A stretch of 64,000 nucleotides of DNA from Acidimicrobiales bacterium (lineage in GTDB: Bacteria; Actinomycetota; Acidimicrobiia; Acidimicrobiales; SZUA-35): contig JAWKIL010000003.1 in assembly GCA_041394285.1 (NCBI GenBank), positions 186,441 through 250,440 of the forward strand, in the 5' to 3' direction. Positions within the stretch are counted from its first letter, which is position 1; each line of letters begins with the position of its first letter. A model generated the notes under the pieces. The model saw nothing but the letters and a program-made list of their open reading frames with translations. It was not told the origin of the DNA and searched no databases. The position numbers were made by a program, and so were the translations under genes. This document shows positions 1 through 64,000 of the stretch, one piece after another.

Positions 1-174
1 GGTGGCGGTGGTGGCCGCAGCCAGCGCCGGGTCGGCGGACCCGCCGGCCCGGGCGGCGTCGGCCTCGCTGCGGTTGAGCTGCTCGGTGCGGAAGGCGGCG
101 AAGTCCTCGGCCAGGCGGCCGTACAGTTTCGCCGTGTCCTTCACCCGGCGCCGTTGGCGGCGGGCCGGGCTCAC
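1..174 (-). CDS. hypothetical protein, first 58 codons only (gene runs off the left edge)
   Basis: The minus-strand frame is open from GTG at 174 (GGAG about 8 nt upstream) to base 1. Nearly every codon ends in G/C. It is absent from the ORF track because it is truncated. No motif was recognised. Confidence 0.4.
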   Translation of the reverse strand, partial: MSPARRQRRRVKDTAKLYGRLAEDFAAFRTEQLNRSEADAARAGGSADPALAAATTAT

Positions 175-377
175 ACCCGGTGTCTCCGTGCTCCGGTCGT
201 GATCGCCATCACCCCTCCTTCGATCGTGGACTGCGCCTGCTAGAGGCTTCTGTCAGCCCGGCGATACAAGAGATTCGCCGGAAGTCTCGCACGGGGAGGT
301 GACGGGGCGGGTTCGGGTCTGGGTCACCGGGCGCCGGACCGCTAGGGTCGGGGGCAACCCGAGCGAGAGGAGTGGCC

Positions 378-890
378 ATGGCGCTCAACCGGAACGTCGG
401 CGACCGATTCCCCGACGTCACGATGGTCGACGACCGGGGCCAGGCCCGGACGATCAGCGAGGTGGCCGACGGCCAGCCGCTGTTCCTCGCTTTCTTCCGC
501 GGCCCGTGGTGACCCAAGTGCCAGCTGCAGCTGCGAGAGCTGGTCGAGTTCTCTGAGTCAACCGCCGTCTCCTACCAGCGGCTCGCCGTGGTCTCGGTGG
601 ACCCGCCCCGGGTGCTGGAGGCGTTCAAGGCCGGGCTGGGTGCCCGCTTCCCTTTCCTCAGCGACGAGGGCCGGGCCGTCACCAACGAGCTCGGCATCGC
701 CGAGCACACCGATACCCGCCACGGCCCCCTCCCGGTGCCCTTCACCTTCGCCCTGCTGCCCGACCTCACGATCAGCCACATCTGGAACGGGTGGTACTTC
801 GTGGGGCGGCCCACACCGGAGGAGCTGCGCCGGGCCGCCCGGGAGATCATGGACCGGGTGGTGCCCGACCTCGACTTCCGGGGGGACTGA
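378..890 (+). CDS. AhpC/TSA-family thiol redoxin with an in-frame TGA (510..512) at the first Cys of the WCxxC motif; candidate selenoprotein (alternative: TGC->TGA pseudogene)
   Basis: ATG 378 has GAGGAG 5 nt upstream. The frame is open to 890 apart from one TGA. The context FFRGPW-TGA-PKCQLQLREL matches the redoxin WCxxC motif. The C-terminal part is the track ORF 588..890. High GC3 continues on both sides of the TGA. Confidence 0.6.
521..543 (+). promoter_or_regulatory. candidate bacterial SECIS-like hairpin downstream of UGA 510..512
   Basis: Perfect 6-bp stem CCAGCT (521..526) / AGCTGG (538..543) with an 11-nt loop starting with G. It begins 8 nt after the UGA. Confidence 0.35.
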
Positions 891-891
891 G

Positions 892-929
892 GGAGCCCTT
901 CGGGCTCCTTGGGTTCGCCTGGGGCGAAC
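892..929. terminator. two adjacent GC-rich hairpins between convergent genes (bidirectional terminator candidate)
   Basis: First hairpin: GGAGCCC (892..898) / GGGCTCC (902..908), followed by TT. Second hairpin: GTTCGCC (913..919) / GGCGAAC (923..929). They lie between stop 890 (+) and stop 956 (-). Confidence 0.5.
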
Positions 930-955
930 GCCTGGGGGAGCCCTTCGGCGAGGAA

Positions 956-1987
956 CTAGTTCACCAGGTCGGCCAGGCGGGCCAGGGCGGCGTCGGCCTG
1001 GGCCGGGCTCCGGCGCCCCAGGCCGCAGCTGTGCGACACGTCGACCGGGCGGCCCACGGCGCCCTCGATGACGTCGCGGATCCGGCGCTGCACCGCGATG
1101 TCCTGATCCTCGTGGGCGAAGCCGGCGATGACCCGGACCTCCGGGCCGAGGCGGAGCGCGGCCAGCGGGCGGTGGAAGGCGGGATCGGCCGACGGCGGGT
1201 CGTCGGCCTCGGCCAGCGGGAGGTGGACGAAGTCGAGGGGCCGACCGCTGGGCCAGGCGGCAACGATGGCGTTGGTGAGCTGCACCAGCGGCTCGGCGTC
1301 GACCAGGTGGCCGAGCGCCCTGTGGTTCATGTCGCCCAGGCAGAGGTGGAGGCCGAAGCGGGCCCCGGGGGGCGCCCCCTGGGCCAGGGCCGCCACCTGG
1401 CGGCCCAGGCGGCCGGCCAGCACCGGCCTCACCCGGGCCGGGGCCCGGGTGAGCACCACCACCTCGGCCGGGATCTCGATCTGGTACACAACGTCGTCGT
1501 CGCCGTAGGCGGCCGACACGTCGTGCATGGTGGTGGCCAACGCCTCGGCGAACGGGCGGCGGTGGCGGACCGGCCCCACCGGCCCGAAGGTGAACATCGA
1601 CAGGTCGATGTCGCCCGGTATGCCCACCTGGAACCGCAGGCCGGGAAGGTTGTGCTCCCGGCGCAGGGCGAGGAAGGCGGAGCGGGCGGCGAAGGCGGCC
1701 GGCGCGATCCCCAGGTCGAGCGACGCCCCGTACAGCCGGTGGCCGGGACGGACCCGGAAACGGGGCACCCGGTCGTAGCTCGACCAGTCGCCTTCCTTCA
1801 CCAGCTCCAGGTCGGGATGGTGGCGCAGCGAGTCGATCATCGAGATGATCCAGTTCCGCCGCTCGCCCGTTTCCCCGTCGGGCAGGGTGGCCAGCGCCGG
1901 CCCGAGCCGGCTCAGGGCCAGCTTCATGGCATCGATCTCGCTGGCGCCGGGCAGGCTGCCCACCAGATGGGCCCGTCGTGTGACCAT
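956..1987 (-). CDS. MetE-C-terminal-like (cobalamin-independent methionine synthase fold) Zn-binding family protein
   Basis: 343-aa ORF. HLCLGD and SHSCGLGRR resemble the His/Cys...Cys zinc ligands of the MetE catalytic domain. The exact function is unknown. Confidence 0.55.
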   Translation of the reverse strand: MVTRRAHLVGSLPGASEIDAMKLALSRLGPALATLPDGETGERRNWIISMIDSLRHHPDLELVKEGDWSSYDRVPRFRVRPGHRLYGASLDLGIAPAAFAARSAFLALRREHNLPGLRFQVGIPGDIDLSMFTFGPVGPVRHRRPFAEALATTMHDVSAAYGDDDVVYQIEIPAEVVVLTRAPARVRPVLAGRLGRQVAALAQGAPPGARFGLHLCLGDMNHRALGHLVDAEPLVQLTNAIVAAWPSGRPLDFVHLPLAEADDPPSADPAFHRPLAALRLGPEVRVIAGFAHEDQDIAVQRRIRDVIEGAVGRPVDVSHSCGLGRRSPAQADAALARLADLVN

Positions 1988-2042
1988 GATGCGCTCCCGC
2001 TCTGCCGCCCGGTGACCGTGGTGGGGCGATCGTAGCCGGACG

Positions 2043-2080
2043 CGACGGTGCCAGGGGCCCGAAGACCCCTGGCACCGTCG
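2043..2080 (-). terminator. strong hairpin downstream of the first solute-binding protein gene
   Basis: 15-bp perfect stem CGACGGTGCCAGGGG / CCCCTGGCACCGTCG with an 8-nt loop, about 50 nt after the stop at 2129. It shares flanks with the hairpin at 7023..7057. Confidence 0.6.
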
Positions 2081-2128
2081 GGTTCAGCTGGCGGGCATCA
2101 GTGCCCGGGCTGTGTCAGCTCAGTGGGC

Positions 2129-3754
2129 TCAGTAGAGGTCGCAGGTACCACCCGACTGCTGGAAGTTGCAGTTCTTGGACGCTCCGTCGAGGTTGAACAC
2201 CTCGGTCTTGGAGAGGTAGCTCTGCTTGGCCACGTCGAACTGCTGGTAGACGCCGCCTTCGGTGTAGTAGGAGTCCTTGTTGCCGTCGACGTGGAAGACC
2301 ATGCCGGGTAGCTGCAAGGGGTTGTTCATGTCGAGCGCCCGGGCGGCCAGGATGGTGTTGGCCCGGGTGAGGCCACCGTCGAGCTGACCGGCGATCTCCA
2401 GCACCTGGACCCACGCCCAGCCGTAGAGAACACCGAGGCCGAGCTCAGCGGCCGAGTCGGGGTCGTCGCCGTGGGCCGTGATCAGGTCACGCGCCCACAC
2501 GATGGCCGGGTCGCTCTGCTGCTCGGGGTCGCGCACGTCCTTGGAGCCGCCGTTGACGATCCACCAGCCTTCGGAGGCCGAGCCGTCGCCGCCCACCTTC
2601 TCCTTGGAGAGCTGGGTGGAGCCGGCGCAGGTGTTGGGCTGCCACAGGTACTTCACGTCCTGCTGCATCCCGTTCTGGCCCGCCTCGATCACGGCCTGGG
2701 TGCAGAAGGTGCCGGCCACCATGGCGATGAAGATGTCGGGCTTCTTGGAGCCCAGCGTGGTCATCTGGTTGGTGATCGTGGGCGACTGGGGATCGACGTT
2801 CTCGGTCACGTAGGTGACCTTGTCCTTGATCGGGGTGGTCTCCAGCCAGGCCTTGAAGCCGACGTCGTAGATCTTGCCGAACTCGTTCGCCTCGACCAGG
2901 GAGGCCACGGTCACGCCGTCGGGGAACTCGTCGATGTGGTCCTCGATGAACGAGCCCCACAGCACGGCCTCGGTGGTGTAGGCCAGGCCCAGGCCGGTGG
3001 TCCAGGGGTGGTTCTCGGGATCACCCCAGGCCGGGTGACCAGTCTGGTTGAACAGGTGGGGCACGCAGCGCTGGTTCAGCTTGTCGTAGGTCTTGAGGGT
3101 GTTGGGCGAGCCCAGCGTCACCTGGCCGAAGACCTTCTCGGAGTCGAGGAACTCATCGACCAGAGGCACGGTCTTGGCCGGGTCGTAGCCGTCGTCCTTC
3201 TGGATGTAGTTGATCGTCCGGGTCTTGCCCGTCGAATCGGTGAAGGCGCCCTTCTCTCCGTAGTAGTCGAAGATGGCCTCCTGGCCCTTGCCGTAGTTGG
3301 CGGCGTAGGCGAGGGTGCCCGACTGGGCCAGCGTCTGGCCGATCTTGATCTCGGTGTCGGTGATGCCCTCGGTCTCGTTCCAGCCGGCCGCGCACTTCGA
3401 CAGGTCGACGGTGAAGCCCTCGGGGCCGGTGAGCGTGTTGCCGTCGGCCGAGACGCCCCACCCGTTGTCCTTGATGCGGGTGACGATGGCCTCGCGCTGG
3501 GCCGCCCACAGGGTTTCCCAGCCTTCCATGTCGGTGGGCAGCTTGGTGGGATCGGTGACCGCCTCACCCGAGGTCTCGCCGGCCTCGATGGCCAGCGACA
3601 CCGAGGTTGTGGTGCCCGCTTCGGTGGTGGCCGTGGCCCCACCGCTGTCGGTGGTCTCGGTGCCCGAACCGCTGTCACTACTACTGCCGCACGCGGACGC
3701 GACGAGGGACATCCCCATCGCGGCGATGAGCAGCCTCCTGCGTGGAGCTCTCAT
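2129..3754 (-). CDS. ABC-type substrate-binding lipoprotein, LivK/Peripla_BP_6-like (paralog 1)
   Basis: I trimmed the start to ATG 3754, which has GGGGAGAAG upstream. Signal and lipobox: MRAPRRRLLIAAMGMSLVASAC-GSS. The body resembles branched-chain amino acid-type binding proteins. Confidence 0.7.
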   Translation of the reverse strand: MRAPRRRLLIAAMGMSLVASACGSSSDSGSGTETTDSGGATATTEAGTTTSVSLAIEAGETSGEAVTDPTKLPTDMEGWETLWAAQREAIVTRIKDNGWGVSADGNTLTGPEGFTVDLSKCAAGWNETEGITDTEIKIGQTLAQSGTLAYAANYGKGQEAIFDYYGEKGAFTDSTGKTRTINYIQKDDGYDPAKTVPLVDEFLDSEKVFGQVTLGSPNTLKTYDKLNQRCVPHLFNQTGHPAWGDPENHPWTTGLGLAYTTEAVLWGSFIEDHIDEFPDGVTVASLVEANEFGKIYDVGFKAWLETTPIKDKVTYVTENVDPQSPTITNQMTTLGSKKPDIFIAMVAGTFCTQAVIEAGQNGMQQDVKYLWQPNTCAGSTQLSKEKVGGDGSASEGWWIVNGGSKDVRDPEQQSDPAIVWARDLITAHGDDPDSAAELGLGVLYGWAWVQVLEIAGQLDGGLTRANTILAARALDMNNPLQLPGMVFHVDGNKDSYYTEGGVYQQFDVAKQSYLSKTEVFNLDGASKNCNFQQSGGTCDLY

Positions 3755-3908
3755 ACTCTTCTCCCCTTGTGAACGCTGCACGGTTCTCGGCAGCGGGCGC
3801 AACCCTAGCTCACGCCCCCACCAGCCGCGCAAAGGCAGCAGCGAGACGCCTGCAATCTGTAACCCGGCCGTATCGGCCCGGTGTCAGGGGATGGGGAGAA
3901 TCAGCAGG

Positions 3909-5537
3909 TCAGTAGAGCTCGCAGGTACCTCCCTGTTGTTGGAAGTTGCAGTTCTTCGACGCTCCGTCGAGGTTGAAGATCTCGGTCTTGGAGACGTAGC
4001 TCTGCTTGGCCACGTCGAACTGTTGGAACACCCCGCCCTCGGTGTAGTAGGAGTCCTTGTTGCCGTCGACGTGGAAGACCATGCCGGGTAGCTGCAGGGG
4101 GTTGTTCATGTCGAGCGCCCGGGCGGCCAGGATGGTGTTGGCCCGGGTGAGGCCGCCGTCGAGCTCTCCGGCGATCATCAGCACCTGGGCCCAGGCCCAG
4201 CCGTAGATCATCCCCAGGCCGAGCTCCACCGCCGAGTCGGGATCGTCGCCGTGGGCCTCCAGGATCTCGCGGGCCCAGATCACGGCCGGATCGGCCTGCT
4301 GCTCGGGATCCCGGATGTCCTTGGAGCCGCCGTTGACGATCCACCAGCCCTCCGAAGCCGAGCCGTCGCCGCCCACCTTCTCCTTGGAGAGCTGGGTGGA
4401 GCCGGCGCAGGTGTTGGGCTGCCACAGGTACTGCACGGCTTCCTTCATCCCGTTCTGGCCCGCCTCGATCACGGCCTGGGCGCAGAAGGTGCCGGCCACC
4501 ATGGCGATGAACACCTGGGGATTCTTGGAGCCCAGGGTGGTCATCTGGTTGGTGATCGTGGGGGCCTGGGGGTCGACGGTCTCGCTGATGTAGGTGACCT
4601 TGTCCTTCACCGGGCTCGATTCGAGCCAGGCCCGGAAGCCGACGTCGTAGATCTTGCCGAACTCGTTCGCCATCACCAGGGAGGCCACGGTCACGCCGTC
4701 GGGCCATTCGTCGATGTGGTCCTCGATGAACGAGCCCCACAGCACGGCCTCGGTGGTGTAGGCGAGGCCCAGGCCGGTGGTCCAGGGGTGGTTTTTGGGA
4801 TCGCCCCAGGCCGGGTGACCGGTCTGGTTGAACAGGTGGGGCACGCAGCGCTGGTTGATCTTGTCGTAGGTCTTGAGGGTGTTGGGCGAGCCCAGCGTCA
4901 CCTGGCCGAAGACCTTCTCGGAGTCGAGGAACTCGTCGACGTAGGGGACGGTCTTGGCCGGGTCGTACCCGTCGTCCTTCACGATGTAGTTGACCTTGCG
5001 GGTCTTGCCGGCGGAGTCGGTGAAGGCGCCCTTGTCTCCGTAGTACTGGAGGATGGCGTCCTGGCCCTTGCCGTAGTTGGCGGCGGCGGCCAGGGTGCCG
5101 GACAGGGCCAGGGTCTGGCCGATCTTGATCTCGGTGTCGGTCAGACCCTCCGTCTGGTCCCAGCCGGAGGGACACTGCGACAGATCGACGGTGAAGCCCT
5201 CGGGGCCGGTGAGCGTCTTGCCGTCGGCCGAGACGCCCCAGTTGTTCTCCTGGATGCGGGTGACGATGGCCTCCCGCTGGGCTGCCCACAGGGCCTCCCA
5301 GCCCTCCATGTCGGTCGGCAGCTCGGTGCCGTCGGTGATGGCGGCGCCGCTGAACTCCCCGGCGTCGATGGCCAGCGAGACCGACGTGGTGGTGCCGGCC
5401 TCCGTGGTGGCCGTCGCCCCGCCGCTGTCCGCCGTCTCGGTACCCGACCCGCTGTCGCTGCTGCTGCCGCACGCTGCTGCTACGAGGCTGAGCCCCGCGA
5501 ACACCGCGACGAACAGCCTCCCCCCTGGAGCGCTCAT
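3909..5537 (-). CDS. ABC-type substrate-binding lipoprotein, LivK/Peripla_BP_6-like (paralog 2)
   Basis: I trimmed the start to ATG 5537, which has GGGGGAAGAG upstream. Lipobox: LSLVAAAC-GSS. By eye it is about 85% identical to paralog 1. Confidence 0.7.
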   Translation of the reverse strand: MSAPGGRLFVAVFAGLSLVAAACGSSSDSGSGTETADSGGATATTEAGTTTSVSLAIDAGEFSGAAITDGTELPTDMEGWEALWAAQREAIVTRIQENNWGVSADGKTLTGPEGFTVDLSQCPSGWDQTEGLTDTEIKIGQTLALSGTLAAAANYGKGQDAILQYYGDKGAFTDSAGKTRKVNYIVKDDGYDPAKTVPYVDEFLDSEKVFGQVTLGSPNTLKTYDKINQRCVPHLFNQTGHPAWGDPKNHPWTTGLGLAYTTEAVLWGSFIEDHIDEWPDGVTVASLVMANEFGKIYDVGFRAWLESSPVKDKVTYISETVDPQAPTITNQMTTLGSKNPQVFIAMVAGTFCAQAVIEAGQNGMKEAVQYLWQPNTCAGSTQLSKEKVGGDGSASEGWWIVNGGSKDIRDPEQQADPAVIWAREILEAHGDDPDSAVELGLGMIYGWAWAQVLMIAGELDGGLTRANTILAARALDMNNPLQLPGMVFHVDGNKDSYYTEGGVFQQFDVAKQSYVSKTEIFNLDGASKNCNFQQQGGTCELY

Positions 5538-5739
5538 CTCTTCTCTTCCCCCTCGGGCCACCGCAACGCGACGGCTCTGGGCGAGAGCATAACCAGCTGG
5601 TGTGACGGCGACAAGCGTGGGGAGCATTGGTTCGAGCGGTTTGCCGGCCCGGTCGGCTCGGCCGGGAGCCAATGCGGACCGCTCCGGTAGCCGGTGGTAG
5701 CTTCGCCCAACGGGGACCGGCGATCGGGGAGGTGACGCC

Positions 5740-7005
5740 ATGGTGGTGGCCCGACCGGCTGTGGCTGCGCCGCGGCGAGGCGCTTTCGCCTGTTTCTCCG
5801 TGCCGTCCTACCCGACGCTGTGGCTCAGCGGTTGGTGCTGGACCGCCACCCGCCAGCTCTCGGTGTTCCTCGGGGCGTTCCTGGTCAACGAGCTCACCGG
5901 CTCGCCCCTGCGGGTACAGCTGGTGGGCACGATGTTCTTCCTGCCCATGTTCCTGGGAGGCATCGTGGCCGGCGTGGTGTCGGACCGGTTCGACCGGCGG
6001 CGCACGATGATGCGCCAGCTCCTGGCCCTCACCCCGGTCACAGTGGGCATGGCCGCCGTGACCCGCTCGGGCCACCTGGCGGTGTGGATGGTGTACGCCC
6101 TGATGCTGTGCGTGGGGGTGGGCGGGGTGCTCGACATGACCTCCCGCCGGGCCCTGGTGATCGACCTGGTGGGGCCCGAGCGGGCCACCAATGCCGTGGC
6201 CATGGAGGCCTTCGCCATGTCGTCGGGTACCACGATCGGGATCCTGGCCGGCGGCGCTCTGCTGCGATGGGTAGGCCCCGAGGGCACCTATCTGATGATC
6301 GCCGGGTTGTACGCCACCTCAGCCGTGCTGCTCCGGCGGGTGGTGGTGCCCGAACGGGCCCGGGCCGGCGGCGGGGCCGGCGGGAGCTCCGGTGAGCCGG
6401 CTCCGGCCACGGCGCTGCGGGCCGACTTCATGGAAGGGGTGCGCCTGCTGCGCACCGAGAAGCCGCTGGTGTCGCTGCTCGGCGTGACCGTGCTGATGAA
6501 CTTCTTCTTCTACTCCCACACCCCGCTGGTGCCGGTGATCGCCAAGAACCTCGGGGCCGACCCGTTCCAGGCGGCCCTGCTCTCGGCCGGGGCGGGTGTG
6601 GGGACGATGGTGGGCTCGCTGGTGGTGGCGTCCCGCAACCCGGCCCGGCGGGGGCTGCTGTATCTGGGGGCGACGCTGTCGGCCATGGCCACCCTCAACC
6701 TGTTCGCCCATGCACCGGCGTACCACCTGGCGCTGCCGGCGTTGATGGCGGCCGCGCTGTGCTCGTCTGGGTTCAGCTCCACCCAGAGCTCGATCGCCAT
6801 GACCGTGGTGAGCGACCGGGTGCGGGGCCGGGCCATGGGCCTGGTGTCGATGGCGATCGGGGCCCTGCCGTTCGGGATGTTCGTGCTCGGCGTGGCGGCC
6901 CAGCGCCTCGGGCCGCCCGAGGCGCTCACGATCATGACCGTCACCGGCATCGCCCTTACCATCGCCTGGAACGCGTGGCGGCCGGAGTTGCGGCGGGTGC
7001 GCTAG
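5740..7005 (+). CDS. MFS transporter
   Basis: 421 aa with about 12 hydrophobic segments. It carries the MFS loop motif GVVSDRFDRRR. GGGGAGG lies upstream of ATG 5740. Confidence 0.8.
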   Translation: MVVARPAVAAPRRGAFACFSVPSYPTLWLSGWCWTATRQLSVFLGAFLVNELTGSPLRVQLVGTMFFLPMFLGGIVAGVVSDRFDRRRTMMRQLLALTPVTVGMAAVTRSGHLAVWMVYALMLCVGVGGVLDMTSRRALVIDLVGPERATNAVAMEAFAMSSGTTIGILAGGALLRWVGPEGTYLMIAGLYATSAVLLRRVVVPERARAGGGAGGSSGEPAPATALRADFMEGVRLLRTEKPLVSLLGVTVLMNFFFYSHTPLVPVIAKNLGADPFQAALLSAGAGVGTMVGSLVVASRNPARRGLLYLGATLSAMATLNLFAHAPAYHLALPALMAAALCSSGFSSTQSSIAMTVVSDRVRGRAMGLVSMAIGALPFGMFVLGVAAQRLGPPEALTIMTVTGIALTIAWNAWRPELRRVR

Positions 7006-7022
7006 CAGCGTCGCCGGGACGC

Positions 7023-7057
7023 GACGGTGCCCCGGGATCAGATCCCGGGGCACCGTC
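7023..7057. terminator. perfect 17-1-17 palindrome between convergent MFS and binding-protein genes
   Basis: GACGGTGCCCCGGGATC a GATCCCGGGGCACCGTC. The stem base GACGGTGCC...GGCACCGTC and the flank GGGTTCAGCT are the same as at 2043..2090. Confidence 0.6.
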
Positions 7058-7087
7058 TATCTGCTACTCAACTCGGGTTGGTCGGGT

Positions 7088-8690
7088 TCAGCTCACTTGC
7101 AGGCGGCAGCGGTCTGGTCCCAGGCGCAGGGCGAGGACTTGCCCGACAGCTCGATGATGCCGAGATCCTCCTGCTTGGCCCACGTCTGCTGGGTGCCGTC
7201 GAACACGGCGAACTCCGAGCCCTCGGTGGGGTACGGATCGTCGTTGCCGGCCATGTTGTACTTGATCCCCTCCAGCAGGTTGGGGTTCGTCATGTCCAGC
7301 ATCCGGGCCGCCAGCATGAAGTTGGGTCGGCTCAGCCCACCGGGCAGATCGGCCGCCAGCTTGAGGGCCTGCACGGTCGGCCAGCCGAAGGCGAACCCGT
7401 TGCCGAGCTGGCTCGAATCCTCCGACGGGTGGCCGGCCTTGGTCAGCAGGTCCCGGGCCCACGCAACCCACACGTTGTCGGCGTTGTTGGCGTCGTTGAA
7501 GTCGAGACCGCCGCCGCCCACGATCCACCAGCCGTCGGCGGCCAAGCCGTCGCCGCCCACCTTGTCCTTGCCGACGAAGTTCAGACCCTTGCACACCGAG
7601 GGCATGAACAGCATCGTGCACGCTGTCCTTCATCCCGTTGTTGGCGGCCTCGGTGATGGCCTGGGTGCACGAGGTGCCGGCCGTCATGGCGATGAACACG
7701 TCGGGGTTCTTCGACGCCAGCGTGGTCATCTGGTTGGTGATGGTCGGCGCCGTGGGCTCGATCCGCTCGAACACGAAGTTGATCTTCAGCTTCGAGGTCT
7801 TGATGAACTCGTTGAACCCGAGCTCGTAGGCCTTGCCGAAGTCGTTCTGCATGATCAGGCCGGCGACCGTGATCTCCGGCTGGTCGGCGAACTTCTTCTC
7901 CAGCAGACCGCCCCACAGGATGGCCTCGGTGTTGTAGGCCAGCTGGTGGCCCCACACCCACGGGTGGTTGGCCGGGTCACCCCAGGCGGGGTGGCCCGAC
8001 ATCACGTAGGGATCGGGCACGCAGCGCTGGTTCAGCTTGTCGTACACCTTCATGGTGTTGGGCGAGCCCAGCGTCTGGATGGCGAACGACCCGGTGGAGT
8101 CGAGCAGCTCGTCCACCAGCGGCACGGTCTTGGCCGCGTCGTAGGCGTCGTCCTTGAGCGTGTTCTCGATGGTGTAGGTCTTGCCCTCGGAATCGGTGAT
8201 GCCGCCCTCGGCGTTGATGTAGTCGTAGTAGATCTTCTGGGCCAGGCCGATGTTGCCGTAGTCGGCCAGCGTGCCCGACTGGGCGAGCGTCTGGCCGATC
8301 GTGATCTTGCCCTCACCCAGGCCGCCGTAGGCGTCCCAACCGGCGGGGCACGTCGACAGGTCGACCTGGAAGCCGCCGGGCCCGGTGACCGTGTTGGCCG
8401 CCTGGTCCCACTGCCAGCCTTCGGCCTCGGCCTTGGCCACCAGGTCGGCCCGCTGGGTGTCCCACAGCGCCTCCCAGTCGGCGATGGTCTTGATGTCGGA
8501 CACCGGCGTGGCGTTGGCATCGGCGGCGGTCGTCGACGTGTTCCCCAGCGCCGACCTCCGCCGCTCGGCGACGTCTTCGCGTCGATGTTGGTTGCGCCGG
8601 TCTCGGTGTTGGCGTCGTCGCTGCCGCTACTTCCGCACGCACCGGCCGCGGAGGCCGAGCGCAGAACAGGACAGCAAAGGCCCTCGACAT
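7088..8690 (-). pseudogene. decayed third paralog of the substrate-binding lipoprotein (at least 3 frame changes)
   Basis: Homologous sequence is spread over three frames. The ATG 8690 (MSRAFAVLF) is in one frame, the lipobox AAGACGSSGSDD in a second, the body 8503..about 7615 in a third, and the C-terminus 7614..7093 is shifted again (CAC-G-ATG near 7615). Confidence 0.7.
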
Positions 8691-9027
8691 TGATCTGCCG
8701 GCAGTAGTTCCGCTCCACCCTGAGTTCTACCCGCCCCCTTGATCTGAAGCGCTCGACCCGAGCATGGGTGTCGCCAACGACGTCCGTAGCGACATGAGTG
8801 ACGAATGACACACTCACTCAGTTCCGTGACGAAACCGGGACGATTTGGAACCGCCCCGCACTCAACGTGGTGGTTTTGCGGGGAAGGATGCGTCGGTTCA
8901 CGGGGTGTGGCGGCACCGGTCGAGCTTTCAGGACCCTGGGGCGGCCGGCGACGCGTGCCGTCATCGCATCGGGGATGCCGCCTCCACCCCGGGACCTGGG
9001 TTCCGCCGGGCGCTAGCCTGTCGGCCC

Positions 9028-9420
9028 ATGAGTGCGCCCCCACCGCATCCGGCCACGTCGCACCCGGTGGCCTTCGGTCGGTTGGCTCCCACCGTGGTGG
9101 TGAGCGACATCGGACGGGCTGTCGTGTTCTACCGGGACGTGCTCGGGATGATCCCGGTGTTCGAGAACGGGGACCCGGTCAGCTTCGTGATCGTGGAGCG
9201 GGATCAGGCCGAGCTGCATCTCGCCCTTCACCCGGCCCACGAGGCCCGGGAGGAGAACGTGGCCCACCTGCTGGTCAGCGACGCCGCTGCCCTCTACCAC
9301 CACCTCGTGAACCAGGGGGTGACGATCGTGAAGGCCATCCGCGACGCCGACTACGAGATGCGCACCTTCGTCTTCGCCGACCCCGACGGCAACCGCATCG
9401 ACGTCGGCCAGTATCTGTGA
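9028..9420 (+). CDS. VOC/glyoxalase-bleomycin resistance family protein
   Basis: The in-frame ATG 9028 starts MSAPPPHP. The length and fold pattern are VOC-like (VVSDIGRAVVFYRDVLGM ... FADPDGNRIDV). Confidence 0.7.
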   Translation: MSAPPPHPATSHPVAFGRLAPTVVVSDIGRAVVFYRDVLGMIPVFENGDPVSFVIVERDQAELHLALHPAHEAREENVAHLLVSDAAALYHHLVNQGVTIVKAIRDADYEMRTFVFADPDGNRIDVGQYL

Positions 9421-9553
9421 CCTTCGGGGGCTTGCGCCCCCGTCGGCGGCAGGCCGCCTCCCCCATAGGCGTCGGGGGCCCACCCCGCTGCAGCGGGGTG
9501 GGTCTCCCTGGCGTTTTCCCGGGGCACAGGCGGAGCGCGTATCGTTTGCGACG

Positions 9554-10495
9554 GTGAGCATCCCGACCCCCTGGCCCGCCCCCGCCATGATCGACCTCGG
9601 CCGCGAGCGCCTGGCGGTGTACGACTACGGCCCGCCTGCGGGCGGGGCCAGCCGGGGCGACGTGGTGTTCCTCCACGGCATGGCCGACGTGGCCCGCAGC
9701 CTGGAGCCCCTCACCGCCGCGCTCACCGACCGCTACCGGGTGCTGGCCTTCGACGCCCGGGGCCACGGCCGCTCCACCCACCCCGGGGCCTACTCCGCCC
9801 TCCATTTCGTAGCCGACCTGGCCGCCCTGCTCGACGCCCTCCACCTGGAGCATCCGATCCTGATCGGCCACAGCCTGGGCGGCCACACCGTGGCCAACTA
9901 CGCCGGCCTCTATCCGGACCGGCCCCGGGCGCTGGTGCTGCTGGAGGGCCTCGGTCCGCCGGCCGTCCACGTGGCCGACACCGCGGCCGCCCGGTTGGCC
10001 CACACCCGCAACATGGTGGAGGCGCTGAAGGCCACGCCCCGCCACCGGCCCCAGGCCGACATCGCCGCCGCTGCCGCCCGCCTCACCGCCACCCACACCC
10101 GCCTCGATCCGCAGCGGGCCCTGCTCCTGGCCGAGGAGGGCACGATCCCGGGCCCCGACGGGGGCCGGGTGTGGCGCCACGACGAGCGCACGTGGCACTG
10201 GATCGCCTCGGTCGACCACGCCGCCCTGGAGGAGCGGTGGACCGCCATCACCGCCCCCATCCTCGCCGTGTCGGGCACCGAGGCGTGGGACACGTGGTGG
10301 GCCCGCCCCGGCGGCCCCGTGGCCGACCGGGTGCGCCTCACCGACGACCAGTTCGCCGCCCGCCTCGCCCTGTTCCCCGACGTCGCCCACGTCGAGGTGC
10401 CCGACGCCGGCCACATGGTCCACTTCGACCAGCCCGCGGTGATGAACGAGCTCATCGCGCGGTTCCTGCGCCTCCGGGTGGAAGACGAGGAGTAG
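9554..10495 (+). CDS. alpha/beta hydrolase
   Basis: HG oxyanion region VVFLHGMAD, nucleophile elbow GHSLGG, and a C-terminal GHMVHFD His. Confidence 0.75.
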   Translation: MSIPTPWPAPAMIDLGRERLAVYDYGPPAGGASRGDVVFLHGMADVARSLEPLTAALTDRYRVLAFDARGHGRSTHPGAYSALHFVADLAALLDALHLEHPILIGHSLGGHTVANYAGLYPDRPRALVLLEGLGPPAVHVADTAAARLAHTRNMVEALKATPRHRPQADIAAAAARLTATHTRLDPQRALLLAEEGTIPGPDGGRVWRHDERTWHWIASVDHAALEERWTAITAPILAVSGTEAWDTWWARPGGPVADRVRLTDDQFAARLALFPDVAHVEVPDAGHMVHFDQPAVMNELIARFLRLRVEDEE

Positions 10496-10541
10496 TCGCC
10501 GCCTTGGGAGCTGCGGATCGAGGTGTCGTAGTGTTTGCGTC

Positions 10542-11414
10542 ATGGAGCTCGAGATCACCCCGCTGCCCGACAACGCCCCGCTGGGGGCCATGGTCCGAGG
10601 CTGGGACCCGTCGGAACCCCTCGACGACGAGACCCGCGACCGCATAGCCGACGCCCTGTCCCGCTACCGGGTGCTGGTGTTCCGGGGGCAACCCCAACCC
10701 ACCGACGACGAGCTGGTGGGCTTCGTCCAGCGCTTCGGCGACCCGATCAAGGGCTCGGAGTGGTTCCGCAACGCCGGCGCCCTGCCCGAGATCCTGCCCG
10801 TCACCAACATCCGGGGCCGCGACGGCGTCCGCCTCGGTGTGGAGGGAGCCCAGGATCTGGAGTGGCATGCCGACTACTCCTATGTGGCCACGCCGGCCAA
10901 GATGAGCTTCCTCAACGCCGTGGAGCTGCCGGCCGAGCCGCCCCGGACCTACTTCAGCGACATGTACACCGCCTTCGAGTCCCTGGACCCGGAGCTGCAG
11001 GACCAGCTGCGCAACCTCCGGGCCACCCACTCGATCGCCAACTACATGGCCGAGCCCGAGCGCCAGTTCGAGGCCAAGGTGGCCCGGGACGAGGCGGCCG
11101 GCGTGGAGGCGCCGCCCATCCCCGAGGCCGAGCACCCGGTGGTGGTCCGCCATCCCGACACCGGCAACGAGATCCTCTACGTCTCGCGCGGCATCACCCG
11201 CCGGATCGTGGGCATGGGCAAGCCCGAGAGCAGCGCCCTGCTCAAGGAGCTGCATCTCCACGCCACCCGCCCCGAGCGGGTCTACGCCCACGACTGGCAG
11301 CTGGGCGACCTGGTGATGTTCGACGCCCTCGGCACGCTCCACCGGCGCGACTCCTGGGACCCCACCCAGCGCCGCCTGATGCGCCAGCTCTCCACCGCCT
11401 GCGCCATCGGCTGA
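10542..11414 (+). CDS. TauD/TfdA-family Fe(II)/2-oxoglutarate dioxygenase
   Basis: 290 aa with a WHAD (HxD) iron motif, plus overall TauD-like N- and C-terminal patterns (HPVVVRHPDTG, RRD). Confidence 0.75.
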   Translation: MELEITPLPDNAPLGAMVRGWDPSEPLDDETRDRIADALSRYRVLVFRGQPQPTDDELVGFVQRFGDPIKGSEWFRNAGALPEILPVTNIRGRDGVRLGVEGAQDLEWHADYSYVATPAKMSFLNAVELPAEPPRTYFSDMYTAFESLDPELQDQLRNLRATHSIANYMAEPERQFEAKVARDEAAGVEAPPIPEAEHPVVVRHPDTGNEILYVSRGITRRIVGMGKPESSALLKELHLHATRPERVYAHDWQLGDLVMFDALGTLHRRDSWDPTQRRLMRQLSTACAIG

Positions 11415-11498
11415 GCCCGGGGCGGTGGGGTGGGGGCGGCCCCAACGCCGATGGGGAGCCGGCGCAGCCGGCGGGGGCGGCAGCCCCCCGGGTGGCCG

Positions 11499-12776
11499 CT
11501 ACAACAGGCCCGACGCCTTGGCTTCGGCCGTGAGGCGGTGGCGGTGGTCGGGATGGGCCACCGCGATCAACCGCTCGGCCTTCTGGCGCATCGACGCATC
11601 CCGCAACCACGCCACCCCGTGCTCGGTGATCACCACCTGGGTCTCGTAGCGGCCCCCGGTGGTGGCGTTGGGCCCCAGGTGGCCCACGATGCGCGACACC
11701 GTGCCGTTGGCCGCCGTCGACTCCAGCACCAGGATCGACAGGGCGTCGTCGGCGAAGGTGCAGGCGCGGAGGAAGTCGAGCTGGCCGCCCACCCCGGAGT
11801 ACTGGGCGCCGCCGATCATCTCGGCGTTGCCCTGCCCGAACAGGTCCACCTGCAGGCAGGCGTTGACGCACCGCATCCGGTGGTTCTTGGCCACCTCCCG
11901 GGGATCCAGCACGAGCGCCGCGCTGAGGAGCCGGGTGGCCGGGTTGTCCACCAGCACCGGGACCGCCTCGGGCATGGCGATCGTGTACACCGACTCGCCC
12001 GGCCACAGGGTCTTTCGGGCCCCGGTCACCGCGCCGGTGCCCAGGAGCTCGGCCATGCCGGCCCCCATCACCTCGGTGTGGACGCCCAGATCCTGCTTGT
12101 GGCCGAGGCGGGCCATGATCGCCTCGGGCAGGCCGCCCACGCCCGACTGCAGGGTGGCCCCGTCGGGGATCAGGTCGTCGATGAGGCCCACGAACGTGTC
12201 GAGGTGGGGCGACACCCTCCGGCTGTCGTAGAACGGGGGCGGGGTGTCGGCCGGCAACGGCACCAGCACGTCGAACGCCTCGACCGGATAGGTGTGGCCC
12301 TTCAGCCGGGGCTGATGGGGGTCGACCACGCCGATCACCACCGAGTCGGCCGGGCGTACGGTGCCGCCCACCAGCTCGTCGTCGTTGGCCACGGTGGCGC
12401 CGGGGTGGACGATGCCGTCGTCGGTCGGCTCGGCCACCAGCACCACCCGCACCCGGGGCTGCCAGCGGCGGATGAAGGGGGCCCAGCCGCTGAAGTGCAC
12501 CGGCAGCACCTCGGCCCGGGCCTGGGATGTGCGCATGGCCTCCGTGAGGAACCCGGCGAACAGGGTGACGCCGGGGTTGGCGGCCACCGCCACGCCGCCG
12601 GCCCGGGGTGCCCCCAGGTACACCTCGACTCCCGACAGATCGTCCCGAGCCGCCAGGGCCTGCAGGAACGGCGCCGGTTCGGGTAATCCGCCCATCACCC
12701 GATCGCCGGGGCCAACCAGGCGGGCCGCCTCGTCCAGCGACAGCACCCGATCGGCGTAGCGTTCCGTCCAGTGCAT
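11499..12776 (-). CDS. acetyl-CoA hydrolase/transferase family protein (4-hydroxybutyrate CoA-transferase-like)
   Basis: This is the real 3-prime third of the 1065-aa track ORF. The start is ATG 12776 (AGGGGGA upstream). GGQLDF and the surrounding region are typical of the family. Confidence 0.75.
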   Translation of the reverse strand: MHWTERYADRVLSLDEAARLVGPGDRVMGGLPEPAPFLQALAARDDLSGVEVYLGAPRAGGVAVAANPGVTLFAGFLTEAMRTSQARAEVLPVHFSGWAPFIRRWQPRVRVVLVAEPTDDGIVHPGATVANDDELVGGTVRPADSVVIGVVDPHQPRLKGHTYPVEAFDVLVPLPADTPPPFYDSRRVSPHLDTFVGLIDDLIPDGATLQSGVGGLPEAIMARLGHKQDLGVHTEVMGAGMAELLGTGAVTGARKTLWPGESVYTIAMPEAVPVLVDNPATRLLSAALVLDPREVAKNHRMRCVNACLQVDLFGQGNAEMIGGAQYSGVGGQLDFLRACTFADDALSILVLESTAANGTVSRIVGHLGPNATTGGRYETQVVITEHGVAWLRDASMRQKAERLIAVAHPDHRHRLTAEAKASGLL

Positions 12777-13019
12777 GATCTGTCCCCCTTGCCCGGCGGA
12801 CGCTCTGCCTCCACCGCTCCACCAGCCCACCAGACCCGGGCCGGCGACGCCATTCCTCCTGACGATCAAGCTGCAGGCGCTGGTGCCGACAGGCACACCA
12901 TGACACTGCTCCGACGGTCGCGCCCGCCCGCCGCCGGCCCCGTCACGGACGCCGGCGGGGGCCACCGGGGCCAGGCCGAGCGGGGCCAGGCCGAGCGGGT
13001 TGCGGGACCCTGGAGCGAG

Positions 13020-15317
13020 ATGGCCCGCCTCGCCCCCCTCTTCCTGGTCGTGGCCACCTGCCTCTACCTGACCTGCATGCTGGCCATCGAGCGGCCCGAC
13101 GGTGGAACCGAGGTGGTCTGGCTCGACCTGTGGTTCCACAACGGGCTGCGGGTGGCAGCCGGCGTGGTGGCCCTGATCGGCGCGTCCCGCTGCGGGTTCG
13201 ACCGCGCCGGGTGGTGGGTGGTGGGCAGCGCCCTGTCGGTGAACGCCGTGGCCAACATCGTGTGGGTCCAGGTGTTCGACAGCGCGGCGCTCAGCCTGGC
13301 CGACCCCCTGTTCCTCGCCTACTACCCGCAGATGTACGTGGCGGTGATCATCCTGGCCCGCCGCCGGGCGGCGGCCCGAGGCGCCGGGCAATGGCTCGAC
13401 GGCGCCGTGGCCGGTCTCGGGGTGGCGGCCGTGGTGGCGGCCTTCGTGTTCCCCACGCTCCTGTCGGGGGCGTCGGGCGGTGCCCTGGCCATCGCCGTCA
13501 ATATCTCCTATCCCCTGGCCGACCTCCTGCTGGTGGCCGTGCTGCTGGCCGGGCTGGCACCCGTGGGCTGGCGACCCGACCGGGCTCTGGCCGTGCTCAT
13601 CGGCGGCCTGCTGGTCACCACCGTGGCCGATGTGGCCTACCTGCTGCAGTCGGCGGCCGGCACCTACAGCGCCGGCAGCCCGGCCAACCACTTCTGGATC
13701 CTGGGCTACGTGATCACGGCCCTGGCCGGCTGGCTCAGCCCCCGCCAGGTCCAACCCCGGGCCGCCCTGTCGCTCGGCTCCGGCCTCCTGCTGCCGGCCG
13801 CTTCGGCCGTGACGGCCGTGGTGCTGCTGGTGATCGGCACCCGCCACGCCGTGCTCGGCGTCGCCGTCGCCCTGGCCGCCCTCACCCTGAGCGTGGCCGG
13901 TCTGCGGGTGGGCATCGCCTTCGCCGAGCTCAAGTCGCTCACGCTCAGCCGCCTGGAGGCCCGCACCGACGAGCTCACCCGCCTCCCCAACCGGCGGGCG
14001 TTCCTCGAGCTGGTGGAGCGGTCGGTGAAGACGCTGCGGGAGGGGCGCACGTTCTCGATCCTGCTGATCGACCTCGACGGCTTCAAGGAGGTGAACGACA
14101 CCCTCGGGCACCACGCCGGCGACAGCCTGCTGGCGGCTCTGGCCGGTGTGCTGCAGCACCACCTCCGCCCCACCGACCACGTGGCCCGCCTCGGGGGCGA
14201 CGAGTTCGCCGTGCTCCTGGGCGACACCGACCTCGCCGGCGCCGAGGAACGGGCCCACAGCCTGCGGGAGGCGTTGGCGGCGCCGGTGCAGGTGGCCGCC
14301 ATGGCCATCGCCGTGGGGGCGAGCATCGGGGTCAGCAACGCTCCGGCCCACGCCGCCGACACCCCCACCCTCATGCGCTTCGCCGACATCGCCATGTACC
14401 GGGCCAAACAGTCCCGATGCGGGGTCCAGGCGTACCAGGAGGCGGGAGACGCGTCCCAGCGCGACCGCCTGGAGCTGGCCCAGGACGTCCGCCACGCCCT
14501 GGCCCGGGACGAGATCGTTCTCCACTACCAACCCAAGATCGACCTGGTCACGGGGCAGGTGGCCGGCACCGAGGCGCTGGCCCGATGGAGCCATCCCTCC
14601 CGCGGTCTGCTCCACCCCGATGCGTTCCTGCCCCTGATCGAACAGGCCGACCTGCTGCAGAAGCTCACCCGCTCCGTCCTCGACCGCGCCGTCCATCAGC
14701 TCGCCGACTGGCGGGCGCGGGGCATCGAGTGGACCGTTGCGGTCAACATCGCCCCGCCCGACGTGCTCGACGAGTCGCTGCCCGACTTCGTGGTCCGTCT
14801 CCTGGCCCGCAACGACGTACCTCCGTCGGCGCTGGTGCTGGAGATCACCGAGGGATCGTTGGTGGCCGACCCGGTGCGGGCGGCCCGCACCGTGCGGCGG
14901 CTACGGGAGGCGGGCACCCAGATCTCCCTCGACGACTTCGGCGCCGGCTTCTCCTCCCTGGTCCACCTGCGCACCCTCCAGTTCGACGAGATCAAGCTCG
15001 ACCGGACGCTGGCCGCCGACCTGGAGCACGACGAGCGGGGTCGGGCCATCGCCGGGGCCGCCGTCGGGTTGGCCGACGCGCTGCGGATGCGGCTGGTGGT
15101 TGAGGGGATCGAGACGGTGGAGGGACGCGACGCGGTGGCGGCGCTGGGGGCCCGCTACATCCAGGGATTCGTGTACTGCCGGCCCCTACCGCCGGCCGAG
15201 CTGGAGGCCTGGGCTCACAGGCTGTCGGGGTCCCAGATCTGCACGGTTGAGTCGTCGCCGCCCGACGCCACCCGCCCGTCGGGGAACGAGGCGAGCCCGT
15301 ACACCGTGCCCTCGTGA
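13020..15317 (+). CDS. membrane-anchored diguanylate cyclase/phosphodiesterase (GGDEF + EAL)
   Basis: Multi-TM N-terminus, RLGGDEFAVL, and EAL motifs (TEALARW, DDFGAGFSS). The start is uncertain: ATG 13020 has GGAG upstream, and 12900 is the alternative. Confidence 0.85.
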   Translation: MARLAPLFLVVATCLYLTCMLAIERPDGGTEVVWLDLWFHNGLRVAAGVVALIGASRCGFDRAGWWVVGSALSVNAVANIVWVQVFDSAALSLADPLFLAYYPQMYVAVIILARRRAAARGAGQWLDGAVAGLGVAAVVAAFVFPTLLSGASGGALAIAVNISYPLADLLLVAVLLAGLAPVGWRPDRALAVLIGGLLVTTVADVAYLLQSAAGTYSAGSPANHFWILGYVITALAGWLSPRQVQPRAALSLGSGLLLPAASAVTAVVLLVIGTRHAVLGVAVALAALTLSVAGLRVGIAFAELKSLTLSRLEARTDELTRLPNRRAFLELVERSVKTLREGRTFSILLIDLDGFKEVNDTLGHHAGDSLLAALAGVLQHHLRPTDHVARLGGDEFAVLLGDTDLAGAEERAHSLREALAAPVQVAAMAIAVGASIGVSNAPAHAADTPTLMRFADIAMYRAKQSRCGVQAYQEAGDASQRDRLELAQDVRHALARDEIVLHYQPKIDLVTGQVAGTEALARWSHPSRGLLHPDAFLPLIEQADLLQKLTRSVLDRAVHQLADWRARGIEWTVAVNIAPPDVLDESLPDFVVRLLARNDVPPSALVLEITEGSLVADPVRAARTVRRLREAGTQISLDDFGAGFSSLVHLRTLQFDEIKLDRTLAADLEHDERGRAIAGAAVGLADALRMRLVVEGIETVEGRDAVAALGARYIQGFVYCRPLPPAELEAWAHRLSGSQICTVESSPPDATRPSGNEASPYTVPS

Positions 15318-17587
15318 CCCCGGTAGATCACCGGGCTGGCGATCGAGGTGTCGGGGTCCCACACCTGTACCGTGCCGTCCTCGCCGCCCGACGCCACCCG
15401 CCCGTCGGGTAGGGCGACGAGCGCCACCACGTTGGCCGTGTGGCCGGCGAACGTGAGCGGGGTGTTGGCGCTGTTCACCGGGTCGAACACGTTGACGGTG
15501 TAGCCGTTGGCCACGGCCAGGCGCCCGTCCGGGAGCTTGGCCAGGGCGTAGGAGTCTCCACCGTCGTACTGGATCGTGAGCGGCAGCGACGCCAGGTCGG
15601 CCGGGTTGAAGATCGACACCTTGCCGCCGTAGCCGGAGACGGCCAGCCGGCCGTCGTCGAGCACCACCATGGCCTGGATGTAGTCGACCACGTTGGTGTA
15701 GATCTCGGGCGGCGCCGTCGGGTTGTCGAGATGGTAGAAGAGCACCTGGTTGGCGGCGGCCACCGCCACGCGCCCGTCGGGTATCTGGGCCATGGCGTAG
15801 GGCCAGTCGGGGAGGTTGGCGAACACCACCGGCGGGGCCGCGGGGTTGGCCGGGTCCCACACCCGCACGGTGTAGTCGTCGGCGCTGGAGGCGATTCGGC
15901 CGTCGGTCAACGGGATCACCACCCGGGCCCAGTCGGTGTGGCCCCGGAACACGGTGGCCGGGGTGGACGACGCCGACGCCGGGTCCCACACGCTGATCTC
16001 GCCGTTGTCGCTGGTGGTGGCGAGGCGGCCGTCGCCGAGCACGGCCAACGACCGAACCCAGTCCGACGATGTGTACGAGATGGGGCGGGTGCTGCCGCCG
16101 CCCGAGTCTCCGCCGCCGCTGGTGCCGGTGGTGTTGCCGCTGCGGTTGGCGGCGATGACGGCGGCGATGATGACGGCGCCCACCAGGAACACGCCGATGC
16201 CGACGATCAGCGCCAGGCGGCTCCCGGCCAGGCCGCCCCGGGACGGTTGCCCGTAGCCGGTGGTGCTGTTCCAGCCGACGGGCTGGCTGATCGTGGCCGG
16301 CGGCACGGGGCCGACGGGGCCGGCGCCGAAGCGGCCGTCGGACGCGGTGAAGCCCTGCCGGCCCGGTGCCGGGGCGGCGGCCGGGGCCGGGGGTGCGGTG
16401 AACCCCTGCGGTGGGAAGCCCTGGGGGGCCGGTCGGGGGCCGGTGTCGGGCCGCGGGCCGCTGAAGCCGGCGGGCGGGGCGGGCCGGGGGTCGGAGCCGG
16501 GGCCGGTGTCGGGGCGGGGGCCGCTGAAGCTCTGGGGCGGTGGGGGCCGGTGGTCGGAGGTACCGCCGGTGTGGCCGCCGGGCGGGGTGAGCACGGCCTG
16601 ATAGGGGGCGCCGGCCGAGCCGGCGTAGGTGGCCGGAGCGGCTCCGCCTCCGGGGTACCCGGTGCCGACACCGGTGCCGGTGCCGCCGGCTGGCCAGCCG
16701 GCTCCCGAGGGGCCGCCGGCGGGTTGTCCCATGGGCGGCACTATCTGGGTGGGATTGGCCGTCGACGTCGACCCGCCCGGGTTGTCGAGCACCCGGCGCA
16801 TCTCCCGGATCAACTCGTCGGCGTTCTGGGGCCGCTGCGACGGTTCCTTGGCCAGGCCCCGCTGGAGCAGCTCGACCACGGCCGGCGGGGCCAGATGGGC
16901 GGGCAGGGGGGGCGGCGGCTGGTGGAGCAGCCGGTACATGAGGGGGCTGAGCGACTCGTCGGTCGGGGCCCAGAACGGGGCGTTGCCCTGGATGAGCGTG
17001 TGGAGCGTCGACATCAGCGAGTAGAGGTCGGACCGCTCGTCGCGGGTGTTGGCGAAGGTCTCGGGGGCGGTGTGGAGCCAGCTGGCCGTGATGTTGGTGG
17101 AGGTGGCGCCGGTGGAATCCCGGGCCGAGGCGATGCCGAAGTCGGTGAGGCGGGGCTGATCGCCCGCCATGAGGATGTTCTCCGGCTTCACGTCGCGATG
17201 CAGGATCCCCTGGGTGTGGCCGTGGCCCAGCGCGTCGGCGATGGGGATCAGGTACTCCACGGCCCGGCGCCACGGAAGGGGGCCCTCCTTCTGGAGGCGA
17301 TCGGCCATCGAGCCCCCCGTGACCAGCTCCATCACGAGATAGGGGCTGCCGTCGGCCGAGTAGCCGGCGTCGTACACGGTGACCACGCTGGGGTGCGACG
17401 ACAGCCGGCCCATGATCTTGCACTCGCGCTCGAACCGCTGCCGGTCCTTGTCGGTGTGCAGCTTGCCCAGCAGCTTGACCGCCACGCGGCGGTCGAAGCG
17501 CGTGTCGGTGGCGGCGTAGACGGTGCTGAACCCGCCCCGTCCGATCAGCTCGACCTCGGACAGGTGCTCGATCCCGAGATCGATCAC
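15215..17587 (-). CDS. Ser/Thr protein kinase - Pro-rich linker - TM - seven WD40-like repeats
   Basis: Kinase motifs GRGGFSTVY, VAVK, HRDVKPENIL and DFG. TM segment LALIVGIGVFLVGAVIIAAVIAA. Seven DGR(L/V/I)A...VWD/VFD blades follow. Confidence 0.85.
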   Translation of the reverse strand: MIDLGIEHLSEVELIGRGGFSTVYAATDTRFDRRVAVKLLGKLHTDKDRQRFERECKIMGRLSSHPSVVTVYDAGYSADGSPYLVMELVTGGSMADRLQKEGPLPWRRAVEYLIPIADALGHGHTQGILHRDVKPENILMAGDQPRLTDFGIASARDSTGATSTNITASWLHTAPETFANTRDERSDLYSLMSTLHTLIQGNAPFWAPTDESLSPLMYRLLHQPPPPLPAHLAPPAVVELLQRGLAKEPSQRPQNADELIREMRRVLDNPGGSTSTANPTQIVPPMGQPAGGPSGAGWPAGGTGTGVGTGYPGGGAAPATYAGSAGAPYQAVLTPPGGHTGGTSDHRPPPPQSFSGPRPDTGPGSDPRPAPPAGFSGPRPDTGPRPAPQGFPPQGFTAPPAPAAAPAPGRQGFTASDGRFGAGPVGPVPPATISQPVGWNSTTGYGQPSRGGLAGSRLALIVGIGVFLVGAVIIAAVIAANRSGNTTGTSGGGDSGGGSTRPISYTSSDWVRSLAVLGDGRLATTSDNGEISVWDPASASSTPATVFRGHTDWARVVIPLTDGRIASSADDYTVRVWDPANPAAPPVVFANLPDWPYAMAQIPDGRVAVAAANQVLFYHLDNPTAPPEIYTNVVDYIQAMVVLDDGRLAVSGYGGKVSIFNPADLASLPLTIQYDGGDSYALAKLPDGRLAVANGYTVNVFDPVNSANTPLTFAGHTANVVALVALPDGRVASGGEDGTVQVWDPDTSIASPVIYRGHEGTVYGLASFPDGRVASGGDDSTVQIWDPDSL

Positions 17588-17752
17588 GTCTCCTACCTCG
17601 CTCCTGCCACTGGCCCCAGGGGCCGCCTCGTCTCCCCCGGTGCACCGTATCGGACCCGGCCCGACCGGACCAGGATCGTACGGCCCACCGCCCTTGGGGG
17701 ATCGCTCCCAGCTTTCGTCACGCGTTCGTCATGGGCGCCACACCCGTTCGGC

Positions 17753-18646
17753 TCAGGCCAGGTGGACCGACTCCAGGTGGTCGAGCAGGGCGAACATCTC
17801 GGCCTCGCCCAGGCCGGCGGCCGCCGCCTCTTGGAACGACGCCAGCGCCGCCTCGGCGCAGCGCACCGGGAGGCCGACCTCCCGGGCCAGCTCCACCGCC
17901 AGCTCCAGGTCCTTCACCACGATCCGCAGCGCGGCGTTGGGCGTGGTCGACTCCCGATAGCGCCGGGTCCGGTGCTGGTGGGCCACCCCCAGCACCGACG
18001 GCCCGGCCCCGCTGGCGGTCATGATCACCTCTCGCAGCTGCTCCACCTCGAGGCCGTTGCGGGCCCCCAGCAGCAGGCCCTCCATCGCCGTCACCAGGTT
18101 GGTCAACCCGATCAGGTTGTTGGAGATCTTGGCCACGCTGCCCGCCCCCACCGGGCCCAGGTGGAACACGTTGGCCCCGATGGTGTCGAGCACCGGCCGG
18201 GCCCGCTCGAAGGCGGCGGCCTCACCCCCGGCCATCACGGCCAGCGTGCCCTCGTTGCGGGCCCGCACGTTGCCGCTCACCGGGGCGTCGACGAAGGCCA
18301 CGCCGGCCGCTTCGGCCTGGGCCGCCATGGCCTGCATCACCGCCGGGGCCAGCGTGCTCAGCTCCACGTAGACGGCGGGCCGGTGCTCGGCGGCGAACAC
18401 CGCCGCCGCCACCTCCTGCGACGCTGCCTTGCCCGGCAGTGACACCACCAGCACGTCGGCGGCGGCCGCCGTGGCCACGGCGTCGGGAGCGGACGCCGCC
18501 CCCAGGCCCACCAGCTCGGCCACCGGCTCGGGCCGCAGGTCGCACACGGTCAGGTCGAAGCCGGCCCGGGCCACGTTGGCCGCCATCGGCCGGCCCATCC
18601 CGCCCAACCCCACCCATCCGATCCGATCGCTCACGCTCGCCTCCAT
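17753..18646 (-). CDS. NAD(P)-dependent 3-hydroxyisobutyrate/6-phosphogluconate dehydrogenase-family oxidoreductase
   Basis: N-terminal Rossmann motif IGWVGLGGMGRPMA. The length and the central catalytic region are typical of the family. Confidence 0.7.
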   Translation of the reverse strand: MEASVSDRIGWVGLGGMGRPMAANVARAGFDLTVCDLRPEPVAELVGLGAASAPDAVATAAAADVLVVSLPGKAASQEVAAAVFAAEHRPAVYVELSTLAPAVMQAMAAQAEAAGVAFVDAPVSGNVRARNEGTLAVMAGGEAAAFERARPVLDTIGANVFHLGPVGAGSVAKISNNLIGLTNLVTAMEGLLLGARNGLEVEQLREVIMTASGAGPSVLGVAHQHRTRRYRESTTPNAALRIVVKDLELAVELAREVGLPVRCAEAALASFQEAAAAGLGEAEMFALLDHLESVHLA

Positions 18647-18745
18647 CGCTGTCTTCTGGTCGCTGTCTTCTGGTCGCTGTCAGACCGTCCCCGTAGGATG
18701 CTCCCACGGGCCCGCACCGGGCTGAAAACGACAGGGGGGAAACCG

Positions 18746-19585
18746 ATGGAGCTCGAACCGATCGCCTGGGGCTACAGGCTGGTGGAGGGGCCGCGCACCG
18801 ATGCCGAGGGCAACCTCTACTTCACCGACGCCATGGGCGGCGGCGTCTACCTGCGCACCACCGACGGCACGGTCACCACGCTGGTTGAGAAGCGCAAGAT
18901 GGTCGGCGGCCTGGCCCTGCACCGTGACGGCGGGTTCGTCATGACCGGCCCCAACGTCGCCCACTGGAACGATGGCGAGGTGCGGGTGCTGCTCGAGAAG
19001 GAGGGGGTGAACTCGTTCAACGACCTCCACACCGACGGCCAGGGCCGGGTCTACGTGGGCGCCATCCGCTCCTCGCTCGACGATCTGAAGGCGGAGAAGG
19101 TGCCGGGGGAGTGCTACCGCATCAACCTCGACGGCTCGGTCGACGAGCTCTACGGCGGCATCGAGGTGTCGAACGGGATCGGCTTCTCGCCCGACGGCCA
19201 CACGCTCTACCACGTCGACTCCACGTCGAAGGGCATCTACGCCCACGACATCGACGCCGACGGGAACGTGTCGAACCGTCGCCACCTCGGCCGGGCCGCC
19301 TTCGAGCGAGGCATCCCCGACGGCATGTGCGTGGACGCCGACGGCAACCTGTGGGCGGCCCACGTGGGCGGCCGGCGGGTCGTGAAGCTGTCACCCGCGG
19401 GCGACGAGCTCGACGCCATCGCCGTGCCGGCCAAGGCCGTCACCAGCGTCGCCTTCGGCGGGGCCGACATGGGCGACATGTACATCGTCACCGCCGACAA
19501 CCTCGACGACGAGGCCAAGGGAGGCACGATCTTCCGCTGCCGCCCGGACGTCACCGGCGTGCCCACCCCGCTGGCCGCGGTGTAG
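18746..19585 (+). CDS. SMP-30/gluconolactonase/LRE-family protein
   Basis: ATG 18746 follows GGGGGGA. The sequence EGPRTDAEGNLYFTD ... SNGIGFSPDG ... PDGMCVDADGNLW shows the beta-propeller lactonase pattern. Confidence 0.7.
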   Translation: MELEPIAWGYRLVEGPRTDAEGNLYFTDAMGGGVYLRTTDGTVTTLVEKRKMVGGLALHRDGGFVMTGPNVAHWNDGEVRVLLEKEGVNSFNDLHTDGQGRVYVGAIRSSLDDLKAEKVPGECYRINLDGSVDELYGGIEVSNGIGFSPDGHTLYHVDSTSKGIYAHDIDADGNVSNRRHLGRAAFERGIPDGMCVDADGNLWAAHVGGRRVVKLSPAGDELDAIAVPAKAVTSVAFGGADMGDMYIVTADNLDDEAKGGTIFRCRPDVTGVPTPLAAV

Positions 19586-19604
19586 CCGGGCGGGGGCCGG
19601 GCCG

Positions 19605-20153
19605 GTGAGCACCGCCCTCGACGCCCTGGCGCTGCGGCTGTCGATCGAGGAGTTCCTGTACCTGGAGGCCGAGCTGCTCGACGACCACCGCTACGACGAG
19701 TGGCTGGACCTGCTGGCCGACGACATCCACTACTGGGCCCCCACCCAGGCCAACCGGTTGCGCCGGGACCGGGGCCGGGAGGCGTCGGCCCCGGGCGAGG
19801 TGGCCCTCTTCGACGACGACAAGACCACGCTCGGTTGGCGGGTCCGCCAGATGGGGCTGGCCACCCACTGGGCCGAGGATCCGCCGTCCCGCACCCGCCA
19901 CCTGGTGTCGAACATCCGAATCGCCCCCGGCGAGCGGGCGGGTGAGGTCGCCGTGCGCTCCAACTTCGTGTGCTACCGCAACAGGCTGCGGGACGAGGTG
20001 GACCTGTGGGCCGGGGAGCGCCACGACGTCCTGCGCCGGGTGGAGCCGCATGGCGGGACCGACGGCGGCGGGCCGGGCTGGCTGATAGCGAGGCGGACCA
20101 TCACGCTCGACCAGAACGTGGTGCTGTCCAAGAACCTGAGCGTGTTCTTCTAG
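19605..20153 (+). CDS. aromatic ring-hydroxylating dioxygenase, beta (small) subunit
   Basis: 182 aa. EEFLYLEAELLDDHRYDEWLDLLADDIHYW is typical of the NTF2-like beta subunit. Confidence 0.75.
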   Translation: MSTALDALALRLSIEEFLYLEAELLDDHRYDEWLDLLADDIHYWAPTQANRLRRDRGREASAPGEVALFDDDKTTLGWRVRQMGLATHWAEDPPSRTRHLVSNIRIAPGERAGEVAVRSNFVCYRNRLRDEVDLWAGERHDVLRRVEPHGGTDGGGPGWLIARRTITLDQNVVLSKNLSVFF

Positions 20154-20164
20154 GAGGGGGCCGG

Positions 20165-21532
20165 ATGAGCGCCGACGACACGAAGCTGGAGGAGCTGGTC
20201 CGCTGGCGGGAGGGCCTGGTGAGCGGCGAGATCTTCGTCGACCCCGGCATCCACCGCCAGGAGACCGAGCGGGTGTTCCCCCGGGCCTGGAGCTACCTGG
20301 TGCACGAGAGCCAGCTCCGTCAAGCGGGAGATTTCGTCACCACCTTCATCGGGGCCGACCCGGTGCTGGTGGCCCGCCAGCGGGACGGCTCGATCGCCGC
20401 CATGCTCAACTCCTGCCGCCACCGGGGGATGGCCGTGTGCCGGGCCGACGCCGGCCACACGAGGGCCTTCACCTGCCCGTTTCACGGTTGGACCTACGAC
20501 GAGGCCGGGCGGCTGATCAACGTGCCCAACCTGGAGAACGGCTACCGGGGCCAGCTCGACACGTCGGCCTGGGGGCTCACCCCCGTGCCCCGAGTGGAAA
20601 GCTACAAGGGCCTCGTGTTCGCCACGTTCAGCCCCGACGCCCCCTCGCTGGTCGACTACCTGGGGGAGATGGCGTGGTACCTCGACTGCCTCGTCGACCG
20701 GCGGGAGGGCGGCTCCGAGGTGACGGGCGGGGTGCACAAGATCCGCATGCACGGCAACTGGAAGCTGATCGCCGAGCAGTTCGCGGGCGACAACTACCAC
20801 GCCGGCATCACCCACGCCTCGGCCGCCGGCGCTCTGGCCGACAGGCCGCCGGCCGAGGAGTCGGCTCCCGAGAGCCCGGCGGCCCGGCGGGCGATGCAGT
20901 TCACGGCGGCCATGGCCCGGCCCGGTCGCCAGTTCAGCCACCGCCAGGGCCACGGCGTGGCCGGGTTCTTCACCAGCGACAAGGCTCTCACCGGCGGCCT
21001 GCGCCAGATGGCCCGCGACCAGGAGGTGGTGGCCGACTACTACGACGCCACCGACGCCGAGGTGGCGAACCGGCTGGGAGCCGAGCGGGCCAAGGGCCCG
21101 TCGGGCACGGCCGGCCTGGTGTTCCCCACGTTCATCTACCTGGCCGGCGTGTTCGGGGCGTCCACCATCGGTGTGGCCCACCCGGTGGGGCCCGAGCACT
21201 TCGAGCTGTGGCGGTGGTGCCTGGTGGATGCCGCCGCCCCGCCCGAGGTGAAAGCGGCGATGGTGCGGTGCCACGCCGTGTGGCCCCTCGGTCTGGCCGA
21301 CGCCGACGACGGCGAGAACTGGAGTGCGGTGCAGGCTGCGCTGCAGGGGCCGATGGCCCGCCGCCAGCTGTTCAACTACCAGATGGGCCTCGGCCTGGCC
21401 GGCCCCGACCCGGTCTACCCCGGCACGGTGTCGCCCGAGCCGATCGGGGAGGAGCCCCAGCGGGCCTTCTACCGGCGGTGGCTGGAGTACATGACGACGC
21501 CCGACACCTGGCCGGCGGTCGCCGGAGAATGA
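20165..21532 (+). CDS. aromatic ring-hydroxylating dioxygenase, alpha (Rieske) subunit
   Basis: ATG 20165 follows TAGGAGGGGG. Rieske motif CRHRG-x15-CPFHGW. Mononuclear iron motif DNYHAGITH. Confidence 0.85.
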   Translation: MSADDTKLEELVRWREGLVSGEIFVDPGIHRQETERVFPRAWSYLVHESQLRQAGDFVTTFIGADPVLVARQRDGSIAAMLNSCRHRGMAVCRADAGHTRAFTCPFHGWTYDEAGRLINVPNLENGYRGQLDTSAWGLTPVPRVESYKGLVFATFSPDAPSLVDYLGEMAWYLDCLVDRREGGSEVTGGVHKIRMHGNWKLIAEQFAGDNYHAGITHASAAGALADRPPAEESAPESPAARRAMQFTAAMARPGRQFSHRQGHGVAGFFTSDKALTGGLRQMARDQEVVADYYDATDAEVANRLGAERAKGPSGTAGLVFPTFIYLAGVFGASTIGVAHPVGPEHFELWRWCLVDAAAPPEVKAAMVRCHAVWPLGLADADDGENWSAVQAALQGPMARRQLFNYQMGLGLAGPDPVYPGTVSPEPIGEEPQRAFYRRWLEYMTTPDTWPAVAGE

Positions 21533-21551
21533 CGGGGCCGCCGGCTGTCGT

Positions 21552-22292
21552 CTAGCCCAGCACCCGGCGGTAGAGGCTGATCAGACGCTCCCAGTGGCGC
21601 TCGGCGGCGGGCTGGTCGTAGCACCAGCGGCCGGGGAAGGCGAAGCCATGGTGAACATCGGGCTGGATCTCCAGCTCGCCGGCCACGCCCGAGGCGTCGA
21701 ACAGGTGGCGCAGCTCGGCCACCATGTCGGGCGGGGCCAGGTCGTCGTGCTCGGCGCAGCTGATGTAGATCTCGCCCGTGATCCGGCCCAGGTTGAGGTG
21801 CGGGCTCTCCTCGGCGTCGGACACGAGCCAGGTGCCGTAGAACGATGCTGCGGCCCGCACCCGATCGGGGAAGCGGGCGGCGGCAGCCAGGGCGTAGGGC
21901 CCGCTCATGCAGTAGCCGTGGGCCCCCACGGCGCCCGAGGCGGCGGCCTCGAAGCCGTCGATGAAGGCCAGCATGTCGGCCACGTCGTCCATCACGGGCG
22001 GGATCGTCATCTTGGTGCGCACGGCCCGCATGCGCTTGTAGTCGTCGCTGCCCGGGGTGAGGACGTCGGGGCCGTAGTAGGTGTCGGTCCCGGCCCGGTA
22101 GTAGAGGTTGGGCAGCAGCACCACGTACCCCACCGTGGCCAGGCGGCGGGCCATGTCCCGCAGCTCGTCGCGCACGCCGGGGGCGTCCATCAGCAGCAGG
22201 ACGGCGGGGTGGGGGCCGCCCTGCTCGGGATGGACGACGAAGGTGGGCATGGCGCCGGCCCGGGTCGGCAGGTCGATCTGATGCTCGATCAT
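21552..22292 (-). CDS. dienelactone hydrolase family protein
   Basis: 246 aa with the nucleophile region GYCMSG and a C-terminal HHGF. The family pattern holds throughout. Confidence 0.75.
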   Translation of the reverse strand: MIEHQIDLPTRAGAMPTFVVHPEQGGPHPAVLLLMDAPGVRDELRDMARRLATVGYVVLLPNLYYRAGTDTYYGPDVLTPGSDDYKRMRAVRTKMTIPPVMDDVADMLAFIDGFEAAASGAVGAHGYCMSGPYALAAAARFPDRVRAAASFYGTWLVSDAEESPHLNLGRITGEIYISCAEHDDLAPPDMVAELRHLFDASGVAGELEIQPDVHHGFAFPGRWCYDQPAAERHWERLISLYRRVLG

Positions 22293-22392
22293 CGGGGCCT
22301 TCTCTCCTGATGCTGTCTTGTGCGCCCCGGCTCGGGGGTCGGTACGATTCCTGACTCACCCACTCAACTTTCAACTGCGGCGGGAGCCCACC

Positions 22393-22926
22393 TTGTCTAC
22401 CTCCACCAACCTCAACACCGGAAACCTCAACGACGTCAATCTGGAGGCCGTCGCCGGCCTGGCCGGCAAGGTCCAGGAGAACCCGGAGGTGGCCGACACG
22501 GTGTGGCAGGCCACGGTCACCTGGAACGGTGCCTTCCGCTCGTCGGCCCAGGTGCGCCAGTTCGCCCCGCTGGCCTCCGACGAGCCGGTGGGCCTGGGCG
22601 GCACCGACACCGCCCCCAATCCGGTGGAGCAGCTGCTGGGCGCGCTCGGCAACTGCCTGGCCGTGGGCTACGCCGCCAACGCCAGCGCCGCCGGGATCGA
22701 GATCCGCAGCCTCAGCATCGACCTGGCCGGCGACCTCAACCTGAAGACCTTCCTCGGGCTGGAGCCGCAGGGGAACGCCGGCTACCAGGGCATCACGGTG
22801 GACGTGCACCTCGACGCCGACGCCAGCCCCGAGCAGCTGGCCACCCTCCACGAGGCCGTGGTGGGCACGTCGCCGGTGGGGCACACCCTCCAGCGTCCGG
22901 TCCCGGTGCAGATCCGCCTGGTCTGA
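22393..22926 (+). CDS. OsmC/Ohr-family peroxiredoxin-like protein
   Basis: GGTDTAPNPVEQLLGALGNC and a C-terminal SPV motif. The start is probably TTG 22393 (GGGAG upstream), whereas the track ORF starts at 22318. Confidence 0.7.
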   Translation: MSTSTNLNTGNLNDVNLEAVAGLAGKVQENPEVADTVWQATVTWNGAFRSSAQVRQFAPLASDEPVGLGGTDTAPNPVEQLLGALGNCLAVGYAANASAAGIEIRSLSIDLAGDLNLKTFLGLEPQGNAGYQGITVDVHLDADASPEQLATLHEAVVGTSPVGHTLQRPVPVQIRLV

Positions 22927-22958
22927 CCCGCTCCGTCCGCCGGGTCAGTCGGGTCTGG

Positions 22959-23933
22959 CTACCCGGCGTCAGACGAGCCCGGGGACGGCCCGGCCCAGGC
23001 GGTGCGGAGGTGCTCGGCCAGCGAGGCCACGGTGGCGTGGGCGTTGAGGCCCGACGGGTTGGGCATCACGTAGGCCGGGCGGCCGCCCACCGGGCGGTCC
23101 TGCCAGCCGGCGATGGCCCGCCGGTCGACGGCGGCCCGCCAGCCGCTGAGACCGAGGAAGCACACCGCCGCCGGTTCCAGCCACTGCGCCAGCCGGTCGA
23201 TCCGGGCCAGCCCGTCGGCCAGCTCGGTGGCGCTGAGCTCGCCGGCCTGGCGGGTCGCCCGCTTGACCAGGTCGGTGAACCCGATGCCCCCGGGGCGGGC
23301 CAGGCGGGCCGGGTTGCGGGGCCCGTCGTGGATGCCGGCGGCGGCCAGCGCCGGCCAGAACCGGTTGCCGGGACGGGCGAAGGCGAACCCGGCGTCGGCG
23401 GAGTAGAGCGACGGGTTGAGGCCCACCAGGAGGAGGCGGAGGCCGGGGCCCACCGTGTCGGCCAGCGTGCGGGCCCGGGCGCCGCTCAGGGTGAGCGTCG
23501 GCGGGTCGCGGGTGATGTGCAGCTCGTCGAACCCGGCGCCGTGGGCCACGTCGGCCAGCTCGGCCTCGGTCCAGGCCGAGAACAGGCGGTGCTTCGTCCC
23601 GCCGGCCACTACCGCCAGGTCGTCGTCGGCCCAGCGCTCCTCACCTTTCCCTTCGAACACGACCAGCTCGATCGGTGCCCCCACCGCCAGCACCCGGTGG
23701 AGGTCCCACAACGCCATCGGGAAGACGGTGCGGGGCACGTGGACGTAGGTCTTGGCGGCCCAGGCCGCACCGCCGGCCCCGGTGCGGAACGGGAGTGCGG
23801 CCAGGTCACCCCGCACCCGGATGGCACCGGGGGCGTGCCCGGGGACGAGGCGCAGCATGGCGGCGGCGGCGTCGAGGGCGACGACGGGAGGGCCCGCCTC
23901 GTACAGCTCCATCGTCTCCCGGTCGAGCGTCAT
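22959..23933 (-). CDS. fusion protein: N-terminally truncated class I methyltransferase-like domain + Mug/TDG-family G:T/U mismatch DNA glycosylase
   Basis: The C-terminal half has LLLVGLNPSLYSADAGFAFARPGNRFW and MPNPSGLN (family 2 UDG motifs). The N-terminal 150 aa aligns to methyltransferase motifs after motif I, and no GxGxG is present. Confidence 0.6.
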   Translation of the reverse strand: MTLDRETMELYEAGPPVVALDAAAAMLRLVPGHAPGAIRVRGDLAALPFRTGAGGAAWAAKTYVHVPRTVFPMALWDLHRVLAVGAPIELVVFEGKGEERWADDDLAVVAGGTKHRLFSAWTEAELADVAHGAGFDELHITRDPPTLTLSGARARTLADTVGPGLRLLLVGLNPSLYSADAGFAFARPGNRFWPALAAAGIHDGPRNPARLARPGGIGFTDLVKRATRQAGELSATELADGLARIDRLAQWLEPAAVCFLGLSGWRAAVDRRAIAGWQDRPVGGRPAYVMPNPSGLNAHATVASLAEHLRTAWAGPSPGSSDAG

Positions 23934-24095
23934 CCCCGCCAGTCAACCAGAGCCGGTGCCGCCTATCGGTGTCGCGGTGTGCGCGCTGACCGCAACAGTT
24001 GCGCCATCGCTTCGAACTGTGTCGCGGTTGTGCTGACGCTGATCACCCGACCGGTTCCGGTCGCGACGGTACGGGTACCGTTGGCGACAGGTGCC

Positions 24096-25304
24096 ATGAC
24101 CTCCTCGCCCATCGCCATCGCTCCCGGTCCCGCTCCGCCCGGCGACACCGCAGCCGAGGTTGGCGCACGGGACCGGCGCCGGCTGCACGCCGTCGACGCC
24201 GCCCGGACCCTGGCCATCCTCGGCATGTTCGTGGCCCACGTGGCCGGAGCGGCATCTCAGCGGTGGACGTTCCTGCGCTGGGTGAACGGCTACTCCGCCG
24301 GCGGGTTCGTGGTCCTGGCCGGCGTGTCGATGGGCCTCACCCGGCGACTCGCCGTGCCCGGATGGCGAGCCTGGCCGCCTCAGGTCCTCCGGTCGGTGCT
24401 GCTGTTCGCGCTCGGGGTGGCGCTGGCCCGGATCAGCTTCGGGCCGGTCGTCATCCTCGGCGTGTACGCCGCGTTGTTCCTGGTGGCGCTGCCGTTCCGC
24501 CGCCTCGGCGGGCCGGCGCTGGTGGCGATCGGGCTGGTCCTCACGGTGGTGTGGCCGGTGGTCTCGCTGTGGCTGCGCACCCGGGTGCTCGACGGTTCAA
24601 CCGTCGCGCCCGGCTACCACGTGACCTGGACGATGCTCACCGGGCCCCGACCGGTGGCCACCGTAGCCCGCACCCTGCTGCTCGACGGGACCTATCCCTT
24701 GCCGACGTGGCTGTCGCTGGCCCTCGTGGGCTGGGGGGCGCAGCGGTGCGGGTTGCTACGGCGGGAGGCGCTGGGCCGCCTTGCCGCCGCCTCGGCCGTG
24801 ATGCTGGCGCTCGGGTTCGGCGGGTCGGCCGTGGTCGAGGCGGCCACCGGAGCCCGGGCCGAGCTGGTCGACCGGTTGGCCGCCGATGGCACCACCCGCT
24901 CCTTCGACGACGGCACCGGTGTGCCGGTGTCCACCGATGCCGAGGTGCTGCTCACCGCCGGCCACCACACCGGCACCACGTTCGAGCTGTGGCAGATCCT
25001 CGGCGTCACCGGGGCCGCCCTCACCGGGTTCGCCTCGGCCGAACGGTGGGGGAGCCGGCTGCTGGTTCGGGTGGCGGCGATGCCGGGGCGGATACCGCTG
25101 ACGGTCTACTCGGCCCACATCGTGGTGGGCTGGCCGATGGCGAAGTGGGATGTCGGGTTCGGGCTCAGCCCGGTTCCCCAGGCCCTCGTGCTGGCAGCGT
25201 TCGTGGCCGGCGCGTTCGTGCTGGGGTGGCTGTTCCGGAACCGGCGGGGCCCGCTCGAGTGGGCGCTCCACCGGGCGGCCCTCAGTGTCACACCGCCGGC
25301 GTAG
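24096..25304 (+). CDS. polytopic membrane protein, DUF1624/DUF418-like (acyltransferase-3-like) family
   Basis: This is the real 3-prime part of the 994-aa track ORF. ATG 24096. RRLHAVDAARTLAILGMFVAHV is followed by about 9 TM segments. Confidence 0.5.
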   Translation: MTSSPIAIAPGPAPPGDTAAEVGARDRRRLHAVDAARTLAILGMFVAHVAGAASQRWTFLRWVNGYSAGGFVVLAGVSMGLTRRLAVPGWRAWPPQVLRSVLLFALGVALARISFGPVVILGVYAALFLVALPFRRLGGPALVAIGLVLTVVWPVVSLWLRTRVLDGSTVAPGYHVTWTMLTGPRPVATVARTLLLDGTYPLPTWLSLALVGWGAQRCGLLRREALGRLAAASAVMLALGFGGSAVVEAATGARAELVDRLAADGTTRSFDDGTGVPVSTDAEVLLTAGHHTGTTFELWQILGVTGAALTGFASAERWGSRLLVRVAAMPGRIPLTVYSAHIVVGWPMAKWDVGFGLSPVPQALVLAAFVAGAFVLGWLFRNRRGPLEWALHRAALSVTPPA

Positions 25305-25399
25305 GCTCGCTCTCGCCGGTCTCCACAAGGGATTCCGGCCTCGGGGCTCCAGCCTCCTTCAGCCAGCTCGCTCTGAACCGGAGGAGTACCCTTGTGTCC

Positions 25400-26047
25400 A
25401 TGCCTGCCCTGCGGTTCGACGACGATCAGCCGATCCTCGATCCGGACTCGTTGAAGGTGCCCGAGAGCGCCGCCCACCGGGGGGCCATCGATCTCGTCGG
25501 CCTCGCCGTCTCCCACCTCCTTGGATCCCAGGTCCAGGTGTTCCGGGACATGAACTGGTACCCCACCGACGGCGGCGGCCCCCTCGCCCCCGACCTGATG
25601 GTGCTGCCGGCCGGCACCACCGAGCCGTCGCCCACCTCGTACCGTCAGGACCGGACGGGCGGCCCGCCCCCACTGGCCGTGGTGGAGGTGCCGTCGCCCA
25701 CCGATTCCTACGTGTCGTTCCGGGCCAAGGCCTCGCGCCTGCATCATCTGGGCGCCGTGGTCTACCTCGTGATCGAGCAGTCCCCGGGACAGGCCGTGCT
25801 CCGGCTCGGGCCCGGCGATCGGGAGCCGCAGCCGTGGTCCGGCCAGCCGATCGAGGAGCTGGGTGGTATCCGGCTCGCCTTCGAGGCCGGCGAGCTGGTG
25901 CTGACCACGCCGACCGGGTTGCGGGGCACGAGCGATGCCGATCTCCTGGCCAGTATCGAACGCCGGGCCGAGGAGCGGGTGGCAGCGCTCGTCCGCCAAC
26001 TCGAGGCCCACGGGATCACGCCCGAGATCGACCCACCGGCCACCTGA
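25400..26047 (+). CDS. Uma2-family (DUF820) endonuclease-like protein
   Basis: The pattern PDLMVLP ... PPPLAVVEVPSPTD ... KASRLHHLGAVVYLVIE is typical of Uma2. GGAGGAG is upstream. GTG 25394 is an alternative start. Confidence 0.65.
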   Translation: MPALRFDDDQPILDPDSLKVPESAAHRGAIDLVGLAVSHLLGSQVQVFRDMNWYPTDGGGPLAPDLMVLPAGTTEPSPTSYRQDRTGGPPPLAVVEVPSPTDSYVSFRAKASRLHHLGAVVYLVIEQSPGQAVLRLGPGDREPQPWSGQPIEELGGIRLAFEAGELVLTTPTGLRGTSDADLLASIERRAEERVAALVRQLEAHGITPEIDPPAT

Positions 26048-26062
26048 CGGCTCGGCGGCCGT

Positions 26063-26554
26063 TCAGCCCGGCGGTTCCTCCAGCTGGAACGGCGTGGCCG
26101 GGGCTCCGTGTTCGAGGATGTGGGTCAGCAGCTCCACCAGATTGGCTGGCCGGATGCTCTCGGTGGTCACCTCCAGGTCGGGGATGGTCCACCAGCGGTG
26201 CTCGGCGTAGCCTTCGGCCAGGAGCAGGTCGTGGGGCAGACCCGGAGTGACCTCGAAGGCGTGGCACGGCACGAGGAACACCAGCTCCTCCTGGCCGTCG
26301 AACTCGGGGGAGATCCCGGGCGCCACCACCCGGCGGTGCCACACCGGTGGGCCCAGGAACACCTGGGGCACGCCGGTTTCCTCGGCCAGCTCCCGGTGGA
26401 GGGCGGCCACGTGATCCTCGCCCGGCTCGATCCCGCCCCCGGGTAGTACCCAGCCGGTCCAGTCGGGGTACTCCAGGCGGATGAGCAGGATCCGATCGGC
26501 GGGATCGATCATGAGGCCGCGCACGGCCTGGCGGAAACGGAGACGCGGGACCAC
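26063..26554 (-). CDS. NUDIX hydrolase
   Basis: NUDIX box: GGGIEPGEDHVAALHRELAEETG. Confidence 0.85.
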   Translation of the reverse strand: MVPRLRFRQAVRGLMIDPADRILLIRLEYPDWTGWVLPGGGIEPGEDHVAALHRELAEETGVPQVFLGPPVWHRRVVAPGISPEFDGQEELVFLVPCHAFEVTPGLPHDLLLAEGYAEHRWWTIPDLEVTTESIRPANLVELLTHILEHGAPATPFQLEEPPG

Positions 26555-26618
26555 GCCACAGTTCTAGCGGTTCGTCCCATCGGGGGCGAGCCCGTTCCCG
26601 GCGTGGTGGAATGGCGGG

Positions 26619-27116
26619 ATGGACGTCTCCGGCGTGTACCTCGAGCTCTACGGTCGCATCCCGCCCCTGGCGGCGCGGGCGGTGAAGGATCTGACCCCGG
26701 CCCAGCTCACCCAGCTGCCGGCCGATGGCACCAACCCCATCGGCTGGCTGGTGTGGCACCTGGCCCGGGTGCAGGACCACCACGTAGCCGAGCTGATCGA
26801 CGGCCCCCAGATCTGGGAGGGTGGCGACTGGGCCGGCCGCTTCGGCCTCACCCCCGACCCGGCCAACATCGGGTACGGCCACCGCCCGGCCGACGTGCAC
26901 CCCGACGGGCCCGATTCGCTGCTCCAGTATCTGGACGCCGTGCAGTCCCGCACCGTCGACTACCTGGGCACGCTCGACGCCGCTGCGCTCGACCGCATCG
27001 TCGACCGTCGCTGGGATCCGCCGGTCACCCTCGGCGTCCGCCTCGTCAGCATCGCCGACGACTCCCTCCAGCACGTCGGCCAGGCCTGCTACCTCCGCGG
27101 GTACTTCGGCTGGTAA
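26619..27116 (+). CDS. DinB-family (DUF664 / mycothiol-transferase-like) protein
   Basis: 165 aa. IGWLVWHLARVQDHH and a C-terminal DDSLQHVGQACYLRG carry the His triad pattern of the DinB fold. Confidence 0.6.
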   Translation: MDVSGVYLELYGRIPPLAARAVKDLTPAQLTQLPADGTNPIGWLVWHLARVQDHHVAELIDGPQIWEGGDWAGRFGLTPDPANIGYGHRPADVHPDGPDSLLQYLDAVQSRTVDYLGTLDAAALDRIVDRRWDPPVTLGVRLVSIADDSLQHVGQACYLRGYFGW

Positions 27117-27175
27117 GCCGAAGGGTGATGCTGCGGCTGGTAAGCCGAAGGGTGATGCTGCGGCTGGTGGGCCGA
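27108..27175. repeat. 27-bp tandem duplication (2.5 copies) spanning the DinB stop codon
   Basis: GGCTGGTAAGCCGAAGGGTGATGCTGC occurs at 27108..27134 and 27135..27161, with a partial third copy to 27175. Confidence 0.9.
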
Positions 27176-27200
27176 TCGCCGGCCTTGGCGCCGGCGCGGT

Positions 27201-27995
27201 TCAGCGGGAGCGGAACATCCGGTCGAAGTTGGGTTGGCCGGTGGCGGCGGTGACGCCCCCGTCGACCACCAGGAGGTGCCCGGTGATGTAGCTGGCGTCG
27301 TCCGAGGCGAGGAACGTGATGGCGCCGGCGATCTCGTCGGGCTGGCCTGGCCGCTGCATGGGGATGAGCCGCTCGTATTCCTCGGGCCACCGCTCCAGCA
27401 CCCGACGCAGCATCGGGGTGTCGACCCCGCCGGGGCACACGGCGTTGATCCGCACCCCCTCGGGGGCGTGGTCGATGGCCAGGTTGCGCGTCATGTTGGC
27501 CACGGCGCCCTTGGCCGTGTTGTAGGCGACGAGGCCGTAATCGCCGTACAACCCGGAGATCGAGCACGTGTTGACGATGTTGCCGCCGGTGGCCCGCAGG
27601 TGGGGGATGGCGTGCTTGGCCCCGAAGAACACGGAGTCGACGTCGACCGCCATCACCCGATGCCACTGCTCGGCCGTGATGTCGGGGGCGAGGCCGTAGT
27701 GGCCGATGCCGGCGTTGCTGATCAGCACGTCGAGCCGGCCGTGGGTGTCGACGGCCAAGGCCACGAGGGCCGCCACCTCGTGCTCCAGCGACACGTCGGT
27801 GACCCGGGTGGTGGCGGGCGCCCCGGCTGCGGTCAGCTCGTCGGCCATGGCGGCCAGGCCCTCGGCGTTGAGGTCGGCGAGCACGAGGGCCGCTCCTTCG
27901 GCGGCCAGGCGGCGGGCGGTGGCGGCCCCGATGCCGGAGGCGGCGCCGGTGACGACGGCGACCTTGCCGGCGAAACGGGAGGGGAAGGCGATCAT
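27201..27995 (-). CDS. SDR-family oxidoreductase
   Basis: This is the real 3-prime part of the 573-aa track ORF, starting at ATG 27995. Motifs: TGAASGIG, NAG and YNTAK. Confidence 0.85.
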   Translation of the reverse strand: MIAFPSRFAGKVAVVTGAASGIGAATARRLAAEGAALVLADLNAEGLAAMADELTAAGAPATTRVTDVSLEHEVAALVALAVDTHGRLDVLISNAGIGHYGLAPDITAEQWHRVMAVDVDSVFFGAKHAIPHLRATGGNIVNTCSISGLYGDYGLVAYNTAKGAVANMTRNLAIDHAPEGVRINAVCPGGVDTPMLRRVLERWPEEYERLIPMQRPGQPDEIAGAITFLASDDASYITGHLLVVDGGVTAATGQPNFDRMFRSR

Positions 27996-28042
27996 CCCGT
28001 GCACGGTAGTGAGCGGCGGCCCGCCGCTGCAGCTCGACCGGC

Positions 28043-28118
28043 CGACTGGCATGGATCGCGCTCGGTGTGGTTTGACGGCGACGACTGGCATGGATCGCGC
28101 TCGGTGCGGTTTTGACGG
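28043..28118. repeat. 39-bp direct repeat (2 copies) in a divergent promoter region
   Basis: CGACTGGCATGGATCGCGCTCGGTG(T/C)GGTTT(T)GACGG occurs at 28043 and 28082, between start 27995 (-) and start 28148 (+). Confidence 0.85.
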
Positions 28119-28147
28119 GGCCGACCGGCCTGGGCCACGGTCGCCGG

Positions 28148-29341
28148 ATGGAGCAGCTCCGCCAGTCCGTGGCCACAGGCGAGATCGCCGGTACCTACGA
28201 TCCCCGGTGGCGGCCCGTCGTCGACCGCTTCGCCGCCAACTTCGCCCAGCACGACGAGGTGGGCGCCTCGTGCTGCATCGTCCACGATGGCACCACCGTG
28301 GTCGACATCTGGGGCGGGGCGGCCGACCCCGAGACCGGCCGCCCGTGGGAGGCCGACACGATCTCGGTCGTCCACTCCTGCACCAAGGGGGCCACGGCCC
28401 TGTGCGCCCACGTGCTGGCGTCCCGGGGTGAGCTCGACATCGAGGCGCCGGTGGCCGAGTACTGGCCCGAGTTCGCCGCCAACGGCAAGGCCAAGGCCAC
28501 CGTGCGGATGATGCTCGACCACTCGGTGGGCGTGCCCGTGTTCCGGGACAAGGTGGAGCGGGGCGAGCTGTACGACTGGGACCGGGTGGTCGGCCGGCTG
28601 GAGGCGGAGGAGCCGCACTGGGAGCCGGGCACCCGCAACGGCTACCACATGCTGAACTTCGGCTGGACGGTGGGGGAGCTGGTGCGGCGGGTGTCGGGCC
28701 GGTCGCTCGGCACGTTCTTCGCCGAGGAGGTCTGCCGGCCCCGGGGCATCGACTTCTGGATCGGGCTCCCCGAGGCCGACGAGGCCCGGGTGGCGCCGAT
28801 GATCCCCTACGTGCGGTCCAAGGGGGAGGCGCTGTCGGCCCTCGCTCTCGACGTGGTGCAGGACCGCAACTCGATCCCGGGCCTGGCCATCGCCAACATC
28901 GCCCGCATGGAGATGAACGCAAGGGAGGCCCACGCCGCCGAAATCGGGGGCGGTGGTGGCATCACCAATGCCCGCGGCCTGGCCGGCATGTACACCCCGC
29001 TGGCCGCCGGCGGCGGCGATCTGGTCGATCGGCAGACGCTGGACCGGATGCGGGCGGTGTCGGTGGCCACCAACGACGACGCCGTGCTCCGCATCGCCAC
29101 CCGCTTCGCCCTCGGGTTCATGGTCACCATGGACAACCGGGCCAAGGCCGAGACCGACTCGGTGATCCTGGGCGACCGGGCCTTCGGCCACGTGGGCGCC
29201 GGCGGCAGCATCGGCTTCGCCGACATCGACCACGGCCTGGCCTTCGGCTACTCCATGAACCGCATGGGCCCCGGCATCCTGCTCAACGAACGGGGCCAGT
29301 GCCTCGTCGACGCCGCCTACGACGTCGTGCGCACCCTGTAG
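28148..29341 (+). CDS. beta-lactamase-related serine hydrolase (class C / esterase EstB-like)
   Basis: SxxK motif SCTKG and a family-typical N-terminal region. The start is probably ATG 28148 (MEQLRQ). Confidence 0.7.
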   Translation: MEQLRQSVATGEIAGTYDPRWRPVVDRFAANFAQHDEVGASCCIVHDGTTVVDIWGGAADPETGRPWEADTISVVHSCTKGATALCAHVLASRGELDIEAPVAEYWPEFAANGKAKATVRMMLDHSVGVPVFRDKVERGELYDWDRVVGRLEAEEPHWEPGTRNGYHMLNFGWTVGELVRRVSGRSLGTFFAEEVCRPRGIDFWIGLPEADEARVAPMIPYVRSKGEALSALALDVVQDRNSIPGLAIANIARMEMNAREAHAAEIGGGGGITNARGLAGMYTPLAAGGGDLVDRQTLDRMRAVSVATNDDAVLRIATRFALGFMVTMDNRAKAETDSVILGDRAFGHVGAGGSIGFADIDHGLAFGYSMNRMGPGILLNERGQCLVDAAYDVVRTL

Positions 29342-29356
29342 CCGGCGGCTGGGCGC

Positions 29357-30787
29357 TCAGCTCCCCATAGTGGGGGGTGGGGGAGTCAGGCCGAGCCCGG
29401 CCAGCTCCGAGGCCAGGTTCTGGAAGCCGAGGCGCCCGAGCACCACGCCGTCGGCCCCGACCACCAGGACGGTGGGCACCCCAGGAATGTCGAGGGGCGT
29501 GGCCACGCCGTCGCGGTGCCGGTTCTCCACCGGGGTCGTGTCGAACCGGATCCGGGGGTGGTGCCAGGCGTCGAGCTGGGGCCAGGCGTCGGTGCCGTCG
29601 GTCTGGAAAGGCACGGCGTAGACGTCGACCGTGTCGCCCAGCCCGTCGATGGCGGCGGTGGCCTCCGTGATCCCGGTCTGGCAGGGGGCGCACCAGCTGG
29701 CCCCGTAGACCAGGATTACCGGCCGGCCCTTCCCAAGGATCTCGATCGGCTGGCCCTGTTCGTCGAGCGTAGGTACGGAGAGCAGCGGCTCACCGGGATC
29801 GGCCAGGTAGCTGGGCGGTGCGTTGGCCTCGGTGTTCTCACCGCTCTCCTCGCCCAGCACCGTGCCGTCGGCGGCATAGGCCCGGATCGTGTAGGTCTCG
29901 CTCTGGTTCAGGACAGCGGGGAAAGCTGCCACCCCGCCTCGGGGGCGCACCCAGTAGCGCTGGTCGGCGTCGGCGTAGGACACCACCGCCACCTCCCTCG
30001 GCAGGCGGGAGACGTAGATCGGACCGTCGGGGAAGGAGCCGGCCACGCCCCGGCCGAACACCTCGGCCGTCCCGGTGGGTTGGGCGATGCCGTCGAGGGA
30101 GGTGGCGACCACGGGGGCCGCCGGGGTCTCGAACACGGCGGAGCCGTCTTCGAACCACGTCCAGCTGTAGCGCCAGACGTCGGCCTCGAGATCGGAGACC
30201 GACTCTCCGGCGGGGATCGGGCGGTCGACCACCGTGGTGAGCCACAGCTTGTCGTCGAGCCAGCCCGACGCGGTCACCTTGGGCACAGTGAGGGTCGCCG
30301 CTTCCGGGATCTCGGCCCGCATATCGGCGACCTCGGCCTGGAGCGCGTCGAGCCTGTCCGCCACGTCGGGATCGTCGAGCGAGGTGATCGGCTCGAACCG
30401 CAGCTCGGTGCCGAGCGGGGCCGTGTCGAACCCCGGCTCAGGCCCGAGTGGGGCCTGCACCACCAGCGGGTCGGCGCTGAGCATCGTCTCGCCCGGCAGC
30501 ACCAGGGTCGGTCCGGTGTGGACGATCTCGGTGTTGGATGGGCCAGCGCCGTCGCCGTCGCCGGTCCGCTCCATGGCCACCGCCCCGGCAGCCATCACCG
30601 CCACTGCGGCGGCCGTGGCGAGCAATGGGCGGACACCCCGGGGAGGCTGGCGCCGGACCCGGTCGGTGACGGGCGCATCGGGCCCGTGGGCCAGCAGCGA
30701 TCGGGCGGCAACCTCGTCCACCCCGGCGGCCTGGTCGGCGAACACCGCCCGGATCTGGTCTTCCAACTCCGCCGTGGATCGGTTCAT
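29357..30787 (-). CDS. sigma-coupled single-pass membrane protein with a C-terminal TlpA/ResA-like thioredoxin domain (putative anti-sigma factor)
   Basis: ATG 30787 overlaps the sigma gene stop by 4 nt (ATGA). TM segment LLATAAAVAVMAAGAVAM. C-terminal WCAPC and cis-Pro GVPT. Confidence 0.5.
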   Translation of the reverse strand: MNRSTAELEDQIRAVFADQAAGVDEVAARSLLAHGPDAPVTDRVRRQPPRGVRPLLATAAAVAVMAAGAVAMERTGDGDGAGPSNTEIVHTGPTLVLPGETMLSADPLVVQAPLGPEPGFDTAPLGTELRFEPITSLDDPDVADRLDALQAEVADMRAEIPEAATLTVPKVTASGWLDDKLWLTTVVDRPIPAGESVSDLEADVWRYSWTWFEDGSAVFETPAAPVVATSLDGIAQPTGTAEVFGRGVAGSFPDGPIYVSRLPREVAVVSYADADQRYWVRPRGGVAAFPAVLNQSETYTIRAYAADGTVLGEESGENTEANAPPSYLADPGEPLLSVPTLDEQGQPIEILGKGRPVILVYGASWCAPCQTGITEATAAIDGLGDTVDVYAVPFQTDGTDAWPQLDAWHHPRIRFDTTPVENRHRDGVATPLDIPGVPTVLVVGADGVVLGRLGFQNLASELAGLGLTPPPPTMGS

Positions 30788-31290
30788 CGCGGGATCTCCC
30801 GGGCGAGGCGGGCCAAGGCCCGCGAAGCGAGTGACTTGACGGTGCCGGGGCGGCACCCCAGCGCTTCGGCGATCTCGGCTTCGCTGAGGTCGGCCTGGTA
30901 GCGGAGGACGAGCACGGCCCGCTGGCGGAAGGGGAGTGCGGCCAGAGCGTCGGCCAGTTCGTCGGCGACGAAGTCGAACTGGTCGGCACCGGCCAGCAGC
31001 GGGAGCCTGGCCTGCTTGACCGTCTCGTGCCGGCGCCAGTTAGCGGCCCGGTTCACCAGCGCGCGCCGCAGGTAGGCCTCCGGCCGGTCGACCGATTCCC
31101 AGCGCCGGTACAAGCCGAGTAGCGCCTCCTGGGCGATCTCCTCGCCGGCTGCGGTGCTCTGGGTCAGAAACGACGCTAGCCGGAACGCCGGCAGCCAGGC
31201 ATCGGCGTAGAACCGCTCGAAGGACGGTAACCCGCCGGTTGCGTCGGCGTCGACCTCGACCCCCGGCATACGAGGCAGGCTGCGGTTCAT
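30784..31290 (-). CDS. ECF-type RNA polymerase sigma-70 family factor
   Basis: Region 2 (EIAQEALLGLYRRW) and region 4 HTH (LSEAEIAEALGCRPGTVKSLASRA). The start is uncertain (31290, 31268 or 31329). Confidence 0.8.
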   Translation of the reverse strand: MNRSLPRMPGVEVDADATGGLPSFERFYADAWLPAFRLASFLTQSTAAGEEIAQEALLGLYRRWESVDRPEAYLRRALVNRAANWRRHETVKQARLPLLAGADQFDFVADELADALAALPFRQRAVLVLRYQADLSEAEIAEALGCRPGTVKSLASRALARLAREIPR

Positions 31291-31347
31291 ACCTGATTCG
31301 ACACGCCTCGGTCCCCGTCGGTTCCCCACCGCGCTTCGATCATGGGC

Positions 31348-31446
31348 GGCGTGGAAATCGCGACACGGTGTCGAACTGCGTCGCGTTCCCTACGAATTCC
31401 GTAGATCTCGCGACGCAGTTCGCCGGTGTGTCGCGATTTCCACGCC
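31348..31446. repeat. 99-nt nested imperfect palindrome (19+14+5 bp arms)
   Basis: Outer arms: GGCGTGGAAATCGCGACAC (31348..31366) / GTGTCGCGATTTCCACGCC (31428..31446). Middle arms: CGAACTGCGTCGCG (31372..31385) / CGCGACGCAGTTCG (31409..31422). Inner arms: CTACG/CGTAG around AATTC. Confidence 0.9.
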
Positions 31447-31485
31447 ACGCCACGCCACGCCACGCCACGCCACGCCACGCCACGC
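31441..31485. repeat. (CACGC)9 pentanucleotide microsatellite
   Basis: Nine perfect CACGC units read directly from the sequence. The first unit is part of the right palindrome arm. Confidence 0.95.
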
Positions 31486-31501
31486 GCCGGGACAGGGCCG
31501 A

Positions 31502-32803
31502 TCAGGCGGCGGGATTGGCCATGGTGGGTGCGGGAGCGGTACCGGCGTTGTCGAACCGGGCCGCATCGCCGGCTTCGGTGTCGGCCACGACCTCGGGCTT
31601 GGCCAGCTCCCGCAGCACCCACAGGGCCACCAGCAGCGACGACACCCCGCCCACGGCGACCCCGGACCGGGCCCCGAACTGCTCGCCGATCCAGCCTACG
31701 ATCGGGCCGCCGATCGGGGTGCTACCGAGGAACACCACCGCCGTGAGCGACAGCACCCGGCCCCGCATCTGCGGTGCCGCCAGCAGCTGGATCACGGCGT
31801 TCGAGCCCGACAGCAGGAACACCATGGCGAACCCGGTGGGCACCACGGCGATGGCGGCCAGCGTGGGGTTGGGAGCGTAGGCCAGGCCCATCGTGAACAA
31901 CCCCAGCCAGATGGCCGCCTTGGCCAGGAAGGCGGCACGGATCTCGGTGCGCCGGGCCACGACCAGGGCGCCCAGCACCGACCCGACGCTCATCAGCGAG
32001 TAGAGCAGGGTGAACGTGCCCGAGCCTCCGCCCAGGGACCGTTCGGCCAGCAGCGGCAGCGACACCTGGTACTCGAAGGCCAGGGTGCCGATCACGGCCA
32101 GCAGGATGAAGGTGAGCCGCAGCTCCCGGTTGGCCCACGTGTAGCGCAGGCCCTCCACCAGCTGGCCCTTCTTGCGGGGCACCACCGGCGGCGAGCGCAG
32201 GGCCGAGCGGTCCATGAGCAGGAGGGCGGCCAGGATGGCCACGAACGTGATCGTGTTGACCAGGAACGCCCACTGGGGGCCGACGGTGGAGATCAGCACA
32301 CCGGCCACGGCCGGGCCCACCACCCGGCTGCCGGTCATCAGGGCGCTGTTGAGGCCGACGGCGTTGGCCACGTCGACCTGGTCCACCATCTCCACCACCA
32401 GCGCCCGGCGGGCCGGGTTGTCCATGGCCGTGATCACGCCGTACACGGCCGACAGGGTGTAGATCACCGGCAGGTTCATCCGGTCGGTGAAGGCCAACAC
32501 GGTGAAGGCGGCAGCCACGATCAGGAACCCGATCTGGGTGACGATCATCAGCTTGTGCCGGTCCACCCGGTCCGACACCACCCCGCCCCAGGCCCCCAGC
32601 ACGAGCACGGGGAAGAACTGGGCAGCGGTGGCCAGGCCCAGAGAGAAGCCGTTGTCGGTCAGCTTGTAGACGACCCAGATGATGGCGATCGACTGCATCC
32701 AGGTGCCGGCCTGGCTGACGAGCTGGCCGGCGAAGAACAGCCGGAAGTTGCGGGAGCGGAGGGAGCGGAAGGTCTGGTTGGCAAAAACGGCAACGGCGTT
32801 CAT
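31502..32803 (-). CDS. MFS transporter (EntS/MFS_3-like)
   Basis: 433 aa with 12 predicted hydrophobic segments and GVVSDRVDRHK. The start overlaps the MarR stop by 4 nt. Confidence 0.8.
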   Translation of the reverse strand: MNAVAVFANQTFRSLRSRNFRLFFAGQLVSQAGTWMQSIAIIWVVYKLTDNGFSLGLATAAQFFPVLVLGAWGGVVSDRVDRHKLMIVTQIGFLIVAAAFTVLAFTDRMNLPVIYTLSAVYGVITAMDNPARRALVVEMVDQVDVANAVGLNSALMTGSRVVGPAVAGVLISTVGPQWAFLVNTITFVAILAALLLMDRSALRSPPVVPRKKGQLVEGLRYTWANRELRLTFILLAVIGTLAFEYQVSLPLLAERSLGGGSGTFTLLYSLMSVGSVLGALVVARRTEIRAAFLAKAAIWLGLFTMGLAYAPNPTLAAIAVVPTGFAMVFLLSGSNAVIQLLAAPQMRGRVLSLTAVVFLGSTPIGGPIVGWIGEQFGARSGVAVGGVSSLLVALWVLRELAKPEVVADTEAGDAARFDNAGTAPAPTMANPAA

Positions 32804-33417
32804 GGGGCCGGTCTTCTCGTCGGTTCGGGCGCCCGGGGAAGCGGGGAGCGGGTGGGCGCAGGGTCGGTGTGGGGGGATGCGGCCGCGGCGTCGGGGCCGC
32901 TGGGGGGCTGAACGGCGGGGGCGACGGTGCCCTCCGGGTTGGCGATCGCCTCCAGCAGCTCGACGGCCCGGGCCAGGTCGGTCTGCTGGGCGTCGTCGAG
33001 GTGGGCCAGACGGTCCACCAGCCAGGCGGTGCGACGCGTACGGCTCTCGTCGAACTGGCGTTGGCCGTCGGCCGTGAGCGACACGAGCGTCACCCGCTTG
33101 TCGTCGGCGCCCCGCTGCCGCTCGATGAGGCCCTGCTCGTCGAGCCGGGCCAACAGCTTGGTGATCGTGGGTGGCGCCACCTGCTCCCGGCTGGCCAGCT
33201 CGCCCAGCGGGAGAGGCCCGTACAGGGCGATCGTGGCCAGGACCGACTGCAGTGTCGGCGAGAGCTGGGGACCCGCCTGCTGGCGCAACTGGCGGGCCAA
33301 TCGGGCCAGGGCCACCCGGAGCCGGGCAGCCAACTCGAGGTCGACGTCGGCCTCGGTGTCGACCGTCTGGCCGGCGACGTCGATCTCGGGGATGTCACTC
33401 ACGATGGCCACCATCAC
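32800..33417 (-). CDS. MarR-family transcriptional regulator
   Basis: Winged-HTH pattern LGELASREQVAPPTITKLLARLDEQGLIERQRGADDKRVTLVSLT. It has an Ala/Pro-rich C-terminal tail. Confidence 0.8.
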   Translation of the reverse strand: MMVAIVSDIPEIDVAGQTVDTEADVDLELAARLRVALARLARQLRQQAGPQLSPTLQSVLATIALYGPLPLGELASREQVAPPTITKLLARLDEQGLIERQRGADDKRVTLVSLTADGQRQFDESRTRRTAWLVDRLAHLDDAQQTDLARAVELLEAIANPEGTVAPAVQPPSGPDAAAASPHTDPAPTRSPLPRAPEPTRRPAP

Positions 33418-33549
33418 AGAATAGTTACCCTGGCGAACTAATCCACGGTCGTTCGGGTGTCATGGGGCACACGACCCAGCTGGACCCAACCGGACCGGGC
33501 CGCCGGCGGCCGCTGGAGCCGGTGAGAGGGGGCCCGGTAGCCTACGCCG

Positions 33550-35781
33550 ATGAACGATCCGACGACGGCCGACGCGCTGGAGCAGGCCCTTCTCGACGGG
33601 ATCGCCGCACTCGACGCCCCCGGCGACGACCGTGGCGACCCGACGGGGCTCACCAGCCTGCGGGCCCTGTTCCAGGCCCAGTGTCTCAGCCGCCACTGCG
33701 ATCTGGTGGCCCGCCGCCTGCGGGCCGAGGGGCGGGGCTACTACACGATCGGTTCGGCCGGCCACGAGTCGAACGCGGCGGTGGCGCTGGCCACCCGCCC
33801 CACCGACCCGGCCCTGCTCCACTACCGCTCCGGTGCGTTCTACATCGCCCGCTCCCAGGGTTCGGCCGCCTCCACCGACCCGGTGGACGACATCCTCACC
33901 GGCATGCTGGCCCTCACCGACGAGCCGATCGCCGGCGGGCGCCACAAGGTCTTCGGCCATCCCGACACCGGCGTCATCCCCCAGACGTCCACCATCGCCA
34001 GCCACCTGCCCCGGGCCATGGGCGTCGCCTTCGCCATCGGCCGGTCGGCCAAGGTGAACGAGCCGCTGTGGTGGCCGCCCGACGCCATCGCCGTGTGCTC
34101 CTTCGGCGACGCCTCGGCCAACCACTCCACTGCGCTGGGTGCCATCAACGCCGCCTCGCACCTCTCCTACCAGGGCCTGCCCGTGCCCCTGCTGCTGGTG
34201 TGCGAAGACAACGGCATCGGCATCAGCGTGCGGACGCCCAAGGGCTGGATCGAGGCGTCGTACGCCAACCGGCCGGGTCTGCGCTACGTGGCCGCCGACG
34301 GCGACGACCCGGTGGCCCTGCTCGCCGCCTGCCGGGATCTGGTGGACTGGATCCGCCGGTTCCGGCGCCCGGCGTTCCTCCATCTGCGAACCGTCCGGTT
34401 CCTGGCCCACGCCGGCACCGACGTGGAGCTCGGGTACCGGTCTTCTGAGGAGATCCGGGCCGGGTTCGGGCGGGATCCCCTGCTGGGCACGGCCCGGGCC
34501 CTGGTGGCGGGGGGCATGACCCCCGACGACGTGATCGGGGAGTACCGCCGCCTCGGGTCCTACGTCTCGTCCCGGGCCAGCGTGCACACCCGGCGGGGCC
34601 GGGAGCTGGCCACCGCCGAGGAGGTGATGGCACCGCTCGCACCGCGCCCGGAGCCGCCGGTGGAGTCGGCTCCGCCGGAGCCGATCCCCACCGGCAAGGT
34701 GGACGGCGGCTCGACCCTGGCCCAAGCCATCAACTCGGCCCTGGGGGACCTGCTCGAGGCCGAGCCCGGCGCCCTGCTGTTCGGCGAGGACGTGGCGGTG
34801 AAAGGCGGCGTCTACGGGGTCACCAAGGGCCTGCGGGCCCGGTTCGGGGCGGCCCGGGTGTTCGACTCGATCCTCGACGAGCAGTCGATCCTGGGGGTGG
34901 CCCTGGGGGCGGCGGTGAGCGGGCTCCTGCCGGTGGCCGAGATCCAGTACCTGGCCTACCTCCACAACGCCGAGGACCAGCTGCGGGGTGAGGCCGCCAG
35001 CTTGCAGTTCTTCTCCCAGGGGGCCTACCGCAACGGGATGATCGTGCGGATCGCCGGCTACGGCTACCAGAAGGGGTTCGGGGGCCACTTCCACAACGAC
35101 GACTCGATCGCCGTGCTGCGCGACATCCCCGGCATCGTGATCGCGTCACCGGCCCGCCCGGCCGACGCCGCCGCCATGCTCCATTCGCTGGCCGAGAGCG
35201 CGCTGGTCGACGGCACGGTCGGTGTCTTCCTCGAGCCGATCGCCCTCTACCACACGACCGACCTCCACACCGGGGGCGATGGGGCGTGGCTGGAGGCCGT
35301 CGGCCCCCAGTCGCTGGGGGAGGGGGCCGAGGCGGCGCCGATCGGGTCCATCCGCAGCTACGGCCCCGACGATGCCGACGTCACGATCGTCACCTGGGGC
35401 AACGGCCTGTGGATGTCGCTGCGGGTGGCGGCCCGGCTGGCGGCTGCGGGCACCGAGGACGCCGACGGCCCGCACGACGGGCCGATCCGGTGCCGGGTGA
35501 TCGACCTGCGCTGGCTGGCCCCCCTGCCGATCGATGCCGTGCTGGCCACGAACCCGGAGCGGGTGCTGGTGGTCGACGAGACCCGCCGCAGCGGCGGGGT
35601 CAGCGAAGGCGTGCTGGCCGGCCTGGTGGACCGGGGCTACGACCGGCCCATGGCTCGGGCGGCATCCAAGGATTCGTTCGTTCCCCTGGGCGACGCCGCC
35701 CGCCTCGTGCTGGTCAGCGAGACCGAGATCACCGAGGCCGTGCGCTCTCTGGCCGCCCGCCCCGTGCCTGGCTCGGGCTGA
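33550..35781 (+). CDS. TPP-dependent 2-oxoacid dehydrogenase E1 component, fused alpha+beta
   Basis: 743 aa. The N-terminal half is E1-alpha-like (GDASANHS, LLLVCEDNGIGIS). The C-terminal half is E1-beta-like (FGEDV...GGVYGVTKGL, DSILDEQSILG). Confidence 0.7.
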   Translation: MNDPTTADALEQALLDGIAALDAPGDDRGDPTGLTSLRALFQAQCLSRHCDLVARRLRAEGRGYYTIGSAGHESNAAVALATRPTDPALLHYRSGAFYIARSQGSAASTDPVDDILTGMLALTDEPIAGGRHKVFGHPDTGVIPQTSTIASHLPRAMGVAFAIGRSAKVNEPLWWPPDAIAVCSFGDASANHSTALGAINAASHLSYQGLPVPLLLVCEDNGIGISVRTPKGWIEASYANRPGLRYVAADGDDPVALLAACRDLVDWIRRFRRPAFLHLRTVRFLAHAGTDVELGYRSSEEIRAGFGRDPLLGTARALVAGGMTPDDVIGEYRRLGSYVSSRASVHTRRGRELATAEEVMAPLAPRPEPPVESAPPEPIPTGKVDGGSTLAQAINSALGDLLEAEPGALLFGEDVAVKGGVYGVTKGLRARFGAARVFDSILDEQSILGVALGAAVSGLLPVAEIQYLAYLHNAEDQLRGEAASLQFFSQGAYRNGMIVRIAGYGYQKGFGGHFHNDDSIAVLRDIPGIVIASPARPADAAAMLHSLAESALVDGTVGVFLEPIALYHTTDLHTGGDGAWLEAVGPQSLGEGAEAAPIGSIRSYGPDDADVTIVTWGNGLWMSLRVAARLAAAGTEDADGPHDGPIRCRVIDLRWLAPLPIDAVLATNPERVLVVDETRRSGGVSEGVLAGLVDRGYDRPMARAASKDSFVPLGDAARLVLVSETEITEAVRSLAARPVPGSG

Positions 35782-35820
35782 CCCGAACGGCCCTCCGCCC
35801 ACTCCGTTCTGCCCACCCCG

Positions 35821-35921
35821 CTCTGCGTCACGAGAAACGCGTTCCGCCGCCCAACTGCGTCACGTTCTCTGCGGGATCCGGGGTTTTCGCGCCCTCGGTT
35901 GGTGCGGGTGCCGCGATTTCC
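35821..35921. repeat. copy of the dispersed intergenic element (CTGCGTC[A/G]CG ... TTTCGCGCC ... CGCGATTTCC)
   Basis: AACTGCGTCACGTT (35853) and GTGCCGCGATTTCC (to 35921) are 69 nt apart, against 68 nt for the same words at 31374..31441. It lies between convergent stops 35781 and 35962. Confidence 0.6.
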
Positions 35922-35961
35922 CTGACGGAGAACGGGGTTGGGTCGAGGTCGGGCCGGCTGA

Positions 35962-36963
35962 TCAGACGGTGGTCGGCGCTCGGAAGGTGCGACGGTAAGC
36001 CTGGGGGGAGGTGCGCAGGGCCTGCTGGAATCGGAGTCGCAGGGCGGCGGCGGTGGCGAAGCCGGCCCGCCGGGCCACCAGCTCCACGGGGTCGTCGGTC
36101 GTCTCCAGCAGCCGTTGGGCCAGCGCGGTGCGCTGGGTCAGCAGCCACTGGTGGGGGCTGGTGCCGGTGCGGGCCTTGAACTGGCGGGAGAACTGGCGGG
36201 GGCTGAGCAGGGCGTGGGCGGCCAGGCGCTCCACCGGCAGGTCTTCGTGGAGGCGGGCCGACGCCCACTCGATGGTGGCGGCAACGGGATCGTCGGCGCC
36301 GCCCGGGCTCCTGGCATCCATCGGCAGGGCCACGAACTGGGCCTGGCCGCCGTCGCGGTGGGGCGGCACCACCATGTCCCGGGCCACGGTGTTGGCGGCT
36401 TCGGCCCCGAAGTCGCGTCGGATCAGGTGGAGCGACAGGTCGATGGAGGCGGCGGCGCCGGCGGAGGTGAGCACGTCGCCGTCGTCGACGTAGAGCACAC
36501 CCGGGTCGAGGTGGACCGCCGGGTAGCGGTGGGCGAACTCCGCCCCGGCCCCCCAGTGCGTGGTGGCGGGTCGGCCGTCGAGCAGGCCGGCGTCGGCCGC
36601 CACCACCGCCCCCGTGCAGAACGTGACGATGCGGGCGCCGCGCTGATGGGCCCGGGCCACGGCGTCCACCAGCTCGCCCGACGGGCGCCGCTCGATCGAG
36701 CACCAGCCGGGGATGAGCACCGTGTCGGCCCGGCGGAGGGCGTCGAGCCCGTTGTGCACGGTCATGGCGGCGCCCCCGATCCGCACCGGTTCGGCGCCGG
36801 GTGAGCAGACGGTGTAGCGGTACCAGGCCGGGTGCAGCGAGCGGCGATCGGCGCCCAGGAAGTCGTAGGCCACGGCCGGCTCCAGCGCGCTCATGCCATC
36901 CACCAGGACAGCCACGATCCGGTGCCGGGCGGGCGCCGAACGGGCAGGAGGAGGAGGCGGCAT
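35962..36963 (-). CDS. GlxA-family transcriptional regulator (DJ-1/PfpI domain + AraC HTH)
   Basis: The DJ-1-like N-terminus has FCTGA, and the C-terminus has AraC HTH repeats (LSPRQFSRQFKARTGTSPHQW). The start is probably ATG 36963. Confidence 0.75.
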   Translation of the reverse strand: MPPPPPARSAPARHRIVAVLVDGMSALEPAVAYDFLGADRRSLHPAWYRYTVCSPGAEPVRIGGAAMTVHNGLDALRRADTVLIPGWCSIERRPSGELVDAVARAHQRGARIVTFCTGAVVAADAGLLDGRPATTHWGAGAEFAHRYPAVHLDPGVLYVDDGDVLTSAGAAASIDLSLHLIRRDFGAEAANTVARDMVVPPHRDGGQAQFVALPMDARSPGGADDPVAATIEWASARLHEDLPVERLAAHALLSPRQFSRQFKARTGTSPHQWLLTQRTALAQRLLETTDDPVELVARRAGFATAAALRLRFQQALRTSPQAYRRTFRAPTTV

Positions 36964-37069
36964 GTCCTGCTCTTCGCGCTCAGTAGCTTTCGAGACAAGG
37001 TCTGATTTCTTGCGAACGGCGTCTTTCGAGACGCTGGCGGCGGAGCCGGGAGAGGGCGACGATCGGGTC

Positions 37070-37279
37070 ATGACACCGCCCAACGTGTACCTGGCCAGCC
37101 TGCTGGTCGAAGCCCGGCAGCGCGATCTCGGGGAACTCGGGGTGAAGGCCCCGTGGGGGAGGCGCCGGCGTTCAGGCCGGACGCCCGCCGACGCTCAGCG
37201 AGGTGGTGGTGGCGACGTGGCCCGGTCGTCGCCGTCGTCGTCGGGACGGTGGCTGGCGCCGAGCTTCTCCTGCCGGTGA
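37070..37279 (+). CDS. small hypothetical protein (69 aa)
   Basis: ATG 37070 with high GC3. It starts MTPPNVYLASLLVEARQRDLGE and has a basic tail. No family was recognised. The call is weak. Confidence 0.3.
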   Translation: MTPPNVYLASLLVEARQRDLGELGVKAPWGRRRRSGRTPADAQRGGGGDVARSSPSSSGRWLAPSFSCR

Positions 37280-37332
37280 TATCGACCCGGCGATGATCTA
37301 GCGTCGGTGGCGGGGGCGGGCAGGATGGTGCG

Positions 37333-37869
37333 ATGGGTCGGATCGGGAAGCAGTCGAAGCGTCGTGGATCGCTGAGGTCGGTGGGTAGCGGTATCGGCCG
37401 GGCGCCGGTTGCCCCGAGCACCGGGGTGACCGGTTCCACTGCCGTCACCGGCAGTGCCGGCGTCGCCTCCAGTGCCGCCGTGGCCGGCAGCGCCCTCGTG
37501 GCGGGGAGCGTCGCCACCGCCGGCAGCGCCATGGTGGCCGGCAGCGCAGCCACTGCGGGCAGTGCGGTGGTGGCGGGCAGTGCGGCGACGGCGGGCAGCG
37601 CCGTGGTGGCCGGTAGCGCGGCGACGGCGGGCAGTGCGGTGGTGGCGGGAAGCGTGGCCACAGCGGCCAGCGTCGGCGTGTTCGGTAGCGCCCTCACCTT
37701 CTTCGGAGCGGGCATCACCCGGTGCGTGGCCACGTTGGCCTGCGTACGTTGCCGGGGGTGTGTGGGCTGTGTGGGGTGCGTCGACTGCGTCGGTTGTATC
37801 GGCTGTGTGGGGTGCGTCGGCCTGCGGGGGGCGGTAGGCCAGCGGTACGTAGGGGCCGCAAGGCGATGA
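37333..37869 (+). CDS. low-complexity repeat protein: (AGSAxV)n tract followed by nine C-x-x repeats
   Basis: ATG 37333 has AGGA upstream. The 15/30-nt tandem DNA periodicity spans 37436..37680 and the TG(C/T)-N6 periodicity spans 37723..37821. The strand was chosen because wobble T exceeds wobble A and codon position 1 is G-rich. The antisense frame shares the same wobble position. Confidence 0.4.
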   Translation: MGRIGKQSKRRGSLRSVGSGIGRAPVAPSTGVTGSTAVTGSAGVASSAAVAGSALVAGSVATAGSAMVAGSAATAGSAVVAGSAATAGSAVVAGSAATAGSAVVAGSVATAASVGVFGSALTFFGAGITRCVATLACVRCRGCVGCVGCVDCVGCIGCVGCVGLRGAVGQRYVGAARR

Positions 37870-37929
37870 TCGTGCGCCGTTCCGCTACGCCTCCCCGTTC
37901 GACCAGCTCGGCTGAGGGGCGACCCTGAC

Positions 37930-37967
37930 CCCGACCCTGAGGCCGGGCCCCGAGGATCAGGGTCGGG
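37930..37967 (+). terminator. hairpin downstream of the repeat ORF
   Basis: 11-bp stem CCCGACCCTGA / TCAGGGTCGGG with a 16-nt loop. There is no T-tract. Confidence 0.35.
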
Positions 37968-38018
37968 TCCGGGCGACGCCCGATACCGCGCCGCGGCCGC
38001 TGGGCGGATGATGAGGTC

Positions 38019-38381
38019 ATGAACGACACCATCTCGACCTCGAACCCCGACACCACGACGACCAATCCCGTCCCTCCCGCCGCCGGCCATCTCCCGCCGC
38101 CCCCACCGGCCCCGGCCGGCCCTCGTCCTCTGCTCCGGGACCCGAACACCCGCCTGGGTGGGGTGGCCTCCGGCGTCGCCCACTACCTGGGTCTCGACGT
38201 TTCCCTCGTGCGGCTCCTGTTCGTGGTCTTCACGCTGATGGCCGGCTGGGGTGCCCTGGCCTACCTGGCGGCGTGGATCATTCTGCCGAAGGCCGAGACC
38301 TGGCCGCCGGTGTGGCCGCCCGTGCCGCCTGCTCCGCCGGCGCCGGTGCCTGCCCCCACGGAGGATCGGGCCGGAGCCTGA
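38019..38381 (+). CDS. PspC domain-containing membrane protein
   Basis: LGGVASGVAHYLGLDVSLVRLLFVVFTLMAGWGALAYLAAWIILP is a canonical PspC domain. It is flanked by Pro-rich segments. Confidence 0.7.
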   Translation: MNDTISTSNPDTTTTNPVPPAAGHLPPPPPAPAGPRPLLRDPNTRLGGVASGVAHYLGLDVSLVRLLFVVFTLMAGWGALAYLAAWIILPKAETWPPVWPPVPPAPPAPVPAPTEDRAGA

Positions 38382-38529
38382 GGCCACCGCCATGCCCCGG
38401 TCGCAAGGCCGCCAGGTCACCCGGGCCACCGCCGCCGCTGGCGGTGGCTGGCCGCCCTACGCAACAATCGGGGAAGTGTCCGCATGCGCCCGGGGGGACC
38501 GGCCGGCCGGCACGGCAAGGAGACAGGTC

Positions 38530-40377
38530 ATGAGCTCGCCAGCAGTCCCGGCCGTTCGGGTCGATCCCGCCACCGGTCACAAGCTGTTCAACACCAGGGC
38601 GGCCAAGGCGTCGCCCCGGATCGCCGGGAAAGGCTACGACGTCCTGGACGACCCCGAGCTGGTGGCCATGCCCGAGGCCAAGCGGGAGATCACGTTCGAC
38701 GCCGAGGCCCAGGCCCACCAGCGGGAGTTCATCGAGGCTCGCCGGGGCGTCGACGACTACATGAAGATGGAGGGCTCGTTCGCCCGCTATCTCGAGGATC
38801 ACTACTCCTCCGAGCCGGTCGAGCGGGAAGCGCTGACCGACGAATGCGACGTGGTGGTGGTGGGTGCCGGCTTCTCCGGGCTCCTGCTGTGGTACAAGCT
38901 GTCGAAGGCCGGCTTCACCGACATCCGGTTCTGTGAGCGGGGCGGAGACGTCGGTGGCACCTGGTACTGGAACCGCTATCCCGGTGTGGCCTGCGACGTC
39001 GAGTCGTACGCCTACATGCCGCTGCTCGACGAGACCGGCTACTTCCCGACCCAGAAGTACGCCTCGGGATTCGAGATCTTCGAGTACTGCCAGCTGATCG
39101 CCGAGCGGTTCGGTTTCTACGACCACTGCCTGTTCCACACCGAGGTGACCGGGATCAGCTGGAGTGACGCCGACCAGCGGTGGACCGTCCGCTCGGAGCG
39201 GGGCGACGCCATGCGGGCCCGGTTCGTGATCCTGGCCAACGGCATCCTCACCACCCCCCGTCTGGCCCGGATCGAGGGCATGGAGCGCTTCGCCGGCGAG
39301 TCGTTCCACACCTCCCGGTGGGACTACAACGTCGACCTGGACGGCAAGCGGATCGGGATCATCGGCACCGGCGCCACCGCCGTGCAGGCCATCCCCGAGC
39401 TGGCCAAGGTGGCCGGCCATCTCTACGTCTTCCAGCGCACGCCGTCGACGATCGAGGTGCGCGACCAGCGGAGCACCACGCCGGAGCAGATCGAGCGGTG
39501 GAGCCAGCAACCGGGATGGGCCCTGGCCCGGCGGGCCAGGGTGGCCGAGATCCTCGACGGCAGGGGGCGCCAGCCGACGGCCGAACAGGAGGCTGCCCGC
39601 CGGAACCGACCCAAGCTCAGCCGGGAGGAGCGGACGAAGAAGCAGCTCGACAAGGGCTACCAGATCATGCAGCAGATCAGGGACCGGATCGACAGGGTCG
39701 TGGAGGACCCCAAGACCGCCGCCGCCCTCAAGCCGTATTACGCCTACGCCTGCAAGCGCCCGACCTTCCACGACGAGTACCTGCCCACGTTCAATCGGCC
39801 CAACGTCACCCTGGTCGACGTTGCTCCCATCGGCGTCCAGCTGATCAACGACCGGGGGGTCGTGCACGACGGGGAGCAGTACGACCTCGACGTGTTGATC
39901 TACGCCACCGGGTTCGACTTCATGTCACGGGAGAACGTCGCCCGGGTCACCGGCAGCGACGGGCGCTCCATCGCCGACAAGTGGAGCGATCAGGGCACCC
40001 GAACCTTCCTCGGACTGCACACCGCCGGCTTCCCCAACCTGTTGATCATCTCCGGCCCCCAGGCCGGCGGTGGCAAGTTCAACTTCATCGAGACCATCGA
40101 GCAGCAGACCGACTACGTGCTCTGGCTCCTGTCCACCATGCGCGACAACGGGCACCACGCCGTCGATGTACGCGAGGAGGACGAGGCCGCCTGGGCCGAG
40201 CACTGCGCCGAAGCCGACATCGCCACCGCCCCGCTGCGGGATTGTGTGGGCAACTTCAACGGCTACGGTCGCACTGCGCCGGGCTCGCTTGCCTACTACG
40301 GCGGGCGGGAGGCCGAGCGGCGCCAGGCCTGGGCCCAGGAGACCCTGGAGCCCTACATCTTCACCAAGGCGCCGTAG
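38530..40377 (+). CDS. Baeyer-Villiger-type flavin monooxygenase
   Basis: AAGGAGA lies upstream of ATG 38530. Motifs: GAGFSG (FAD), the BVMO fingerprint [11 protein letters not shown], and GTGATA (NADP). Confidence 0.75.
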
Positions 40378-40574
40378 CCCGGACGGATCGTCGCCCGAGC
40401 GACGCGCCCGAGAGCGACGTGCCCCGAACGCTCTGTCGGCGATGGAGGCTCATTGCGGTCGACCGAGGGGGCGTCGGCGAAGCTCACCGGCACGGTGGTG
40501 GGGCCGCCACCGGCGCTGGCCACTGCTGAGGTGGAAGCTGCCACCGTTCCGCATGCCTGGCTGCCACGGCCACG

Positions 40575-40617
40575 TGTACAAGACAGTACTTGTACAAGTT
40601 AAGACTTGTGATACGCT
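40575..40617 (+). promoter_or_regulatory. AT-richer operator/promoter: TGTACAAG half-sites, the perfect palindrome ACTTGTACAAGT, and a TACGCT -10-like box 7 nt before the ATG
   Basis: ACTTGTACAAGT (40588..40599) is its own reverse complement. TGTACAAG lies at 40575..40582 and ACTTGTGA at 40604..40611. TACGCT lies at 40612..40617, directly upstream of ATG 40625, which suggests a leaderless transcript. Confidence 0.4.
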
Positions 40618-40624
40618 GACCGCC

Positions 40625-41209
40625 ATGACACAGCCCGACCTCCTCGACCTCTACGACCGGACGCTGCAACACACGTCACGAGTGGTGGCCAACATCGCGC
40701 CCGAGCTTCGCACCGGGCCGACACCGTGCTCCGACTGGACGGTGGACAACCTGCTCGGACACATGGCCGGCACCTTGCTCGCCAGCGTTGCGTTCCTCGA
40801 CGGGACGCCCCCGGACGTGGCGGCGATGGCCGGTCAGCCGCTGGCCGACGAGGACCACGCCGGCGTGTTCAACGCGGCCGCAGCGGCATCGCTCGCTGCC
40901 CACCGGGCGCCCGGGGCGCTGGCGAAAGAGATCGACGCTCCCCCCGGGCGGATGCCAGCTGGCATGTTCTTGAACTTCCCACTGATGGACATGTGGGTTC
41001 ACAGCTGGGACCTCGCTCGCGCCACCACGCAACAACCCGACTTCGACGAGGAGATCACCACCTACGTGCTCGGGTTCTGCCGGCAGGCGTTCGGCACCAA
41101 CCGGCCGCCGGCTCAGGTGATCGGACCCGAGATCGACGTCGATCCATCCCGGCCGTCGATCGAGCGTCTGGTCGGCTTCCTCGGCCGTCGGCCAACATGG
41201 CACGCGTGA
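40625..41209 (+). CDS. TIGR03086-like / maleylpyruvate-isomerase-type metal-binding (DinB superfamily) protein
   Basis: PCSDWTVDNLLGHM, plus length and C-terminal pattern. This is the real 3-prime part of a 379-aa track ORF. Confidence 0.6.
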   Translation: MTQPDLLDLYDRTLQHTSRVVANIAPELRTGPTPCSDWTVDNLLGHMAGTLLASVAFLDGTPPDVAAMAGQPLADEDHAGVFNAAAAASLAAHRAPGALAKEIDAPPGRMPAGMFLNFPLMDMWVHSWDLARATTQQPDFDEEITTYVLGFCRQAFGTNRPPAQVIGPEIDVDPSRPSIERLVGFLGRRPTWHA

Positions 41210-41246
41210 CCTCAACCGTGATGCAGGTGTCCGTGCGAGCGCCGGC

Positions 41247-41564
41247 GTGAACGCGGCTGCCGCCGATGACGTCTTCAAGGCGCTGGCCGAACCCAAACGG
41301 CGAGAGATGCTCCGGCTGCTGCGAACCGACGCGATGTCAGTGAACGAGATCGCCAGCAGATTCGACATCACCCAACAAGCCGTGTCGCTCCACCTCAAGG
41401 TCCTCCACGGTGCCGGCCTGGTCTCCGAGCGCCGCGACGGCACGCGACGGCTCTACCTGGTACGCCCCGAGGGGCTCCACAGCGTGAACCAGTTCGTCGA
41501 CGAGCTCTGGCCAGCCGCGCTTCGCCGCCTCAAACATGCCGTGGAATCCGACCGTGACGCTTGA
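41247..41564 (+). CDS. ArsR/SmtB-family transcriptional regulator
   Basis: FKALAEPKRREMLRLL ... SVNEIASRFDITQQAVSLHLKVLHGAGLV. Confidence 0.85.
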   Translation: MNAAAADDVFKALAEPKRREMLRLLRTDAMSVNEIASRFDITQQAVSLHLKVLHGAGLVSERRDGTRRLYLVRPEGLHSVNQFVDELWPAALRRLKHAVESDRDA

Positions 41565-42012
41565 GCCGACGCGCACCGTGCGCCATACGATCACGATCGA
41601 GGCGTCGCCCGCCGAAGTGTTCCCCTATCTCACCGACCCGATCCTGATGACCCGATGGATGGGCGACTACGCGGTCCTCGACGCCGTGCCGGGCGGCACG
41701 TTTCTCGTCGACATCAACGGCGTACCGGTCCGCGGTACCTACCTCGAAGTTCAACCACCCCATCGGGTCGTCGTGAGTTGGGGAATGGCGGGAAGCACCG
41801 AACTCCCTCCCGGTGCGAGCACCGTCGAGTTCGTTCTCACCCAACACGGCACCACCACCGACGTCGCTGTTACCCACAGCGGACTCCCACCTGAGATAGC
41901 GGCGCAACACCATCTCGGATGGCAACATTTCGGCGGCCGCATCGCCCTCGCAGCCACCGGCCGCGACCCAGGCCCTGACCCATGGGCGACCGAATCGGCA
42001 CGGCCGACATGA
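41536..42012 (+). CDS. SRPBCC/AHSA1-domain protein
   Basis: ASPAEVFPYLTDPILMTRWMG ... YLEVQPPHRVVVSW. This is the usual partner gene of ArsR regulators. The start is uncertain because it overlaps arsR by 29 nt. Confidence 0.7.
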   Translation: MPWNPTVTLEPTRTVRHTITIEASPAEVFPYLTDPILMTRWMGDYAVLDAVPGGTFLVDINGVPVRGTYLEVQPPHRVVVSWGMAGSTELPPGASTVEFVLTQHGTTTDVAVTHSGLPPEIAAQHHLGWQHFGGRIALAATGRDPGPDPWATESARPT

Positions 42013-42317
42013 CCAACCAGGACCTCTACGACCGGATCACCGAACACTGGCTCGAGCGGCCCGGCATCACCACCAAGAAGATGTTCGCGTCCATCGGCCT
42101 CGCCGCGGCGAACGGGAAGGTCTTCGCGATGCTGTGTCGGGACGAACTCGTCGTCAAGATCCCTGCCCACCGGGTGGACCAACTCGAAGCCGCCGGGACC
42201 GGTTCGCGTTTCCACTCCGGTCCCAATCGACCCATGCGCGAATGGGCGACCGTCGCCGCTCCCGATCCGGCGACGTGGCAGGCGCTCGTCACCGAAGCCT
42301 ATGACTTAGTCAGCTAG
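42009..42317 (+). CDS. TfoX N-terminal domain-like protein
   Basis: ATG 42009 overlaps the upstream stop (ATGA). KKMFASIGLAAANGKVFAMLCRDELVVKIP matches the TfoX_N pattern. Confidence 0.55.
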   Translation: MTNQDLYDRITEHWLERPGITTKKMFASIGLAAANGKVFAMLCRDELVVKIPAHRVDQLEAAGTGSRFHSGPNRPMREWATVAAPDPATWQALVTEAYDLVS

Positions 42318-42368
42318 CTTCGCCGGCGGCGGAGACTCGATCCGGCTCCGGACGGTTCCTTCGCTTCG

Positions 42369-42998
42369 GTGGGTTGGAGCGAGGGCGGTACCGTGGCGGC
42401 GGTGGAGCGTGAGACTGCCCGCCTGAGCCTGCGCCCTGTCGGCCCCGACGATCTCGACGGGTTGTGCCGTCTGAACGCCGACCCCGAGGTCATGCGGTTC
42501 ATTCTCGACGGCTCGACGCTGGACCGAGAGCAGACCGCCGCCCGGCTTGTGGCCATGCGAGAGCACTGGCAGGAGCACGGATACGGAATCTTCGGCCTGT
42601 GGTGGCGCTCGACCGACGAGTTCGTCGGATGGGCCGGCGTGGCCACCCCGACGTTCCTACCGGAGGTCATGCCGGCGGTCGAGATCGGCTGGCGGCTTCT
42701 CCAACAATGGTGGGGTCGCGGCGTGGCCACCGAGGCCGCCCGTGACGTGCTCGGCTTCGCCTTCGACGACATCGGCCTCGACCGGCTGGTGAGCATCCGC
42801 CACGTGGACAACGACGCCTCGGGCCGCGTCATGGCGAAGCTCGGCTTCCAGCCCTTTCTGCAAACCGTGGTTCCCCTCTACAACCAGCCGGTGACGGTCT
42901 CTCGCCTGACCGCCGAGGAGTACCGCTCCGGCCCGCACTCGCGTCATCGGCGCAGGCGAGAAACGCGCGATGGAGGTGGATCGGCCCACCTCCGGTAG
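42369..42998 (+). CDS. GNAT-family N-acetyltransferase (RimJ/RimL-like)
   Basis: ETARLSLRPV...; acetyl-CoA motif WWGRGVATEAARDVLGFAF. The start is uncertain. Confidence 0.7.
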   Translation: MGWSEGGTVAAVERETARLSLRPVGPDDLDGLCRLNADPEVMRFILDGSTLDREQTAARLVAMREHWQEHGYGIFGLWWRSTDEFVGWAGVATPTFLPEVMPAVEIGWRLLQQWWGRGVATEAARDVLGFAFDDIGLDRLVSIRHVDNDASGRVMAKLGFQPFLQTVVPLYNQPVTVSRLTAEEYRSGPHSRHRRRRETRDGGGSAHLR

Positions 42999-43006
42999 CC
43001 GTCGGG

Positions 43007-44272
43007 TCAGCCCCGCTGGGTGCCGACCTTCAGCTCCCGCCAGGGGATCTCGCGGGACACGTCGGGTTCTTTGGGCAGGCCGAGGACGCGTTCGCCGATG
43101 ATGTTCTTGTTGATCTCGTCGGTGCCCCCGGCGATCGAGCTCGACGGGGTGAACAAGCCGTACTTCTGCATCACACCCCGCAGCGGCGCATCGTCGCCCA
43201 TGAGCTGCCCGTACGGCCCCTGGATCTGCCACGCCAGGTCCCGCATCTGGCGGGCGATCTCCGATCCCATCAGCTTGCCGGTGGACGACTCGGGCCCGGG
43301 CTGACCGCCGGCGGCCAGCGCCGCCTTGCTCCGCAGGCCGTTGTAGCGATGCAGCTCGCGCAGGATGTGGACCCGCATGAGCGCCTGGCGGAGCACGGGG
43401 TCGTTCGTGGCCCCGAACGTTCGGGCCTGCTCCATCAGATGGCGGAACACCCCGCCGCCCATGGCCAGCGCCATCCCGTCGTCGGCCACCCGGGCCTGTT
43501 CCTCGGCCACGATCTCGGCAATCGTGGCGTCCAGTTGGGGTCGGCCCACGAACGATCCGCCGCCGCCCATGGCTGCGTTCTCCGAGTCGCGCTCGTTCAT
43601 CAGGGTGGTCATCGTCACGCGCCAACCCTCACCGAGGTCACCCAGCAGGTTCTCCGCCGGGATCCTGGCCTCGGACAGGAACACCTCGTTGAACGTCTCG
43701 TCACCGCTCATCTCCTTGAGCGGGCGGACCTCCACCCCGGGTTGGCGCATGTCGATGAGGAAGTAGCTGAGTCCCTTGTGCTTCGGCTGGTCGGGATCGG
43801 TGCGGGCCACCAGGATGGCCCAGTCGGCGAACTGGGCCCCGGTGTTCCACACCTTCTGGCCCGTTACCACCCACTCGTCGCCGTCCCGTTCGGCCCGGGT
43901 GGCGAGCCCGGCCAGATCCGACCCCGCCCCCGGCTCGCTGAACAACTGGCACCACACGTCCCGCCCGGTCACGATGCCGGGCATGAACCGGGACTTCTGG
44001 TCATCGGTACCGCAGGCCAGGATCGTGGGCGCAGCCAGGAACGTGCTCACCCCGCTCGGCGGACCGTAGACGCCGGCGGCCCGCAGCTCGGCCCGCACCA
44101 CCTTGGCTTCGTCGCTCGACAGGCCCCGGCCGAACCACTGACGGGGCCAGGTGGGGAAACCCCAGCCGCCGTCGGCCAGCCGCTGCCACCAGTCGCCGAG
44201 CGTGAGCTGGTCGCTCCAATTGTCGGCCAGCCAGGCCCTCACCTCGTCCTGCAGCGCACTCGCATCAGCCAT
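43007..44272 (-). CDS. acyl-CoA dehydrogenase family protein
   Basis: Start ATG 44272. CQLFSEPGAGSDLAGL, GQKVWNTGA, and a C-terminal catalytic-region pattern. Confidence 0.75.
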   Translation of the reverse strand: MADASALQDEVRAWLADNWSDQLTLGDWWQRLADGGWGFPTWPRQWFGRGLSSDEAKVVRAELRAAGVYGPPSGVSTFLAAPTILACGTDDQKSRFMPGIVTGRDVWCQLFSEPGAGSDLAGLATRAERDGDEWVVTGQKVWNTGAQFADWAILVARTDPDQPKHKGLSYFLIDMRQPGVEVRPLKEMSGDETFNEVFLSEARIPAENLLGDLGEGWRVTMTTLMNERDSENAAMGGGGSFVGRPQLDATIAEIVAEEQARVADDGMALAMGGGVFRHLMEQARTFGATNDPVLRQALMRVHILRELHRYNGLRSKAALAAGGQPGPESSTGKLMGSEIARQMRDLAWQIQGPYGQLMGDDAPLRGVMQKYGLFTPSSSIAGGTDEINKNIIGERVLGLPKEPDVSREIPWRELKVGTQRG

Positions 44273-44334
44273 GGCCGGATTGTGGCACAGCCCCCGGAGG
44301 CGGCCCCAGCTCCCGCATGCCACAATCGCCGGTC

Positions 44335-45312
44335 ATGCACCTGTCCTGCGCCTTTCCTCCGATGCCCGACACGCCGGCCCACATCGAGTTGGCCGAACAG
44401 CTCGGCTACCACCGGGCCTGGGTGTTCGACACGCCGGCCCTCCAGCTCGACGTGTGGATGACGTTGGCCCTGGCCGCCACCCGCACCTCCCGCATCGGGC
44501 TCGGCCCCGGGGTGCTGATCCCCAGCCTGCGCCACCCGATGGTGACAGCCTCCGCCATCGCCCACCTGGTGGAGCTGGCGCCGGGGCGGGTGGAGGTCGG
44601 CGTGGGCGCCGGCTTCACCGGCCGCAACGCCATGGGCCAGCGGGGTCTCAAGTGGGCCCACGTGGAGGCCTACGTCCGCACGGTCCAGGCGTTGCTGGCG
44701 GGCGAGGTGACCGAGGTCGACGGTGCAGCGGTACAGATGCTCCACTGGCCGGGCCAGGCCCCGGCCCGACCCATCGACGTGCCCTGGCGGCTGGCCGTGA
44801 TCGGTCCCAAGGGGATGGCTGCCGCCCAGCGGCTGGGAGCGTCGATCTTCACCAGCCGCCCGTCGGCCGGCTCCAACTACGAGGGCTACCCCGGGGTGAC
44901 TGCGATGGTCAGCGGCGCCGTGCTCGACCCGGGGGAGCCCATCGACTCGCCCCGCATGTTGGCCACCGCCGGGCCCGGCGTCGCCATTCTCTACCACCTG
45001 GCCCACGAGCGGCGGGACGGATCCGTGACCCAGATGCCCAACGGGGAGCGGTTCGCCGAGCTGGTGGCGGCCGAGCCGGAGGGCCAGCGCCATCTCGCGG
45101 TGCACCGGGGCCATCTGTCGCAGCTCAACGACATCGACCGCCAGATCCTCGGCCCGGAGATGCTCGCCCGGTCGGCCCTGGCCCACCCGGCACCCGAGGT
45201 GCCGGCCTGGCTCGACTCCTACGCCGCCATGGGCGTCACCGAGCTGGCCTACGAGCCGATGGGAGACATCCCCGAAGCGCTGACCCGCCTGGCCCGGGCC
45301 GCCGGTCTCTGA
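44335..45312 (+). CDS. LLM-class (luciferase-like) flavin/F420-dependent oxidoreductase
   Basis: AEQLGYHRAWVFDTP ... GLGPGVLIP ... VGVGAGF pattern. Start ATG 44335 or 44317. Confidence 0.65.
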   Translation: MHLSCAFPPMPDTPAHIELAEQLGYHRAWVFDTPALQLDVWMTLALAATRTSRIGLGPGVLIPSLRHPMVTASAIAHLVELAPGRVEVGVGAGFTGRNAMGQRGLKWAHVEAYVRTVQALLAGEVTEVDGAAVQMLHWPGQAPARPIDVPWRLAVIGPKGMAAAQRLGASIFTSRPSAGSNYEGYPGVTAMVSGAVLDPGEPIDSPRMLATAGPGVAILYHLAHERRDGSVTQMPNGERFAELVAAEPEGQRHLAVHRGHLSQLNDIDRQILGPEMLARSALAHPAPEVPAWLDSYAAMGVTELAYEPMGDIPEALTRLARAAGL

Positions 45313-45329
45313 CGTCGTCGGGAGACCGG
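45302..45329 (+). terminator. hairpin overlapping the LLM stop codon
   Basis: 8-bp stem CCGGTCTC / GAGACCGG with a 12-nt loop. There is no T-tract. Confidence 0.3.
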
Positions 45330-45351
45330 GCCCCGGACCCGATCGACCGTT

Positions 45352-45440
45352 CGGAAAATTCTTCTGCGTCGCGAAACCCCTGCCGGCCGGCGTTCTGCGT
45401 CGCGCGCTCGACGGATCCGCCTGGTTTCGCGCCATCGGAT
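45352..45440. repeat. copy of the dispersed intergenic element
   Basis: GGAAAATTCTTCTGCGTCGCGAAA, then TTCTGCGTCGCG (45393), CGGATCCG and TTTCGCGCC (45425..45433). It is collinear with 35821..35921. Confidence 0.6.
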
Positions 45441-45683
45441 CGAGGTCGTCGCCGGCAGATCGCGTCGTCGGTTGGATGGGAGCGGCCCGCTCCCAGCCGT
45501 CCCCGACGTCGGGCTGTCACCGCCGACGTCTACGGTGGTCTCCATCAGCCGACGCCGCTGCCGGGTCCTCCGGCCACGAGGCGATCGGCTGCCTTCCCCC
45601 AGATGATCGAAACGCCCGGCGGCCGGCTTCAGCTGGTCCACGGGCGGAGCCGGGCCCGGCCCGGCCGGTGACGGGAGGCAGCC

Positions 45684-46511
45684 ATGATGCTGTGTCTGTG
45701 GAGCGTGAAGGGTGGTTCGGGGTGCACGGTCACCGCCGCCGCCATCGGCCTGCTGGCGGCCGAGGAGGGCGACACCCTCCTCGTCGATCTCACGGGAGAT
45801 CTCGCCCTCGCCCTGGGAGACACCGCCTCCGAGGCTCCGGCGTCGGATGCCGCCGGGTTGGGATGGGGTGTCGCTGGCTGGCTCTCCGCTCCTCATCCGC
45901 CGGGCGACGCCCTGAAGCGGCTCGAACGTCCGATCACACCCCGGCTCTCCCTCCTGCCGCTGGGCCAACCGGCACGGGCGGCCGACGACGGCGAAGGGCA
46001 TGGGATGCCGGGCACAGCGCCGCCGGGCGAGCAGACGGGCCGGGGCGGTGCGGGGCCGGACTGGCCGGCCGCCCCGGCTGATCGGCTCGCCCTGCTGGCC
46101 CGTCTCCTCGCCCGGGACGGCCGGACCGTGGTCGTCGACCTCGGCCTTGGAACGGCGCCGGCCCACCAGGCCGCCTGCGGCCTCCCGCCGGCATGGTCCG
46201 GGTCGGCCATCCACCCGTTCCTCGACGCCGCCACCAGCTCGCTGCTCGTCACCCGGCCCTGCTACCTGTCGCTGCACCGGGCGGCCCGCAGCCGTCAACC
46301 CGACGGGATCGTGCTCGTCGACGAGCCGGGCCGCGTCCTGCGCCCGGCCGACGTGGCCGGAGCGCTCACCGTTCCCGTGGTGGCCTTCGTGCCGTGGGAG
46401 GCGGCCGTGTCCCGCGCTGTCGACGCCGGTCTGATCGCCCAGCGGGTGCCCCGGGCCCTGCAGTCGTTGTGGTCGGTGATCCCGGCCGCAACGGGGGTGG
46501 CCGGGCGGTGA
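45684..46511 (+). CDS. CpaE/ParA-like P-loop protein of the actinobacterial helicase/secretion neighbourhood
   Basis: GGGAGG lies upstream of the ATG. Deviant Walker A: WSVKGGSGCT. It sits first in the Tad-like operon. Confidence 0.55.
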   Translation: MMLCLWSVKGGSGCTVTAAAIGLLAAEEGDTLLVDLTGDLALALGDTASEAPASDAAGLGWGVAGWLSAPHPPGDALKRLERPITPRLSLLPLGQPARAADDGEGHGMPGTAPPGEQTGRGGAGPDWPAAPADRLALLARLLARDGRTVVVDLGLGTAPAHQAACGLPPAWSGSAIHPFLDAATSSLLVTRPCYLSLHRAARSRQPDGIVLVDEPGRVLRPADVAGALTVPVVAFVPWEAAVSRAVDAGLIAQRVPRALQSLWSVIPAATGVAGR

Positions 46512-47611
46512 CGGGGCTGACTGCCCTGGGCGAGCTCGAACGGTGGCTGCAGGACGTCGTCATCGACCATCCCGCGGCCGAGCCGTCCCACTTGGTCGAA
46601 GCCGTACGCCAGGCCGCTCCGCTGCTCGACACCACCACCGTGGCCGCCCTGGTGGAACGGGTACGGGGCCGGGCCCGCCTCGACGGGCTCGGTGCCCTCC
46701 AACCCCTGTTCGACGACTCGGAGGTCACCGAGATCATGATCAACGGGCCAGGTCCCGTCTGGGCCGACCGGGGCGGCCGGTTGGAGCCGGTCGATGTACT
46801 CCTCGGCCCCCACGACATCGGTCTGCTGGTCGAGCGGATCCTCGAGCCGCTGGGTCTCCGGGTCGATCGCACCAGTCCCTGGGTCGATGCCCGCCTGCCC
46901 GACGGATCGCGGGTCAACGTGGTGGTGCCGCCCCTCGCTCTCGACGGCCCTGTGGTGACGATCCGCCGGTTCGCCGCCCATCCGGTGCCGCTCGCTTCCT
47001 TCGGCCCGCCACCGCTGGAAGACCTCCTCGTACGGGCCATGGCCGAGCGCCGGACGATCATGGTGGTGGGGGCCACGGGCGCCGGCAAGACCACGCTCCT
47101 CAACGCCCTGGCCGCCACGCTCGACCCTCACGAACGGGTGATCACCATCGAAGACACGGCGGAGCTCAGCTTCCCCGGCCGTCACGTGGTGCGGTTGGAA
47201 GCCCGCCCCGCCAGCAGCGAAGGGGTTGGCGCAGTCGACCTCCGGGCCCTGCTCCGTAACGCTCTGCGCATGCGACCCGATCGCCTCGTCATCGGGGAGG
47301 TCCGCGGCGCTGAGGCTCTGGATCTGGTGTTGGCGCTCAACACCGGCCACCGGGGCTCGCTGGCCACCTGCCACGCCAGCGGGCCAACGGGGGCGCTTCG
47401 ACGGCTCGAAGCGCTGGCCCAGATGGGGAGTGTCGACCTTCCCCGCGGGGTCGTCCGGGCCCAGCTGGCCGACGCCCTCGACCTGATCGTCACGGTGGCC
47501 CGGACGGCCGACGGCGCCCGGCGCGTCGTCGCCGTCAACGCCGTGGAAGACGGCGACGAGGTCGAGGCAGGCGAGCCGATCCGCACCACGCCGCTGTGGG
47601 GGCAGCGATGA
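46508..47611 (+). CDS. TadA/CpaF-family secretion ATPase
   Basis: GTG 46508 overlaps the upstream stop (GTGA). Walker A GATGAGKTT. Asp/His boxes (RMRPDRLVIGEVRG, LNTGHRGSLATCHA). Confidence 0.85.
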   Translation: MTGLTALGELERWLQDVVIDHPAAEPSHLVEAVRQAAPLLDTTTVAALVERVRGRARLDGLGALQPLFDDSEVTEIMINGPGPVWADRGGRLEPVDVLLGPHDIGLLVERILEPLGLRVDRTSPWVDARLPDGSRVNVVVPPLALDGPVVTIRRFAAHPVPLASFGPPPLEDLLVRAMAERRTIMVVGATGAGKTTLLNALAATLDPHERVITIEDTAELSFPGRHVVRLEARPASSEGVGAVDLRALLRNALRMRPDRLVIGEVRGAEALDLVLALNTGHRGSLATCHASGPTGALRRLEALAQMGSVDLPRGVVRAQLADALDLIVTVARTADGARRVVAVNAVEDGDEVEAGEPIRTTPLWGQR

Positions 47612-48411
47612 ACGTCCGGCGGCCCCGGGCATTGGTCCACTCCACAGCCACCCGCCGTCCGCTGCCCGGCGGGGTCTGGTTGGCGACAGCCACCGCCGCC
47701 ATCGCAGCAGGGCTTCTCACCGGCAGCCCGGCGCTGACGGTCGGCGGACCGGTGGCTACCGGCTGTGCCTGGCACCGAAGGCGGGTGGATGCGGCGTCCG
47801 CTGGCCGGGCGGCGTCCGCCGACCGCACGATCGAGCTGGTGGCGGCGCTGCTCCAGCATCTCAAGGCGGGTAGCTCGCTGGCCCAGTCGCTTCGCGCCGT
47901 CACATCGGGACCGGGCGCGGGACCTCGGCCGGTGCCGTCCGCCCACCCCGGCCCCGACGAGGTGTTGGCCGGGATCCGGGCCGCCGCCGACGCCGGTGCG
48001 GGGCTGGAGATGGCGCTGGCCCGTGCCGCCGCCCGGGCCGCCGGGGCCGGCATGGTCGGTGGCGACGGCGGCGGGGTCGGGCTGTTGGTACGGACTCTGC
48101 TCGTGCTGGTGCAGCGGGGCGGCCCGGCCCTGCCCGCCCTGGAGCGGCTCGACGACACCCTGCGATCGGCCCGCTGGGTGGAACAGGAGACGGCGGCCCA
48201 GGCCAGCCAGGCGACGGCGTCGGCCCAGGCGTTGGCCGCCCTTCCCGCCCTGTTCGTCGCCGGGCTGGCGCTCCTCGATGCCGACCTGGCCCGGTTCTAC
48301 GCCTTCCATCCGCTGGGCGCCGCCTGCCTCACGACCTCAGCTCTGCTGGGCTACGCCGGGTGGTGGTGGATGCACCGCCTCGTGGCCGCCTCGCTCGGAA
48401 ACGTGTCATGA
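47608..48411 (+). CDS. TadB-like type II secretion system F-family membrane protein
   Basis: ATGA overlap with tadA. It has hydrophobic N- and C-terminal segments, and its position and size fit TadB. Confidence 0.5.
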   Translation: MNVRRPRALVHSTATRRPLPGGVWLATATAAIAAGLLTGSPALTVGGPVATGCAWHRRRVDAASAGRAASADRTIELVAALLQHLKAGSSLAQSLRAVTSGPGAGPRPVPSAHPGPDEVLAGIRAAADAGAGLEMALARAAARAAGAGMVGGDGGGVGLLVRTLLVLVQRGGPALPALERLDDTLRSARWVEQETAAQASQATASAQALAALPALFVAGLALLDADLARFYAFHPLGAACLTTSALLGYAGWWWMHRLVAASLGNVS

Positions 48412-48941
48412 GCCTGCTGCTGATCGTGGTGGCGGTGGCCGCCGGCTTGGCTGCCGTGCCCGCCCGGCGCCGGCAGCACCGGCGGGCCACCGCCCAGGCG
48501 CTCACGGCGGCCGCTCCGGCCGCCCTCGACCTGTGCGCCGTGGTCCTCGGGGCGGGTGGCACCATCGGTGACGCACTGGCTGCCCTCGCCGCCAGCGGCC
48601 CCGAACCGGTACGGGCGGCCGCCAACCGGGCGCTGGCCCGGGCCGCTGCCGGCGACGGGCTCGATCTTGCTCTCCGCTGGCTCCAGGCCGACCTCGGCCC
48701 GGCTCTCCAACCGCTCACCGGTGCCCTCCTGCTGGCCCGGCAGCAGGGCGGACCGGTGGGTCTCACCCTGTCCCGGCTGGCGGCCGAAGCATCGGCCGGG
48801 CGGCGCCGGCTGGGCGAGGTCCGGGCCCGTCGCCTGCCTGTCGCCCTGCTCGTCCCGCTGGTGGCGTGTTCGCTGCCGGCCGTGATCGTGGGCGCCGTCG
48901 TGCCGCTGGCCGTCGTCGCCTTCCGCCAGATCCGGCTGTGA
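48408..48941 (+). CDS. TadC-like type II secretion system F-family membrane protein
   Basis: ATGA overlap with the upstream gene. It has an N-terminal TM and two C-terminal TMs. The assignment rests on position. Confidence 0.5.
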   Translation: MSLLLIVVAVAAGLAAVPARRRQHRRATAQALTAAAPAALDLCAVVLGAGGTIGDALAALAASGPEPVRAAANRALARAAAGDGLDLALRWLQADLGPALQPLTGALLLARQQGGPVGLTLSRLAAEASAGRRRLGEVRARRLPVALLVPLVACSLPAVIVGAVVPLAVVAFRQIRL

Positions 48942-49000
48942 GCCCGCACCTGCACCTTCCCCCGCCCGAACCCGTCCACCGCACGAAGGAGCAGTCCACC

Positions 49001-49252
49001 ATGGACGACCCCACCACCAACCCCACACCACCACCGGCGGTCTCGTCGCCGCCGGTCCCGTCTCCGCCGCCGGTCCCGTCGCCCGGCGCCAAACGCCGCT
49101 CGGAACGGGGCCAGGCCACCGCCGAGTACGCCCTCGTGATGCTGGCGGCCGCCGCCATCGCGGGCCTGCTGCTGGCCTGGGCCGCGTCCACCGACGGGAT
49201 CGGCCGGTTGCTCGACGCCGTCATGCAGTCGATCATCGACGATGCAGGGTGA
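49001..49252 (+). CDS. Flp-like / DUF4244 small pilin-like protein
   Basis: GAAGGAG lies upstream of ATG 49001. A Pro-rich leader is followed by GQATAEYALVMLAAAAIAGLLL (the G/xxxxEY Flp-type motif plus a TM). Confidence 0.55.
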   Translation: MDDPTTNPTPPPAVSSPPVPSPPPVPSPGAKRRSERGQATAEYALVMLAAAAIAGLLLAWAASTDGIGRLLDAVMQSIIDDAG

Positions 49253-49647
49253 GGCCGTGCCGGCGGGGCCGGGGCCGGCCGCCGCAACCCGATCGGGGGC
49301 AGGCCACGGTCGAGCTCGTCCTCGTGCTGCCGGTCGTGGCCACCGTGCTGCTGGCGGTGGTGCAGGTGGGCCTCGTGGTCCGCGATCAGGTCCTGGTGGT
49401 CCATGCCGCCCGGGAGGCGGCCCGGGCCGCCGCCGTCGACCCGTCGGGTGGCGCCGCCCGGGAGGCAGCGGCCGCTGCCACGGGCCTGGATCCGGGGCGA
49501 CTCGGGGTGACGGTGGGACCGCAGCGCGCCCCCGGCCAACGCCTGGCGGTGACCGTCACCTACACCGCACCCACCCGGGTGCCCGTGGTGGGAGCCCTCG
49601 TGGGCGACCTGCGGTTGCAGGCGGAGGTCACCACCCGGGTCGAGTGA
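49249..49647 (+). CDS. TadE-family pilus assembly/minor pilin-like protein
   Basis: GQATVELVLVLPVVATVLLAVVQV is the TadE N-terminal motif. It overlaps the upstream stop. Confidence 0.6.
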   Translation: MRPCRRGRGRPPQPDRGQATVELVLVLPVVATVLLAVVQVGLVVRDQVLVVHAAREAARAAAVDPSGGAAREAAAAATGLDPGRLGVTVGPQRAPGQRLAVTVTYTAPTRVPVVGALVGDLRLQAEVTTRVE

Positions 49648-49685
49648 GTGCCCAACGGCCGGGCCGGGCCCGCCGCGCCCCGGGC

Positions 49686-52049
49686 TCAGAACGGCTCGGC
49701 GTCACCCAACGTGGTGCGGATCAGGGCCAGCGCCGCCCACCGGTCGAGAGGGTCGTTGCCGTTGCCGCACTTGGGCGACTGGACGCACGACGGGCACCCC
49801 GAGCTGCAACCACACCGCTCGAGCACCTCGGCCGTGGCCGCCAGATGCCGGTCGGCGGCGGCGAACGCCAGGTCGGCCACCCCCACCCCGCCGGGATAGC
49901 CGTCGTAGATGAACACCGAGGCCAGCCCCTCGGGGCCGCACGCGGTGGAGACGCCGCCCACATCCCACCGGTCGCAGATCGTGAACAGGGGCAGGATGCC
50001 GATTGCGGCGTGCTCGGCGGCGTGCAGGGCCCCTGGCAGGGCGTGGGACACCACGCCGGCCGCCATGATCACGTCGGGCTGCCACTCGTACCAGATGGCC
50101 GAGGTCACCAGCTCCTGGGGCGGCAGGTCGAGATCGTGGCTCGACAGCAGCGTGCGGGTCACGGCCTCCTTCACCTGGTAGCCGGTGACGGTGGTGGTCA
50201 CCCGGACCAGACCCAGGTGCAAGCGTGCGGCGCCCACCAGCTTGGTGCGGGCGGTCTCCAGCACCTGGATGTCGATGTCGGATCGGGCCTGGGTCCAGGT
50301 CGAGCCGTCGTCCAGCTGCACCCGGGCCACCCGGGCCGCCAGGTCGAGGTCGGCGACCCGCCAGGGCTGCCCCCGGTGGAGGTAGATGGCGCCGGGGTGC
50401 ACGATGCTCGCCGCCCGGCTGTCCTCCACCGTGCCGACCAGCCCGTCGTCGCCGTCGAGGATGCGGATCTCCCCGCTGGAGGCCGATCGCAGCCCGATCC
50501 GGTTGAACGGCACCCCCCGCCCGTTCCACACCGCCTGGGGCTCCCGGTGGCGGCCCGGCCGCACCCGCAACTCGTCGGCCAGCACCGAGCGGTGCACGCC
50601 GTCGTCGAGGTCGTGCCACCAGCGGTCGTCGTGGGGTTGCAGCGGAGACTCGTAGGCGGCGCAGCCCAGGTGTGGATCCCGCACGTTCGGATTCTCCACG
50701 TTCACCACCACCGGCTCCGGTGCCCGGGCGAACAGGTCGTCGGGGTGGTTGACGAACCACTGGTCGAGCTGGTCGTCACCCGCTACCAGCACGGCCAGCG
50801 ACGGCCGCCCGGACCGGCCCGAGCGCCCGATCTGCTGCCACAGCGAGGCGATCGTGCCCGGGAACCCGCACAGCACGGTGGCGTCGAGGCCGCTGATGTC
50901 CACCCCCAGCTCGAGGGCCGATGTGGTCACCACCGCTCGCAGGGCGCCGGCGGCCAGCTCCGCCTCGATCTCCCGCCGCTCGGCCGCCAGGTAACCAGAC
51001 CGGTACGGCCTGACGGCACTGGCCAGCTCGGTCGGAAGGGCTCGGGCCACCCCCAGCGCCACCCGTTCGGTCAGGGCCCGGCTGGCGCAGAACGTGATCA
51101 CCCGGTGCCCGTGGATCACCAGCTCGGCCACCGTGCGGATGGTCTCGGTGGCCGGGCTCTGGCGGGCCGCTCCCCGGTCTCGCTCGTCCCGGCCACCGTC
51201 GACGGCGTAGGGAGAGCTCAGGAGCGCCGGCTGCACGATGGCGATGCGGCGCTCACCGCAGGGCGAGCCGTCGTCGGTGACGGCCACCACCGGCTTGTGG
51301 CACAGGTCCGCCGCCAGGCGCTCGGGCTGGCCGATCGTGGCCGAGCAGAACACGAACGTGGGGTCGGACCCGTAGCGGTGGCACAGGCGCCGCAGCCGGC
51401 GCAGCACGTGGGCCACGTGGGTGCCGAAGATGCCCCGCAGCACATGGAGCTCATCGATCACCACGTACTCCAGGCGCTTCAGGAACGTGGCCCACTTGGC
51501 GTGGGTGGGCAGGATGCCGTGATGGAGCATCTCGGGGTTGGTGAGCACCACATTGGCGTTGGCCCGGGCCCACGAACGCTCCTCCCGGGACGCGTCGCCG
51601 TCGTAGGCCACCGCCACCAGGCCGGGCACGCCGAGCTGGCCGAAGCTGCGCAGCTGGTCCTGGGCCAGGGCCTTGGTGGGGTAGAGGAGGAGCGACGTTC
51701 CCGGCCGCAGGCCGGTCACCACCGACTCGGCGATCGGCAGCTGGTAGCACAGCGACTTGCCCGACGCCGTGCCGGTGGCGACCACCACCGAGTGCCCGTC
51801 GCGCACCAGGTCCACCGCCGCCGCCTGATGGCTCCACAGCCCCCCGGGCGGCAGACAGTGCCCGATGGCGGCGGGCAGGGGCCGGGCCAGCGGTGCGGTC
51901 CGGCCGGGGCGGGCGGCCTGGCGCTCCACGTGGACGAGGCGCCCGTCGGCCGCCAGCGCATCCAGCACCGCCTCGATCGACTGCTCCAGGCTGTCGGCGG
52001 GCGGGGCCGGACCGCAGGCCGTCTCCGCTTCCGCGACAGCCGTGTCCAC
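49686..52049 (-). CDS. DEAD/DEAH-box helicase with a C-terminal DUF1998 Zn-finger domain (MrfA/YprA-like; the helicase of the helicase/secretion neighbourhood)
   Basis: Walker A TGTASGKS, DELH box, and helicase C motifs. The C-terminal CGCSSGCPSCVQSPKCGNGN is a four-Cys cluster. Confidence 0.8.
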   Translation of the reverse strand: MDTAVAEAETACGPAPPADSLEQSIEAVLDALAADGRLVHVERQAARPGRTAPLARPLPAAIGHCLPPGGLWSHQAAAVDLVRDGHSVVVATGTASGKSLCYQLPIAESVVTGLRPGTSLLLYPTKALAQDQLRSFGQLGVPGLVAVAYDGDASREERSWARANANVVLTNPEMLHHGILPTHAKWATFLKRLEYVVIDELHVLRGIFGTHVAHVLRRLRRLCHRYGSDPTFVFCSATIGQPERLAADLCHKPVVAVTDDGSPCGERRIAIVQPALLSSPYAVDGGRDERDRGAARQSPATETIRTVAELVIHGHRVITFCASRALTERVALGVARALPTELASAVRPYRSGYLAAERREIEAELAAGALRAVVTTSALELGVDISGLDATVLCGFPGTIASLWQQIGRSGRSGRPSLAVLVAGDDQLDQWFVNHPDDLFARAPEPVVVNVENPNVRDPHLGCAAYESPLQPHDDRWWHDLDDGVHRSVLADELRVRPGRHREPQAVWNGRGVPFNRIGLRSASSGEIRILDGDDGLVGTVEDSRAASIVHPGAIYLHRGQPWRVADLDLAARVARVQLDDGSTWTQARSDIDIQVLETARTKLVGAARLHLGLVRVTTTVTGYQVKEAVTRTLLSSHDLDLPPQELVTSAIWYEWQPDVIMAAGVVSHALPGALHAAEHAAIGILPLFTICDRWDVGGVSTACGPEGLASVFIYDGYPGGVGVADLAFAAADRHLAATAEVLERCGCSSGCPSCVQSPKCGNGNDPLDRWAALALIRTTLGDAEPF

Positions 52050-52138
52050 CGGGCCATCCTAGCTCCACCCGCACAACAGTTCGGGTCTGGGCAGGCCTGC
52101 CCGCTCAACGACCGGGCGGGCCCTGCCGATGGAACGCA

Positions 52139-53530
52139 ATGGTCCCCCCGGCTCCGGAGCAGCAACCCCGCTCCCTCCCCGTTCCTGCGCCCGGTCGGGC
52201 CGCAGCCGAGGCGTTCGTCATCACGCACCTGGCCCACCTCGTCGATCGGCGGGCGGCGGCCAACCAGCCGCTCTCCTCCGCCCGGTTCCGGGGCGGCCAG
52301 CGGGCCGCCGACGAGGCCCTGGCCCGGTTCCGGGTCGAGGGCTACCAGCACGGCATCGAGATCGCCTACCCCCAGCGTGATCGCGCCGGCTCGGTACTCT
52401 CCCCCTGGGTCCGCAACGGGCTGCTCCCCCTGGGCCGGCTGTGGGACCATGTGGCCGACGGCCCTCCCGCCGACGTCGCCGCCTTCCGGTGGTCGCTGCT
52501 GCGCTCCGAACGGGCCCGGCTCCGTTACGCCGCCGGCGCGGCATCGCCCGCCGGTTCCCGGGCGTCCGCCCCGGCCGAGCCCGCACGCCGCCCGGAGTCC
52601 ACCGCCCCCGGGCTCGCCGTCGGCTGGGACCGCCAGATGGCCTGTGTCGACGTCGCCCTCGACGAGTTGGCCGACGACGGCTGGCTCCCCACCTCACCCC
52701 GGCGCTGGCTGGCCCAGCTGTGCGACGGCGGCTCCGACGGCGACCTGTTCCGCCACCTCCTCGACGGCACCCGGGCCGTCACGCCGCCGGCCTGGGCCGC
52801 GGCCCGGGCCGCGACCCCGGTCTCCCGCTGGCAGGTGGAACGCCACGCCCCCGGCCTGTGCGCCAGCTGCGACCTGGTGACCGCCTGCCCGGTAGACCAC
52901 GAGCTGCCCACCCTGGTGGCCCCGTCGGGCCGTCACTCCGGCCCGGCCGGTGCGATCGACGCCCCGGGCCACGCCGTCGATGACGGGCCCCTACCCCCGT
53001 TGCCCGCCGAAGCCCTCGGGCCCGACGCGCCCACCACCCGGGCCGACCGGGCCCCCGAGGCGGTGTGGATCACGGCCGAGTCGATGGGTGACGCCGATCC
53101 CGGGCTCGTCGCCCACCCCGACCTTCCCGCTGTGTTCGTCTTCGACGAGCCGCTGCTGACCGGGCTCCGCCTCGCCCCCCGACGGCTGGTTTTCCTGGTG
53201 GAGCACCTGAGTGACCTCGCCACCCGCCGCCCGGTCGAGGTATGGCTGGGCTCCCCGGTGGCCGTCCTGGCCGACCGGCCGGTGGCCGTCACATTCACCC
53301 CCGTGCCCGGGTGGCACCGGCGCCAGGCCCGGATCGCCCCGGTGATGATCCATCCATGGCCCTGGTTGGGGCGACATCTCAGTGCCCCGGGAATTGGCGG
53401 CCAAACGGCAAATGCCATCGATGTAATGAAAACTGGGGGGAGTCAGTTTCCCCATCCCCGACCCATTGACCAGCAGGAACCATCAGCCACAGAATCTTCA
53501 ACTGGTCGTAACATTGGGGCACTGGTGTAG
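52139..53530 (+). CDS. photolyase/cryptochrome-related protein with apparently reversed domain order
   Basis: The N-terminal part has FAD_binding_7-like motifs (FRGGQRAADEALARF, RDRAGSVLSPW, DELADDGWLPTSPRRW). The C-terminal part resembles the photolyase alpha/beta domain (AVFVFDEPLL...RRLVFLVEHLSDL). The last 40 codons run into an AT-richer region. Confidence 0.45.
   Translation: MVPPAPEQQPRSLPVPAPGRAAAEAFVITHLAHLVDRRAAANQPLSSARFRGGQRAADEALARFRVEGYQHGIEIAYPQRDRAGSVLSPWVRNGLLPLGRLWDHVADGPPADVAAFRWSLLRSERARLRYAAGAASPAGSRASAPAEPARRPESTAPGLAVGWDRQMACVDVALDELADDGWLPTSPRRWLAQLCDGGSDGDLFRHLLDGTRAVTPPAWAAARAATPVSRWQVERHAPGLCASCDLVTACPVDHELPTLVAPSGRHSGPAGAIDAPGHAVDDGPLPPLPAEALGPDAPTTRADRAPEAVWITAESMGDADPGLVAHPDLPAVFVFDEPLLTGLRLAPRRLVFLVEHLSDLATRRPVEVWLGSPVAVLADRPVAVTFTPVPGWHRRQARIAPVMIHPWPWLGRHLSAPGIGGQTANAIDVMKTGGSQFPHPRPIDQQEPSATESSTGRNIGALV
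53466..53495 (+). promoter_or_regulatory. possible sigma-70-type promoter (TTGACC - 18 nt - CAGAAT)
   Basis: Read in the only AT-richer stretch upstream of 53533. The call rests on a pattern match only. Confidence 0.25.
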
Positions 53531-53532
53531 AT

Positions 53533-53976
53533 TTGGTGACAATGGATTCTGAGTTGCCCCTTACTGAATCCAACCTCGTCGAGATCGAGATTCCGTCTCG
53601 TGTCGACATGGTGGCCGTCGTGCGGATGATCGTCGCCGCCGCTACCAACGCGGTGGACGCCATCCACGGCGAACGGCTCGACGATCTCCGCTGGGTGACG
53701 TCCGAAGCGACAACCAACGCCATCGAAGCGAACCTCCAACACGCCGACGACGGTCGGGTGCAGGTTCGCTGCGAGGTGGCCGAGGGATGCGTGAAGCTCG
53801 CCGTGAGCGATCAGGGCCCCGGGATGCCGGCGGTGGCCGCGGTGGCGGATCTGGCCGACCACCGTCCCCTGTCCGCCGGGTCGCTCGGGATCCCCCTCAT
53901 GAAGCATTTCTCCAGCGCCTGGTCCTACCAGTCCGGCCTCGGCGGCACCACGGTTCAGATGGAGTTGCACCAGTAG
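53533..53976 (+). CDS. anti-sigma regulatory factor (HATPase_c Ser kinase, RsbW/SpoIIAB-like)
   Basis: 147 aa with an N-box-like TSEATTNAIE and a G-box SDQGPGMP...GSLGIPLM. Confidence 0.6.
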   Translation: MVTMDSELPLTESNLVEIEIPSRVDMVAVVRMIVAAATNAVDAIHGERLDDLRWVTSEATTNAIEANLQHADDGRVQVRCEVAEGCVKLAVSDQGPGMPAVAAVADLADHRPLSAGSLGIPLMKHFSSAWSYQSGLGGTTVQMELHQ

Positions 53977-54082
53977 GAGGGGGGCCGCGATTAGGCCGAC
54001 CTACTGCTGAGTAGTTCCTTGTCCGAACCAAATTGCCTGGGATGTTGGCAAAAGGGCCCTACATCTTCCTAGCCTGCCGAAC

Positions 54083-56860
54083 GTGGCCCAACCGCTCGTC
54101 ATCGTCGAGTCGCCCGCCAAGGCGAGAACCATTCGGGGCTACCTCGGCGACGACTACATCGTGGAATCGTCCATCGGCCACGTCCGGGATCTGCCCAAGA
54201 CGGCCGCCGAGGTACCCAAGGAGCACAAGTCCGAGAGCTGGGCTCGGCTCGGCATCGACGTCGACAACGGCTTCAAGCCGCTGTACGTGGTGACCGCCGA
54301 GAAGCGGGATCAGGTCCGCAAGCTCAAGAACCTGATGAAGGACGCCAGCGAGCTGGTGCTCGCCACTGATGAGGATCGCGAGGGGGAGGCCATCGCCTGG
54401 CATCTGCTCGAGGTGCTGTCGCCCCGCATCCCCGTCAAGCGGATGGTGTTCCATGAGATCACCCCCGAGGCCATCCGCCGGGCCATCGAGAACCCCCGTG
54501 AGCTCGACCGCCGCCTGGTGGACGCCCAGGAGGCCCGCCGCCTGCTCGACCGGCTCTACGGCTACGAGGTCTCCCCCGTGCTGTGGAAGAAGGTCAAGCC
54601 CCGCCTGTCGGCCGGCCGGGTCCAGAGCGTGGCCACCCGCATCATCGTGGAGCGGGAGCGGGAGCGGATGGCGTTCCGCTCGGCCAACTACTGGGACGTC
54701 ACCGCCACCTTCCGGGGCGAGACCGGCGCCGACTCCGGCGGTAGCGCCGATCAGCAGCGCCCGTTCACCGCCATGCTGATCGAGCTCGACCAGCGCCGGA
54801 TCGCCACCGGGCGCGACTTCGGTTCCACCGGCACGCTCCAGCGCGACGAGGTCGTCCATCTCGACGAAGCCGGGGCCCGGGGCCTGGCCGAAGACTTCCG
54901 GGACCGGCCGGCCACCGTGGCCAGCAGGGAAGCCAAGCCCTACCGCCGTCGCCCGGCCGCCCCCTTCATCACCTCCACCTACCAGCAGGAGGCCAGCCGC
55001 AAGCTGCGGCTCTCGTCGGCCCAGGCCATGCGGGTGGCCCAGGGACTCTACGAGCGGGGCTACATCACCTACATGCGGACCGACTCCACGACGCTGTCGG
55101 AGACCGCTGTCACCGCCGCCCGCAGCCAGATCGAGGAGCGGTTCGGCCCCGAGTACCGCCCGGCCCAGCCCCGCAGTTACTCCTCCAAGGTGAAGAACGC
55201 CCAGGAGGCCCACGAGGCCATCCGCCCCGCCGGGGACCGGTTCCGCACCCCCGAGGAGGTGTCGGGCGAGCTGTCGACCCAGGATCTGGCCGTCTACGAG
55301 CTGATCTGGCGGCGCACGATCGCCTCCCAGATGACCGACGCCACCGGCGAGACCGTGACCCTGCGGCTGGCCGCCGACAGCGCGTCGGGCCGCCACGGCC
55401 TGTTCTCCACGTCCGGCACCATGATCACCCACCAGGGCTTCCTGCGGGTCTACGTGGAAGACGCCGACGAGGGTGACGAGAGCGAGGATCCGGACGAGCA
55501 GCGCCTCCCGCCGCTCAACGACGGCGACCGGGCCCGACTGGTGGAGATCCAGGCCGCCGGTCACGACACCCAGCCTCCGGCCCGCTACACCGAGGCGTCG
55601 CTGGTGAAGCGACTGGAGGAGCTGGGCGTGGGCCGCCCCTCCACCTATGCCGCCATCATGGGAACGATCCAGAACCGGGGCTACGCCTGGCGCAAGGGCA
55701 CCGCCCTGGTGCCGAGCTTCCTGGCCTTCGCCGTGGTGACCCTGCTCGAGGAGCACTTCCCCGATCTGGTCGACTATGCCTTCACCGCCCAGATGGAAGC
55801 CGATCTGGACTCGATCGCCAGCGGGGTGGAGGAGGCTGTGCCCTGGCTCAGCCACTTCTACTTCGGCGCCGAGGAGGCCCCGGGGCTGCGGGCCAAGGTG
55901 AACGAGCGCCTGGGCGACATCGACGCCCGGGCCGTGAACTCGATCCCCATCGGCCCCGACTCCAACGGGGTGCCGATCGTGGCCCGGGTGGGCCAGTACG
56001 GGCCATACCTGCAGCGGGGCGACGACACCAAGTCGATCCCCGACGACATCCCACCCGACGAGCTCACGCCGTCCCGGGCCGAGGAGATCCTGTCGGTCCC
56101 CGACGAGGTGGTGCTGGGCGAGCATCCCGAGACCGGTCTGCCGGTGGTGGTGAAAGACGGCAAGTACGGGCCCTACGTGCAGATGGGCGCCTACGACGAC
56201 GAGGCCGACACGAGGCCCCGCACGTCGTCGCTGTTCAAGGACATGGACATGCGCTCGGTCACCCTCGACCAGGCGGTGCAGCTGCTCAGCATTCCCCGGG
56301 TGGTGGGCGCCGATCCGGCCAACGGGCTCGAGATCGTGGCCCGCAACGGCCCCCACGGCCCCTACATCGAGCGGGGCGTCAAGGGTGACGAGGCGTACGA
56401 CACCCGTAGCTTCGACAACGAGTACGACCTGCTGTCGATGGATCTGAACCAGGCCATGGCCCTGTTCGCCGAACCCAAGCGCCGGCGGGGTCAGCGGGCC
56501 ACGGGACCGCTCAAGCGGCTCGGGGTGGACCCGGCCAGTGACCGCGAGGTGGTGGTCCGCTCCGGTCGCTTCGGTGACTACGTGACCGACGGCGAGGTGA
56601 ACGCCAGTCTCCAGCAGGGCGACTCGGTGGAGCGGATCGACATCATGCGGGCGTCCGAGCTCCTGGCCCAGCGGCGGGAGAAGCTGGCCCTCGATCCGCC
56701 CAAGCCCCGGGCGGCCAAGAAGGCGGCCGGAGCGAAGAAGGCGGGCGCCAAGAAGTCGACGGCCAAGAAGGCGGCCGGGGCGAAGAAGGCGGGGGCCAAG
56801 AAGTCGACGGCCAAGAAGGCCGCCGGTGCCCGACGGCGGGCTCCGAAGTCGGCCGGTTGA
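54083..56860 (+). CDS. topA: DNA topoisomerase I
   Basis: TOPRIM N-terminus (LVIVESPAKA, DEDREGEAIAWH) and active-site region YITYMRTDS. The Lys/Ala-rich C-terminal tail is typical of actinobacterial TopA. Confidence 0.95.
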   Translation: MAQPLVIVESPAKARTIRGYLGDDYIVESSIGHVRDLPKTAAEVPKEHKSESWARLGIDVDNGFKPLYVVTAEKRDQVRKLKNLMKDASELVLATDEDREGEAIAWHLLEVLSPRIPVKRMVFHEITPEAIRRAIENPRELDRRLVDAQEARRLLDRLYGYEVSPVLWKKVKPRLSAGRVQSVATRIIVERERERMAFRSANYWDVTATFRGETGADSGGSADQQRPFTAMLIELDQRRIATGRDFGSTGTLQRDEVVHLDEAGARGLAEDFRDRPATVASREAKPYRRRPAAPFITSTYQQEASRKLRLSSAQAMRVAQGLYERGYITYMRTDSTTLSETAVTAARSQIEERFGPEYRPAQPRSYSSKVKNAQEAHEAIRPAGDRFRTPEEVSGELSTQDLAVYELIWRRTIASQMTDATGETVTLRLAADSASGRHGLFSTSGTMITHQGFLRVYVEDADEGDESEDPDEQRLPPLNDGDRARLVEIQAAGHDTQPPARYTEASLVKRLEELGVGRPSTYAAIMGTIQNRGYAWRKGTALVPSFLAFAVVTLLEEHFPDLVDYAFTAQMEADLDSIASGVEEAVPWLSHFYFGAEEAPGLRAKVNERLGDIDARAVNSIPIGPDSNGVPIVARVGQYGPYLQRGDDTKSIPDDIPPDELTPSRAEEILSVPDEVVLGEHPETGLPVVVKDGKYGPYVQMGAYDDEADTRPRTSSLFKDMDMRSVTLDQAVQLLSIPRVVGADPANGLEIVARNGPHGPYIERGVKGDEAYDTRSFDNEYDLLSMDLNQAMALFAEPKRRRGQRATGPLKRLGVDPASDREVVVRSGRFGDYVTDGEVNASLQQGDSVERIDIMRASELLAQRREKLALDPPKPRAAKKAAGAKKAGAKKSTAKKAAGAKKAGAKKSTAKKAAGARRRAPKSAG
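56714..56830 (+). repeat. 48-nt (16-aa) tandem repeat encoding the KKAAGAKKAGAKKSTA tail of TopA
   Basis: Two full copies (56714..56761 and 56762..56809) and a partial third copy. Confidence 0.85.
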
Positions 56861-56866
56861 CCGCCG

Positions 56867-57460
56867 GTGGCCACCTACATCGCCTTTGAGGGCGGGGAGG
56901 GCTCGGGCAAGAGCACGCAGGCCAAGATGCTGGCCGAGCGCCTGGGGGCGGTGCTCACCCGGGAGCCGGGAGCGACCGCCCTGGGGGCCAAGCTGCGGGC
57001 TCTGCTGCTCGATCCGGGCGAGGTGCCGGTGTCGCCCCGGGCCGAGACCCTGCTGATGGCGGCCGATCGGGCCCAGCACATGCACGAGGTGGTGGGGCCG
57101 GCGCTGGCCGCCGGGCGCCATGTGGTGTCGGATCGGAGCGTGTTCTCGTCGCTGGCCTACCAGGGCGGCGGCCGCCAGCTCGGCGTCGACGCCGTGTGGC
57201 GGGTGAACGACTGGGCCCTCGACGGTCGCTGGCCCGACGTGGTGGTGTTCCTCGACATCGATCCGGCCGACGCCTCGGGCCGCCTCGACCGGGAGCTCGA
57301 CCGTCTGGAGCAGGCGGGCGATGCCTTCCACCAGCGGGTGTGGGCCGCCTACCGGGAGCTGGCCACCGAGACCCGACGCTGGGTGACGGTGCCGGCGGCC
57401 GGCTCGATCGACTCGGTGGCCGAGGCCGTGTGGGCTGCGGTCGAACCCCGGCTGGTCTGA
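56867..57460 (+). CDS. tmk: dTMP (thymidylate) kinase
   Basis: P-loop FEGGEGSGKST, and DRSVFSSLAYQG. Confidence 0.9.
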   Translation: MATYIAFEGGEGSGKSTQAKMLAERLGAVLTREPGATALGAKLRALLLDPGEVPVSPRAETLLMAADRAQHMHEVVGPALAAGRHVVSDRSVFSSLAYQGGGRQLGVDAVWRVNDWALDGRWPDVVVFLDIDPADASGRLDRELDRLEQAGDAFHQRVWAAYRELATETRRWVTVPAAGSIDSVAEAVWAAVEPRLV

Positions 57461-57579
57461 TCCCCCTTTCCTGTGCATCTCTGACGCGGCGTCCCGCCCC
57501 GGCCCATGCGGTGTCAGAGTTCGCTGCGTGAGGGGGTACCGGGACCCGGCGGTCACCGTCGGCCGGTAGGGTGCGACCG

Positions 57580-58659
57580 ATGACCGGGGTGGATCCGTGG
57601 GCGGCAGTGGTGGGCCAGGAGCAGGCCCGCAACATCCTGGAGGCGGCGGCCGAGCAGCCGGTGCACGCCTACCTGTTCCTGGGGTCGCTGGGTTCGGGCT
57701 CCTTTCCGGCGGCGCTCGGTTTCGCCGGGTTGATCCTGGCCGCTGAGCTGCCCGACGGAGATCCCGGGGTGGAGCGCCGGCTCCGCCTGGCCCTGGAGGC
57801 CCGACACCCCGATGTGATCGTGGTCGAACCCGAAGGTGCCACCCTCCGGGTCACCGAGGCCGAGCAGATCATCCGGGCCGGGCTGCGCTCACCGGTGGAG
57901 GCCAACCGCAAGGTGATCGTGGTGCGGGGGGTCGACGCCATCGAGGAGAACGCCATCGGCAAGCTCCTCAAGGTGGTGGAGGAGCCGCCGCCCTCCACTG
58001 TGTTCGTGCTGCTGGCCGAGGAGATCCCGCCCGAGTTGGTCACGATCGCCAGCCGTTGCGTGACCGTCGACTTCGTGCGCCTCACCGACCCCCAGGTGGA
58101 AGCGGGGCTGCTGGCCCGGGGCGTCGAGCCGGAGCGGGCCCGGGTGGCGGCGCTGGCCGCCGGGGGCGACTTCGAGCGGGCCACACTGCTGGCCACCGAC
58201 GACGGCCTGGCCGTTCGGGTGAGCTTGTGGCGGGAGATCCCCGATCGGCTCGACGGCACCGGCAGCACCGTGGTGCAGCTGGTGGACGAGCTGCGGGCCG
58301 GCATGGACGGGGCCCAAGGCCCGCTGGAGGCCCGGCAGCGACGGGAGCTGGAGGAGCTGGCCGAGCGGATCGAGCGGCTGGGCAAGCGGGGGTCGGGCGA
58401 GACCGAGCTGACCGCCCGGCACAAGCGGGAGATCCGCCGGCTGCGCCAGGACGAGTTGCGGTTCGGCCTGGCCACGCTGTCGCGGGTGTACCGGGACCGA
58501 TTGGCGGCGGCCCCCGATCCCCGGGCCGACGAGGCGCTACGGCTGATCCAGCTGGCGGCCGAGAACCTGATCCGCAACCCCAACGAAGCCCTGCTCTTGC
58601 AGGATCTGCTGCTCCGGGTGGGGGCGGCGGGTCGGGCGGTGGGGGTCGGCCGGGGCTGA
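57580..58659 (+). CDS. holB: DNA polymerase III delta-prime subunit
   Basis: AYLFLGSLGSG, KLLKVVEEPPPSTVFVLL and SRC. It sits after tmk as in other bacteria. GTG 57571 is an alternative start. Confidence 0.8.
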   Translation: MTGVDPWAAVVGQEQARNILEAAAEQPVHAYLFLGSLGSGSFPAALGFAGLILAAELPDGDPGVERRLRLALEARHPDVIVVEPEGATLRVTEAEQIIRAGLRSPVEANRKVIVVRGVDAIEENAIGKLLKVVEEPPPSTVFVLLAEEIPPELVTIASRCVTVDFVRLTDPQVEAGLLARGVEPERARVAALAAGGDFERATLLATDDGLAVRVSLWREIPDRLDGTGSTVVQLVDELRAGMDGAQGPLEARQRRELEELAERIERLGKRGSGETELTARHKREIRRLRQDELRFGLATLSRVYRDRLAAAPDPRADEALRLIQLAAENLIRNPNEALLLQDLLLRVGAAGRAVGVGRG

Positions 58660-58697
58660 TCGCCCACGTCGCCGGGGTCTTGTCGCGCTTCGGTAAT

Positions 58698-58718
58698 GGT
58701 GCTAGTAATACTAGTACC
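58698..58718 (+). promoter_or_regulatory. near-perfect 21-bp palindrome immediately upstream of the GntR gene (autoregulatory operator candidate)
   Basis: GGTGCTAGTA-A-TACTAGTACC. The core CTAGTAATACTAG (58702..58714) is perfectly symmetric. It ends at the ATG 58719. Confidence 0.5.
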
Positions 58719-59066
58719 ATGCAATGGAACATCGATCATCAGAGCCGGGAGCGGCTCCAGGACCAGATCGCGGCGTGCGTCCGGCGGGGGGTGGCGTCGG
58801 GGGAGTTGGCGATCGGGGAGCAGCTGCCCCCGGCGGCCGAGCTGGGCGAGGCCCTCTCGGTCGACCGCAACACGGTCCTGGCCGCCTACCGACAGCTGCG
58901 GGATGAGGGCGTGCTGGAGTTCCGCCGGGGACGGGGGGCCCGGGTGGCCTCGGCCGGGCCGGAGCTCTCCTCGATCACGGAGGCGGCCCGCAGCCTCATC
59001 GCCGCCGCCCGGGCCCAGGGGCTCGGGCCCAACGATCTCATCCGCATAATCAAGGAGCTGACATGA
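58719..59066 (+). CDS. GntR-family (YtrA-like, short) transcriptional regulator
   Basis: LPPAAELGEALSVDRNTVLAAYRQLRDEGVLEFRRGRGARV is a winged HTH. It has a short C-terminal region. Confidence 0.75.
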   Translation: MQWNIDHQSRERLQDQIAACVRRGVASGELAIGEQLPPAAELGEALSVDRNTVLAAYRQLRDEGVLEFRRGRGARVASAGPELSSITEAARSLIAAARAQGLGPNDLIRIIKELT

Positions 59067-59566
59067 CGTCGTTGCCAATCGCCGGCCCTGGCCGGTTCTC
59101 GATCTACACCGGGCGTGTCACCAACTGGCCGATGGTGGTCATCTCCTCGGCGCTGGCGCTACCGGTGCTGTTCATGGGTCTCGGGTCGGGCGACGGCGCC
59201 GGGGGGCTGGGTGGGTTGGCCATGGTCGGCCTGCTGATCGCAGTCGGCATCCTGCTCAACATCGCCACGGCCAGCAGTGTGCGGGTCGCCGCCGGCCCCA
59301 ACGGCGTCACCGTCCGGTGGGGGCTCGTCGGCTGGCCCCGCCACACCTACCGGCTGGCCGACATCGAGCGGGCCGAGGTGATCGACCTCCGCTGGTGGTG
59401 GGTGTCCTGGGGCTACTGGTGGACGCCGAAGCGGACGTGCTGCACGGTGCGCAGTGGCCCCAGCCTTCGGTTCGCGCTGCGCAACGGGCGGTCTGTCACC
59501 GTGTCGGTGCCCGACCCGGCGGCCGCCGTGGCCGCCATCGGGGCCGCCAAGGCGGCCCAGGGGTGA
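59063..59566 (+). CDS. membrane protein, unknown function
   Basis: ATGA overlap with the GntR stop. It has two N-terminal TM segments and a Trp-rich C-terminal region. Confidence 0.45.
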   Translation: MTSLPIAGPGRFSIYTGRVTNWPMVVISSALALPVLFMGLGSGDGAGGLGGLAMVGLLIAVGILLNIATASSVRVAAGPNGVTVRWGLVGWPRHTYRLADIERAEVIDLRWWWVSWGYWWTPKRTCCTVRSGPSLRFALRNGRSVTVSVPDPAAAVAAIGAAKAAQG

Positions 59567-59623
59567 GAACAGCGGGAATCCAGCGCCCACGATGACGGCG
59601 GCCCGCTAGACTTGACGGCCGTT

Positions 59624-59696
<73 letters not shown>

Positions 59697-59780
59697 CAGC
59701 GCATCGAAGGCGGCGGCGACTTGGCCAGACCCCGGATCACCGGCCGATGTCTGATGGCTCACCGCCTCGAGCGGTCAGGG

Positions 59781-60584
59781 TCAGGTCACCTTCGAAGGCG
59801 GATTGGGCTGACCGCCGAGAACATCGGCCAGGTGTCGCCAGCGGGGATCCCAACGCTCGTCGAACGCCGATGCTCGGGCCCTGGCGCGGGCACGCTTGTC
59901 GGGATGGCTCTGGTAGCGCTTGAGATCCCAACGCGAGCCGGGCCGGGCCAGGCGCAGAGCGCCGACGATCGCCACCGGCCAGACGAAGATCGCGATCAGG
60001 GCGAGCCGAAACTTGCCCTTCATCGCGCACACCACCACGGCAATAGCGGTCAGCGCGACGATCGCCATGCCGCCGACCCGGACAGCCAGCTCGGTCCCAG
60101 CAACGTCGTCGACGCCGAATGGGGCAAAGCCGGCCGCTGCCAGCCCGAGGCACGCCGTCACCAGGCCGACGGCCTCGACCGACTGCTGCCCCTCGTTCTG
60201 CCAGTAGTCGTCGCGCAGGTGAAGGATCATCGCGAACTCATCGAACACCAGCGACGCACCGATGCCGATCACGACGGCAGCGATCTCGCGCCATGGGAAG
60301 TGTCCCGGTGTGCCGACCGCGGCGACCGCCCCGACTGTGAGGAGAACGATGCCCGGTGTGGCGTGGTGGACGTGGACACCCCCGGCATCCACGTTGTGCA
60401 AATGGCCACGACCTGAGCGGATGGATCTCGTGATGGCGCGCACGATCACCCAGGTGACCACGAAGGCGGCGAACACCAGCAACAACGGCACCTTGCCCGG
60501 CTCGGAGAAGTTGCGACTCCAGAGCGACACGACGCTCATGGTAACAGCGGCGAACGCCACGGAACATAGACGTTCATCGATCAA
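59781..60584 (-). CDS. integral membrane protein, unknown function
   Basis: 267 aa with about 7 hydrophobic segments and a basic C-terminal tail. The codon usage is visibly less GC-biased than in neighbouring genes. Confidence 0.45.
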   Translation of the reverse strand: MIDERLCSVAFAAVTMSVVSLWSRNFSEPGKVPLLLVFAAFVVTWVIVRAITRSIRSGRGHLHNVDAGGVHVHHATPGIVLLTVGAVAAVGTPGHFPWREIAAVVIGIGASLVFDEFAMILHLRDDYWQNEGQQSVEAVGLVTACLGLAAAGFAPFGVDDVAGTELAVRVGGMAIVALTAIAVVVCAMKGKFRLALIAIFVWPVAIVGALRLARPGSRWDLKRYQSHPDKRARARARASAFDERWDPRWRHLADVLGGQPNPPSKVT

Positions 60585-60642
60585 CCAGGACCCGATGGAG
60601 CACGGAACATCGACGGCCGCGCACGGTTGCCTGAGCCTCGTC

Positions 60643-62385
60643 TCAGGTGCTGTCGGTGGGGCGCACCACCACCAGGATGGCGGCTGTTCCGCTCGACATC
60701 GTGCCGTTCACGAAGCTGATCTGCCCTTCCTCCAACTCCAGGAGGGGGACGTGATGGGGGGCGACGTCGGCCGGGGCCACGATCTCATAGCGGGCGTCGC
60801 GGTCGGTCAGAGAGCTGAAGGTCATGGTCCGAAACGCCAGGCGGTAGCCCCGGTCCTGCCGGCTCGTCTCGTCGACGGGGACCCGGTGGATTCGGGCCCG
60901 ACCCAGGTGCTCGCCCAGATGGTGGGCGGCATGGCTCTCGAGGTTGGCGTCGTCGGTGAGCAGGAGAGCCTGGCCGATCCCGGCCGCTTCCAGCGCCATG
61001 CCCAGGTCCTCGTCGTCCAGCGGGCCGTCGTAGACCAGTACCCCCCGCCGGGCGGCCTCGGCCTGCAGCAGCCGGCGGCTGGTCACGAGCAGCACGACGC
61101 CATCGTGCTGCCTGAGCCGGTCGGCGATCTCCAGGGCGGCCGGGTGGTTGCCCACGATGGCCAGGCCGGTGCGGCTCGGCTTGGCCACCCGGGTCACCCT
61201 GGCCCACCACGCGGCGGTAAGGCCGTAGAAGGCCACCGAGCCGATCACGATGGTGAACACGATCGGGACGAGCTGAGGCACGGCCCGGCCCGGCTCGGCC
61301 GCCAGCTCGTTGGCGAACACCGTCGCCACCGCGGCCGCCACGATCCCTCGGGGGGCCATCGTGGCCAGGTAGCGGCGGGTGTTGCGGTCGATCGCGGTGC
61401 CCACGGTCGACGCCCACACCGCTAGCGGACGAGCGACGACGGCCAGCACCACCAGGAGCACGATCGATCTCGGGATCACCGGAGCCAGCTCATCGGGTTC
61501 GACCAGCGCGCCGAGGGTGACGAACAGGCTCCCGAGCAGGATCACGGCGACGTCCTCGCTGAACGCCGCGATCTGGCGGGCCGGCACCCAGTGCTGGTTG
61601 GCCAGGGCCATACCCAAGGTGGTGGCGGCCATGAGGCCGGCCTCGGGTGTGATCAGGTTGGCGAGCGAGTAGGCCCCGATGGCGAACCCCAGCAGGATCG
61701 GGTTGTGGAGCCGGTCGGGCACGGCGTGGTAGTTGAGGGCCACCAGGGTCACGGCGGCGGCGATCAGGCCCACCACCGCCCCGGATCCGAGCGTGAGCAG
61801 GATCTGCCGGGTGGCCGCCATCGGGCTCGACGGCTCTATGGCCGCGTCGAGCATGACGATGGCCAGCGTCGCCCCGATCGGGTCGATGACGATGGCCTCC
61901 CAGCGCAGGATGGCGGCGCCCGGCTCCCGGGGCCGTACCTGGGTCAGGAGAGGCAGGATGACGGTCGGCCCCGACACGACGAGGATCGCCCCGATCAGGC
62001 CCGAGACCTTCCACGACCCGCCGAAGAGGGCTTGCACTGCGGCGCTGGCCACGAGCCAGGTCACGGCCGCCCCCACGGTGACCAGGCGTAGCACCGCGCT
62101 CCGGGCCGCTCCGAGCTTGTCGAGGCGGAGCGAGAGGCCCCCTTCGAACAGCAGCAGCCCCACCGCCAGGCCGACCGCCGGGAACAGGGCCGGACCGAGA
62201 TCGGCCGTCGGCTCGATCAACCCGCCCAGCGGGCCGACGGCCAGGCCGCTGAGCAACAGGACCAGCACCGACGGGATCCGGGCCACGCTGGCCACCCACT
62301 GCCCGGCCACCCCGATCGTCACGATCAGGGCCAGGGTGGTGGCGGCATCATGGGTGGTGACGGCCAGCATCACGCGACCCGGCAA
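60643..62385 (-). CDS. cation:proton antiporter (CPA1 / Na+-H+ exchanger family) with a C-terminal soluble regulatory domain
   Basis: About 12 TM segments with the LFEGGLSL motif. The C-terminal roughly 150 aa are soluble (LAIVGNHPAALEIADRL Rossmann-like). The start is 62385 or 62370. Confidence 0.75.
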   Translation of the reverse strand: MPGRVMLAVTTHDAATTLALIVTIGVAGQWVASVARIPSVLVLLLSGLAVGPLGGLIEPTADLGPALFPAVGLAVGLLLFEGGLSLRLDKLGAARSAVLRLVTVGAAVTWLVASAAVQALFGGSWKVSGLIGAILVVSGPTVILPLLTQVRPREPGAAILRWEAIVIDPIGATLAIVMLDAAIEPSSPMAATRQILLTLGSGAVVGLIAAAVTLVALNYHAVPDRLHNPILLGFAIGAYSLANLITPEAGLMAATTLGMALANQHWVPARQIAAFSEDVAVILLGSLFVTLGALVEPDELAPVIPRSIVLLVVLAVVARPLAVWASTVGTAIDRNTRRYLATMAPRGIVAAAVATVFANELAAEPGRAVPQLVPIVFTIVIGSVAFYGLTAAWWARVTRVAKPSRTGLAIVGNHPAALEIADRLRQHDGVVLLVTSRRLLQAEAARRGVLVYDGPLDDEDLGMALEAAGIGQALLLTDDANLESHAAHHLGEHLGRARIHRVPVDETSRQDRGYRLAFRTMTFSSLTDRDARYEIVAPADVAPHHVPLLELEEGQISFVNGTMSSGTAAILVVVRPTDST

Positions 62386-62555
62386 TGATCGGACGAGGGC
62401 GGGGTCCCGACCATCATCGGCACAACCTAGCGCCGAGGCGAGCCGAAGAGGACGACAGCATGGGGACCTACCGTTCCGCTCTGCCGGCCGCCCGGTCTGC
62501 CGGCCGCCCGGCCCGAAGCACCGGGCCTCCGGCCCCGGGTGCTGGTAGCCGACCG

Positions 62556-63464
62556 TCAGGGCTTGCGGCCGGCGGGCGGGGCCTGGCCCCGGGCGGCGAT
62601 GGTTGCCGTCGCCAGCGCCACGAAGGCCGTAGCGGCCGGTGAGAGCGGCCCCCGCCGTCGCACCATGCCGATCTGGCGCCGCAGGGGCGGGTCGAAGCCG
62701 GCGACGACGGCGCCTTGGTCGCGGGCGCGGTCGGCGAGGGGGCCGGGGAGCACGCAGGTGCCAGCGCCGGCCAGCACCAGCGGGAGGATCGCCTCCCGCT
62801 GGTCGGTCTCCACTGCGATGGTGGGTTTCAGGGCGGCCCCGGCGAAGGCGTGGTCGATGAGATCGCGGGTGGCGGTGCCCCGGGGCGTCGCCACCAGCGG
62901 CAGATCGGCGAAATCGCTCACGGCGAGCCGGTTGCGCCGCCGGTGGGTGCCGGGCGGGCTCACCGCGAACAGCTCCTGGTGGCCGAGCCCGGTGGCGGCC
63001 AGGTCGGCCGGCACCGGCAGCTGGGCCAGGCCCAGCTCGGAGCGGCCGTCACGGACCATGGCGATCACGGCGGCGGCGTCGTCGGGCTCGGCCATCCTGA
63101 TCGTCACGTCGGGGTGGCTGCGGCGGAACCGCCCGACGAGAGGGGCCAGCGGATCGACGGCCAGCGTCGGCAGCGCCACCAGGTCGAGCTGCCCCGACAC
63201 GTTCTCGGCCACCTGCCGCACCGTCTGGCGGGCGGTGGCCGCGTCCCGCAGGAGCTGGCGGGCCGGCTCCAGGAAGGCGTGGCCGGCAGAGGTGAGGGTG
63301 ACACCCCGGCCCAGCCGATGGAACAGGGCGACGCCGAGCTCACGTTCGAGGGCGGCGATGGCCTGGGACACGCTCGGCTGCGACACGCCCAGGGCGTCCG
63401 CCGCCCGGCCGAAACCACCGTTGTCGACCGCGGCCACCACGTACTGGGCCTGTCGGAGCTCCAT
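62556..63464 (-). CDS. LysR-family transcriptional regulator
   Basis: MELRQAQYVVAAVDNGGFGRAADALGVSQPSVSQAIAALEREL HTH, followed by a LysR substrate-binding domain. Confidence 0.85.
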   Translation of the reverse strand: MELRQAQYVVAAVDNGGFGRAADALGVSQPSVSQAIAALERELGVALFHRLGRGVTLTSAGHAFLEPARQLLRDAATARQTVRQVAENVSGQLDLVALPTLAVDPLAPLVGRFRRSHPDVTIRMAEPDDAAAVIAMVRDGRSELGLAQLPVPADLAATGLGHQELFAVSPPGTHRRRNRLAVSDFADLPLVATPRGTATRDLIDHAFAGAALKPTIAVETDQREAILPLVLAGAGTCVLPGPLADRARDQGAVVAGFDPPLRRQIGMVRRRGPLSPAATAFVALATATIAARGQAPPAGRKP

Positions 63465-63499
63465 GGCCGGTTACCGCCCCGCCGCCGGCGCCGGCTCGG

Positions 63500-64000
63500 T
63501 CACAGCAGGCCCCGGGCCAGCATCACGGAGCCCAGCACGGTGAGGGTGATGGCGTACAACCGCTCCAGCCGGGCCGCCCGGGTGGCCACCGCCACCCGGG
63601 ATCCGAGGATGGAGAACGGCACCGATGTGGCCGCCAGCGTGGCCACGATCGCCCAGTCGATGTGACCCAACCAGATGTGGATCGCGGTGGCGGGGATGGC
63701 CAGCACCGTGGCTGCGGTCAGCGATGTGGCGAACGTCCGCTTGATCGGCAGGCCGAGCACGGTGAGGTACAACGGTGCCAGCAGGGCCCCGCCGCTGTTG
63801 GCCAGCAGCCCGGCCGAGAAGCCGACGCCGGCGCCGATCACGGCCGACCATCGGGTCGACGCCGGCTCCTCCGCCGGTGCCTCCTCGCCCGGTCCGCTCC
63901 ACAGCAGGCGAAGCCCGATGCCGGCGATGAGGGCATCGGTGACGAGCACGAGCACCGCTCCGGACACCCACTGGGTGACGAGCGCCCCCACCACCGTCGC
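63500..64000 (-). CDS. TauE/SafE-family sulfite exporter-like membrane protein (C-terminal part; gene continues past the right edge)
   Basis: Hydrophobic repeats with GAGVGFSAGLLANSGGALLAPL. The frame is open to base 64000. Confidence 0.6.
   Translation of the reverse strand, partial: ATVVGALVTQWVSGAVLVLVTDALIAGIGLRLLWSGPGEEAPAEEPASTRWSAVIGAGVGFSAGLLANSGGALLAPLYLTVLGLPIKRTFATSLTAATVLAIPATAIHIWLGHIDWAIVATLAATSVPFSILGSRVAVATRAARLERLYAITLTVLGSVMLARGLL

Follow-up and report, generated by a model that had tools for sequence, protein, structure and literature searches.

A predicted selenoprotein gene of the peroxiredoxin-like UxxC type, split by annotation, in DNA of an uncultured Acidimicrobiales bacterium

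At positions 378 to 890 of the forward strand, the 64-kb stretch of DNA analysed here (hereafter the window) very probably carries a genuine selenoprotein gene of the Prx-like UxxC kind, which has been mis-annotated and in which codon 45 is predicted, on sequence grounds, to encode selenocysteine (Sec). A single frame extended from ATG 378 to an ordinary TGA stop at 888-890, its sole interruption being TGA 510-512, codon 45 of 170, and the start codon was preceded, across a 5-nt spacer, by the Shine-Dalgarno-like GAGGAG (367-372). All of these elements, first described in a sequence-only reading of the locus, are indeed present. The peptide surrounding the in-frame TGA reads FFRGPW-[TGA]-PKC, which places the putative Sec codon (U45) at the nucleophile position of a W-U-P-K-C motif and TGC 519-521 (Cys48) at the resolving position of the UxxC. 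The mechanical ORF list retained just two pieces of the locus, 372-512 (46 aa) and 588-890 (100 aa). Read through, region 378-890 would represent a single intact gene of an uncultured Acidimicrobiales bacterium, encoding a cytoplasmic oxidoreductase of 170 residues with a Prx-like (AhpC/TSA) thioredoxin fold; no signal peptide was evident in the product.

When translated with Cys at codon 45, the 170-residue product matched the Pfam family AhpC-TSA (PF00578, 6.4e-17, 62.1 bits for a cut-off of 26) and, with a lower score, Redoxin (PF08534, 4.9e-15, 56.1 bits for a cut-off of 26.6), two models which overlap. The earlier assignment to an AhpC/TSA/redoxin fold was thus confirmed at the full length of 170 residues. 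The G/C-rich third codon positions noticed on either side of the TGA were also recovered, GC3 amounting to 0.95 over the 40 codons before it and to 0.93 over the 40 codons after it. When all 64 kb were scanned in six frames, TGA 510-512 was the only TGA with a strong coding signal on both sides. TGA terminated 16 of the 28 confident window genes and was thereby the commonest stop, from which it follows that the genetic code is standard and that TGA is not globally reassigned. No second selenoprotein candidate was found within the 64-kb window, and the few further candidates encountered in related loci were rejected, as they looked like neighbouring genes in a shared frame.

Relatives were gathered by a search of 5.8 billion proteins, which returned 505 sequences, and the best 120 of these were inspected for length. 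Among these 120, 112 were fragments of 97-123 aa corresponding only to the part downstream of the TGA, and the eight full-length proteins (~50-56 % identity) displayed Cys at the TGA column, within RGxWCPKEQ. A genome set of 81 sequences was then assembled from the window and the DNA of 80 relatives from named genomes, the matched frame being translated. TGA occupied the column in 21 of the 81 (the window counted), with an open and conserved N-terminal frame upstream, and the remaining 60, which were more distant homologs, displayed TGC or TGT. Addition of metagenome loci and of the contigs encoding the "fragments" brought the Sec forms to 32 non-redundant sequences, namely the window and 31 other loci, which stem from independent assemblies and represent several phyla. 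All 32 displayed TGA at the column, and neither TAA nor TAG was ever found there in the 32 Sec forms and 60 Cys forms. Five of these loci (L081-L085), with 78-97 % protein identity to the window, retained the TGA while synonymous sites close to it varied (CCC/CCG/CCA, AAG/AAA and TGC/TGT). The sequence-only reading had proposed an alignment of homologs at position 45 and a look at whether close relatives carry both TGA and a hairpin; the former separated 32 TGA forms from 60 TGC/TGT forms, and the latter showed that the five closest loci keep the TGA and that a hairpin, at 535-553 in the window, recurs in every member of the window's subgroup (see below).

Selection was estimated from comparisons of the window with 15 relatives. 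Over the 44 codons upstream of the TGA, dN/dS ranged from 0.07 to 0.5 in 14 of the 15 comparisons, the remaining one yielding 0.99 from few sites; over the 125 codons downstream, it ranged from 0.07 to 0.56. None of the 15 relatives displayed stops or frameshifts in the upstream codons, and all 15 kept the start position, as either ATG or GTG. As judged from these ratios, both sides of the TGA are under purifying selection.

These observations bear directly on the possibility of a pseudogene or of a sequencing or assembly error, in which the A at 512 would be a lesion or miscall in a TGC and the gene either dead or Cys-encoding. The codon is indeed one base away from TGC, and the more distant homologs have TGC or TGT. 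The same column nevertheless holds TGA in 31 other loci, the 78-97 % identical ones included; the window gene shows no other lesion, and its dN/dS stays below 1 on both sides. In addition, the 32 Sec forms grouped in a neighbour-joining tree as one clade with no Cys form inside, their column being TGA throughout. This explanation appears extremely improbable, and the two doubts that had been voiced with the initial proposal, namely that close relatives might have TGC or that base 512 might be an assembly error, are both contradicted by these comparisons.

A further explanation holds that the locus specifies two products, a 44-residue N-terminal peptide and a C-terminal protein initiated at an internal start. 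It draws on public annotations of the relatives, which all split the gene into pieces of 44 aa and 97-121 aa, as had been anticipated of standard gene callers. The annotated C-terminal fragments, however, differ in length (97, 99, 100, 102, 107, 115 and 121 aa) and the internal start is inconsistent among relatives. In the window, the internal start would be GTG 588, which would remove the conserved active-site helix (residues 46-70), a stretch that is highly conserved and contains the covarying hairpin. The full-length Cys homologs are single polypeptides, and the predicted fold requires both parts. A two-product organization is accordingly hard to credit. Conservation of the TGA, selection on both of its sides and the standard code, taken together, led us to exclude sequencing error, pseudogene and split gene, and to retain a single gene whose UGA 510-512 would be decoded as selenocysteine, with Sec presumably being inserted rather than another residue.

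A recoding signal was sought by applying RNAfold to the 57 nt following the Sec codon. The same hairpin of 7 bp with a 5-nt loop was obtained, at +23 to +41, for all members of the subgroup defined by RGPW-U-PK-[C/U]QLQLRELV[E/Q]F, to which the window belongs. In the window it corresponds to 535-553 (arms GAGAGCU at 535-541 and AGUUCUC at 547-553, loop GGUCG at 542-546). Pairing was scored on an ungapped alignment of 18 members of this subgroup, in which 94.4 % of the cells formed a standard pair, compared with 26-57 % when the partner was slid by one to three columns. Two pairs were changed on both sides (A-U 9, G-C 7 and G-U 2 for one; C-G 17 and U-A 1 for the other), and the outermost pair was open in 7 of the 18. 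Among 20,000 synonymous recodings of the peptide that followed the codon usage of the window, 1.0 % gave a hairpin as stable as the observed one (P = 0.010), and two rare codons, CGA and TCT, were found to underlie its stability. Both arms of this short hairpin coincide with conserved codons (R-E-L and E-F-S), so that its pairing is partly tied to the protein sequence. Rfam contained no family for it, whether at the gathering threshold or at E values up to 10.

The published bacterial SECIS model demands 3-9 nt in the loop and 4-16 bp in the stem, a G within the first two loop positions, a distance from UGA to loop of 16-37 nt and an MFE of at most -7.5 kcal/mol (PMC13188914). Hairpin 535-553 passed every one of these constraints, with its 5-nt loop GGUCG, 7-bp stem and 29-nt spacing; its energy was -7.9 kcal/mol in isolation, just past the threshold, and -9.3 kcal/mol in context. 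When a strict no-bulge version of the model was uniformly applied, it accepted 18 of the 32 Sec forms compared with 9 of the 60 Cys forms (Fisher P = 7e-5), counts which are not independent events since the sequences are phylogenetically related. The 14 Sec forms that failed did so narrowly. The bulk MFE of the downstream region was uninformative in this comparison, because the GC content of the Cys forms is higher and their folds are more stable.

The hairpin initially put forward was another one, CCAGCT/AGCTGG at 521-526/538-543. Its perfect 6-bp stem and its 11-nt loop beginning with G do exist 8 nt after the TGA, but it did not behave as a conserved SECIS element and was rejected as such. 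Only 75.9 % of its cells were paired in the 18 members (9-63 % in the partner-slid control), no compensatory change was seen and two of its six pairs were broken in 11 of the 18. A stem at least as stable appeared in 30 % of the synonymous recodings (P = 0.30), the local fold around it gave z = -0.4 relative to shuffles, and neither its loop of 11 nt nor its spacing of 14 nt fits the SECIS model. Since bases 538-543 are common to both, 521-543 and 535-553 cannot coexist. A selenoprotein gene with 521-543 as its working SECIS, whether by itself or stacked with 535-553, is very unlikely: the window and its closest relatives do have the perfect stem, and the hairpin of the sister subgroup does begin 10-12 nt after the UGA, yet pairing, recoding and geometry all speak against it. 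Comparative evidence of this type supports 535-553, which overlaps the 3' arm of 521-543, as the predicted SECIS-like hairpin. Two further structures were discarded, namely an outer stem around the UGA (506-516 with 554-565), which was 69 % paired and no better than shuffles, and a 4-bp mini-hairpin at 522-533, which was 87.5 % paired, showed no covariation and was indistinguishable from conservation of the CAG and CTG codons. Hairpin 535-553 would act from within the coding sequence, 29 nt downstream of the UGA, as a SelB-type recoding signal that directs Sec decoding.

Components of the Sec machinery were looked for in the available DNA. ARAGORN detected no tRNA-Sec in the 64-kb window or in the 31 loci, tblastn with the E. 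coli proteins detected no SelA, SelB or SelD in 1.37 Mb of related loci, and Pfam revealed no Sec machinery among the remaining window ORFs. SelA, SelB, SelC and SelD would be expected to be encoded elsewhere in the genome. No conserved gene neighbourhood was found around the redoxin gene, its flanks varying among relatives. The window's TopA displayed 77-83 % identity to MAGs labelled Acidimicrobiales, Acidimicrobiia or Actinomycetota. A 6.3-Mb contig (ERZ25072999:ctg322082_33x_c), whose TopA is 81 % identical to that of the window and which shares the topA-tmk-holB order, carries a UxxU copy of the redoxin. Other long sequences among the relatives include the 5.66-Mb contig ERZ26167216:ctg495923_109.28x_c and the chromosomes OY761158.1 and OZ244621.1.

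For some bacteria, systems have been proposed in which a SelB-like factor delivers Cys, carried by a tRNA that resembles tRNA-Sec. Such a factor, or else a near-cognate or suppressor tRNA (Trp, Cys or Gly), could in principle read the UGA without Sec. The failure to find Sec machinery in the 64-kb window or in the 1.37 Mb of related loci is in line with this alternative, and a conserved hairpin signals recoding without specifying the inserted residue. On the other hand, the codon falls on the redox-active Cys position of a thioredoxin-fold centre, where the homologs have Cys, which is the standard signature of a Sec/Cys pair. The hairpin fits the SelB-type bacterial SECIS model, and general suppression would be costly since TGA is the commonest normal stop. 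Related lineages carrying the family have moreover been reported to be selenoprotein-rich, and one Methylomirabilota MAG has 63 predicted selenoprotein genes (PMC13188914). Readthrough without Sec is considered very unlikely, and decoding as Sec remains the favoured reading. The original suggestion of Sec at the nucleophilic first Cys of a W-C-x-x-C motif finds strong support in the TGA in 31 further loci, the Cys in 60 homologs, the selection on both sides and the covarying hairpin.

The Sec and Cys forms differed consistently three codons after the Sec codon. Every Sec form displayed there either Cys or a second TGA (15 UxxC and six UxxU in the genome set), and all 60 Cys forms displayed Glu or Asp, forming a 1-Cys type (WCPKE/D). 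Since the Sec forms make up one clade, this coupling between Sec and the fourth position is best read as a single origin that was then kept, rather than as a series of independent events. Of the 19 sequences in the window's subgroup, 12 were UxxU, with the second TGA at the position equivalent to 519-521. These UxxU forms were interleaved with UxxC forms, and one of them (L083) shared 87 % identity with the window. The sister subgroup RGYW-U-[PG]K-C, found in Methylomirabilota, Binatia and deltaproteobacterial MAGs, was composed entirely of UxxC forms. Its hairpin was also different: it began 10-12 nt past the UGA, its loop lay at +16 to +18, and its arms varied yet stayed complementary (GGUGC/GCACC, AGUGCC/GGCACU and GCGCUGC/GCGGCGC). 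In the window's subgroup, the loop is separated from the first UGA by 29-30 nt and from the second by 20-21 nt, and the two distances are within 16-37 nt. In the sister subgroup, a hypothetical second UGA would be only 7-9 nt from the loop. From this geometry we infer that hairpin position may fit the confinement of UxxU to the window's subgroup.

More broadly, these sequences may constitute a distinct multi-phylum Prx-like clade, all found members of which are Sec forms. The gain of Sec might have coincided with that of the resolving residue (from 1-Cys WCPKE/D to UxxC/UxxU), UxxC and UxxU might have been switched repeatedly and the position of the SECIS may decide whether a second Sec is decoded. 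This scenario is advanced tentatively and is open to considerable doubt. If true, the clade would allow Se-S and Se-Se redox chemistry to be compared as they occur in nature, in high-GC bacteria of soil and groundwater that are largely aerobic.

Structural aspects were approached through an AlphaFold model of the full-length Cys homolog P0077 (pLDDT 93, pTM 0.90), which displayed a Prx-type thioredoxin fold. Its C43, the equivalent of Sec45, was situated immediately before helix alpha-1 (residues 44-62). The best matches among solved structures were BCP/PrxQ, AhpE and ResA, with TM-scores of 0.7-0.85. In the alignment to BCP 2cx3, Sec45 fell on the Thr/Ser of the Prx motif PxxxT/SxxC and Cys48 on the peroxidatic Cys, and the catalytic Arg of Prx faced an invariant Pro (Pro121). 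This arrangement indicates a Prx scaffold that bears a W-U-x-x-C centre of thioredoxin type, and not a canonical peroxiredoxin. Sec45 would cap the N-terminus of helix alpha-1 and serve as the nucleophile of a thioredoxin-type CxxC centre, attack by the selenolate being the most likely chemistry. Cys48 would resolve Sec45 to a selenenylsulfide, and the protein would cycle between this state and the selenol/thiol. The UxxU relatives would presumably cycle through a diselenide, one hairpin serving both of their UGA codons. The substrate was tentatively considered to be of the thiol:disulfide (or peroxide) type.

For at least 112 related database clusters, as for the window gene, the annotation gives a truncated fragment, labelled "hypothetical" or "peroxiredoxin", and recognition of the Sec codon restores a complete redox enzyme. 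Such recognition would also suggest that these uncultured Acidimicrobiales, like the lineages allied to them, probably use selenium. With pairs of UxxC and UxxU forms up to 87 % identical and with 1-Cys homologs at ~50 %, the clade should be a handy one for testing the benefit of selenium or of a diselenide in a thioredoxin-fold enzyme.

Several known systems were considered for comparison. Like the bacterial SECIS consensus (bSECISearch) and the SECIS of E. coli fdhF, element 535-553 is a stem-loop located within the coding sequence downstream of the UGA. Its loop contains a GGUC which we take to resemble the fdhF SECIS loop. In contrast to these references, it displayed neither a bulged U nor an extended lower stem supported by covariation.

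The Sec peroxiredoxin of Eubacterium acidaminophilum (Prx, PxxxTxxU) has its superfamily and overall fold in common with the window protein. Membership in that family was rejected, as the window protein displays R-G-P-W-U-P-K-C, with Sec on the Thr position, Arg in place of the Pro of PxxxT and Pro121 in place of the catalytic Arg. SelL is likewise a Prx-like protein of thioredoxin fold. Many window relatives resemble it by displaying two Sec codons two codons apart, with one hairpin seemingly for both; according to Shchedrina et al. (in 2007), one SECIS reportedly serves both Sec codons of SelL. SelL was named a Prx-like protein in the GOS paper (PMC2398784). The window copy differs from it in being UxxC, not UxxU. 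Assignment to the SelL-related redox protein family (NCBIfam NF040769) was rejected on its score of 34.2 bits for a cut-off of 120, and no curated NCBIfam model captured the window clade, the best score being 34 bits for a cut-off of 120. For the Redoxin family selenoprotein (PF08534, UxxC; "Prx-like 3"), whose catalogued exemplar is HEU0032618.1, the window product gave 56.1 bits, above the cut-off of 26.6 and below its PF00578 score, the two models overlapping.

Selenoprotein families are defined by their domain and Sec motif (PMC13188914, PMC9312934). Judged by this rule, the combination of PF00578 with Sec at the first position of UxxC/UxxU makes the window gene a member of the "Prx-like thiol:disulfide oxidoreductase" family. 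This family (PF00578; UxxC, UxxU; one or two Sec; catalogue exemplar WP_010940744.1) has been a high-confidence prediction since 2004 (PMC13188914, PMC9312934). It was first predicted by Kryukov and Gladyshev in 2004 and corresponds to what two surveys, Sargasso Sea and GOS, called "Prx-like 1"; the GOS survey contained 225 UxxC sequences of this type (PMC2398784), and a 2016 survey found the family in 28 organisms (PMC5029168). The known picture of bacterial selenoproteins is consequently unchanged, as Prx-like selenoproteins of the UxxC/UxxU type entered the catalogue in 2004-2008. As in the window gene, these oxidoreductases combine PF00578 with Sec at the first position of U-x-x-C or U-x-x-U, their Cys homologs are far more numerous and their function is predicted. 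Compared with the catalogue, the clade of the window is marked by the motif RG[PY]W-U-[PG]K-[CU], by nearest Cys homologs that are 1-Cys (WCPKE/D) and not CxxC, and by its occurrence in high-GC Acidimicrobiales and other soil and groundwater lineages.

In the relatives of the redoxin gene at loci L001-L005, L017, L083 and L090-L094, the active-site column displayed two in-frame TGA codons with two codons between them (W-U-P-K-U). This arrangement implies a diselenide centre, with one hairpin serving both TGA codons. Within the window's subgroup (RGPW-U-PK-[C/U]), the tree had UxxC and UxxU forms interleaved. A 6.3-Mb contig (ERZ25072999:ctg322082_33x_c; loci L091 and L097) encoded a TopA 81% identical to that of the window and shared with it the gene order topA-tmk-holB; its redoxin gene was of the UxxU form.

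Immediately 3' of the SECIS-like hairpin, the stretch TCTGAGTCAACC (window 554-566, plus strand) contains the rare A/T-ending serine codons TCT and TCA, in a genome of 72% GC. It displayed no differences among the nearest relatives. Overall structure of the observed region was weaker than that of synonymous recodings (MFE -13.4 versus a mean of -17.9), and this may reflect avoidance of folds competing with the hairpin.

Two GC-rich hairpins occupy positions 891-930 (plus strand), between the redoxin gene and the next, convergent gene on the minus strand. The first reads GGGAGCCC-TTCG-GGCTCC and the second GTTCGCC-TGGG-GCGAAC; both lack a T-tail, and a consensus terminator scan made no call for either.

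Elsewhere in the window, ARAGORN called an 80-nt tRNA-Trp (anticodon cca) at 52793-52872 on the minus strand, where Rfam detected no tRNA, whether its gathering threshold was applied or E values up to 1 were allowed; the sequence there is GC-rich, and the call is probably spurious. Two near-identical tandem paralogues of ~585-630 aa each (2132-3883 and 3912-5807, minus strand) display a lipoprotein-like signal followed by a Ser/Gly/Thr-rich N-terminus, and resemble solute-binding proteins. They are accompanied by a shorter, third related piece nearby (7096-7629, minus strand). The arrangement has the appearance of a recent tandem duplication.

The sister subgroup, RGYW-U-[PG]K-C, is composed of Methylomirabilota, Binatia and deltaproteobacterial MAGs. 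In its loci L007-L016, L019, L023, L025 and L031, considered over 10-40 nt after the TGA, the hairpin lies nearer the UGA and the loop falls at +16 to +18. The two arms complement each other, yet their sequence varies and their register shifts from member to member.
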